In this document: positions 1 to 34,119 of the stretch, one piece after another
Numbering within the stretch: the first letter of the stretch is position 1
How the letters are laid out: the number at the start of each line of letters is the position of its first letter
NCBI GenBank assembly: GCA_903907175.1
Contig: CAIVNB010000069.1
Coordinates: 1 to 34,119 of the forward strand
Length of the DNA stretch: 34,119 nt
Source of the DNA: an uncultured bacterium
GTDB lineage: Bacteria > Patescibacteriota > Minisyncoccia > Phycocordibacterales > UBA9973
Reading direction: 5' to 3'
Program-made: the position numbers and the translations under genes
Notes under the pieces: generated by a model
Databases searched by the model: none
What the model was told of the DNA's origin: nothing
The model's input: only the letters and a program-made list of their open reading frames with translations

Positions 1-2229
1 AAAATCTATGTGTTTTATTTCTTTAGTTCTCTTTTCGTATTCTTCTTTTGATATTTCTTCATAAGGGGCAAGTTGATATACATGTTCTGAACGAGGAAGG
101 AATGATAGCCCTCCAACAATGTCCCAATTTTCATAAACAAAGTTTGCAACTTTTATCCATTCATCAGAGCCAACATAAATTGTAACTGATGGATTGTGCT
201 CAATGTAATTTATTTTTAATTTTTTCCACTCTTCAAGTAAATCAATTGCTGAAACTTCGTTACGTGTGATTGCACCTTCTGGTGCTTTAATTGGAAATTC
301 TAACACTGCGACACTTGAGTTTGCAGTAGAATATCCAACTTCTGCTTTTGAAGGAACTCCCTGATCTTTAATCAAAGCAAAAAGTGGGTCATTTGTAGCA
401 ATACGAACTCGTCGAATAAAATATTTGGCATACCATGGATGCATACCACTCCCAACATATAAAAGTTGTCCTGAATTTCCGTGAGGCTTAACTGTAGTAA
501 TACAAGTAGAATGATTTATACCAAACTTTTTTGCATATTCTTTGTTTGTCTTTATTGCTTCAAGGCGAAGCTCACTTAAAACTTCGGCATTACGAATTGT
601 CTTATTGTCATAATATCCTGTAATTGAAACACCAAGCAAGGCTTCTTCTTCACAATTTTCTTTCCATTCTTTTGATAAGTATCCAAAATGTGTAAGAGTT
701 GCCTGATATGTTCCTAAAATAGTTGAAAGTCTTACTTTTCTTTTCAAATCTTCTACACTATCGTTTGGTCTGACAACAATAGAAGTAAGATTACAGAATT
801 GCTTTGAACGCAAAGTAATCTCTCCACAAGGATTACTTCCTGGAAGACCCACAATAACATTTTGGTCATCAATAATACCAGCCTTTTTCCAATTATCAAT
901 TCTACGCTTTGGTAATTGGGTCATAAGACCACCACGATTGAATATTCCGCGTTCTCCAGTGCCTGATTTTATAAGCTCTATCCATTCATTTAAAAATTCT
1001 GAAGCTGAAGGTTTTTGGGAGTAAACTGCAGAATTATTAGCCATAGAACGCTGACCATTATCAATCCAGAATTGACCTTGTTTGCTCTTTCTCATTGACT
1101 CGTCATCAATATCGGAAAGTGAGATAAGAGCACTTCGGCGTACTCCACCTGCAACTACAATCAAACCAATCTGACAAATAATATCATGGAGATCTATATT
1201 GGTTAGTCTTTTCGCCTGACGCGCTAATATTTTAGTTTTAGTAAAATTAATTAAATCTATGAGTGGCTGAGGGCCTGAAGCTCTTCCCCCTGCAGTTTTC
1301 AATCGTGCCCCTGCTGGACGAACTTTGGAATAATCAAAATTAATATCATAACCATCTGCCCAAGTCTTACATGCAAGAACATATGCATCCGCCCATCCTT
1401 CTTTACTGTCTTCCACAACGTGTGTTGCTAATTTTTTTCCTGTCTGTCTTCTTATCTGAGGAAATTTTTGTACAGTTTCTGATTCAACAGAAAAGCCTAA
1501 ACCTGCTCCACACATTAAGATGTACATTATTTCTCCAAGATCCTGCCATGCAGATGGTGCAACAAAAGAACAATTGTATGCCCAGACATTTGATTTTTTA
1601 CAAGCCTCACCCGAGGACCATAAAAGTCTCATTGAAGGACAAACATCTTGTTTTAAAATTCCCTCGCGGACATCCTTAAAATCTTTATCGGAAAATTTCT
1701 TACCGAGATTTTCTTTCATGTAAGCCATGAAACGATCTGTTGTTTCTATCCAAGTCTCACGTCTTCCAAGATTATCTTGCCATTTTGAATATGTTCTATA
1801 AAAAATAAATTCCTCGTATGACCCAACAAAGTATGAACTTGATTCATCAAAAACTTTTTTGTTTTCAGATGGAACAATACCAACTTCTTTTCTTAATTCT
1901 GCTCTTTTTGACCTATATAAAATATAAGATTTAGCTGTTGTATGATATCCGAGATCCATAAGATGTGCTTCTACTAAATCTTGGATCAATTCAACGGTTG
2001 GAATAAATTTTTCTTCTCCTTTTTCTTCATTTATGTGTGTTAATTTGTGAAAAACTTTATTTGCAACACCTTCTGCTTCTTTTTCTCCACCTTCGTGGGT
2101 TATAATAAAAGCTTTATTAACCGCATCAATAATTTTTTCAATACTAAAAGGAATAATTTCCCCTTCACGATTTCTAATGCTTTTAATTTTACCTAACTCT
2201 TTCTTGCTCAAAGTGTTGCTTTTATCCAT
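1..2229 (-). CDS. nrdJ: Class II (adenosylcobalamin-dependent) ribonucleotide reductase with N-terminal ATP-cone; 3' end truncated by window edge
   Basis: Absent from the ORF track because no stop lies in the window. Read manually (spot-checked) from ATG 2229: MDKS...IKSIRNREGEIIPFSIEKI (ATP-cone), FYRTYSKW..GRRETW, AYNCSF, GSNPCGEITLRSKQFCNL (~790-840, catalytic NPCGE), TTVKPHGN, IEHNPSVTI, VYQLAPYEEI. Same frame at both ends. Confidence 0.9.
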   Translation of the reverse strand, partial: MDKSNTLSKKELGKIKSIRNREGEIIPFSIEKIIDAVNKAFIITHEGGEKEAEGVANKVFHKLTHINEEKGEEKFIPTVELIQDLVEAHLMDLGYHTTAKSYILYRSKRAELRKEVGIVPSENKKVFDESSSYFVGSYEEFIFYRTYSKWQDNLGRRETWIETTDRFMAYMKENLGKKFSDKDFKDVREGILKQDVCPSMRLLWSSGEACKKSNVWAYNCSFVAPSAWQDLGEIMYILMCGAGLGFSVESETVQKFPQIRRQTGKKLATHVVEDSKEGWADAYVLACKTWADGYDINFDYSKVRPAGARLKTAGGRASGPQPLIDLINFTKTKILARQAKRLTNIDLHDIICQIGLIVVAGGVRRSALISLSDIDDESMRKSKQGQFWIDNGQRSMANNSAVYSQKPSASEFLNEWIELIKSGTGERGIFNRGGLMTQLPKRRIDNWKKAGIIDDQNVIVGLPGSNPCGEITLRSKQFCNLTSIVVRPNDSVEDLKRKVRLSTILGTYQATLTHFGYLSKEWKENCEEEALLGVSITGYYDNKTIRNAEVLSELRLEAIKTNKEYAKKFGINHSTCITTVKPHGNSGQLLYVGSGMHPWYAKYFIRRVRIATNDPLFALIKDQGVPSKAEVGYSTANSSVAVLEFPIKAPEGAITRNEVSAIDLLEEWKKLKINYIEHNPSVTIYVGSDEWIKVANFVYENWDIVGGLSFLPRSEHVYQLAPYEEISKEEYEKRTKEIKHIDF

Positions 2230-2339
2230 AACAATTATTTTACTCTTTTCTAGCACTTAAACAAGAAAATCTACTAAATGAAACAACTTGAAAGTCTTGT
2301 AAAATGGCTTACTTAAAAATGCCTAATTCTAAACGATTT

Positions 2340-2834
2340 TTAACGCAAAAATTCTACCCTATTCCCTACTTCTAAATTATTCTTTTCAGAAAAACCATCA
2401 AAAACTTCAAGAACATACCTATTATCCACACCTGGTCCAAAAGAGTTTGGATACGAAGATGGTTGCGCACCTTTTTTTATATAAATTACTTTCAAATCAT
2501 CATTAATCCAAATCATATCAATAGGAAAATTCATATCTTTCATCCAAAAATAATTTCTTTGAGGTTTTGAAAATATAAAAAGCATTCCTTCATTTTCTTT
2601 TATATTTTCTCTACCAGAAAGTCCTTTTTCTTGATCCTTTTTGGTTAAGGCAAGATCAACTTTTACTATTTGTCCCGCAATTTTTACATATTTTATATCA
2701 TCTCCGGTTGTTTTTCTTAAAAAAATGTTCTGGCTGGTTAAAAAAAGTCCAATTATCACTAAAAAAAATGCACTTACAATAAAAATAGAGTATTTTTTAA
2801 ATTTCATAGAAAAAATTTTATTTATGTTCTCCAT
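2340..2834 (-). CDS. DUF192-family protein with N-terminal membrane anchor
   Basis: GLSGRE, GMLFIF, FWMKDMNFPIDMIWI and YVLEV motifs. Start taken at ATG 2834, overlapping the upstream stop (ORF track extends to 2873). Confidence 0.85.
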   Translation of the reverse strand: MENINKIFSMKFKKYSIFIVSAFFLVIIGLFLTSQNIFLRKTTGDDIKYVKIAGQIVKVDLALTKKDQEKGLSGRENIKENEGMLFIFSKPQRNYFWMKDMNFPIDMIWINDDLKVIYIKKGAQPSSYPNSFGPGVDNRYVLEVFDGFSEKNNLEVGNRVEFLR

Positions 2835-4212
2835 TCCAACCAAAAAGTTTTCCGATTGATTCTGCTGTTTCACGTTTTCGAATTATTTGAGTCATCCCAT
2901 CTGAAGCAATTATTTTTGCGGGTTCAGAAAGTAAGCAATGATGCGATGAGAGACTATCTTGATAGGCACCAGTATCCAAAAAAGCAACATACTGATCTTC
3001 ACCCTCAGGAATTTTTGGCATAAGAATATAATTTCCTCCAGCAGTATATTTATCATCAGAATCACAAGTACTTCCTGCAAACCAAACTGTCTTAAAAGGT
3101 CCATGCATATTATTGAGTGGTATCGTATGCCATCTCTGGTGAATCGTCCAAGTATCTTTCAAGTCATTAATAAAACTTCCATCAATAACGTACCATGCTT
3201 TCGCATTTGCTTTTGGAATATATTTTTTAGAAATTACTTTATAAATTGTTATTTGTGATGGTGCAACGATATACTGTCCCCATTCTACTGCCAAATTTGG
3301 ATGTCTAATCCCTGCTTTGTCTGATAAATTTTTTAAAATTTTTATCATCTTACTTGAAACACCTTTCGCAGTGTAAAACTTTTTCTTTTCATAAGGAACA
3401 CCAAACCCACCACCAATATCTAATGTATCTAAACTAGGATGTATTTTTTGTAATTGTACGTAAATAGAGAATGCATGTTTAATGCCATCTAAAATGCTTT
3501 TCTGAGTCTTTATCTGTGAACCCAAATGATAATGCATTATTTTTAGATTCTTCATCTTACCTAAAGACAAGACATCTTTCTCAGATAAGCCAAAACGATC
3601 AAATTTTTTGTCCCAATGTGTATCAGCTTTAATATCGAGATCTACCCGAATCCCTGTATCACCTTTGTATTTTGATAATCTATCAATTTCTTCCCATCCT
3701 TCAATAATAGGTATAATGTTCATACCTTTTCCACGCAATTCTTCAATTAAATCAAGATATTGGTCTGTTTTTGGACCATTGCAAAGAACTCTAATTTTTG
3801 AATTGAACTTCTCCCCTTCCCATAATTTTTTTACAATCCAAAGCTCATTTGCAGAGGTAACTTCCAAATTTCCTCCCTCTGAAAGAATTGGTAATATAAA
3901 TTCCTTATTTTGATTTACTTTCATTGGATAATGATAATAGAATTTACCCTTATATCCATAAATCTTCATGTATGCTTGAAAATAACCAATCAAATCTTTA
4001 AGTCTGTCTTCTATGATAAAGGGGAAAACTATTTGAAGGGGTGTCCCATATTTAATAGCAAGCCTGCTTAAGTCATAGACATGATATCCTTCTGTTGCAG
4101 TAAGATTGCCATCTTTGCTCACACCTAAAAATTGCGTATTGAATTCGTCAATACCCAATTTCCAAAATTTTCGCCAATTCTTCCCCTGTTTTTTTACTTT
4201 TTTCTTTCCCAT
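2818..4212 (-). CDS. PLP-dependent group IV (Orn/DAP/Arg) decarboxylase, most like a short arginine decarboxylase (SpeA-like)
   Basis: YHYPMKVNQ (PLP lysine, SpeA-type YPxKVNQ), HYHLGSQ, DIGGGFG, TCDSDD, GAYQD. Confidence 0.8.
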   Translation of the reverse strand: MGKKKVKKQGKNWRKFWKLGIDEFNTQFLGVSKDGNLTATEGYHVYDLSRLAIKYGTPLQIVFPFIIEDRLKDLIGYFQAYMKIYGYKGKFYYHYPMKVNQNKEFILPILSEGGNLEVTSANELWIVKKLWEGEKFNSKIRVLCNGPKTDQYLDLIEELRGKGMNIIPIIEGWEEIDRLSKYKGDTGIRVDLDIKADTHWDKKFDRFGLSEKDVLSLGKMKNLKIMHYHLGSQIKTQKSILDGIKHAFSIYVQLQKIHPSLDTLDIGGGFGVPYEKKKFYTAKGVSSKMIKILKNLSDKAGIRHPNLAVEWGQYIVAPSQITIYKVISKKYIPKANAKAWYVIDGSFINDLKDTWTIHQRWHTIPLNNMHGPFKTVWFAGSTCDSDDKYTAGGNYILMPKIPEGEDQYVAFLDTGAYQDSLSSHHCLLSEPAKIIASDGMTQIIRKRETAESIGKLFGWNGEHK

Positions 4213-4224
4213 CTAAGTAAAATT

Positions 4225-4233
4225 ATTATAGCA
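4225..4233 (-). promoter_or_regulatory. Extended -10 promoter TGCTATAAT for the decarboxylase gene
   Basis: Perfect TGnTATAAT on the minus strand, 12 nt before ATG 4212. Confidence 0.7.
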
Positions 4234-4257
4234 ACCTGTCAAAATTTGTAAAGATAA

Positions 4258-5571
4258 TTACCCACCTTTTAAATAGTTCCCCAAAAAATCTTCTTTGAAT
4301 TCAAAAAAGTTGTCGTCTAAAATTGATTGTCGAATTTTTTTTACCAAGCTAACAATAAAATGCAAATTATGAATTGAAGCAAGTGTGCCTGCCAACATTT
4401 CTTTGCCATGAAATAAATGTGCAATATAGCTCCTTGTGTAATTTTTACAAGAATAACATTCACAATCTTTCTCAATTGGTGAAAAATCATCTCTAAATTT
4501 TTTATTTGTAATAATTATTTTACCAAGCTTTGTATAAATAGTTCCATTCCTTCCAAGTCGTGTTGGTAGTACGCAATCAAAAAGATCTACTCCATTTTCT
4601 ATTCCCATAAATAAATCCTCTGGCTCACCTATCCCAAGTAAGTGACGCGGTTTTTCTTCTGGCAATATTTCATTGACCCATTTTACTGCAGAAGACATAT
4701 CTTCTTTTGCAAAAGATCCACCAATACCAAAACCATCAAAATGTTTTCCATCAACATTTATTTCAGAAATTATTTTTGCAGATTCTTTCCGCAAAGATTC
4801 TTCTCTGCCTCCTTGCACAATTCCAAAAAGTGCTTGAGTAAAAAACAAAGCAGAATTTTCTTGAGGTGAGCTTCTTTCGATTTCGAATGTCCGAGGGTCC
4901 CGCCCCGTACTCGGGGAAGGGTGCAGGACTGAGAAATTGGAAGAAGCGAGGCGAATGTGTTCCCTTAAACTTCTCTCTGCCCAACGGTGAGTTCGTTCGA
5001 GAGCCTCACTTTGATATTTTAAATCCTCTGTTGGACTAGTACACTCATCAAAAGCAAAAATAATATCCGCACCAAGGTTACGTTGAATCTGAATTGATTT
5101 TTCAGGAGTAATATAGTGGATGGAACCATCTAAGTGTGATTTAAAAGAAACTCCATCATGTCCAATTTTCGCAAGTCGTGGAGCATCAGAGTCATCAAAA
5201 CGTTCAGGTATTAAAAGAGATGGGTCGGTAATTTTTGTAATCTTTGAAATATCTTTTCCATAAGCAGCGCCTAACGAAAAAACCTGGAAACCCCCAGAGT
5301 CGGTCATCGTCGGACCCTTCCAATTCATAAATTTCCCTATTCCTCCAGCATCTCGCACAATTTCATCTCCTGGTTGTAAATATAAGTGATAAGTATTCCC
5401 AAGTACTACTTCTGTGCCTGCGTCTCGCACCTGTTCAGGATTTAAAGATTTAATCGTCGCTTTAGTCCCCACCGCGACAAATGCTGGTGTATAAATTACC
5501 CCATGTACGGTCTCCAGTGTTCCAGCCCGCCCCAAGTTGCCTTTTAACTTTTTTTCGATTTTAAAATTCAT
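4258..5571 (-). CDS. tgt: tRNA-guanine transglycosylase with a ~35-40 aa in-frame insertion
   Basis: TPAFVAVGT, NTYHL, TDSGGFQVFSL, FDECT, GIVQGG, DLFDCVLPTR, CxCxxC zinc site, HNL. Confidence 0.95.
   Translation of the reverse strand: MNFKIEKKLKGNLGRAGTLETVHGVIYTPAFVAVGTKATIKSLNPEQVRDAGTEVVLGNTYHLYLQPGDEIVRDAGGIGKFMNWKGPTMTDSGGFQVFSLGAAYGKDISKITKITDPSLLIPERFDDSDAPRLAKIGHDGVSFKSHLDGSIHYITPEKSIQIQRNLGADIIFAFDECTSPTEDLKYQSEALERTHRWAERSLREHIRLASSNFSVLHPSPSTGRDPRTFEIERSSPQENSALFFTQALFGIVQGGREESLRKESAKIISEINVDGKHFDGFGIGGSFAKEDMSSAVKWVNEILPEEKPRHLLGIGEPEDLFMGIENGVDLFDCVLPTRLGRNGTIYTKLGKIIITNKKFRDDFSPIEKDCECYSCKNYTRSYIAHLFHGKEMLAGTLASIHNLHFIVSLVKKIRQSILDDNFFEFKEDFLGNYLKGG
4870..4947. repeat. GC-rich palindromic element inserted in frame in tgt
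   Basis: Arms GCTTCTTTCGATTTC (4870-4884) and GAAATTGGAAGAAGC (4933-4947). Inner GTCC/GGAC pairing and a CCCCG-TACT-CGGGG hairpin (4903-4916). Confidence 0.7.
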
Positions 5572-5575
5572 TACA

Positions 5576-6367
5576 TTATTTCTCTACTTCTACAGATTTT
5601 AATTGAAAAATATTTACGGGGCTCGAAAGAAGTGCCTTTTGATATGAATCGCGCGGATCAGAAAGAATTGTTTGTACTATTGCAACGGTATGTGGTGTTA
5701 TCCCTGGCAAAAAAACTTCTGCCCCTTTTTCTATTAAAAAATCTCTAGGCAGTAACATCTCAAAATTTCCTCCACCTCTACCAATGACTTGCATATAAGC
5801 ATCCCTACCAGATACAACAACTTCCGTTTTTTCTGCTGGATTTGAAAATAAAATAACTTTAGAGGAATTTGAATAAACCTCTCCGATTTTCCCAATCGGC
5901 ACGTTCCCTTGCGCAAAAACTTTTTGTCCAATGATAATTCCGTTTTTTGTTCCAATATCTATGATAAAAGTATCGTACGGAGAACTATTTGGTTTAGACA
6001 AAATATTTCCAAGAATTAGATTGTTATTTCCCCCACTTCTTCCCAACGCATCCTTGAGTTTAGTATTTTCATCTAGAATAGAATTGTAATTCGACATCCT
6101 CGCTTCATCAAGACTCTGATTTAACTTTAGAGTCTGGTTTTCTAAAGAAAGCATTTTCTTAGAATTAAAATATACCCCCAAATTTTTAAAATTATTTCCA
6201 ATATTGTTACCTAAAAATACAAAAGGACGAAAAACAAAATGAGAAGTAGCAGATAGTCCACTCATTACACCTGATCTAAAATAAATTAAAAAAAGAAAAA
6301 AAACAGCAATTAATGCCACTCTCTTAATCTTTTGTCTTTTTATTTTTTTATCTAGGAGGTAACTCAT
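5576..6367 (-). CDS. mreC: Rod shape-determining protein MreC
   Basis: N-terminal TM helix, coiled coil (LENQTLK..LDENTKLK), IIDIGTKNGI beta domain; directly downstream of mreB. Start taken at MSYLL (6367). Confidence 0.88.
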   Translation of the reverse strand: MSYLLDKKIKRQKIKRVALIAVFFLFLIYFRSGVMSGLSATSHFVFRPFVFLGNNIGNNFKNLGVYFNSKKMLSLENQTLKLNQSLDEARMSNYNSILDENTKLKDALGRSGGNNNLILGNILSKPNSSPYDTFIIDIGTKNGIIIGQKVFAQGNVPIGKIGEVYSNSSKVILFSNPAEKTEVVVSGRDAYMQVIGRGGGNFEMLLPRDFLIEKGAEVFLPGITPHTVAIVQTILSDPRDSYQKALLSSPVNIFQLKSVEVEK

Positions 6368-7394
6368 CTTGATTACCAATCAAAACTTCACGATAATATT
6401 CTAAATCGTCGAGTATAATTCCAGTCCCTCTTGCAACAGCTGAAAGTGGATCATCTACTACATAAACAGGAATTCTAAGCGCATTTTGTAAAAGCCTATC
6501 AATCCCTAAAAGCAAAGCCCCTCCCCCAGAGAGCATTATACCGTTATGCATTATATCTGATAGAATTTCAGGTGGAGTAGTTTCGAGTACATCCTTTACT
6601 CCTTCAACAAAATCTTTTATTGAAAGAGAAATTGCCTCACGAACATCAGAATCAGTTACCACCACCTCACGAGGCAATCCTGTTAATAAATCTCTTCCTC
6701 TTACCTCTATTTCCATATACTCTCCTGGAATAACAGATCCAATAGAAATTTTAATAAATTCGGCAGTTCTTTCTCCAATAAGTATCTTAAATTCATCTCG
6801 CATATAAGTGATAATGTCATTATTTAGTCTATCACCTGCAATTTTTAAATTTTTTGATTTTACTATTCCCCCAAGAGAAATAACTGCAATATCAGTAGTG
6901 CCTCCACCGATATCTATCACCATAGAGCCAGTAGCATCTTTAATGGGAAGTCTAATGCCAATAGCCGCAGCCATCGGCTCCTCTACTAAAAATACTTCCC
7001 GAGCTCCAGCCGAGCGAGCAGCATCATAAACTGCCCTTGTCTCCACATTTGTTGTGCCTGATGGTACTCCAATCAAGACTCTCGGTCTTGCTATTTTTTT
7101 TGACATTTTGTCTGCCTTATTAATTAGATACGAAAGCATTTCTTCGGTTACTTCAAAGTCTGAAATAACGCCATCAACAAGTGGCCTTATCGCCTTTATA
7201 TGTCCTGGAGTTCTCCCAAGCATTTCTTTTGCTTTTGCACCTACCGCCAAGATTTGACTAGTCTTCATATTCACAGCCACAACCGAAGGTTCATTTATGA
7301 CAATTCCATGACCCTTCAAATACACCAAAGTATTAGATGTTCCTAAGTCTATGCCAATATCATTTGAAACTAATTTGTAAAATTTATCAAACAT
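6348..7394 (-). CDS. mreB: Rod shape-determining protein MreB (actin-like)
   Basis: IGIDLGTSNT, RPLVDGVISDF, EEPMAAAIG, VIDIGGGTTD, SGGGALL. Confidence 0.97.
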   Translation of the reverse strand: MFDKFYKLVSNDIGIDLGTSNTLVYLKGHGIVINEPSVVAVNMKTSQILAVGAKAKEMLGRTPGHIKAIRPLVDGVISDFEVTEEMLSYLINKADKMSKKIARPRVLIGVPSGTTNVETRAVYDAARSAGAREVFLVEEPMAAAIGIRLPIKDATGSMVIDIGGGTTDIAVISLGGIVKSKNLKIAGDRLNNDIITYMRDEFKILIGERTAEFIKISIGSVIPGEYMEIEVRGRDLLTGLPREVVVTDSDVREAISLSIKDFVEGVKDVLETTPPEILSDIMHNGIMLSGGGALLLGIDRLLQNALRIPVYVVDDPLSAVARGTGIILDDLEYYREVLIGNQDELPPR

Positions 7395-7403
7395 AAAAAT
7401 ACT

Positions 7404-8657
7404 TTAGATGCTAGACTTTAGTAATTTTATTAATTCATCGACAGAAACAACCTTCCCTTTTTCTTCAGTTCTCTTTTTTAATTCAATTCCGTTCTCTTTT
7501 ATACTACGAAGAGATATAACTGCACGATATGGAATACCAATTAAATCAGAATCCGCAAATTTTTCTCCCGCAGATAGTCCCACTCTATCGTCAAATAACA
7601 CTTCTATTCCATTTTTTAATAATTTTTCGTAAACATTATTCGATTCAGCTAAAACCCCATCATCATTTCCCAAAGAAAGTAAATGAACCTGAAATGGAGC
7701 AATAGACTCTGGCCAAATAATACCCTTGTCGTCAGCCAACGCTTCTACCACAGTACCCATAAGACGGCTAAGCCCTATCCCGTAGCAACCCATTAAAATC
7801 GTGTGTTTTTCACCTTTTTCATCTACATAAGATAAATCAAATGGCTCTGAATACTTGGTTTTTAAATCAAAAATGTTACCAACTTCAATAGCTTTGTGTT
7901 CTACTAATTTTTCTTTTTTAAGACCTAAACTTTGCAATACTTCTTCATTAAAAACTTCTTTATTAACAGCGATAGAGCTTTCTTCGTCTATATAAATTGT
8001 GTCTTCACCAGCAGAGGTAATCGTCTGAAATTCATGAGAATATTTTGAAAAAGTTCCGCCAGAAGCAAAAGTGAGATAAGTCAAATGCCCGATACCAGCT
8101 CTCTCGAAAATGGTTTTATAAACTATTTTCATTTTATTATAAAAATTCTCAAAATCTTCTTGTGTAGTGTGAAAAGAATACATGTCTTTCATAATAAATT
8201 CTCTTCCTCTTAGCATCCCTGATTTTGCACGAAGTTCCATTCGGAATTTATTTTGAATTTGATATAAGGCAAGAGGTAAATCTTTATAAGAAGATATGTA
8301 ATTTTTTAGAATTGGCACAACTATTTCTTCGTGAGTAGGGCCAAGTGCAACTTCTCTACCAGATGAATCACTAACCTTATATAAATCTGTCATTGATTCC
8401 CAACGACCTGTTTTTTCCCAATTTTCCTTTGGCTGCATTGAAGGCATCAAAATTTCTTGCCCTCCTGCCTTATCCATTTCTTCTCTAATTATATTTTCAA
8501 TCTTTTTAAGAACACGAAGTCCAAATGGTAAATAAGAATAAACTCCGGCCATTTCCTTATGGATAAATCCTCCACGAATAAGAAATAGAGCGTTATTTGA
8601 CACTTCATCTGTCGGAGCTTCTTTCTTTGTTTTAGTAAAAAGTTTCGATTGTTTCAT
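7404..8657 (-). CDS. proS: Prolyl-tRNA synthetase, short form without the INS editing domain
   Basis: LGPTHEE, KFRMELRAKSGMLRGREFIMKDMYSF, IEVGNIF, MGCYGIGLSR, anticodon domain LFDDR..GEKFADSDLIG. Start MKQSKLF is supported by promoter spacing. Confidence 0.93.
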   Translation of the reverse strand: MKQSKLFTKTKKEAPTDEVSNNALFLIRGGFIHKEMAGVYSYLPFGLRVLKKIENIIREEMDKAGGQEILMPSMQPKENWEKTGRWESMTDLYKVSDSSGREVALGPTHEEIVVPILKNYISSYKDLPLALYQIQNKFRMELRAKSGMLRGREFIMKDMYSFHTTQEDFENFYNKMKIVYKTIFERAGIGHLTYLTFASGGTFSKYSHEFQTITSAGEDTIYIDEESSIAVNKEVFNEEVLQSLGLKKEKLVEHKAIEVGNIFDLKTKYSEPFDLSYVDEKGEKHTILMGCYGIGLSRLMGTVVEALADDKGIIWPESIAPFQVHLLSLGNDDGVLAESNNVYEKLLKNGIEVLFDDRVGLSAGEKFADSDLIGIPYRAVISLRSIKENGIELKKRTEEKGKVVSVDELIKLLKSSI

Positions 8658-8664
8658 TCCTTCC

Positions 8665-8693
8665 ATATTACCCGAAAAAAGTCTTTTGGTCAA
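8665..8693 (-). promoter_or_regulatory. Sigma70 promoter of proS-mreB-mreC-tgt (TTGACC-17-TAATAT), predicted leaderless
   Basis: -35 at 8688-8693, -10 at 8665-8670, 7 nt before ATG 8657. Confidence 0.65.
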
Positions 8694-8726
8694 AGAATTA
8701 CAATATATATTAAAAAATGAATAAAT

Positions 8727-8755
8727 TTGCAAAAAGTATCTATTTCTGCTAGAAT
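8727..8755 (+). promoter_or_regulatory. Sigma70 promoter of rpsB-tsf (TTGCAA-17-TAGAAT with TG extension), predicted leaderless
   Basis: -35 at 8727-8732, TGCTAGAAT at 8747-8755, 7 nt before ATG 8763. Confidence 0.7.
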
Positions 8756-8762
8756 TACCGTT

Positions 8763-9497
8763 ATGCAAAAAGTAGAAAATAAGAAAATAAAAGAAGAAGT
8801 ATCAATAGAAGATATGTTTAACGCTGGTGCACATTATGGTTATTCAAAGACCAGAAGACACCCATCCGTATCTTCATATATTTATACGACAAAGAACAAA
8901 ACAGACATTATAGACCTTGAAAAAACAAGTGTTCAACTCGAATCTGCAAAAGAATTCGTAAAGGGTCTCGGAGCTAGAAATAAAGTAATTCTTTTTGTTG
9001 GCACTAAACCCGAAGCGAAAGAAACAATAAAAAATATAGCTGAAGCATTAAATATGCCTTATGTTAATGAACGTTGGATTGGAGGCACTCTCAGTAATTT
9101 TACTGAAATTAAAAAAAGAATTGCAGAACTTGAAAATTATCGCAAAGAAAACAAAGAGGGGGGGCTCGAAAAATATACAAAAAAAGAACGAGTGGTGATG
9201 GCAAAAAAAATGGAAAGACTTGCAAGATATTATTCTGGATTAGTTGGACTTAAAAAAATACCAGATGCACTCTACATAGTAGACGCAAAAGGAGAATCCA
9301 TAGCACAAACGGAAGGGTTGAAGTCAAATGTCCCAGTAATTGCACTTCTTAACTCTGATTCAAATATAAAAAATATTGATTACCCTATAATATGTAATGA
9401 TTCAGGAATCCCTTCTATTAAACTTTTCACAGAATCAATTTCAAATTCTTATAAAAGTGGTCAGATGTCCATTCCGACAACTGCACCCGTTAAATAA
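8763..9497 (+). CDS. rpsB: 30S ribosomal protein S2
   Basis: MFNAGAHYG, IIDLEKT, ILFVGTK, YVNERWIGGTLSNF, IDYPIICND. Confidence 0.96.
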   Translation: MQKVENKKIKEEVSIEDMFNAGAHYGYSKTRRHPSVSSYIYTTKNKTDIIDLEKTSVQLESAKEFVKGLGARNKVILFVGTKPEAKETIKNIAEALNMPYVNERWIGGTLSNFTEIKKRIAELENYRKENKEGGLEKYTKKERVVMAKKMERLARYYSGLVGLKKIPDALYIVDAKGESIAQTEGLKSNVPVIALLNSDSNIKNIDYPIICNDSGIPSIKLFTESISNSYKSGQMSIPTTAPVK

Positions 9498-9507
9498 AAT
9501 AAAAAAT

Positions 9508-10284
9508 ATGTCAAAAATAACAACTGAGTTAGTAAAAGAACTTAGAGATACTACTGGCATTTCTGTAATGCAATGTAAGCGTGCTCTCGAGGAAGCAGAT
9601 GGTGATATGAATAAAGCTCTAGCAATCTTAAAAAAAACAAGTAGCGATATTGCTCTTAAAAAAGCTGATCGTAACGCAAAAGATGGAGCGGTAGCCGTAA
9701 AAACAGAAAATGGTAAGTCCGTCTTAGTTGCACTACGCTCGGAAACTGATTTCGTATCAAAAAATGAAGATTTCGTTTCCCTCTTAAGCAAACTTACAGA
9801 TATCGCTTTTAAAGAAGGTATTGAAAAAATGAAAGAAGTATCAAAAGACATGATTGATCCAATCATTCAGAAAACTGGAGAGAACATTCAATTGGGTGAT
9901 ACTTATATAGTGCAAGGAGAAATTTTAGGAGTATATATACATAACAATAAGAAAGCAGTAATTGTAAGTCTAGAAGGAGGCAATCAAGAACTTGCAAAAG
10001 ACATAGCAATGCATATAACAGCAATGAAGCCAGAATATATTTCTAAGGAAGACATCACAGAAGAAATAAAGAAAACAATGTTTGAAATATTCCAAAAAGA
10101 GGTTGCAGGAATAGATAAACCAGAGGAAATAAAGAAAAAAATGTTAGAAGGTAAAATATCAACCTATTTTAAAGAAAAAACACTACTTGATCAACCTTCC
10201 ATTAAAAATCCTGATGAAACAATAGGGAAAATATTAGAGCGCGCAAAGGCAAAAATCAAAGAAGTAAAAAGTTATTCAATATAA
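9508..10284 (+). CDS. tsf: Elongation factor Ts
   Basis: LVKELRDTTGISVMQCKRAL, SETDFVSKN, DIAMHI; follows rpsB. ATG at 9508. Confidence 0.96.
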   Translation: MSKITTELVKELRDTTGISVMQCKRALEEADGDMNKALAILKKTSSDIALKKADRNAKDGAVAVKTENGKSVLVALRSETDFVSKNEDFVSLLSKLTDIAFKEGIEKMKEVSKDMIDPIIQKTGENIQLGDTYIVQGEILGVYIHNNKKAVIVSLEGGNQELAKDIAMHITAMKPEYISKEDITEEIKKTMFEIFQKEVAGIDKPEEIKKKMLEGKISTYFKEKTLLDQPSIKNPDETIGKILERAKAKIKEVKSYSI

Positions 10285-10290
10285 ATAAAT

Positions 10291-10713
10291 ATGTATTTTT
10301 TCTTTATCTTATTTTTTATATCCCTTACAGCAATCATATTAATGATTAGTAGAAAATTACTATTGATAAACAATATAGAAGGACATAATATTGATCATCC
10401 AAATGAATTACTTGTATCTGGAATTTTAGATTTTGATAAAATAAAACATTCCACCATCAAAAATGCAAAAAAAACGATACACGCTCTCATATGGGTTACT
10501 CTTAGAACCTATATCGTTTCTGTTAATTTTATAAATAAAAAAAGAAAAGAGATTGTAATAAAAATAAAAAATAAATTTAGAAAACACCATCATGAAATAG
10601 AAGAAGTAGAAGAAAAGAAAGAAGTTTCCAAATATATAAAAATTATTTCAGAATATAGACAAAAGATAAGAACGATAAAAAACAAAATAAGAGAGGAAGA
10701 AGGAATTGAATAA
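10291..10713 (+). CDS. Hypothetical membrane-anchored protein
   Basis: 140 aa ORF 6 nt after tsf, with a hydrophobic N-terminus and a basic/charged C-terminus. Confidence 0.7.
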   Translation: MYFFFILFFISLTAIILMISRKLLLINNIEGHNIDHPNELLVSGILDFDKIKHSTIKNAKKTIHALIWVTLRTYIVSVNFINKKRKEIVIKIKNKFRKHHHEIEEVEEKKEVSKYIKIISEYRQKIRTIKNKIREEEGIE

Positions 10714-10762
10714 ACATTTGTAATTGTTTTTAAGTTTGATAGTATAGAAATACCATAAAAAT

Positions 10763-10835
10763 GCCGCTTTAGCTCAGTTGGTAGAGCAACGCTTTTGTAA
10801 AGCGAAGGTCCTCAGTTCGAATCTGAGAAGCGGCT
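10763..10835 (+). tRNA. tRNA-Thr (anticodon UGU), CCA not encoded
   Basis: Acceptor stem GCCGCTT/AAGCGGC, D-arm GCTC-AGTTGGTA-GAGC, anticodon loop TT-TGT-AA, T-arm CTCAG-TTCGAAT-CTGAG, discriminator T. Confidence 0.96.
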
Positions 10836-10896
10836 CAAGATAAAAAACTATAATAAAAAATACTAAATAAGTATGAGTGATATTCCGTTGGGATTA

Positions 10897-10917
10897 TTCG
10901 AACCCGAAGCGGCTCAA
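10897..10917 (+). repeat. Partial duplicate of the tRNA-Thr 3' end (att-like scar)
   Basis: GAAGCGGCTCAA at 10906-10917 is identical to 10827-10838 and is preceded by TTCGAA. Confidence 0.6.
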
Positions 10918-10918
10918 A

Positions 10919-12097
10919 TTAAGATAGTTTATTTTTATATCCGTGTTTTTCTTTTAAAGCCAAGAGTCTTTTCTCAAAAAAACGATACGAAGTCAAAGAA
11001 AAAATTACAGCCAACAAAAAAGCTACTATAATTTCTGATATATATATTAGAAAATTATGATTTACAAGAGAAATGCCGAACAAATGAAAAATATAGAATG
11101 TAAAGAATATTGCTATCATATGATAGCAATAAAGACCATAAGAACGAACTCCTAGGTAATTTAAAACCTTAAAACGTCCTAATTTTACTAGCGATTGGTC
11201 TGCCATATTTTGCTCTAAGATAATAAAGGCAAAAAAGATTGAAAAAAGAAGTGGTTCAAAAGAATATAAGAAACGGTACAAATAACCATGCGAAAAAATC
11301 GGTAAAAATGTACGCAAGGGAATCAAAACAAAGCCAATAATGTAAATAGAAAATATAACGTATTTGGGACAATTTTTTATTGTCTTAAAAAGAAAATTAC
11401 TATACATGGTCGCATAAGCAACTAAGGCGCCCACAGCTAAATCTGACATAACAGAAAAAGTAGAATATTTTACAATACTATAATTATCATAATAATAAAA
11501 ACGATATAAAAAAGAAGCACCAATTATTACTAGTAGCACTTTAATAATGTTTTTTTTAGAAACAAAAGAAAGAATAGTCGGCCAAATGAGATAAAATTGT
11601 TCTTCAATAGAGATAGACCAAAGAACCGCAAGTACGACACTCCCCGTTCCCAAGAAAGCCATTTTAATATTAGCACCTAAAAAAATATACCATGGTAAAG
11701 AACTGTAACTTTCAGTAATCAAAAATGGAAAATTGATACCAGATTTTAAGGCAATAGGGTAAATAACAAAAAATCCCAAAAAGAGTGTCAAAAAATAAAG
11801 TGGCCAAATACGTAGAATCCTACGTAGATAAAAATGTGGCAGTGAAATATTTTTAGAATTATCTTTTTCTGTAAGTAAAAGAAAAGTAATTAAAAAACCA
11901 CTTAAAACAAAAAAGAAGTTCACCCCCAAGTCACCATGAACCAAAAAAACTTTTTTTATAAAATTAAAAGAATGATTATTGCTCTCATAGCCTAAAAATA
12001 AAGCCACATGAGAAACAAAAACAGACAAAAACGCAAGAAAGCGTAGAGCATCAAGATTATTGAAGTATACCTTTGGTAAGCTTTTTATATTTTGCAT
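10919..12097 (-). CDS. Acyltransferase-3 (OafA/IcaC-like) membrane O-acyltransferase
   Basis: LDALRFLA, GVNFFFVLSGFLI, FYLRRILRIWPLY, WSISIEEQFY, SYGLYCYH; about 10 TM helices. Confidence 0.92.
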   Translation of the reverse strand: MQNIKSLPKVYFNNLDALRFLAFLSVFVSHVALFLGYESNNHSFNFIKKVFLVHGDLGVNFFFVLSGFLITFLLLTEKDNSKNISLPHFYLRRILRIWPLYFLTLFLGFFVIYPIALKSGINFPFLITESYSSLPWYIFLGANIKMAFLGTGSVVLAVLWSISIEEQFYLIWPTILSFVSKKNIIKVLLVIIGASFLYRFYYYDNYSIVKYSTFSVMSDLAVGALVAYATMYSNFLFKTIKNCPKYVIFSIYIIGFVLIPLRTFLPIFSHGYLYRFLYSFEPLLFSIFFAFIILEQNMADQSLVKLGRFKVLNYLGVRSYGLYCYHMIAIFFTFYIFHLFGISLVNHNFLIYISEIIVAFLLAVIFSLTSYRFFEKRLLALKEKHGYKNKLS

Positions 12098-12109
12098 AGA
12101 AAAGTAATT

Positions 12110-12814
12110 CTATTGAATTTTATCTGTTGTTACAGTTTTTGGATTATTTACAGGCATTGTCTCTTGAAGTTTAAAAGAATTTTTTATTCGTAAATCTAAT
12201 TCTTCAATTGTATTGAACCCTGTTAAAACCTCATCGTCTATCACAAGAGCTGGAAGAGCTGTATCTTTGATCTTATAGATATCTAGCATCGCTTTTACCG
12301 CAGAAAGATCAACACTATAATCAAAAGAATAAACCCTGAGTTCTGGATATTTTTCCCGAAGAGTAGAAAGTACTATCCCCTGCTTCTCACAAAGAGTACA
12401 GCTTTCTGCTTTTGTATAAAAATAAAGAATAAACGCTGATTTTTTACCACAACGAGAAGATACCTTTTTCATTAATAGATAGTCCTTTATCTGAAGTAAA
12501 GAATAATATTTTCTAAGATATGTTACTTCATCCGTATTGCTTAAATTTTCTTGCCCCCATTCTAGTTTTTTACCCAATTCATTTAATTCACTTGAAAGCA
12601 CAGAATCAGAAACATTTTTACAAGATAATTCAGAGAGTAATGAAAATTGAGTTTCAGAAGAAAGTATGTCTATCGAAATGGTATCTTGAATAGATTTCAA
12701 TTGATTTATTTTTTTATTACCAAAATAGTTACTCAAATACACAGCTGTTAAAAATAAAGCCAGTGTTATAAAAAAAACTATTAAATATCTTCTCCAATCA
12801 AATTGTTGTTGCAT
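12110..12814 (-). CDS. Membrane-anchored hypothetical protein with a C-terminal thioredoxin-like CxxC domain
   Basis: N-terminal TM, YFYT..CTLC, VYSFD, LPALVID; overlaps the stop of the GT2 gene. Confidence 0.7.
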   Translation of the reverse strand: MQQQFDWRRYLIVFFITLALFLTAVYLSNYFGNKKINQLKSIQDTISIDILSSETQFSLLSELSCKNVSDSVLSSELNELGKKLEWGQENLSNTDEVTYLRKYYSLLQIKDYLLMKKVSSRCGKKSAFILYFYTKAESCTLCEKQGIVLSTLREKYPELRVYSFDYSVDLSAVKAMLDIYKIKDTALPALVIDDEVLTGFNTIEELDLRIKNSFKLQETMPVNNPKTVTTDKIQ

Positions 12815-14096
12815 TTTGTTTTTTGGGCATTTCTACTTCTCTCTCAAGAACCCAACTCGATTCTTTAGATCGCAATACATTAAATATTGCCTTGAGAAGC
12901 CAAAAAGGCGCTAATATACTATAAATAATCATAAAATAGAACATGTCAAAAGAAACACGGGGTTTCCCTTCCAATATTCCTCTGCCTATCAAAAGAGCTA
13001 TTATAACAGAAGTATACAATATTATTGTTATAAAAAATATAGCTTTTGTACTAAAGAAAAATGGATCAAAATTAATATTTTGACTTATCTTCAAAGTATG
13101 ACCGAGTCCAACTGTATTTATTATAAATATTTTCTTATAAATGAAAGTAAAAAAATTATAACCTAACATCCAAAATAAAAAAATAGCTGCAAAAATTGAG
13201 ATAACTCCAGATGGCAAAGTAAATAAAGCGATAGTCCCATATTTTTTTCTAAATAAAAGTCTTCTGTAGTCTATGACATTTCTAATAAAACCGTAAATCC
13301 ACCTTGATCTTTGTCTATACAACTTTTTTATTGAATTTGGAGTAACTGTATAAACATAAGCATCAGGACAATGATCAATTTTATAATTATGTTCCTGCAT
13401 GCGTAATGCAATTTCTTGATCTTCTGTATTATGTGCATGTCTATAAGGACCTAAGTCATCAAAAACTTTTTTTCTAAAAATAGAAAAGGGTCCGGGTGTA
13501 ACATGAATGCCACCAAGAAAGGCAAGCATCTTTTTAGTATAAATCGACATATCATATTCAGCTTTTTGAGCCCCTTGTAAAATATTTTTTGGTTCATAAA
13601 CTACAACAGAGGGAGCAACAGCCATTGTATTTTTATCATCAAAATAAGTTATTATTCTTTTTAGAGCTTCCGAATCAACAAAGGAATCCGCATCAAGGCA
13701 GCCAACAAAAGGAGTATCTAGATATTGAAGTCCTAAATTTAGTGCAGTATATTTACCACCATTTTTTTTATGAAAAACTTTAATATTAGGGTATTTTTCA
13801 AATTCTTTTATAATCTGCCAAGTGTTATCTTTACTTCCATCATCAACAATGATTAATTTAAGTTTGTCTTTTGGATAATCAAGGTCAAGGAGAGATTCAA
13901 TTGTTCCTCTTATCGTTTCACCTTCGTTATAACATGGAACAATGATTGTAACTCCAGGGTATTCTGGAAGAGAAATAACCCCTTTGCGAACAAGAATTTT
14001 GTTTTTTCTCTCAAAGAAAGTAACAAGAAAAAAGACCTGCACATAAACAGAAAGAAAGCTTAATATATAAAATATTATACTTGAAGTTGAAACCAT
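12798..14096 (-). CDS. Processive GT2 glycosyltransferase (PgaC/IcaA/cellulose-synthase-like)
   Basis: IVPCYNE, VDDGSKD, GGKYTALN, DADS, TED, QRSRW (D,D,D,QxxRW signature) and C-terminal TMs. Confidence 0.92.
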   Translation of the reverse strand: MVSTSSIIFYILSFLSVYVQVFFLVTFFERKNKILVRKGVISLPEYPGVTIIVPCYNEGETIRGTIESLLDLDYPKDKLKLIIVDDGSKDNTWQIIKEFEKYPNIKVFHKKNGGKYTALNLGLQYLDTPFVGCLDADSFVDSEALKRIITYFDDKNTMAVAPSVVVYEPKNILQGAQKAEYDMSIYTKKMLAFLGGIHVTPGPFSIFRKKVFDDLGPYRHAHNTEDQEIALRMQEHNYKIDHCPDAYVYTVTPNSIKKLYRQRSRWIYGFIRNVIDYRRLLFRKKYGTIALFTLPSGVISIFAAIFLFWMLGYNFFTFIYKKIFIINTVGLGHTLKISQNINFDPFFFSTKAIFFITIILYTSVIIALLIGRGILEGKPRVSFDMFYFMIIYSILAPFWLLKAIFNVLRSKESSWVLEREVEMPKKQNATTI

Positions 14097-14136
14097 ATTT
14101 GCTTATATAATAACATTTTTTGGTAAAAAAGTAAAA

Positions 14137-14162
14137 CCAGCCCATTTTTAAAAATGGGCTGG
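14137..14162 (-). terminator. Intrinsic terminator after the DUF378 gene
   Basis: Perfect palindrome CCAGCCCATTTTTAAAAATGGGCTGG, followed on the minus strand by TTTTACTTTTTT. Confidence 0.75.
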
Positions 14163-14179
14163 AAAGTAAAAAAAGTAAA

Positions 14180-14497
14180 TTATATTTTAACTTCTTCCTT
14201 TTTTTCTTCAACAGGACAACATGCGTTTTTGCATTTACCACACTTACAACCAAAAATCATCATAACTGAAGCAATACCTACAAGAACGTAGACAATTGCC
14301 TCAAGCATAGACATAGAACCTAAAATCAAATGAACTACATTGAAAGCATCAGCACTCTTGCCTAAAAGCATTCCTATGCCAACTAACCCCCAATTTATTC
14401 CACCTATGATTACCAAAATTTTAGCAACCATACTCATTACACAACCACCCTTGCAACATTTTTCTTTACAAACCCCATCTTTACAATTTCCACACAT
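14180..14497 (-). CDS. DUF378 small membrane protein with Cys-rich termini
   Basis: LVIIGGINWGLVG and IVYVLVGIA are DUF378 signatures; termini read CGNCKDGVCKEKCCKGGC and GCKCGKCKNACC. Confidence 0.85.
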   Translation of the reverse strand: MCGNCKDGVCKEKCCKGGCVMSMVAKILVIIGGINWGLVGIGMLLGKSADAFNVVHLILGSMSMLEAIVYVLVGIASVMMIFGCKCGKCKNACCPVEEKKEEVKI

Positions 14498-14581
14498 ATC
14501 TTTATTTTTATCTTACTTAACTTCAGAAAAAGAAAAGTAAGAATTTTAATTAATTAATAATGTTTATAATGACCTTATCCA

Positions 14582-14617
14582 CTAGTATAACATATTAAAA
14601 AAAATATGTTATACTAG
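14582..14617. promoter_or_regulatory. Perfect 15-bp inverted repeat forming two back-to-back extended -10 promoters (TGTTATACT on each strand)
   Basis: CTAGTATAACATATT-A6-AATATGTTATACTAG between the divergent DUF378 and DsbA-family genes. Confidence 0.7.
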
Positions 14618-14628
14618 GATATTAATAA

Positions 14629-14668
14629 TCCCGACGTAATGTCGGGACTCCGACAGTATCGTCGGAGT
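14629..14668. repeat. REP-like tandem double hairpin in the 5' region of the DsbA-family gene
   Basis: TCCCGAC-GTAAT-GTCGGGA followed directly by CTCCGAC-AGTATC-GTCGGAG; a GC-rich patch in an AT-rich spacer. Confidence 0.65.
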
Positions 14669-14691
14669 TTATAAATAAAAAAATAAACAAC

Positions 14692-15429
14692 ATGGAAAAT
14701 GAAGAAAAAATAGAACATATACACCATATTAAAAAAAGCACAATAAATCAAAGCCAGATAGCTGGAGCAATTATAGTTGCAGGATTAATAATTGCTGGTG
14801 CAATATTATTAAAAGGACAACAACCTACGCAACAAGTTCCAGCAGCGGTAAATAATGGTAATCCCACAGCTCAAAATGTACAAGTTAGAGCTGTTAAGGC
14901 TGATGAACATATAGCTGGAAATCTTAATGCTAAAGTGGTTATAGTTGAATATTCAGATACTGAATGTCCTTTCTGTAAGATGTTTCATAATACAATGAAT
15001 CAAGTTATGACACAAAGTTCTGGAAAAGTAGCTTGGGTATACAGACATTATCCTATCGCTCAACTCCACTCAAAAGCATTTAATGAATCTGTGGCAATGG
15101 AATGCGCTTGGGAACAAGGAGGAAATGATTCATTTTGGAAATTTACCAATGAGCTTTTCGTAAGGACAGGATCAAATAATACACTTGACCCACTTGAACT
15201 TCCCAAAATTGCAACAAGTATTGGTATTAACGTTGATACTTTTAATACTTGTCTTTCTACCCAAAAGTATGCAGACAAGGTAAGAGCTGATATGGCAGAC
15301 GGTACAAAAGAAGGAGTAAACGGTACACCTCATTCTTTCATTTTAAAGAATGGAAAAGTAGTTGATGTCATCGCGGGAGCTGAGCCAATCGAATCTGTAA
15401 TGCAGAAAGTTAATGCAGCGTTAAAATAA
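14692..15429 (+). CDS. DsbA-family (thioredoxin-fold) thiol-disulfide oxidoreductase, membrane anchored
   Basis: N-terminal TM, VEYSDTECPFC, WVYRHYP, GVNGTPHSF cis-Pro loop. Confidence 0.92.
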   Translation: MENEEKIEHIHHIKKSTINQSQIAGAIIVAGLIIAGAILLKGQQPTQQVPAAVNNGNPTAQNVQVRAVKADEHIAGNLNAKVVIVEYSDTECPFCKMFHNTMNQVMTQSSGKVAWVYRHYPIAQLHSKAFNESVAMECAWEQGGNDSFWKFTNELFVRTGSNNTLDPLELPKIATSIGINVDTFNTCLSTQKYADKVRADMADGTKEGVNGTPHSFILKNGKVVDVIAGAEPIESVMQKVNAALK

Positions 15430-15433
15430 AGAA

Positions 15434-15472
15434 AAATTAAAAAATCCCCCATATCGGGGGATTTTTTAATTT
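15434..15472. terminator. Bidirectional intrinsic terminator between the convergent DsbA-family gene and rpoD
   Basis: AAATTAAAAAATCCCCC-ATATC-GGGGGATTTTTTAATTT. Confidence 0.85.
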
Positions 15473-15546
15473 AATCAAAGTATAACTAGATACAATGTTT
15501 TGACTTCACTCGGACATTGCATGCATAAATTCATGCATGCTCCTCG

Positions 15547-16725
15547 TTAGTCAAAATAGTTTTTCAAACGAGCTATTTTTTCATGCTGGCGAAGTTTTTC
15601 GTGAACTTTTGCTTCAATCTGTCGAATTCTTTCGCGTGTCACTTGAAATTCCTCCCCTACTCGCTCAAGAGTATGCTGTATGCCATCAATCAAGCCATAA
15701 CGCATTTCAAGAATCTTGCGTTCTTTTGGATTTAGCTCTGAAAGAACTTCTCGAATTTGATCAGATAGAATTCTACGAGAAGACTCTTGATCTGGACGTA
15801 AAATCTTATCATCTGGTATAAAATTCTCAAGAGTTGATTTGTCATCATCATCTCCTACTGGCTGCTCAAGTGAGATAGTTTCTTGACTGATATTTTCAAT
15901 TACATGTATCTTTTCAACAGGAACCCCCATTTCAGTGGCAATTTCTTCAGATAATGGATCTCTACCCAAATCTTGACTCAATCTTCTATAGACTTGTTTG
16001 TACTTTGAAATAGTTTCAACCATATGGACAGGAATACGAATAGTACGAGATTGGTCTGCAAGCGCACGAGTAATAGACTGACGAATCCACCAAGTTGCAT
16101 AAGTTGAAAACTTGTATCCTTTCGTCCAATCAAATTTTTCAACTGCTTTAAATAAACCCAAATTCCCTTCCTGAATTAAATCAAGCAATGTTAAATTTGC
16201 ACTTCTTCCTACATATTTTTTTGCAATTGAAACCACTAAACGCAAATTAGCACGAGCAAGTAAATTTTTTGCTTCTATGTCTCCATGTTCTATTCGTTTT
16301 GCTAGATCTTTTTCATCAGAAGCATAAATTAAAGGATATTGACCTATCTCTTTTAAATACATCTGGATAGAATCATGCATTGTGGACTTATTTAAATCAT
16401 CATTTACATCAACATCAAGATTCAATAAATTTCCACCCTCAAGCACATCAATACCTGCTACGGTGAATTTTTCATAAAGTTCATCTAAAAAAAATATATT
16501 ATTTTCAATATCAGGAAAAGTTTTTAATATCTCATCATAAGTAACAAAACCTCTTTTATGCCCCTTTGCAATAAGCTCATTTGACAAGCGACTTAGCTCT
16601 TGAGTCTTTTTCTCCCCAACTGTTAATTTCTTGGTCGTTATTTTTTTTGATAATTTTTTGTTTACTTTTTTTATAACTTTCTTCAATTTTTTAGTTTTTG
16701 CCTTTTTTACTTTATTTTTTTTCAT
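15547..16725 (-). CDS. rpoD: Primary sigma factor RpoD/SigA
   Basis: Region 1.1 (GFVTYDEI), [46 protein letters not shown]. Confidence 0.97.
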
Positions 16726-16740
16726 ATATAAAAATCAAAC

Positions 16741-18501
16741 TTATTTCTTAATCCGACCATTTTTAATTTCTTGTATCTTGTTATTAATCTCATTGATTTC
16801 TTTCAAAATTTGGCTAGATTTATCATTCTCCTTTTTTATCTCACATATATGTAACTCTTGCATTTTATTAGCCAAATCTTCTTTTAAATATTCCTCTTTT
16901 AGATTATTCAATAATTCTAAAACATCTTTTTTGATGTCCATATCATTTGTATAAAAAACTTCTGCTTCAAAAATTAAATCTTCTTTATTATTTTTTACTC
17001 TCTCAAGTAATTCCTCTTCATTAATTTTTAAAATATCAACAATTTCTTTTAAGAGAACCTCCGTATCTAAACTCTGTATTTTCAAGGTCTTTTGCCAAAG
17101 TATTATCCCAAGCAACCTACGTTCTATATAATCTTTTCTAAACATTTTAGATTCTATGTTTTTTGCTTCTTCTATTTCTTTCTTTTCAAATTTTGATTCT
17201 TGTTCAACTTTTTTCAAATCATCTTTAAGCGCCTCTTCTGAAATTTGTGACATATCACTTATTAATTTTATAAAATGAGCTTTTTCAATAGAGCTATTAA
17301 TAGAATCAACGTACGGCAATATTCGTTCTTTTATTTCTCTTCCAATATATCGGGAGTCTTTTGTTTTGTTATTTAATATTTTATTTAGCAAAAATTCAAT
17401 TATATGTTTTGAATTACGAATTGCTTCGTGCCATGCATCTTTCCCAACTTTAGAAATCAAATCTGCTGGGTCAACTCCTTCTGGAAGAGATGCTACTTTC
17501 ACATCCATATCAAGTGACAATGCTATTTTACTTGCTCTGGTTGAAGCATTAAGGCCCGCCTTGTCTGCGTCAAATGCAAGTACGATGTTCCCTGAAAGCC
17601 TTCTGATTAATCCTAAATTTGAAACTATATTTTCTTTCGATACTGCCCTGTCGGTCAAAGCAGTCCCTGAAGTCGCTACGGTATTTTTAAAACCCGCCTG
17701 ATGAGATAAAACTAAATCAAATTGACCTTCTACTAAAATCGAAAAATTATTTTTACGAATTGATTCTTTCGCTTTATCTAATCCATAAAGCACTGACGAT
17801 TTAGAAAAAATTGGAGTATCTGGGCTATTGAGATACTTCGCCGATTTTCCATCATCTATAAATAATCTCCCAGAAAACGCAATCACACGTCCACTAGAAT
17901 CACTTATAGGAAACATAATTCGTCCACGAAAACGATCATACATCGCCTTGCTTTGATCATCTGGTTTTTTTGCAAGTCCAGCAAGTTCTATTTCTTTGTC
18001 ACTAAATTTCTTTGTTTTTAGGTAATTATAAACCTGTCTCCAGTCTTCACTTGCAAATCCAATTCTAAAATCAGAAATCGATGAATCTAAGAGACCGCGA
18101 GATTTTAGGTATTCCAATACTTTTTTATTTTTAGATAAATTATCTACAAAAAAATTAGTAGCTTCTTCCATTGCTCTATATAATCTTTCCTTTTCACTTT
18201 CTTCCTCGTTGTTATATTGCTCTAAAATCACACCTGCTTTTCCTGCAAGTAACTTTAAAGCACCCTTAAAATCAAGACCTTCAAATTCTTCCACAAAGGT
18301 AAAGATGTCTCCCTTCGCTCCACAGCCAAAGCAATAATAGCTCCCGCGATCCGGAGACACAAAAAAAGATGGCGTTTTTTCATTGTGGAATGGGCAATTC
18401 GCCTTCAGATTTGAACCCGCGTGATCAAGCTTTATATAAGAAGAGACAACATCTTCGATTGAAAGTCTCTCCTTAATTTTTTGGACAGGAGAGTTTATCA
18501 T
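16741..18501 (-). CDS. dnaG: DNA primase
   Basis: CPFHNEKTPSF..YYCFGC zinc finger, DRFRGRIMFPI, KYLNSPDT, VEGQFD, FDADKAG (TOPRIM). Confidence 0.97.
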   Translation of the reverse strand: MINSPVQKIKERLSIEDVVSSYIKLDHAGSNLKANCPFHNEKTPSFFVSPDRGSYYCFGCGAKGDIFTFVEEFEGLDFKGALKLLAGKAGVILEQYNNEEESEKERLYRAMEEATNFFVDNLSKNKKVLEYLKSRGLLDSSISDFRIGFASEDWRQVYNYLKTKKFSDKEIELAGLAKKPDDQSKAMYDRFRGRIMFPISDSSGRVIAFSGRLFIDDGKSAKYLNSPDTPIFSKSSVLYGLDKAKESIRKNNFSILVEGQFDLVLSHQAGFKNTVATSGTALTDRAVSKENIVSNLGLIRRLSGNIVLAFDADKAGLNASTRASKIALSLDMDVKVASLPEGVDPADLISKVGKDAWHEAIRNSKHIIEFLLNKILNNKTKDSRYIGREIKERILPYVDSINSSIEKAHFIKLISDMSQISEEALKDDLKKVEQESKFEKKEIEEAKNIESKMFRKDYIERRLLGIILWQKTLKIQSLDTEVLLKEIVDILKINEEELLERVKNNKEDLIFEAEVFYTNDMDIKKDVLELLNNLKEEYLKEDLANKMQELHICEIKKENDKSSQILKEINEINNKIQEIKNGRIKK

Positions 18502-18506
18502 ATTTA

Positions 18507-21500
18507 TTATTCTTCCTCGGGAATCTTTTCTTTATTTTTAAATCCAGTTCCTGCTGGAATTAAACGTCCAATGATAACATTTTCTTTCAAACCTCTTAAG
18601 TTATCAACCCCACCCTTAACTGCATTTTCAATGAGTACTCGATTAGTATTTTGGAATGATGCGGCTGAAAGCCAACTCTTCGTACGAAGAGAAACCTCTG
18701 TAATACCAAGTACAATTGTTTCTGCTTTTGCTTCTTTTTTATTAATTTTACTAATTCTGCTATTTTCTTCGATAAATGCTGTATTTTCAACAATATCACC
18801 ATTAGAAAAATTGGTTTCTCCTGAATCTTTTACTTTTCTCCTTGAAAACATCTGGCGAATAATTATTTCGGTATGTTTTCTTGAAATCGAAGCACTTTGT
18901 AATTCGTAAACTTTATTTATTTCTCTAATTATATACTCCTCAACTAATTCTTTTCCTCCGTATTTGAATATCTCAGCAATATCAGCAGACCCATTTGTTA
19001 AGATTTCACCTTTTTTAACTTTATCTCCCACTTTAACAATAGGCATTCTATTAAACGGAACGAGGTATTCTATCTCATTTGATTTTCCATCAATCTTAGA
19101 GTCAGAAAGAATTTTAATTATTTTTTCTTTTCCATCTTTGTCTTTAATTTCAAATATTTCTCCGTCTGTTTCTGAAACTATAGCTGGATTTTTAGGAATC
19201 CTTCTTTCAAAAATTTCTTCAACACGAGGCAATCCTGTTGTGATGTCTGTCCCTGCGACACCTCCAGCATGAAACGTTCGAAGTGTGAGCTGAGTACCTG
19301 GTTCTCCGATTGCTTGAGCTGCAATAATACCTACTGCTTCACCTAAATTAACAAGATGGTTTCTACCCAAATCGAGACCATAACACTTCTGACAGAGGCC
19401 ATGAACAGTGCGACATGTTAAAGGAGAACGTACAAATACACTGGAATATCCTTTCTTTTCAATAATATAAGCTTCTTCTTTGGTAACTAAAAATCCTTTT
19501 TTATAAGCAACATTTCCATCCTTATCTTTCAAATCTTCTGCTAAAATTCTACCTCTAATATTCTTTGAAAGAGGAATTTCTATTCCAGAAATATTTTCAC
19601 GTGATACCATTTTCCCTTCTTTTGTTCCACAATCTTCTTCAGTGATAACGACATCTTGTGCAACATCAACAAGTCTTCGTGTTAAATATCCAGCCTTTGC
19701 GGTATTGAGAGCAGTATCAGAAGCACCCTTTCTTGCACCGTGAGTGGTAATGAAATACTCAATCGGAGAAAGTCCTTCGTGGTAACAAGGAATAATAGGA
19801 AATTCCAATATTCTACCCTGGTTATTCTGAATTAAACCTTTCATACCAGTCATTTGAGTTAAACTCGTAATGTCTCCACGTGCTTTTGAAGTAAATAAAT
19901 CATAAGTGGAACCATTTTTAGGAAGAGTATTGGGTAAAACTTTTTCTATTTCCTTTTTAACCTGAGTCCAAATCTCAATAATCTTTTGATATTTTTCTTC
20001 TTCTGAAAGAAGGCCTTCCTTCCACTCAGAAATTACTTGATCCTCTTTCTTTTTCCCTTCTGCAATAATTTTTGGTTTTTCTTCTGGTACTTTTACGTTA
20101 TCAAAACCCCAAGTAGTACCTGAAACAGTAGCGTATTTATAACCAAATTCTTTTATTTTATCTAAGACTGGCGGAGTATTGTCGACTCCATAGTGCACAA
20201 TAAGTTCATCAACAAGAGCTGATAATCTTTTTTGTGTCATTTCATCATCTACAAAAGAAAAATCAGAAGGTAAAATACTATTGAAAAGAATTTTGCCAAC
20301 AGTAGTATCGAAAATCTTTTCACCAAATTTTTTATACTTAAATGAACTTGTAGCCAATACTTTAATCTTTGCTCGAAGAGAAACCACGCCATATTCAAAT
20401 GCGGTCACAGCAGCATTTGGACTTGAGAAATATTTCCCTTCTCCCATTTCTTCGTCTAGAGATTTTGTCATCCAATAAGCACCAAGCACAATATCTTTAC
20501 TTGGATGCACAATTGGATCTCCGTTCTGTGGTTTAAGCAAGTTTTTATTTGATGCCATTAATTCTCTTGCTTCCATTTGTGCTTCTTCAGAAAGTGGTAC
20601 ATAAACAGCCATCTGGTCTCCATCGAAGTCAGCATTAAATGCCTGACAAACAAGCGGATGTACTTGGATAGCATTTCCTTCAATAAGTATTGGATTAAAT
20701 GCTTGTATGCCCAATCTGTGCAAAGTTGGAGCACGGTTTAGTAAGACATATTTCCCCTGAATTACTTCTTCGAGCATTGCCCAAACTTCCGGTGTTTGTT
20801 CTTCTATAAGTTTATTTGCTCCACGAATATTAAAAGCAATTTCTGCTTGTAAAATTTTAGAAATTACAAAGGGACGGAATAGTTCAAGTGCCATGTGTTT
20901 GGGAAGCCCACATTGATTAAGTTTAAGCTGAGGTCCAACCACAATTACAGATCGTCCTGAGTAATCTACTCGCTTACCAAGTAAATTTTGTCGGAATAAT
21001 CCTTGTTTTGACTTTAAGTTATCAGAAAGAGATTTAAGGGCTCTTTTTTGAGATTGACTCATTGCAACATTGTCATTTTGTTTCGCAATTGAGTTATCAA
21101 TAAGCGCATCCACTGCTTCCTGGATAATTCTTTTTTCATTTCTTAGAATTACATCTGGAGCATTTATTTCCTTTAACTTCTTTAGACGATTATTCCTATT
21201 AATAACACGTCGGTATAAATCATTTAAATCAGAAGTTGCGTGACGTCCCCCATCTAATGCTACCATTGGACGAAGCACTGGCGGGATAATAGGAATAACT
21301 GTAAGCAACATCCATTCTGGTCTAATCCCCGCATAGATCATCGCACGAATCAAAGAAAGTCTTTTTTGTAATTTATCCTTTTCAACAACACTGGCTTTTT
21401 CTAACATCCCTTCTGTGTGTGCTTTTAATTTATTTAGATCTAGGTTTTTGAAAATAGAATAGATTGCTTCTGCTCCAATATTTGCTTCAAAGCAAGTACC

Positions 21501-22115
21501 ATACTTAAGAGAATAGTGATGAAAAGAAATTTCATTTAAAACTTTCCCTTCATAAATTTCCCCAATCTCTTTTTTAGTACTTGAAAGTAATGCCTTTAAT
21601 TTTTCTTTTGTCTCATCATCGTTAGTATTTTTTACTTTTGTCTTATATTCTTTATCCAAATTCTGAACAATTATTTCTTTTTCTTCTTCATATACCTTTG
21701 TGATTATATAACCAGCAAAGTATATAACCTTTTCAAGATCAGAAACAGAAATGTTTAAGAGTATACTCATTCTAGATGGCACACCACGTAAAAACCAAAT
21801 ATGTGCTACAGGAGTAGAAAGTTCAATATGCCCCATTCTTTCTCTTCGTACGATAGAACGAGTTACTTCAACTCCGCATTTTTCACAAATAATATCTTTA
21901 TAACGAATTCGGCGATACTTTCCACAATAACATTCATAGTCTTTTTCTGGTCCGAATATCTTTTCATCAAACAATCCTCCACGTTCGGATCTCCCGGTAC
22001 GATAATTTATAGTTTCAGGTTTTGTAACCTCTCCATAAGACCACTCCTTGATTTGTTCAGGTGATGCAAGTTTGAGAGTGATATGATTGAAATCTGTTGT
22101 GTTTAAAGTTTTCAT
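18507..22115 (-). CDS. rpoC: RNA polymerase beta' subunit
   Basis: KPETINYRT, LLGKRVDYSGRSVI, NRAPTLHRLG, NADFDGDQMAV, GEPGTQLTLRTFH, GLKENVIIGRLIPAGTG. Confidence 0.98.
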   Translation of the reverse strand: MKTLNTTDFNHITLKLASPEQIKEWSYGEVTKPETINYRTGRSERGGLFDEKIFGPEKDYECYCGKYRRIRYKDIICEKCGVEVTRSIVRRERMGHIELSTPVAHIWFLRGVPSRMSILLNISVSDLEKVIYFAGYIITKVYEEEKEIIVQNLDKEYKTKVKNTNDDETKEKLKALLSSTKKEIGEIYEGKVLNEISFHHYSLKYGTCFEANIGAEAIYSIFKNLDLNKLKAHTEGMLEKASVVEKDKLQKRLSLIRAMIYAGIRPEWMLLTVIPIIPPVLRPMVALDGGRHATSDLNDLYRRVINRNNRLKKLKEINAPDVILRNEKRIIQEAVDALIDNSIAKQNDNVAMSQSQKRALKSLSDNLKSKQGLFRQNLLGKRVDYSGRSVIVVGPQLKLNQCGLPKHMALELFRPFVISKILQAEIAFNIRGANKLIEEQTPEVWAMLEEVIQGKYVLLNRAPTLHRLGIQAFNPILIEGNAIQVHPLVCQAFNADFDGDQMAVYVPLSEEAQMEARELMASNKNLLKPQNGDPIVHPSKDIVLGAYWMTKSLDEEMGEGKYFSSPNAAVTAFEYGVVSLRAKIKVLATSSFKYKKFGEKIFDTTVGKILFNSILPSDFSFVDDEMTQKRLSALVDELIVHYGVDNTPPVLDKIKEFGYKYATVSGTTWGFDNVKVPEEKPKIIAEGKKKEDQVISEWKEGLLSEEEKYQKIIEIWTQVKKEIEKVLPNTLPKNGSTYDLFTSKARGDITSLTQMTGMKGLIQNNQGRILEFPIIPCYHEGLSPIEYFITTHGARKGASDTALNTAKAGYLTRRLVDVAQDVVITEEDCGTKEGKMVSRENISGIEIPLSKNIRGRILAEDLKDKDGNVAYKKGFLVTKEEAYIIEKKGYSSVFVRSPLTCRTVHGLCQKCYGLDLGRNHLVNLGEAVGIIAAQAIGEPGTQLTLRTFHAGGVAGTDITTGLPRVEEIFERRIPKNPAIVSETDGEIFEIKDKDGKEKIIKILSDSKIDGKSNEIEYLVPFNRMPIVKVGDKVKKGEILTNGSADIAEIFKYGGKELVEEYIIREINKVYELQSASISRKHTEIIIRQMFSRRKVKDSGETNFSNGDIVENTAFIEENSRISKINKKEAKAETIVLGITEVSLRTKSWLSAASFQNTNRVLIENAVKGGVDNLRGLKENVIIGRLIPAGTGFKNKEKIPEEE

Positions 22116-22145
22116 ATATTTTTTAAATTATTATTAATGTACCTT

Positions 22146-25100
22146 TTATTCCCTATCAATATATTTCTCAAGCTTTACATCAAGTGCAAGGCCTCTCAAA
22201 TAATTTAGCATCACATTGAAAGATGCAGGAGAATTAGGAGCTTTAATGGGTTCATTTTTAATAATATTATCAAAAGTGGAAGATCGACCTAGTATATCGT
22301 CAGATTTTATAGTTAACATTTCTCGGAGTGTATAAGCAGCGCCGTAACCTTCAAGTGCCCAGACTTCCATTTCTCCGAATCTCTGTCCTCCACCCTGAGC
22401 TTTTCCACCAAGAGGTTGTTGAGTAATAAGAGAGTAAGGACCGATAGAGCGCATATGGATCTTGTCCTCTACCATGTGGTGCAGTTTCAACATATACATG
22501 TATCCAACAGCAATATCTTGACCAAAAGCCTCCCCTGTTCGTCCGTCAAAAAGTTTCATTTTACCATTTTCTGCAAACCCAGCCTTTTTTAATTCTTCTT
22601 TTATTTCCTCATGTTTTGCCCCTAAGAATGGAGGTACAATTGCTTGATAGCCAAGCGTATTTGCCGCCATCCCAAGATGCATTTCTAATATCTGTCCCAA
22701 GTTCATACGAGAAGGAACCCCGAGTGGAGACAAAATTATATCAATAGGAGTACCATCCGCTGCATATGGCATATCTTCTTCAGGTAAAATAGTCGAAATA
22801 ACGCCTTTATTTCCATGACGCCCAGACAACTTATCGCCAATTGAAATATTTCTTATTTGAGCAACTTCAATGACAATTTTCTTTATAATTCCAGCTTCGA
22901 GAGTGTGTCCTAAATCACGAGAAAATATTTTCACTCCGATGATTCTTCCTCTTTTGCCATGCTCTACACGTAATGAAGTGTCTTTTACGTCACGTGCTTT
23001 TTCAGCAAAAATTGAACGCAATAATCTTTCTTCAGGAGTAAGTTCTGTCTCACCTTTTGGAGTAATCTTACCAACTAAAATATCGTTTTCTCTTACTTCT
23101 GCTCCGATTCTGACAATTCCATCTTCATCTAAATCTTTTAACTTAACTTCTCCGATATTTGGGATGTCTCGAGTTGTTATTTCAGGCCCCAACTTTGTAT
23201 CACGAACTATACAAATAAATTCTTCTAAATAAATAGAGGTGAATTTGCTCTTTTTAACTAATTTTTCAGAAATGATTATTGCGTCTTCATAGTTTGAGCC
23301 ACTCCATGACAAAAAGGCAACGAAAATATTTTGTCCAATAGAAATCTGTCCATTTACGGAACTTGTAGTATCAGCAAGAACATCCCCTTTCTTAATCTTA
23401 TCTCCAATATTTACAGATGGGCGTTGGTGAAAAACAGAAAAATTATTATTTCTTAAGAAATTTACAAGTGGATATATTTTCTCATTTTTGCCTTTTACTA
23501 TTATTTTTCTTGAATCAAGATAAGAAACAACGCCATCCTCTTCTGCAATGACCAATCTACCTGAATCTCTAGAGGCTAAACCTTCAACTCCAGTAGCTAC
23601 AAGTGGCGCCTCAGGACTTACACAAGGCACTGCTTGTTTCTGCATATTACTTCCCATGAGTGCTCTATTGGCATCGTTATGTTCTAAGAAAGGAATCAAA
23701 GAAGTTGCAATAGAAAAAGCTTGGTTAGTAGCAACATCAATATAATCAAGTTCATCACGAGAAATTATCCCAGGATTATTTTTTATTCTAGCTTCAACTT
23801 TTTTTTCTGTAATTACTCCGTGTTCATCATAAGCAATTCCAGAATGAGCAATATTACATTTCTCTTCATCAAGAGCATTTAAATAAGAAACTTCCCCTGT
23901 TATTTTTCCATTTTTTACTTTAACATAAGGAGTTTCTATAATTCCAAAATCATTTATTCTTGAATAAGTTGAAAGATGTACAATAAGCCCAATGTTTGGT
24001 CCTTCTGGTGTGTGAATAGGACACACTCTTCCGTAGTGAGATGGGTGCACGTCACGAACTTCAAGTCCCGCTCGTTCGCGCGTTAATCCTCCAGGTCCAA
24101 GAGCTGAAAGTAAGCGAATATGTTCAATTTCAGCCAAGATATTTTCTTGGTTCATGAATTGTGAAAGCTGGTTTGTTGTAAAAAATTCTTTAATACGAGC
24201 TTGGAGTGGGCGTTGGTTGATTATTTGAATTGGCATTGCTGTATCTACATCAACAATGGACATTCTGTCTTGAACATTTCTTTTAATTTGCATCATACCA
24301 GTACGTATTTTTTGTTGAAGCATTTCCCCAACAAAACGTACTCGTCTTTGTCCTAAGTGATCTATGTCATCAGATTTTGCATGAATATCGTTATTTAACG
24401 TAACAATATTCATAAGCACAGTTACCAAGTCCTCTTTTGATATAGTACGGCGGGCAAGTTCTTCGTCTTCCATATTCTTTTCAAATCTCTTATTAAATCT
24501 ATATCTTCCAACTGGAGATAGATCATATCTTTCACTGGTAAATAGAGAATCAATAAATTCACGAGCATTATCAGCCGTAGCCATATCACCATCTCTTAGG
24601 CGTTTATAAATCTCTATATATGCATCATTCAAAGTTTTAGCGGTATCTTTTGCTAAACATGCTTTAATGGACTCTGTTTGATTCTGATCTTTTTCAAACT
24701 CTTTTAAGATCATCTCATTTGAGTGATAACCCATAACACGAAGAAGTGCAGTAACTGGAAATTTTCTCTTTTTATCTATTCTTACATAAATTGCTCCATC
24801 AGATTCTGATTCTATCTCAATCCAAACACCTCTTGCAGGAATAATTTTTGCTCCAAAATATCTCTTACCCTTACTCTCAGATTCTGTAAAGAAAAAACCA
24901 AAAGAACGTGCAAGTTGTGGAACAATCACACGCTCTACTCCGTTTATAATAAAACTACCATGTGGAGTCATTAAAGGAAGATCAGACATAAAAATCTCCT
25001 GTTCCTTTATTGTACCCAATATTTTATTTGTTAATTTTACTCGTGCTTTGAGAGATCCTTGATAAGAAATTTTATTTATTTTTGTTTCATTTTCATTAGA

Positions 25101-25316
25101 TTTTGATTCACCAAGCGTGAAAGAAGTAAATTCTAATTGAAATTTTTTTCCAGAATAATCTTTTATTGGAGAAAATTCTTTAAAAACTTCTTTTATTCCT
25201 TCTTCTACTAACCACTTATAGGATTTTACTTGTGCTTCGATTAGGTTTGGAAACTCTATTAAAGGTTTCTTGTATCTTCCAAAAAACTTTTGCGGACGCT
25301 TTACTTCTTTTTGCAT
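22146..25316 (-). CDS. rpoB: RNA polymerase beta subunit
   Basis: FIINGVERVIV, LSALGPGGL, TPEGPNIGL, GDKLSGRHGNKG, GGQRFGEME. Start taken at MQKEVK (25316). Confidence 0.98.
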   Translation of the reverse strand: MQKEVKRPQKFFGRYKKPLIEFPNLIEAQVKSYKWLVEEGIKEVFKEFSPIKDYSGKKFQLEFTSFTLGESKSNENETKINKISYQGSLKARVKLTNKILGTIKEQEIFMSDLPLMTPHGSFIINGVERVIVPQLARSFGFFFTESESKGKRYFGAKIIPARGVWIEIESESDGAIYVRIDKKRKFPVTALLRVMGYHSNEMILKEFEKDQNQTESIKACLAKDTAKTLNDAYIEIYKRLRDGDMATADNAREFIDSLFTSERYDLSPVGRYRFNKRFEKNMEDEELARRTISKEDLVTVLMNIVTLNNDIHAKSDDIDHLGQRRVRFVGEMLQQKIRTGMMQIKRNVQDRMSIVDVDTAMPIQIINQRPLQARIKEFFTTNQLSQFMNQENILAEIEHIRLLSALGPGGLTRERAGLEVRDVHPSHYGRVCPIHTPEGPNIGLIVHLSTYSRINDFGIIETPYVKVKNGKITGEVSYLNALDEEKCNIAHSGIAYDEHGVITEKKVEARIKNNPGIISRDELDYIDVATNQAFSIATSLIPFLEHNDANRALMGSNMQKQAVPCVSPEAPLVATGVEGLASRDSGRLVIAEEDGVVSYLDSRKIIVKGKNEKIYPLVNFLRNNNFSVFHQRPSVNIGDKIKKGDVLADTTSSVNGQISIGQNIFVAFLSWSGSNYEDAIIISEKLVKKSKFTSIYLEEFICIVRDTKLGPEITTRDIPNIGEVKLKDLDEDGIVRIGAEVRENDILVGKITPKGETELTPEERLLRSIFAEKARDVKDTSLRVEHGKRGRIIGVKIFSRDLGHTLEAGIIKKIVIEVAQIRNISIGDKLSGRHGNKGVISTILPEEDMPYAADGTPIDIILSPLGVPSRMNLGQILEMHLGMAANTLGYQAIVPPFLGAKHEEIKEELKKAGFAENGKMKLFDGRTGEAFGQDIAVGYMYMLKLHHMVEDKIHMRSIGPYSLITQQPLGGKAQGGGQRFGEMEVWALEGYGAAYTLREMLTIKSDDILGRSSTFDNIIKNEPIKAPNSPASFNVMLNYLRGLALDVKLEKYIDRE

Positions 25317-25488
25317 ATTTTTATTACTCCGAAATAAACAAAAAATACAAAGCAAAAAGACGAAAAACGCTTTCTCTTAGCTTTTTATTATTTGAATCGG
25401 ATACTAAATTAGTTTATACCTATATAAATAAGGCTCTAATAATGTGAAACAAGGAGTACATCCGAAACACAATCTATCAATCAAATAC

Positions 25489-25516
25489 AGCTTACTCTTT
25501 TTATAAATTTTGTCAA
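25489..25516 (-). promoter_or_regulatory. Putative rpoB operon promoter TTGACA-16-TAAGCT
   Basis: Consensus -35 at 25511-25516 and -10 at 25489-25494, immediately after the upstream terminator. Confidence 0.5.
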
Positions 25517-25554
25517 ATATAAAAAACTAGCGGTATCGCTAGTTTTTTATATTT
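25515..25554 (-). terminator. Intrinsic terminator upstream of rpoB
   Basis: AAATATAAAAAACTAGCG-GTAT-CGCTAGTTTTTTATATTT. Confidence 0.85.
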
Positions 25555-25623
25555 AATTAACTGATAAAACAAACCTCTCTTTCACCTAATTAATCTAAGG
25601 CCGTTTTATTTGGAACGATAGAT

Positions 25624-26091
25624 TTAATTAGTTTTTGTTCCGGTTGTTTTTATGTCTTTCTTAACTTTTAACATAGCTGTCTTTGTAATAATCTTTACTG
25701 TTTTAGCTGTTAAAATATTCGTCGTTTTGTCTAGGGTCCCAGAAACAATAACCTTCTGTCCCACTAAAACATCCGTTGCTGTTGCAGAAAGACCATCTTT
25801 CTTATACGTTGTTGTTGCATTTGTCACAACATCAACTGACGATGTTGCTTTGGTTTTCATGTTTGTTACATTTACAGTAAACCCCGTACTAGTTAAAGCG
25901 GATACAACCCCTACTACTCCATTTTGCTTATTTAATCCTATTGTTTTAGGATTAGTTTTATTTTGTTTTTGATAAGTTTTTGGAACATTTTTTATGCCTA
26001 AATCTTGGGGTGTTGCCGCATAAATTGTAGAACCAGAAACTAATAATGATAATGCTAGTGCCCCTGTTGCTAAATGTTTTTTATATTTCAT
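25624..26091 (-). CDS. Secreted Thr/Lys-rich protein with a DUF5666-like OB-fold domain
   Basis: Signal peptide MKYKKHLATGALALSLLVSGSTIYA; GVVSAL..TGFTV..VVTNATTTY..DVLVGQKVIVSG..LTAKTVKI pattern. Confidence 0.75.
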   Translation of the reverse strand: MKYKKHLATGALALSLLVSGSTIYAATPQDLGIKNVPKTYQKQNKTNPKTIGLNKQNGVVGVVSALTSTGFTVNVTNMKTKATSSVDVVTNATTTYKKDGLSATATDVLVGQKVIVSGTLDKTTNILTAKTVKIITKTAMLKVKKDIKTTGTKTN

Positions 26092-26175
26092 AATTAATTT
26101 TAATAAACTTATAATACTAATAATAATGTTTACACCTATGACCTTTAGTGTATGCAAACATTATATATTTGTGAG

Positions 26176-26192
26176 ATGAAATCGCTATGAAG
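26176..26192 (-). promoter_or_regulatory. Putative OmpR-family binding box CTTCAT-N4-ATTTCAT upstream of the DUF5666-like gene
   Basis: 11-bp-periodic TTCA repeat located 10 nt upstream of TATAAT (26160-26165); the same motif occurs at 27847-27863. Confidence 0.6.
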
Positions 26193-27213
26193 AGATAGGT
26201 AGAGAAATTATCACATTTGTACCCTTATTTACTTCACTTTTTATGACTATCGTTCCTTTATGATTTTCAATAATTTTCTTTGACAATGTAAGTCCGAGAC
26301 CCGCCCCTAGAGTATTTCTTGATGCATCGCCTCGAAAAAACGGATCAAATATCTTGTCTAGAACACCCTCTCCAATACCAATACCGGTATCACTAACAGT
26401 AACAACATATTTATTAGAAACGATTTTATCGGATATGGTTATTACCCCATTTGGGGAAGTGTATTTTATGGCATTATCTAAAATATTGAAAAACACTCGG
26501 CTAAGTTCTGTTTTATCTCCGAGAACATTCGCCGTCAATTCTATTTTCGATTCAATATTTATGTCTTTAACATGAGCTAAATTATTATTTTTTTCTATGA
26601 TTTTTTTTAATAATTCATTAATAACAATAGGCTCACATTCTAAACATATTGATCTATCATATTTTGATATATCTAATAAACTATTGCTGAGTTTTGAAAA
26701 TTCTCTCATTTCATCCAAAGTATCTTCTAATGTTTTTTTAGCTCCGATGAGATCTAATTTTTTATTATTTAAATTAACCTCGAGGCCGGAAATGACTACG
26801 GCTATCGGAGTACGGAGTTCATGAGATGCATCAGCAATAAACCTCTTTTGTTTTTCCATGTTTGATTTAATTGGTTTAAGAGTTTGTTCAGTAAGCAAAA
26901 ATCCTAATATAATAACAAAAAATATTATAAAAGCATCTATTGTTATAAAACGATTCAACAATATATCTTGGGCTTTATCTAAAATTGCAACAGCTAAATC
27001 TTTATTTATAAATGGATTTTCTGAAATTGACTGGGCGAGATTAGAGAGAATTGTATTGTAAAGTACGATACTTGAACCCCCCAAAATTACCATCGCCGTA
27101 AGGGAATAATATAAAGTAAGTCTAAGTCGTGCTAAAAGAAACTCATCTTTTAGGTCAGTTTTCCATTTTATAACCGACTCCACGAATTGTTTGTATAATT
27201 TTTCCATTATCAT
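26185..27213 (-). CDS. Two-component sensor histidine kinase (HisKA + HATPase_c, 2 TM)
   Basis: FIADASHELRTP H-box, NILDNAIKY, DTGIGI, FDPFFR, GAGLGL. Confidence 0.95.
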   Translation of the reverse strand: MIMEKLYKQFVESVIKWKTDLKDEFLLARLRLTLYYSLTAMVILGGSSIVLYNTILSNLAQSISENPFINKDLAVAILDKAQDILLNRFITIDAFIIFFVIILGFLLTEQTLKPIKSNMEKQKRFIADASHELRTPIAVVISGLEVNLNNKKLDLIGAKKTLEDTLDEMREFSKLSNSLLDISKYDRSICLECEPIVINELLKKIIEKNNNLAHVKDINIESKIELTANVLGDKTELSRVFFNILDNAIKYTSPNGVITISDKIVSNKYVVTVSDTGIGIGEGVLDKIFDPFFRGDASRNTLGAGLGLTLSKKIIENHKGTIVIKSEVNKGTNVIISLPISS

Positions 27214-27823
27214 GAATTTTTTTTCTTAAATTTTTTATATGCACGTCGACGGTATTACTAAATGAAGAATCTGCAAAATCCCATGCATGTGAATAAAGAT
27301 CATCTCGAGTAATTACTTTGTTATGGTTTCTCATTAGATATTCTAACACCATAAATTCTTTCAAGGTAAGAGATATCGGTTTATTTTTATAAGTTACAAC
27401 TCTTCCCGTTGTATTAATACTGATATCTTTATGTGTAAGTATGATTGGTGCAGACTGTTTTGGTCGACGTAAAAGTGCTTTAATGCGAGCAAGAAGTTCT
27501 TTAAAAGCAAACGGCTTTGCCAAATAATCATCTGCCCCTGCATTAAGACCTCGAACTTTATCATCTGTAGTGTCTAATGCTGTAAGCATTAATATTGGAA
27601 TAACTATCTCATTCTCACGCCAACTATTACATACAGATACACCATCTTTGCCAGGAAGCATTCTATCAAGAACAATAAGATCATATTCATCACGATTAAT
27701 AAGTATCCTGCGTTCTGCAACAAGTCCATCCTCTATGATATCAACAGCATACCCTTCTTGCATAAGGCCTTGCTTGAGGTTTTCAGCTAATTTTGTATTA
27801 TCTTCAACAACTAATATTTTCAT
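27155..27823 (-). CDS. OmpR/PhoB-family response regulator
   Basis: MKILVVED, LDRMLPGKDG, LTA, GADDYLAKPF, VDVHIKNLRKK, TIRGVGY. Confidence 0.96.
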   Translation of the reverse strand: MKILVVEDNTKLAENLKQGLMQEGYAVDIIEDGLVAERRILINRDEYDLIVLDRMLPGKDGVSVCNSWRENEIVIPILMLTALDTTDDKVRGLNAGADDYLAKPFAFKELLARIKALLRRPKQSAPIILTHKDISINTTGRVVTYKNKPISLTLKEFMVLEYLMRNHNKVITRDDLYSHAWDFADSSFSNTVDVHIKNLRKKIHDNGKIIQTIRGVGYKMEN

Positions 27824-27829
27824 ACTATT

Positions 27830-27863
27830 ATGATAGCACTTTAAAAGTGAAATCTTCATGAAG
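27830..27863 (-). promoter_or_regulatory. Leaderless promoter TGCTATCAT with upstream box CTTCAT-N4-ATTTCAC (putative autoregulation)
   Basis: -10 at 27830-27835, 6 nt before ATG 27823; box at 27847-27863. Confidence 0.65.
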
Positions 27864-27877
27864 TTTATCTAGTTCTG

Positions 27878-28882
27878 TTATTTTAAATATTTAAGTATAT
27901 TTGCTTGGTGTTCTTCGTAAGTAACTGCACAATGAGTTATACGTTCTTTATCATGAAGATAGTATAAACAATCTGTTTTAGTTGGGTTCAATACTGCCTC
28001 TATCGCGGGTATCCCAGGATTTGAAATTGGATGAGGAGGAAGTCCAGCATTTTTATAAGTATTATATGCTGAGGTTGTTTTCTTATCGGCAATGGTTATT
28101 GGCGCCCACCAACCATTACCCTTATTTCCACGAACATATTGAAGCGTCGCATCGACAGAAAGTGGAATTTTTTGATTAAGACGATTTAATAAAATTCCAG
28201 CAATGAGTGGCATGTCGGCATCATTCGCAGCTTCACGTTGCACTATCGAGGCTAGGGTTAATCCTTTTGTCCATTGTATGTTTTGACTTTGGAAACGAGG
28301 CAAATACGTTGCAAATTTTTCGTTAAACCTAGCTACCAATCTATTCGCCACCAGAAGAGATGTTTCTGCAACTGGAATTAAATAAGTATCAGGAAAATAA
28401 ACTCCTTCAATGTAATCAAATTTCATTTTTGTATATTTATTTATCCAATTACTTTTTTGCAACTTCGTCCAGCCTAAATTAGTAGCTAAAAGTTCAGAAA
28501 TCTCCTCTTTGCGTAACCCTGGGGGGATAACCACCCATTTCATATATGGTTTGCCATGCAATATTTTAGAAATACTATTTACAGTCATTCCTACACTAAT
28601 CTTATATGCTCCAGGTACTATGTCCCCTTTTGTTTTTGAAAATATTGAAATAAAATTATTTTTATCGCTAATATACTTCTGATCCAAAAGACTTTGAGTA
28701 ATTTGATCAAAAGTATAATTAAGTGGTACAACAAATTTATCAGGAGCAACGACAGGAGTGTTTGTCACTACTGTATTTTGTGAGACAGTTTGCGCATTAA
28801 CAGTTAAAATACCTATAAAAAATAAGGCTGCAGTTGCAAATAAAATAAAAAAACCTTCATATGTTTTTTGTGTAATTTTCAT
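27878..28882 (-). CDS. mltG: Endolytic transglycosylase MltG (YceG family)
   Basis: IPPGLR, EGVYFPDTY, LASIVQREA, NRL, DATLQY, YNTYKNAGLPPHPISNPG. Confidence 0.92.
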   Translation of the reverse strand: MKITQKTYEGFFILFATAALFFIGILTVNAQTVSQNTVVTNTPVVAPDKFVVPLNYTFDQITQSLLDQKYISDKNNFISIFSKTKGDIVPGAYKISVGMTVNSISKILHGKPYMKWVVIPPGLRKEEISELLATNLGWTKLQKSNWINKYTKMKFDYIEGVYFPDTYLIPVAETSLLVANRLVARFNEKFATYLPRFQSQNIQWTKGLTLASIVQREAANDADMPLIAGILLNRLNQKIPLSVDATLQYVRGNKGNGWWAPITIADKKTTSAYNTYKNAGLPPHPISNPGIPAIEAVLNPTKTDCLYYLHDKERITHCAVTYEEHQANILKYLK

Positions 28883-28963
28883 CGAATTTGTATTATAGCA
28901 AAATAAAGCAAAATCTGTATAAAAAATTACACTAGACTAGATTAACCAAAAAATCTTTAAAAA

Positions 28964-30961
28964 CTACTGAGCATTTACTGTTTGGGTGGGAAAAGGTAAA
29001 TTCAAAAACCCATAACTATTATACCAGTCATTCGTGTAAGGACCATTAAAATTATTGTGTACATTGGGAAAAGATTCAGACATGTCAGACCATAAAAAAT
29101 TATAATAACTAACCAAAGAAGAGTCTAGCCCTGTTTTAGATAAACCATAATAAAAACTTGAAAATGATGTTTTTAAATATCTGCCTCCAGACAATAAATC
29201 AGTGTCTGAAGGGATGTTGGTTGTAATAGAAGCAGAAGTAGAAGATGAATTCAAATTATTAACATAAGCTTTTAGTGTATATGTATGAGTTTCTCCCGCA
29301 GGAATCACTTCTTCCTGTTCAAATGTCAAAACAATTGTATTTGTTGTACCTGTCCCTATCCCAAGATCTATCGTTAATGGAGAAAAACTAGACCCCATTA
29401 CACTACCAATGGAAACTGAATTTGAATAATCATTTTTATCTTTAAGGAGAGAAAATTTATTCAACCGAAGATTATAATTACTTGGATCACTGAGTGTCAC
29501 AAGGAAGGTTACTTGCTTAAAAGATATACTTCCGTTTGGATCAGAACTTACATTAAATGTATATAGATTTATGTTTGAACCACTTCTAACACTTGAATTG
29601 GTAGAGGCAATATATGCAACAGTTGGAACACTATTAAATAAATAAAGACCATTTACAGTAACTCCGCTCGATGGCAATCCAAGACTATTAGTAGGGGCAC
29701 TGTAGTTAATATAATCCGTGGCAACTCCATATGTTAATATCCCTGTACTATTTGTAGCTTTAGTATAAATTAAAACTGGAGCAACATTTATATTTGTACT
29801 GCTAGAATCAATTGTCTTATTTAAATCATAATTAATTGTTATATATTTTGATGAATTCATGGGGACAGAAATATTAGTTAGAAAATCAAAAGTCGAATTA
29901 TTACTATTATAGTCATTTTTCAACACCGCAGTTGCCAATACATTTTGATTACCAGAATCTACTAAAGTAACATTTGATATTACAGCAGTATTTTTTAAAT
30001 TTGGGATAGCGAATTTTAATTCAGATACAACATAAGAATCAGCGCTAGCAGTAAGTTGGAATTTGCCAGCAATAATTTTTTTATTAACTACAGAAAATCT
30101 TACAGTAGGAGTTGTGCCATCTTGGTATGCTGACAGAGCACCTGCGCCAATAGTAATACTCTGTCCTGGAAATAAAACATTTAAATTAGAGTAAACATTA
30201 GAAGAAGAAGCCGCAGATGTTCCTGATATTAATAAATTAGAATTAATAATTGACCCTAGTGGTGTTGAAGAATTAATATCCCCATAAATTGATATTTCGA
30301 TGGATTGACCTACTGGCAATTTAAAATTTATTGCCCAAAAATTATCATCATTCGCTATATCAGAGATAGAGGTTTTATTATCTCCATAAACAGCATACAA
30401 ATTTGAAACATATAAATTCATCAAATATTGATTAGAACTAACATTAAAACCAGCTTCTATTTTATTTAAATTTATATCTTCCGTCGTATTATTTTTTAAA
30501 AAAAAATTAGCTAATTTAACCTTCACCCTAGGAACAGAAACTGACTGGTTAGAATAAGATCCCCCTAATGCTAAATCTAATGAACCGCTGAAAGGCACAA
30601 CCACAGCCGGAACGACTGAAGGAGAAGGAATGTTTGCTACTGCATTTGTTGGGCTAATCGTATTTGAAGATTTTAGTTTATTAGCAACAATTAAAGCTGC
30701 TTTAGTACGGCTAGCCTTACCAAAAGAACCATCAGAAGATAGGCCATTGGCTAGCTGAAATGCCTTAACTGCACTTAGTGTAGCTGGGCCATACTTTCCA
30801 TCTACTTTGCCTTTTAAAAAAGCCTGAGTCTGTAAAAAAATTTGAAGTTCTGTAACAGCAGAACCGCGAGATCCATATTTTAAACTTACATCAAAAGAAG
30901 CAAATGATAAATTTGGCAAGAAAATACTAAATACAAAAACAACCAACAAAATCTTCTTCAT
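28964..30961 (-). CDS. Secreted surface protein with an N-terminal peptidoglycan-binding domain and Ser/Asn/Thr-rich beta-sandwich region
   Basis: Signal peptide; LKYGSRGSAVTELQIFL..DGKYGPATLSAVKAFQ..GL..DG (PG_binding_1). Confidence 0.85.
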   Translation of the reverse strand: MKKILLVVFVFSIFLPNLSFASFDVSLKYGSRGSAVTELQIFLQTQAFLKGKVDGKYGPATLSAVKAFQLANGLSSDGSFGKASRTKAALIVANKLKSSNTISPTNAVANIPSPSVVPAVVVPFSGSLDLALGGSYSNQSVSVPRVKVKLANFFLKNNTTEDINLNKIEAGFNVSSNQYLMNLYVSNLYAVYGDNKTSISDIANDDNFWAINFKLPVGQSIEISIYGDINSSTPLGSIINSNLLISGTSAASSSNVYSNLNVLFPGQSITIGAGALSAYQDGTTPTVRFSVVNKKIIAGKFQLTASADSYVVSELKFAIPNLKNTAVISNVTLVDSGNQNVLATAVLKNDYNSNNSTFDFLTNISVPMNSSKYITINYDLNKTIDSSSTNINVAPVLIYTKATNSTGILTYGVATDYINYSAPTNSLGLPSSGVTVNGLYLFNSVPTVAYIASTNSSVRSGSNINLYTFNVSSDPNGSISFKQVTFLVTLSDPSNYNLRLNKFSLLKDKNDYSNSVSIGSVMGSSFSPLTIDLGIGTGTTNTIVLTFEQEEVIPAGETHTYTLKAYVNNLNSSSTSASITTNIPSDTDLLSGGRYLKTSFSSFYYGLSKTGLDSSLVSYYNFLWSDMSESFPNVHNNFNGPYTNDWYNSYGFLNLPFPTQTVNAQ

Positions 30962-30978
30962 ACTTATAATAATACCAA

Positions 30979-31001
30979 AAAATCGCCTTACAAGCGATTT
31001 T
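30979..31001 (-). terminator. Probable intrinsic terminator after the 320-aa hypothetical gene
   Basis: AAAATCGC-CTTACAA-GCGATTTT hairpin with a T-run on the minus strand. Confidence 0.55.
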
Positions 31002-31036
31002 AATGATGCCTATATTCATTTTTCCCACAAAAGAAA

Positions 31037-31999
31037 TTAAAATTTCCCCGGTTGCTCAGTTATCTTGTCTACCATATTCTTTGTATCCCCAATCCCCATA
31101 AAGTTCGCAGCTCGTGACTCAGCTCCATCTTCTTCTTTTTGCATTTTTACAATTTTTTCTCTTTGCTCAGGCGTCTCAACTCTAATGATATTTCTTAAAT
31201 CTAATTCAATTTTTTCTTCACCTCCTTTAATTATTGCAGTTATTATTGGTCCACGTTCCTTGAGCTCTTTTTTCTTTTTTTCTTCAAATAATTCTCTTTC
31301 TTGAAAAGATCTTTCGCTGCCTTCTTTGTATGGCAAAAGCCCTGATGTCTCACTAAATTCCTTATCTCTCTTTATTTTACCGTTCTCCCATATTTTTTGT
31401 TCTTCCTCAACAGTAGGTGTATGGATATTATAAATTTTATAGAAATTACCATTACTATAAACTTCATCACCTGGTTCTAATGGTTTTTCTTTTAACTTTT
31501 CAGTAGGTTTCCCAATTTCTTTTTTACTGTCATCTTCAGCTTCTTCATCTTCGGGTTTAACATTTTCGGTCGTGTCTGGTTGCTTTGATATTTTTGAACC
31601 ATCCTTTTCTTCTACTTCCTCATAATCGACATCTTCAACATTTGCTTTTTCTGTAGCAATATTTTTCATTTCCTCTTGGCCAGACTGTATTATTTCTGAT
31701 TTCTGTTTTTCAAGGTCACCTAATTTATTCTTAAGAGTAGCAATTTCTTCAGGAGTACAGGAATCCAAATCTAAATTATTAACTCTTTGTTCAAACTTAA
31801 CAATCTCACCCTTAGCTGATTCAGTTGATTGTTCTTTTGTTGTATTTAATTTATTATTAAAATATTCTAACGCTTTAAATTTTCTGTCAAAAAAAGATTG
31901 GTCCTCAACACCAAGTTCCCATGGGCGCTTTGTTGTCTCAGAATTAGTTTCATTTTTATTGATTTCCAAATTTTTTTCATTCTTAATTTGTTCATTCAT
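31037..31999 (-). CDS. Hypothetical highly charged (E/K-rich) protein
   Basis: 320 aa ORF with coiled-coil and low-complexity character; no motif recognised. Confidence 0.7.
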   Translation of the reverse strand: MNEQIKNEKNLEINKNETNSETTKRPWELGVEDQSFFDRKFKALEYFNNKLNTTKEQSTESAKGEIVKFEQRVNNLDLDSCTPEEIATLKNKLGDLEKQKSEIIQSGQEEMKNIATEKANVEDVDYEEVEEKDGSKISKQPDTTENVKPEDEEAEDDSKKEIGKPTEKLKEKPLEPGDEVYSNGNFYKIYNIHTPTVEEEQKIWENGKIKRDKEFSETSGLLPYKEGSERSFQERELFEEKKKKELKERGPIITAIIKGGEEKIELDLRNIIRVETPEQREKIVKMQKEEDGAESRAANFMGIGDTKNMVDKITEQPGKF

Positions 32000-32014
32000 A
32001 TAATTTGTCTAAAA

Positions 32015-32197
32015 CTAATTTAATAATAATTTTCTAATTTGTTCAATTTTCTCTTGTTCTTTTTGCTTTAAATAATCTGACACAATGTTTTTTTGTTCTT
32101 GTTCAAGTATTTTAATTTTAGACGTTGTATCATTATAAATAGCCTCAATTTTTTGGAGAGTTTCTCCTTCATTTTTATCTAATTGGCTATTATTCAT
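32015..32197 (-). CDS. Small coiled-coil hypothetical protein
   Basis: 60 aa ORF with TGATATACT 6 nt before its ATG; ends 15 nt before the next gene. Confidence 0.65.
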   Translation of the reverse strand: MNNSQLDKNEGETLQKIEAIYNDTTSKIKILEQEQKNIVSDYLKQKEQEKIEQIRKLLLN

Positions 32198-32332
32198 AGA
32201 TAGAGTATATCACAAAAAACCTTATAAAACAATTCCAAATACCCCCAATAGCCCTAAAATTAAGGCTTAAATATCAATGCGCGACCTAGTGGACGAAGTG
32301 AGAACTGCGATACGCAACCATAATGGTTATAT

Positions 32333-33364
32333 TTATATACCAGTTTTAGGCAAAAAGCTAGAAGCACTTGAAACCGCATAGCTTTCAATCTTACTTTTCA
32401 GCTTCTTGGCGTTGCCGTGGCTTACTAGCCCAAGATAGGATTGTATTGTTTCTGGCTTACCTTTTCGCCTCTCTATACCCCTAAACATCCTCTGTTTTGT
32501 AATAGTCCTAACCACTCTATGATCGGGAAATAAAACCCAGCCCAGAAAGTCCACGCCCGAGGCAACTGTGCTTATAGATACTTTTTTCGGATGCAGGTGG
32601 AGATTGAGTTCATTTTCAAGAAAATCTTTTATCTTGGGCAACATATCTACAAGCGACTGCTTATCATCCGATAAAATCACAAAATCATCGGCATAGCGAA
32701 TATAGTATTTTGCCTTAATTTTATGCTTCATAAACTGGTCAAACTTATTCATATAAATGTTTATAAATAATTGTGAGGTAAGATTACCAAGCGGAAGACC
32801 TTTACCCTTTTCGGTAGAATAAAAACTGCTGATAATCTCGTAGAGCAAAGAAACAATGTCAGTGTCTGGTATATAACTCTTTATCATTTCAAGCATCACC
32901 CCTTGGTCAATTGAAGCGAAAAACTTTCTTATATCTCCTTTCAAAACCCAAGCCGTTCTCGTATGATTTTTTGATACTTTGTAGGCAAACTTTCTAAACC
33001 TATCTATTGCTTTGTGTGTTCCCTTATTTACTCTGCAAGAATAGGAGTCGGCAATAAATGTCCTATCAAAAAATGGATACAGCACTCGGTAAATAGCGTG
33101 ATGTAATAATCGGTCCCGAACTTTTGCTTTATGTATATCTCTGGGTTTGGGGTCTGAAATCTTAAATGCTTCATATTCAGAATGTTTGTATGTTTTATTC
33201 ACTAGGTCCTGGTGAAGTGAAATTATATTAGCCATCAGATTTCTCTCAAACTCCTGCACATCTTTGCGAGATTTTTTGCCAACCTTAAACTCTTCCCACG
33301 CAGAGAGCAAGTTGTCTAACCAAATGATATAGTCATAATTATGAACAAGTTGAATGCGGGACAT
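32333..33364 (-). CDS. DGR-type reverse transcriptase
   Basis: KPRDI, RDRLLHHA, SYSCRVNKGTH, LKGDIRKFFASID, GLPLGNLTSQ (DGR-type SQ motif), YIRYADDF, VDFLGW; 343 aa with no maturase or endonuclease domain. Confidence 0.93.
   Translation of the reverse strand: MSRIQLVHNYDYIIWLDNLLSAWEEFKVGKKSRKDVQEFERNLMANIISLHQDLVNKTYKHSEYEAFKISDPKPRDIHKAKVRDRLLHHAIYRVLYPFFDRTFIADSYSCRVNKGTHKAIDRFRKFAYKVSKNHTRTAWVLKGDIRKFFASIDQGVMLEMIKSYIPDTDIVSLLYEIISSFYSTEKGKGLPLGNLTSQLFINIYMNKFDQFMKHKIKAKYYIRYADDFVILSDDKQSLVDMLPKIKDFLENELNLHLHPKKVSISTVASGVDFLGWVLFPDHRVVRTITKQRMFRGIERRKGKPETIQSYLGLVSHGNAKKLKSKIESYAVSSASSFLPKTGI
33325..33333 (+). promoter_or_regulatory. Extended -10 (TGATATAGT) leaderless promoter for avd, located inside the RT gene
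   Basis: 7 nt before ATG 33341, the same geometry as host promoters in this window. Confidence 0.6.
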
Positions 33365-33760
33365 ATTATTTATTCTACCCCCCCCCCCCCGCTTTTGCCA
33401 CTACTGGCAAAAGCGAAAAGCTGTTATTTACAGTGGATTACTTTTTACGAAACTTTGCCAAAAATCCACAAATATACTCTAGGGCAAAAGATTGATACTT
33501 TGTTTGTTGAGGTAATAGAGGCAATCTCTATCGCCACCTTTTTATCTCGTGAAGAAAAACAACCGTGGGTCCGACTGGCAATCAGAAAGACAGATACTCT
33601 CAAGATACTTTTGATGGTTTTATGGGAAGCAAAATCTATTGATAATAAAAAGTATCTTGCTTTATCTGTAAAAGTAGAAGAAATAGGAAAGATGCTCGGG
33701 GGTTGGAGTGGACAGCTCGCAAAACAAAACTCTCCCGCAATAAAGACGAGAGAGAAATGA
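33341..33760 (+). CDS. avd: Avd-like four-helix-bundle accessory variability determinant
   Basis: LPKIHKYTLGQKID, LKILL, Y..LS..VEEIGKMLGGW signature; adjacent to the DGR RT and TR. Confidence 0.88.
   Translation: MNKLNAGHIIYSTPPPPLLPLLAKAKSCYLQWITFYETLPKIHKYTLGQKIDTLFVEVIEAISIATFLSREEKQPWVRLAIRKTDTLKILLMVLWEAKSIDNKKYLALSVKVEEIGKMLGGWSGQLAKQNSPAIKTREK
33372..33400 (-). promoter_or_regulatory. Predicted RT promoter TGGCAA-17(AAGC+G13)-TAGAAT, leaderless
   Basis: -10 at 33372-33377 is 7 nt before RT ATG 33364; the spacer 33378-33394 contains the G13 run. The -35 match is weak. Confidence 0.55.
33378..33390. repeat. C13 homopolymer (simple sequence repeat)
   Basis: Thirteen consecutive C encoding TPPPP in Avd; no comparable G/C run was seen elsewhere in the window. 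Confidence 0.9.
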
Positions 33761-33983
33761 AAAGAGTTGCCAAAGCGGAGTGCGGGATTGTTGGAGTTCC
33801 AGTTGTTGTCCAGCCAGTTCCAGTTCACCACAACCTTGCCACCGTTCTCATAGAGATACGGGACATTCAGGTTGCCGTTGCGGTTCTGCACGAAATGTAT
33901 GGGATTTCTTCTAGTTCCACTGCCCTTTGAATACTCTCGGAGCTGTATCGTATTCGGCATAGTAATGCCCTAAAACCCCATAC
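33721..33983 (-). ncRNA. Putative DGR template RNA (structured 5' domain + TR + 3' hairpin/U-tract)
   Basis: -10 TATACT at 33986-33991; 5' multibranch stems at 33897-33983; TR; 9-bp hairpin at 33730-33754 followed by TTTTGTTTT. Confidence 0.6.
33766..33885 (-). repeat. DGR template repeat (TR); boundaries approximate
   Basis: Reads NRNGNLNVPYLYENGGKVVVNWNWLDNNWNSNNPALRFGN. 13 of 40 codons are AAC/AAT, and 32 of its 33 adenines are at codon positions 1-2. Confidence 0.88.
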
Positions 33984-34119
33984 CAAGTATATTCATTTTT
34001 TATGAAGTGCTACATACACCACTCTATTTGAAACCATAGTCGCAAATACTCTCAATGTATGGATACTGGTCTCGGTGGCAGAAAACCTTAATCTTCTACA
34101 TATTCACCTATCACCGATT

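Follow-up and report, generated by a model that had tools for sequence, protein, structure and literature searches.

The 3' end of the window, by which we mean the whole 34,119-nt stretch analysed here (contig CAIVNB010000069.1), carries what we judge, with a probability of about 0.7, to be a normal DGR of the Patescibacteria/CPR type, in the order target (VR), TR, avd on the opposite strand, and RT, the target and VR lying past the contig end. A reversed avd is the catalogued norm for candidate-phyla DGRs, published in 2018, and the layout is not new. Two further features have, to the extent of Rfam and the literature searched, no published description that we could find: a folded leader of ~225 nt 5' of the TR, with covariation support, and a hypervariable simple repeat at the junction, between the conserved Avd N terminus and the RT start. 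The leader and the repeat should interest those studying or engineering DGRs; the reversed avd itself matters little. Coordinates are collected in Table 1.

Table 1. Features of the DGR at the 3' end of the window (positions of the whole stretch)
Feature	Position	Strand	Basis or remark
DGR reverse transcriptase (RT) gene, 343 aa	32333..33364	-	Pfam RVT_1, E 3e-24; 22 related CPR loci, 48-91% identity
Promoter-like site for RT: GTGGCA (33401-33396), 18-nt spacer, TAGAAT (33377-33372)	33372..33401	-	scan, 9/12 matches
13-nt C run (G run on RT strand), simple-sequence repeat	33378..33390		divergent avd/RT junction
Perfect 10-bp inverted repeat cgcttttgcc-actact-ggcaaaagcg	33390..33415		over first avd codons and RT -35-like hexamer
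avd, 121 aa from TTG 33395 (longest ORF 33341..33760 from ATG 33341, 139 aa)	33395..33760	+	Pfam bAvd; NCBIfam DivGenRetAVD
H8 hairpin CTCTCTCG...CGGGAGAG (33754-33730) with TTTTGTTTTG tail	33720..33754	-	antisense to last ~10 avd codons; terminator-like in scan
Long-range helix H3, 3' strand TTTTCATTT	33755..33763	-	contains antisense of avd stop codon
Template repeat (TR), AAC-rich reading frame	33767..33893	-	127-nt copy with 17 differences; homologous to TRs of 16 relatives
Leader 3' domain: 12-bp H4 (33983-33972 with 33908-33897) enclosing H5, H6, H7	33897..33983	-	RNAalifold, pair counts, model R1
Leader helices within H4: H5 (33969-33966/33959-33956), H6 (33943-33940/33925-33922), H7		-	RNAalifold, pair counts
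H3 5' strand AAATGAATA (33998-33990) and linker TACTTG (33989-33984)	33984..33998	-	pair counts
Leader 5' domain: H1 (34099-34091/34086-34078), H2 (34048-34039/34034-34025), conserved start GGTGATAGGTGAATA	34025..34119	-	RNAalifold, pair counts

Genes, template repeat and orientation of the cassette

The RT translation contains both LGNLTSQ and YADD, which we take to be DGR-type RT motifs, and its relatives in 22 CPR loci (RT identity 48 to 91%) sit in cassettes with TR/VR pairs. In an NCBIfam search this protein scored best against models of group II and other RTs, none of which reached its cutoff, and no DGR RT family was seen among the matches. The neighboring gene scores 43.1 bits against Pfam bAvd, for which the cutoff is 40, and matches NCBIfam DivGenRetAVD at E 1.2e-15 (57.6 bits, under the curated cutoff of 80). 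Its frame is conserved in tblastn comparisons down to 24% identity. Both the profile matches and this conservation on the plus strand argue against the notion that the real gene here is a 171-aa minus-strand ORF (33445-33960), running through the TR and the antisense of avd, with avd as its shadow. Both the window and its closest relative, L004 (91% RT identity), keep that ORF open. However, the ORF has no Pfam match, and the longest open stretch on the RT strand spans only 33 to 90% of avd and is broken in most of 43 loci. We consider this reading extremely improbable and rejected the ORF as a shadow frame.

The VR of the element was found past the window, in contigs of DNA runs X1 and X3, as a 127-nt copy of 33767-33893 located 188 nt beyond position 34119. 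The two copies differ at 17 positions. Of the 11 listed, 8 read T>N on the plus strand, hence A>N on the minus strand. In 16 related loci all or nearly all TR-side mismatches fall at A of the copy as read on the RT strand (18/18 in L004, 22/22 in L009, 12/15 in L006). Because the TR/VR differences are adenine-specific, the TR was assigned to the minus strand. Repeat searches, BLAST and an adenine-masked scan found no VR in the window or in the 835-kb assembly, and the TR/VR pair with differences at TR adenines is accordingly a feature of the X1 and X3 contigs, past the window end. A 198-aa ORF of L004 (2467-3063) terminates in the VR; in the 835-kb genome of the window, this L004 target protein matches only the TR. 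The relatives likewise encode a small target protein with the VR at its extreme C terminus; the target protein has no Pfam or NCBIfam family. Only 6 nt separate the end of the TR, at 33767, from the avd stop codon (33758-33760), and the TR converges on the avd 3' end, as the initial annotation had stated. L011 and L021 were left out of the TR-to-avd-stop distances, their stop-to-stop avd extension having run on.

The ORFs, profiles and TR/VR differences together establish the orientation of all three parts: RT minus, avd plus and TR minus. TR and RT thus have the same orientation and flank an avd of the opposite orientation, which is architecture B3, TR-(avd)-RT, of Wu et al. 2018 (PMC5758913; Nucleic Acids Res 46:11), an architecture that, in the portion of the article available, accounts for 90% of their CPR set. 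The accessible rows of their Table S1 enter CPR genomes as 'TG-TR-(AVD)-RT, B3', and a Yanofskybacteria entry reads 'TG-TR-(AVD)-RT, B3, UVR3', with a VR-to-TR gap of 262 nt. The inverted layout singled out by the initial annotation is therefore already catalogued and is no novelty, and its central observation, an avd antisense to and between TR and RT, is real and conserved. A survey of avd orientation among related RTs, which that annotation had suggested, placed avd by tblastn opposite to and directly upstream of RT in 20 of the 20 loci that hold upstream DNA (22 fetched). Places located independently by the RNA covariance model R1 have the order leader(+), avd(-), RT(+) in 26 of 29 cases, avd again being identified by tblastn. 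The complete order of VR, a gap of 248 to 444 nt, TR, (avd) and RT is kept in 16 of the 22 related loci.

These counts also bear on a local inversion or misassembly, named at the outset as what could undo the observation. The cassette lies at the very end of a contig, in a genome bin of 88 contigs, where an inversion or a chimera arising in assembly might create a reversed avd. However, order and orientation recur in the 20/20 and 26/29 independent loci, some of them in single-contig genomes. The same layout is present in four metagenome contigs ~89% identical to the window over ~1.44 kb; these were found with a shorter search pattern, a longer one with long exact flanks giving no matches. In other runs, contigs span the RT, the region from avd to TR and the leader in the same collinear order, with breaks only at the C run; samples containing the element come from lake water and groundwater. 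An artefact can be set aside with near certainty.

The folded leader and the template RNA

RNAalifold applied to the leader found compensatory changes in 34 of 41 pairs. The leader alignments were made by MAFFT and were not fitted to structure; alignment A3 excludes L021 and L022, and alignment A5 excludes L045, a partial model match. Across 15 loci, 94.8% of the cells are paired, against 43 to 55% in controls with slid partners, and changes on both sides are seen in 43 of 56 pairs. An independent MAFFT alignment of the window and 28 new loci gave 88.5% paired against 42 to 47% slid, with 376 compensatory cells against 82 to 99. With H3 included, the leader thus has a conserved secondary structure, in which 86 to 95% of cells are paired, compared with 42 to 58% in the slid controls. 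The 3' strand of H4 ends 3 nt before the TR. Rfam searches with the leader, TR flank and junction yielded no family, either at gathering scores or at E up to 1. Covariance model R1 matches 24 of 150 evenly sampled genomes of the phylum, and the module is therefore common.

Helix H3 joins a strand of the leader to the 9 nt just 3' of the TR. It is paired in 85.8% of cells, against 45 to 58% slid, with 35 compensatory cells against 3 to 13; it is AU-rich, with 2 of 9 pairs invariant in the first set. In an unbiased RNAduplex search of the leader against the 3' flank, H3 was not the best duplex and the sites were inconsistent (z-scores -1.4 to +1.7), so H3 was tested only by column-wise pair counts. 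The 6-nt linker TACTTG that follows its 5' strand is invariant in the 15 loci of A3, and we propose the strand and linker as the primer-side strand and junction, which would give them a role in priming. A search by eye for a complement of the last TR bases (GGCAAC) as a priming mark found nothing consistent.

On the other side of the TR, a hairpin at the place of H8 is present in 17 of 17 loci, with compensatory changes in 5 of its 8 pairs. It has the form of an intrinsic terminator, in which a GC-containing hairpin precedes a run of U on the transcribed strand. The U-run occurs in all 15 of the closer loci and is absent in L021 and L022, the two most distant, so termination may not be general. 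H8 may be a terminator-like element, an Avd-binding stem-loop or both; Handa et al. (bioRxiv 10.1101/2023.10.23.563531) predict, in the part of the preprint available, Avd-binding stem-loops just downstream of the TR, in CPR elements as well. The avd 3' end is necessarily complementary to the 3' hairpin and flank of the TR RNA (33730-33763). Antisense overlap had been claimed for both ends of avd; at this end it is real, whereas at the 5' end it depends on an ORF call considered below.

Upstream of the leader, 12 of 16 loci have an extended -10 box, TGnTAnnnT, preceded by a hairpin and T-run after the target gene. The TR promoter of the window would lie just off the contig end, where the conserved box of the relatives places it. 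Judged from these sequence features, the TR would be transcribed as its own non-coding RNA of ~400 nt, from the conserved extended -10 promoter to the hairpin and U-run. In one metatranscriptome run the contigs, among them one of 232 nt with 2 differences, are confined to 33876-34107 (4 of 30 bins), a cover that carries neither strand nor level information and could stem from DNA carry-over; it hints faintly at a transcript of its own. Two RNA-library contigs ending at 34106 and 34107 give a similarly slight hint of the leader 5' end. Among the assembled contigs of that run, none covers RT or avd, an absence that says nothing about their expression. The three separate transcription units of the initial annotation hold up in part: the comparison supports a TR in its own RNA gene, and the recurrent box and hairpin make the template RNA look separate from the messages of avd and RT, whereas the predicted promoters for avd and RT stay at chance level.

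We weighed against this the view that a single long minus-strand operon RNA runs from upstream of the leader through the TR and the antisense of avd into RT, with H8 serving only as an Avd-binding stem-loop and the ~370 nt antisense to avd as the equivalent of the BPP-1 spacer. The functional RNA of BPP-1 does extend from the TR into the spacer before brt, according to the available part of Handa et al. (bioRxiv 10.1101/2023.10.23.563531), and the lack of a clear U-run after the hairpin in L021 and L022 fits a read-through RNA, as does the chance-level frequency of RT promoter-like matches. However, the conserved, covarying RNA sits 5' of the TR and not 3' of it, and the U-run follows the hairpin in every one of the closer loci. 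The conservation examined past H8 (TCCAnCCnCC, the antisense of Avd GGW codons) could be explained by Avd coding, and an essential spacer would have to harbour a simple repeat of shifting unit and length. In addition, 8 of 21 loci have a -10-like hexamer 7 nt ahead of the RT start (read by eye). We regard one operon RNA as unlikely and favor a separate template RNA.

The avd/RT junction and its simple repeat

The initial annotation described RT and avd as overlapping head-to-head by 24 nt (33341-33364), each with a leaderless promoter inside the other gene. The ORF coordinates do overlap, but the overlap is an ORF call only and needs ATG 33341 as the avd start. The Avd profile begins at TTG 33395: positions 1-102 of the 104 in DivGenRetAVD align to residues 1-104 of the form starting there. 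L004 has no in-frame ATG at the equivalent of 33341, and its longest avd ORF starts from the homologous TTG. ATG 33341 is itself the antisense of a conserved RT His codon, and among 42 relatives that carry the repeat its equivalent shares the avd frame in only 10. The 32 in which it is out of frame include L004, L057, L058, L059 and L060, which are ~89 to 91% identical to the window.

The promoters fare no better. A scan gave 6 sigma-70-like sites where shuffled sequences give 6.6 +/- 2.8, so the leaderless promoters predicted for RT and avd are not above chance, and promoter collision, like the 5' overlap, depends on the ORF call and on these chance-level matches. A scheme in which overlap, mutually embedded promoters, collision and antisense pairing regulate retrohoming can draw on several observations: across its C13 run the window has ATG 33341 in the same frame as avd; a plus-strand site, TGAACA-16-TATTAT, ends at 33369; and the overlap at the avd 3' end is real. 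There is also one row with overlapping avd and RT coordinates in the part of Table S1 of Wu et al. 2018 (PMC5758913) available. Given the profile start, the frame counts and the promoter scan, we nevertheless consider the scheme quite improbable.

The promoter-like site for RT may still be functional. Its RT ATG lies 7 nt after TAGAAT, hence a leaderless-type geometry, and 8 of 21 loci, again read by eye, show a TAnnnT hexamer at exactly this distance of 7 nt from the RT start. Its spacer contains the G13 run. The outer pairs of the adjacent 10-bp inverted repeat vary compensatorily among close relatives (CG..CG, CA..TG, AA..TT); the inverted repeat is not evident in more distant loci.

The C13 run is the longest of only three G/C runs of at least 8 nt in the 835-kb genome. 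A simple repeat occupies the same spot in 42 of 47 related loci, as poly-G/C of 7 to 17 nt, (GT)n, (CT)n or (GA)n, and the tract ranges from 9 to 13 in length among six close relatives. L004 and L058 are 99.86% identical over 1440 nt, with one mismatch and one gap; within the 45 nt on either side of the tract, their sole difference is C9ACAC against C12AC. Because the tract accounts for every difference between these two loci, the 13-C run may be an on/off switch. As in phase-variable repeats, it sits at a gene 5' end or promoter and varies in length between near-identical genomes. Contigs of three DNA runs break within C13, although homopolymer breaks can stem from sequencing error. The share of relatives with the upstream ATG in frame (10/42) is the chance expectation and fits a frame switch and an untranslated tract equally.

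Taken together, these features suggest a working model, which forms part of the favored reading of the element. The leader would stand in for the 140-nt TR-RT spacer of Bordetella phage BPP-1; H3 would be the primer/template-side duplex, H4 would halt cDNA synthesis, and H8 would be the stem-loop to which Avd binds. The avd and RT genes would be read divergently from a short AT-rich region, and the length of the G/C run would set the avd reading frame, the RT promoter spacer or both; we propose that it therefore gates mutagenesis. A bolder reading, which we offer tentatively and at somewhat less than even odds, takes in B3-type (CPR) DGRs as a kind. They would carry a self-contained template RNA gene of ~400 nt, in which a scaffold that recruits RT and Avd and primes synthesis lies 5' of the template, in a retron-like manner, joined through H3 to the 3' flank and closed by a terminator hairpin that is antisense within avd. 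The machine would be switched stochastically by the junction repeat, with C13 in the window putting the upstream ATG in frame.

Comparison with known systems

The order of target, TR, reversed avd and RT, the host group and the layout are those of architecture B3, as far as the available portion of Wu et al. 2018 (PMC5758913) goes; that portion makes no mention of a structured leader ahead of the TR, or of a simple repeat where avd and RT meet.

The comparison with BPP-1 (Handa et al., bioRxiv 10.1101/2023.10.23.563531, available part) shows both likeness and difference. In each system an RT and an Avd are accompanied by a TR RNA and its flanks, a stem-loop immediately follows the TR, sequences upstream and downstream of the TR are linked by a duplex, and a helix by the TR 5' end could stop cDNA synthesis; the same source attributes putative Avd-binding stem-loops and stop duplexes to CPR DGRs. 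In BPP-1 (mtd-avd-TR-brt), however, avd is co-oriented and upstream of the TR, whereas in the window it is reversed and lies between TR and RT. The BPP-1 spacer, ~140 nt of structured RNA 3' of the TR, binds RT and carries the priming adenosine; in the window the large structured domain is 5' of the TR, and the TR 3' flank consists, unlike that spacer, of a 9-nt strand, one hairpin and a U-run, followed by the antisense of avd. Indeed, the Rfam family built on the BPP-1 spacer has no match in the leader, TR flank or junction of the window. The cis-acting RNA for self-primed, adenine-mutagenic cDNA synthesis thus appears on the other side of the template from that in the only DGR studied biochemically; reconstitution and retargeting could then draw on a template-RNA module of ~400 nt that is both compact and separable.

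In retron msr-msd RNA, a structured part presumed to hold the primer precedes the template, and a long-range duplex brings it to the template 3' end. The likeness of the window RNA is in topology only. The RT clade differs, no msd-type stem or branching G was identified in the window RNA, and the product of the window DGR would be adenine-mutagenised cDNA homing into the VR.

The junction repeat resembles the poly-G contingency loci of Campylobacter, Neisseria and Helicobacter. As in those loci, to judge from the titles and opening lines of abstracts in that literature, a G/C tract of 7 to 17 nt or a dinucleotide tract sits at a gene 5' end or by a -10 box, and its length differs between near-identical strains; within the same material we found no description of a repeat controlling a DGR. 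The repeat suggests that these tiny-genome cells hold targeted hypermutation under a heritable, random on/off switch, a possibility relevant to the open question of DGR regulation in cells. The contingency loci, as described in those titles and abstracts, gate surface structures, whereas the tract in the window would gate a mutagenesis machine.

The cassette with its reversed avd, and its relatives

The DGR parts, three in all, occupy the last 1.8 kb of the window, which is an entire contig (C69) in a genome of 835 kb (88 contigs, 92% complete, 33% G+C). The initial annotation had the RT and the TR on the minus strand and avd on the plus strand, and the ORF, profile and AAC-frame evidence bears this out for each part, 6 nt separating the TR end from the avd stop codon. 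The Avd ORF also scores against NCBIfam DivGenRetAVD (E 1.2e-15, 57.6 bits), under that profile's cutoff of 80. Two genes away, and not the DGR target, is a 665-aa protein (28964-30961, minus strand) in which a peptidoglycan-binding domain (PF01471) is followed by a long Asn/Ser-rich region; its hydrophobic N-terminus resembles a signal peptide, judged by eye.

Searched against one genome per species, the RT returned 22 related loci, 48-91% identical and from bins of CPR/Patescibacteria. With two loci cut by contig ends excluded, avd lies directly upstream of the RT on the opposite strand in all 20 that hold upstream DNA. A VR/TR pair was found in 16 of the 22, both copies on the RT strand with 248-444 nt between them, and in these the TR adjoins the 3' end of the reversed avd. 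Since the layout, including the VR/TR order, is conserved across independent related loci, misassembly is excluded as the source of the reversed avd. The inverted architecture had been put forward as new; it is instead the catalogued type B3, TR-(avd)-RT, defined by Wu et al. 2018 (PMC5758913), whose Table S1 has a Yanofskybacteria DGR row that reads "TG-TR-(AVD)-RT, B3, UVR3". In that row the avd and RT coordinates overlap, like the ORF call of the initial annotation.

The head-to-head overlap of 24 nt between avd and RT is the one part of the observed layout that did not stand. It hinges on ATG 33341 as the avd start. Position 1 of the NCBIfam Avd profile aligns with residue 1 of the TTG 33395 form, and in L004, the closest relative (91% RT identity), the longest avd ORF begins at the homologous TTG and the overlap is absent. 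On the opposite strand this ATG reads as a conserved histidine codon of the RT, and in close relatives the C run always follows it by 37 nt; in six sequences that share about 89-91% identity with one another, its equivalent occupies all three frames relative to avd. An upstream ATG is in frame with avd in 10 of 42 repeat-bearing relatives, which is chance level. The promoters predicted inside avd and RT also lose their footing, as the scan gave 6 sites where 6.6 +/- 2.8 were expected. A candidate promoter directly before the RT is suggestive: GTGGCA, an 18-nt spacer with the G run, TAGAAT, 7 nt and the RT ATG, with a TAnnnT hexamer exactly 7 nt ahead of the RT start in 8 of 21 loci (by our reading). 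A perfect 10-bp inverted repeat (33390-33415, cgcttttgcc/ggcaaaagcg) spans the first avd codons and this candidate's -35-like hexamer. Its outer pairs change compensatorily among close relatives, and its role may be that of an operator or, at the 5' end of avd, of an RNA hairpin.

Coordinates of the cassette parts and of the helices of the template RNA
Feature	Position (5' strand for helices)	Pairing partner (3' strand)	Strand	Remarks
RT ORF	32333-33364		minus	Pfam RVT_1, E 3e-24
avd ORF	33341-33760		plus	Pfam bAvd, 43.1 bits (cutoff 40)
TR	33767-33893		minus	AAC codons abundant in reading frame, a DGR TR signature
H1	34099-34091	34086-34078		
H2	34048-34039	34034-34025		
H3	33998-33990	33763-33755		long-range; leader with the nine bases directly after TR
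H4	33983-33972	33908-33897		12 bp
H5	33969-33966	33959-33956		
H6	33943-33940	33925-33922		
H8	33754-33730		minus	hairpin after TR and H3 strand

The folded leader and the template RNA

The VR-TR gap is non-coding, and its final ~225 nt are conserved in all relatives. In 17 loci RNAalifold predicted 41 pairs there, 34 of them with compensatory changes. Pairs were then counted for a fixed structure on MAFFT alignments not fitted to structure, with partners slid 1-3 columns as the control. Across 15 loci, 94.8% of cells are paired (43-55% when slid), 43 of 56 pairs have changed on both sides, and compensatory cells number 154 versus 23-32. When 150 genomes were sampled evenly across the phylum, a covariance model of the leader 3' domain located the RNA in 24 of them, at 29 places. 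At 26 of these places the order is leader (+), avd (-), RT (+); the other three comprise a place truncated by a contig end, one with just an avd fragment and one with nothing. The same structure holds in an independent set, made up of the window and 28 new loci with a partial model match left out: 88.5% of cells are paired versus 42-47% slid, with 376 compensatory cells versus 82-99. Four genomes (G075, G078, G080 and G144) have the leader RNA in two or three copies, each with its own avd and RT, and the repeat unit or length at the avd/RT junction differs between copies, as with (GA)18 and (GA)5 in G080.

The 3' strand of H4 stops 3 nt short of the TR. The long-range helix H3 is paired in 90.3% of cells in the first set (49-66% slid) and in 85.8% in the independent set (45-58% slid), the latter with 35 compensatory cells versus 3-13. 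It is the least secure element, because an unbiased duplex search did not single it out.

In 12 of 16 loci an extended -10 box, TGnTAnnnT, precedes the leader at the homologous place, and two further loci have TG immediately ahead of TATAAT. Upstream of the box in the relatives, after the target gene, are a GC-rich hairpin and a T-run; the window's own putative leader promoter falls just past the contig end. On the other side of the TR, H8 folds in 17 of 17 loci, with a conserved base and a covarying distal part; in the 15 closer loci TTTTGTTTT comes next, and the scan classed the hairpin as terminator-like. Its position also matches the Avd-binding stem-loop just downstream of the TR that Handa et al. 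(bioRxiv 10.1101/2023.10.23.563531) predicted in 207 of 278 DGRs, those of CPR among them. The avd gene, in its last ~13 codons and its stop, is the antisense of H8, the U-run and the H3 strand; the RNA therefore largely determines the Avd tail, KQNSP...EK. As a fact of sequence, any avd mRNA that extends as far as its stop contains the complement of the template RNA 3' end, a complementarity that may serve regulation.

Of the 1920 nt compared, contigs from one metatranscriptome run cover 33876-34107 alone. One contig of 232 nt has 2 differences, and two different contigs end at 34106 and 34107, near the start predicted from the -10 box, while a contig from X1, a public DNA run of study P1, continues across these positions and beyond the window end. 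These are assembled, strandless contigs for which DNA carry-over is possible, and they hint weakly at an abundant leader RNA with its own 5' end. The idea of a template RNA decoupled from the avd and RT messages survives in spirit, given the folded leader, the conserved -10 box and the terminator-like H8; the architecture itself is not new, being of the catalogued B3 type.

The variable repeat and its target

Repeat search, BLAST and an adenine-masked scan found no VR in the window or the whole assembly, and the sole match of the L004 target protein in the window's own genome is the TR. Past position 34119, one contig each from X1 and X3, two DNA runs of study P1, extends onward and, after 188 further bases, carries a 127-nt copy of the TR with 17 differences, which puts the VR just outside the contig, 414 nt upstream of the TR in the minus-strand direction. 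Eight of the 11 listed differences are T>N on the plus strand, that is, A>N on the TR strand; the remaining three, common to a second contig, look like strain differences. In the relatives, every or almost every VR/TR mismatch falls at an A of the TR (for example 18/18 in L004, 22/22 in L009 and 12/15 in L006). The L004 target is a small protein of 198 aa without a known family in Pfam or NCBIfam.

Right after the VR, past the target gene stop codon, 16 loci have short hairpins and repeated CTTTGA/CCTTG-like motifs (3064-3110 in L004). They may correspond to the inverted repeat that, in the Bordetella element, follows the IMH (the initiation-of-mutagenic-homing site, at the VR end) and aids target recognition. 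An imperfect palindrome of ~50 nt precedes the VR by ~550-650 nt (2343-2396 in L004, where the target gene starts just after it) and recurs at homologous places in L006, L008, L009, L012, L013, L014, L017, L018 and L023; it may be the preceding gene's terminator or the target gene's operator. Ahead of the L004 target, tRNA genes (71-141, 913-983 and 1722-1793) alternate with ORFs (230-922 and 1042-1731) that carry LAGLIDADG endonuclease domains (Pfam). The 9-kb locus L019 has the reversed avd and a G10 run; neither a VR/TR pair nor either of two short leader motifs was found in it, and its template may be divergent or remote.

The junction repeat and a possible mechanism

Only three G/C runs in the genome reach 8 nt, the longest being the 13 C at 33378-33390, and 19 of 21 RT-related loci have a G run of 7-13 on the RT strand at the same place. 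Among 27 loci found with the RNA model, the junction repeat is poly-G of 7-17 nt in 12, (GT)10-14 in three, (CT)6-18 in four and (GA)5-18 in five, with no repeat in three; overall, 42 of 47 loci scored have one. In every case no more than a few codons separate it from the conserved Avd N-terminus; its distance from the RT start is variable. The repeat is unstable. Tracts are 9 to 13 long in the window, L004 and four metagenome contigs near the window's relatives; L004 and L058 share 99.86% identity across 1440 nt, with one mismatch and one gap between them, and in the printed stretch around the tract they differ solely by C9ACAC versus C12AC. The C run is a break point of contigs in three DNA runs. 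Because the tract keeps its place as its length and unit vary, it is a mutational hotspot held at one position whatever the unit.

On the most economical reading, slippage in the tract would switch the reading frame of avd, the spacer of the RT promoter, or both. That the tract is translated is favoured by several relatives in which no ATG, GTG or TTG separates the repeat from the conserved Avd N-terminus; a TTG is present at this place in the window, L004 and L018. The only other G/C runs of at least 8 nt in the genome (G000) are outside the window, on contigs C49 (~23917) and C48 (~7023). One G10 run separates a perfect TTGACA from TATTAT ahead of a 116-aa ORF and another is in codons ~10-13 of a ~140-aa ORF, and the organism may use several repeat switches. 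At the L039 junction (genome G067), a G17 run, an assembly gap of N and a 51-nt C run follow one another, probably an assembly artefact at the repeat.

In the mechanism that we propose, the TR RNA would be a separate RNA of ~400 nt, with avd and RT divergently transcribed and the junction repeat gating the system. H4 would halt cDNA synthesis at the TR 5' end, H8 would bind Avd and/or end transcription, and the cDNA would then replace the VR of the small target protein. H3 would carry the leader to the template 3' end, like the primer side in BPP-1 and retrons, with the invariant linker TACTTG (33989-33984) presumably near the priming site. No Rfam family matches the leader, H3 or the other helices, and a literature search of titles and abstract starts returned no paper describing such a junction repeat; neither this repeat nor the 5' leader scaffold is described in Rfam or in the literature searched. 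RT-associated motifs, including RT-10, were described by Weinberg et al. 2017 (PMC5737381); RT-10 sits in the BPP-1 spacer, on the opposite side of the TR from this leader.

Follow-up and report, generated by a model that had tools for sequence, protein, structure and literature searches.

We found that the avd gene of a patescibacterial DGR carries a run of 13 cytosines (C13) near its 5′ end, at a site that holds a simple repeat in 110 of 118 related loci. The run is probably a slipped-strand contingency repeat within the translated 5′ end of avd, conserved in Patescibacteria and serving as an ON/OFF switch of Avd and of DGR mutagenesis. As we picture it, the avd mRNA would be leaderless and start at or next to the ATG at 33341, an extended −10 element 7 nt upstream being the usual layout of this genome. 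Ribosomes would have to cross the run before reaching the four-helix core of Avd at Leu19, and slippage by a number of bases that is not a multiple of 3 would put the core out of frame and leave a short product. Avd would be made only in cells with C10, C13, C16 and so on. Because DGR RTs need Avd for mutagenic retrohoming, the whole retroelement would be switched along with Avd, heritably and reversibly. Switching would presumably take place within a clone, and retrohoming would presumably be lost in the OFF state.

Table 1. Features of the DGR cassette and its proposed switch; positions are those of the window.
Feature	Position	Strand	Basis or remark
DGR reverse transcriptase (RT) ORF, 343 aa	32333..33364	−	RVT_1 PF00078, E 3.4e-24
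Extended −10-like element TGATATAGT	33325..33333	+	7 nt before avd ATG 33341; inside RT coding sequence; putative leaderless-type promoter
avd ORF, 139 aa (...STPPPPLLPLL...)	33341..33760	+	ORF list; bAvd PF22296
TAGAAT, −10-like hexamer	33372..33377	−	adjoins G13; 7 nt upstream of RT ATG (33364-33362)
C13 homopolymer	33378..33390	+	proposed slipped-strand switch; sequence and comparison of related loci
11-bp inverted repeat	33390..33415 (33390-33400 pairs with 33405-33415)		starts at last C of the tract
TGGCAA, weak −35-like hexamer	33395..33400	−	complement of avd Leu19-Pro20 codons; 3-4/6 matches to TTGACA
Terminator-like hairpin, 9 pairs then T run TTTTGTTTTG	33730..33754	−	just downstream of TR; consensus match only
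Template repeat (TR)	33767..33893	− (RT strand)	avd inverted between TR and RT

The window is the whole stretch of 34,119 nt that was analysed. Its cassette (Table 1) has the RT, Avd and TR-strand features of the B3 DGR architecture, and this copy may be active. B3, or TR-(avd)-RT, makes up 90% of the CPR DGR set (Wu et al., 2018; PMC5758913), and order and strands there are equal to those found here (target/VR, TR, inverted avd, RT). What differs is the repeat at the avd/RT junction, which that paper, its supplements excepted, does not appear to mention, using the word frameshift only for TR-VR indels. Avd binds the RT, and the Avd-RT association is required for retrohoming (PMC5758913). The window's TR is 92.9% identical over 127 nt to the TR of locus L087 and 78.7% identical to its VR; the copy next to avd has A at 15/15, 20/22, 20/21 and 18/18 mismatches in L004, L005, L007 and L087, respectively. 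A search of the window and the whole genome for the window's own VR gave the self match only. Only about 225 nt of contig remain past the TR, too few to reach the 460–540 nt at which the VR lies in relatives, so this VR would be off the contig.

The avd product matches the Pfam bAvd profile (E 6.5e-11; 43.1 bits against a cut-off of 40), with profile positions 19–104 aligned to residues 37–123. Its AF2 model (mean pLDDT 85, with residues 1–8 and 10–15 below 50) has four helices at 19–36, 47–66, 70–96 and 102–130. Residues 1–18, which include the tract, are modelled as a disordered leader, the four-helix core beginning at Leu19 (33395), and the leader is predicted to be structurally dispensable.

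The run falls in codons 13–17 of avd (Thr-Pro4), where the initial annotation had placed it, and reads as G13 on the RT strand. It is no chance feature. The observed count of C9 was reached in 0 of 100 shuffles of the window; in the genome (835 kb, 33% G+C) each added base cuts the count of C runs about 5-fold, and only three G/C runs of at least 10 occur in all 835 kb. A profile search found no match to MutS_V in this genome, which is 92.4% complete, and without a MutS match such tracts should be very unstable. The truncation of Avd that the initial annotation expected from a single slip holds in the computed frames: the frame of ATG 33341 would stop at 33493–33495 after a +1 slip and at 33480–33482 after a −1 slip, giving 51 and 46 aa.

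For comparison, 159 fetched loci and the window were pooled and reduced to 118 non-redundant loci by leaving out those with Avd identity below 55% or less than 140 nt upstream, as well as exact duplicates. The site holds poly-C of at least 6 in 95 of the 118, a 4-nt repeat in 10, a 2-nt repeat in 3 and a 7-nt repeat in 2, with none in the other 8. There are at least nine types of unit (C, CA, GA, CAAC, CAAT, GAAC, CAGC, CAGT and AGCAATC), all 1, 2, 4 or 7 nt long; units of 3 or 6 nt were seen in 0 of 118 loci. G/C runs of at least 7 number 92 at the site versus 2 in 561,973 nt of flanks. The repeat was found in independent assemblies from many studies, and the variety of units rules out one shared assembly error. 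In a quick tree, 24 near-identical Avds form a well-supported clade whose loci have C7–C12, any of five different 4-nt units, a 7-nt unit or no repeat. Repeat type appears to turn over fast while the site is kept; this tree leaves 62 of its 108 inner branches open, a poor resolution that makes counts of independent events rough.

Tract length was compared among loci with flanks at least 95% identical, which form 13 clusters, three of which each consist of a single assembly filed twice. In five of the ten independent clusters the length differs (C9/C8/C9, C8/C10, C5/C6, C10/C11 and C10/C11), and the five nearest relatives of the window have C11, C9, C12, C11 and C11; homopolymer lengths are error-prone in short-read and nanopore assemblies, which makes single-base differences and frames soft data. 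A Logan contig of run X4 has C15 at a depth of 4.8, against C13 in the window, while those of runs X1–X3 break inside the tract with none bridging it; contigs frequently break or join oddly there. Repeat length thus appears to differ among near-identical DNAs, with assembly error possibly accounting for part of it, and the contigs hint at variation within one population. The initial annotation had looked to homologous DGRs for a conserved tract with length polymorphism, and held that prolines in mixed codons without such variation would speak against a switch. Both tract and polymorphism are present; the homologues mostly carry pure C runs that differ in length, and the few mixed or repeat-free ones are in frame with the upstream ATG.

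Where avd begins was considered from the upstream sequences of the genome. SD-like motifs precede only 27 of its 359 long ORFs. Among 357 long ORFs, 37 have the motif TGnTAnnnT ending 6 nt before the ATG and 10 have it ending 7 nt before, most other offsets having 0–2. In base composition the upstream sequences carry an extended −10 signal and nothing clear at −35, and the genome looks largely leaderless. The spacing of 7 nt between TGATATAGT and the avd ATG, reported in the initial annotation, is present. Among related loci the TGA of the motif is kept in 86 of 94 and the A at hexamer position 2 in 93 of 94; by our own mapping, this G and A coincide with the wobble bases of RT codons 13 and 12, yet they are kept. 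From these data we infer that transcription and translation of avd start at or next to ATG 33341. The avd and RT ORFs meet head to head and share 24 nt, codons 1–8 of each lying on opposite strands. By eye, RT codon 8 is not His in seven loci (L018, L025, L033, L046, L068, L073 and L074), which therefore lack the usual avd ATG; each of them has another ATG just upstream of the repeat. Some loci (L062, L079) have two ATGs in different frames upstream of the repeat, and database proteins of the clade are annotated with at least three different avd N-termini. ATG 33354, which gives the frame of some of these proteins, was rejected as a regular second start: it was not conserved in the relatives inspected by eye, for which no tally was kept.

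Several observations bear on whether the repeat is translated. In 93 of 94 loci no stop interrupts the frame of the upstream ATG ahead of the repeat; the frame-0 stops, seven in all, stem from L060, a spurious motif hit, and the other frames hold 137 and 207. Beyond the repeat, 116 of 118 loci have a Leu codon at 33395, six different codons being used (TTG in 55, no start codon in 63). The codon before it encodes L, I, F, M or V in all 118 through 11 codons, the next one upstream encodes R, Q or K in 77, and codons −1 to −3 contain no stop across the 118 loci. Of 75 poly-C loci, 62 have a run that begins at codon position 2, and the seven loci that have the ATG motif but no repeat all read in frame 0. 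The start codon used appears to precede the repeat, which would place the repeat within the ORF. TTG 33395, which the initial annotation had named as the Avd start that would count against a switch, was rejected as a general start, being an internal conserved Leu codon with conserved coding upstream; some internal initiation may occur at the window's TTG.

An excess of in-frame lengths was sought among the poly-C loci and not found, frames 0/1/2 being represented by 21/32/23 loci (n=76; the tally excludes the 24 of 118 loci without the ATG motif). With no enrichment, the in-frame state is unusable as support. Non-poly-C repeats gave 5/4/2. A uniform frame pattern is also expected from a non-coding tract.

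The initial annotation went further and had the same slip act on the RT. In a wider form of the idea, which is ours, DGR hypermutation across Patescibacteria would be phase-variable through a repeat kept by selection even as its unit changes, and in the poly-C clade the in-frame lengths would also give a 17-nt spacer for the RT. One slip would frameshift avd and alter the −35/−10 spacing of the leaderless RT promoter, switching both DGR proteins through overlapping, face-to-face leaderless promoters. The layout that it described is there: on the minus strand TAGAAT lies 7 nt from the RT ATG and 17 nt (AAGC plus G13) from TGGCAA, so that 13 of the spacer's nucleotides are G. Of 75 poly-C loci, 47 have a TAnnnT hexamer adjoining the G run, with gaps to the RT ATG that include 7 nt (28 loci) and 10 nt (12 loci). 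The terminator-like hairpin after the TR suggests that the RT needs a promoter of its own. Frame-0 loci with the hexamer have spacers of 14, 17 and 20 nt (4, 5 and 1 loci), spacers of 15 and 18 nt going with frame 1 and those of 13 and 16 nt with frame 2. The in-frame state pairs with 14/17/20-nt spacing by register, so the coincidence in the window is built into the geometry of the clade.

Against an RT switch, the −35-like hexamer shares 3 of its 6 bases with the consensus, and conserved Leu-Pro codons dictate it; TGGCAA is apparently explained by conserved Avd residues, and selection on the hexamer would be inseparable from those codons. Promoters of the genome seem −10 driven, as described above. 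A consensus scan gave GTGGCA-18-TAGAAT with 9/12 matches, and the scanned region had 4 promoter-like sites versus 2.3 ± 1.6 in shuffles, which is no excess. Most loci with the hexamer have spacers of 15, 16 or 18 nt, and a 1-nt slip in the window would give 16 or 18 nt; spacers of these lengths are usually still functional. A tract adjoining the −10 also keeps the −10-proximal bases at any length, and inspection by eye, untallied, of relatives with 4- or 7-nt repeats showed nothing like a −10 hexamer from the repeat to the RT ATG. We regard a joint switch of both proteins as unlikely. Its avd half is well supported by the comparison, with a conserved repeat into which coding runs; its RT half, given a weak codon-fixed −35, promoters that look −10 driven and an adjoining TAnnnT in only 47 of 75 loci, finds no support as a conserved function. 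The effect on the RT promoter seems not to be conserved, and an additional effect in the poly-C clade is possible.

The switch of Avd, which we prefer, can also be set against recoding, in which RNA polymerase slippage, or ribosomal frameshifting on CCC aided by a hairpin, would yield some in-frame Avd from a tract of any length, at a low and noisy level and with no heritable ON/OFF states. Slippage on long homopolymers and frameshifting stimulated by hairpins are established phenomena, and the near-uniform frames of the poly-C loci are as recoding would have them. The inverted repeat at the end of the tract would form a hairpin of −17.6 kcal/mol as RNA. Among 25 distinct close relatives 91% of its cells are paired and 3 pairs show compensatory changes, a covariation score reached in 0 of 500 shuffles; this covarying hairpin could signal frame correction at the RNA or ribosome level. 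An Rfam scan of 32000–34119 returned a single noise hit (E 0.14). The stable structure after the slippery run is, however, confined to the close clade, being weak or absent in most distant loci, many poly-C loci among them, and recoding cannot serve the 15 of 118 loci whose repeat has units of 2, 4 or 7 nt. Near-identical DNAs differ in tract length, and no fixed out-of-frame arrangement is conserved as it is in programmed frameshift genes: frames are spread and repeat-free loci are in frame. We give recoding rather little credence.

A further reading is a non-coding tract, with Avd starting at about TTG 33395 and the run lying in the avd 5′ UTR and RT upstream region, where it would act on RT expression only or be tolerated. 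The bAvd profile and the AF2 model begin the fold at about residue 19, the 33395 codon is TTG in the window as in the other loci counted above, several database proteins have the start that gene callers picked there, and poly-C loci lack an in-frame excess. The conservation of the codons around 33395 as amino acids, with synonymous variation and no start codon in more than half of the loci, argues against it, as do the in-frame repeat-free loci and the lack of 3- and 6-nt units. By our own reading, about 15 loci have no ATG, GTG or TTG in core codons 0–15. The TTG has no SD and is preceded by C-rich bases, against the A-rich starts of the genome. Such a tract is very improbable. A functionless by-product, whether a neutral homopolymer in a genome lacking mismatch repair or an assembly artefact, could draw on the missing MutS match and the broken contigs, but is close to excluded by the concentration of runs at the site over the flanks, their rarity in the genome, their recurrence in independent assemblies and the replacement of repeat type at a kept site.

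In surveys, many DGRs appear inactive in the sample at hand (Roux et al., 2021; PMC8144416). Control of DGR activity is largely unknown, and a stochastic avd switch, if true, would explain part of this apparent inactivity. Targeted mutagenesis would then be a heritable and reversible trait of a subpopulation, a form of second-order bet-hedging with a targeted mutator gated by a random switch, and phase variation through repeats, described mostly in host-adapted pathogens, would extend to uncultured ultra-small bacteria seemingly without mismatch repair. One consequence for annotation is that avd genes of this clade will often look frameshifted, with varying N-termini. Our literature search, which covered PMC5758913 and PMC8144416 apart from their supplements (where possible avd frameshifts might be listed), found no paper linking DGR or Avd with repeat-mediated switching.

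The Avd switch that we propose resembles translational contingency loci, of which Haemophilus lic1, with a tetranucleotide repeat, is one. Translational phase variation is described for poly-G/C genes of Campylobacter and Neisseria and for tetranucleotide-repeat genes of Haemophilus (PMC3546556; PMC4965091; PMC5084427). As in these, the repeat unit is not divisible by 3 and lies a few codons past the start, close relatives differ in length, ON and OFF frames both occur in nature, and there can be two ATGs in different frames. The gene here, in contrast, is neither a surface nor a restriction-modification gene but codes for the accessory protein of machinery for targeted hypermutation; its host is a free-living or episymbiotic Patescibacterium, its mRNA is apparently leaderless, its repeat coincides with upstream sequence of a divergent gene as well, and its switching is a prediction from sequence.

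Repeats within promoter spacers offer a second comparison, with poly-G/C between −35 and −10 in Neisseria porA and opc and TA repeats in Haemophilus hifA/hifB. Promoter repeats are also described for NadA (PMC2791445). The window likewise has its G run between −10-like and −35-like hexamers, 17 nt apart, and one tract between divergent genes; here, however, coding fixes a −35 that is weak, the genome's promoters look −10 driven, and relatives with longer units do not keep the layout.

A third comparison is with mutator switches, which are reversible and rest on repeats or mobile elements that inactivate mutS or mutL. They share with the proposed Avd switch a stochastic, heritable change that puts part of the population in a mutagenic state. 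The difference is in target and place: mutation here would fall on one variable repeat targeted by the retroelement and not genome-wide, and the switch would lie in the retroelement's own accessory gene.

The C13 tract lies at the junction of avd and RT (table), and its position, like every motif and spacing named in the initial annotation, was borne out in the sequence. That annotation had proposed one tract as a dual switch, setting both the avd frame and the RT promoter spacer. The ORFs are arranged head to head and share 24 nt, with the avd ATG complementary to RT codon 8 and the RT ATG complementary to avd codon 8. A one-base slip of the tract is computed to give avd products of 46 or 51 aa. 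The window is the entire contig C69 (34,119 nt) of an 835-kb genome (33% G+C, 88 contigs), in which long G/C runs are very rare; C-run counts drop about 5-fold per extra base, and only three G/C runs reach at least 10.

Features of the DGR locus in the window
Feature	Position	Strand	Remarks
RT ORF, 343 aa	32333-33364	-	RVT_1 by Pfam; C13 upstream of RT
avd ORF, 139 aa	33341-33760	+	bAvd by Pfam
C13 homopolymer	33378-33390	+	avd codons 13-17
11-bp inverted repeat	33390-33415		starts at last C of tract; compensatory changes in close relatives
Terminator-like hairpin and T run	33730-33754	-	straight after TR on RT strand, within avd 3' end
TR	33767-33893	- (RT strand)	92.9% identity to TR of a related locus

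Alignment of the Avd core to species-representative genomes found 423 relatives, of which the best 80 were used, and a protein search of metagenome contigs added 79 loci. Once exact duplicates, loci below 55% identity and those with under 140 nt of upstream sequence had been removed, 118 were left. Named records among the relatives are nearly all Patescibacteria. Four loci (L001, L008, L014 and L054) are short contigs with a Patescibacteria-type DGR in MAGs labelled Bacteroidota, Methanosarcinales or Gammaproteobacteria, probably binning errors. A conserved tract among homologous DGRs, which the initial annotation had suggested looking for, was found: between the RT start and the Avd core 110 of the 118 loci carry a repeat, which is poly-C in 95 (C6-C13, mode C10), a 4-nt unit in 10, a 2-nt unit in three and a 7-nt unit in two, leaving eight with none. 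G/C runs of at least 7 number 92 within this 130-nt site, versus two in the other 562 kb. In a quick, poorly resolved tree, a single supported clade, whose 24 Avds are near-identical, contains all the 4- and 7-nt repeats along with C7-C12 tracts and repeat-free loci. Repeat type turns over more quickly than the protein sequence, at a site that is retained, and the view that a conserved contingency repeat generalizes across Patescibacteria DGRs is well supported by these comparisons.

Length polymorphism, also suggested for examination, was seen in half of the cases: of 10 independent clusters sharing flanks of at least 95% identity, 5 vary in assembled tract length. The five nearest relatives of the window have C9-C12. 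One 98%-identical protein, available as a protein record alone, has the core fused to the other upstream frame via seven prolines, implying a much longer run. Among Logan contigs from four lake-water runs of one study, the tract is unbridged by any contig in three runs, while the fourth gives a 397-nt contig of depth 4.8 with C15, a contig-level rather than read-level value. L081, a locus with 98% Avd identity, opens (positions 1-65) with unrelated A/T-rich sequence fused to a C18 run, which probably reflects a chimeric junction formed at the homopolymer; the ends of several other contigs lie within about 75 nt of the repeat.

The initial annotation had considered that Avd might start after the tract, at the TTG at 33395. 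The relatives argue otherwise: 116 of 118 loci encode Leu here, using six codons, and just 55 have TTG; the preceding codon specifies a hydrophobic residue in all 118 (11 codons), the next one upstream R, Q or K in 77, and none of the 118 has a stop in the three codons ahead of the Leu position. Such coding conservation implies that the frame runs on upstream into the repeat. The conserved upstream ATG is present in 94 loci, and its frame is open up to the repeat in 93, the exception being a false hit to the motif; the remaining two frames contain 137 and 207 stops. Of 75 poly-C loci, 62 have the first C as the second base of a codon; indels upstream of the tract therefore come in multiples of three. 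Repeat-free loci with the ATG motif are all in frame (7/7). Seven loci inspected by eye have a residue other than His at RT codon 8 and hence lack the overlapping avd ATG; in these, another ATG stands 2-4 codons before the repeat. In the AF2 model residues 1-8 and 10-15 have pLDDT below 50 and the first helix starts at residue 19; on this model the leader looks like a disposable carrier of the repeat.

Leaderless genes appear to be common in this organism. Of 359 long ORFs, only 27 have an SD-like motif upstream, and among 357 the distance from the end of TGnTAnnnT to the ATG is 6 nt in 37 and 7 nt in 10, most other offsets giving 0-2. For avd, TGATATAGT lies 7 nt upstream of the ATG; among relatives the G of its TG is kept in 86 of 94 and the A at hexamer position 2 in 93 of 94, even though our mapping places both bases at the wobble positions of RT codons (13 and 12). 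A leaderless mRNA has to initiate at its 5' AUG, and a leaderless avd mRNA would oblige the ribosome to traverse the tract. MutS domain V (MutS_V) had no match in this genome, rated 92.4% complete; 11 of 14 control genomes match.

Counting against an avd switch, poly-C loci show no in-frame excess (frames 0/1/2, 21/32/23); other repeats give 5/4/2, and 24 loci fall outside the tally. Possible reasons are populations that are mostly OFF, noisy assembled homopolymer lengths, or partial frame correction at the RNA or ribosome level. Such correction is plausible in the close clade, because there the 11-bp hairpin that opens with the final C shows compensatory changes (91% of cells paired across 25 distinct sequences; covariation score reached by 0 of 500 shuffles), but RNA-level correction cannot account for the 2-, 4- and 7-nt repeats. 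The inverted repeat could be an avd-mRNA hairpin, a slippage aid or an operator upstream of RT.

Of the proposed dual switch, the avd half is well supported by comparison (repeat at the site, upstream coding, repeat-free loci in frame). On the RT side, TAnnnT adjoins the G-run at 47 of the 75 poly-C loci, and its distance to the RT ATG is 7 nt for 28 loci and 10 nt for 12. The terminator-like hairpin downstream of TR makes it plausible that RT is served by a separate near-leaderless promoter at the tract; TR RNA may itself be a short, independent transcript. Where the hexamer is present, spacers measure 14, 17 or 20 nt in frame-0 loci, 15 or 18 nt in frame 1 and 13 or 16 nt in frame 2, so the coincidence of in-frame avd with a 17-nt spacer is a property of register. 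That one slip sets both frame and spacer is possible but unproven, because the -35-like hexamer is weak and complementary to conserved Leu-Pro codons, the genome has no clear -35 signal, most loci are at 15, 16 or 18 nt, and longer-unit relatives, read by eye, have no -10-like hexamer between repeat and RT ATG.

The VR of the window is past the contig end. In four relatives, the copy at the avd 3' end has A at 15/15, 20/22, 20/21 and 18/18 mismatches with a second copy 460-540 nt beyond; these are therefore working DGRs of order VR, TR, inverted avd, RT. This order is architecture B3, reported for 90% of CPR DGRs (PMC5758913). Our search of the literature, down to passages of individual papers, found no link between DGRs or Avd and repeat-mediated switching, and none of the terms homopolymer, frameshift, avd and phase variation appears in Roux et al. 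(2021; PMC8144416; main text).

Two other long G/C runs, both G10, occur in the genome. One (contig C48, 7023-7032, minus strand) occupies codons 10-13 of a 145-aa DpnI-family ORF (PF06044, E 1.2e-8) adjoining a DUF2726 ORF; it has the same layout as avd, an ATG, a few codons and a G/C run, and is a candidate for a further frameshift switch, here in a restriction-like gene. The other (contig C49, 23917-23926) abuts TATTAT, with TTGACA 9 nt upstream of the run and a 19-nt spacer, 40 nt before a 112-aa ORF without Pfam match, and is a candidate promoter-spacer switch. Among the relatives, L062 and L079, from a subgroup without RT/avd overlap, have two ATGs, 4 nt apart and in different frames, before a C11 run, resembling the multiple-start design of Haemophilus lic1.
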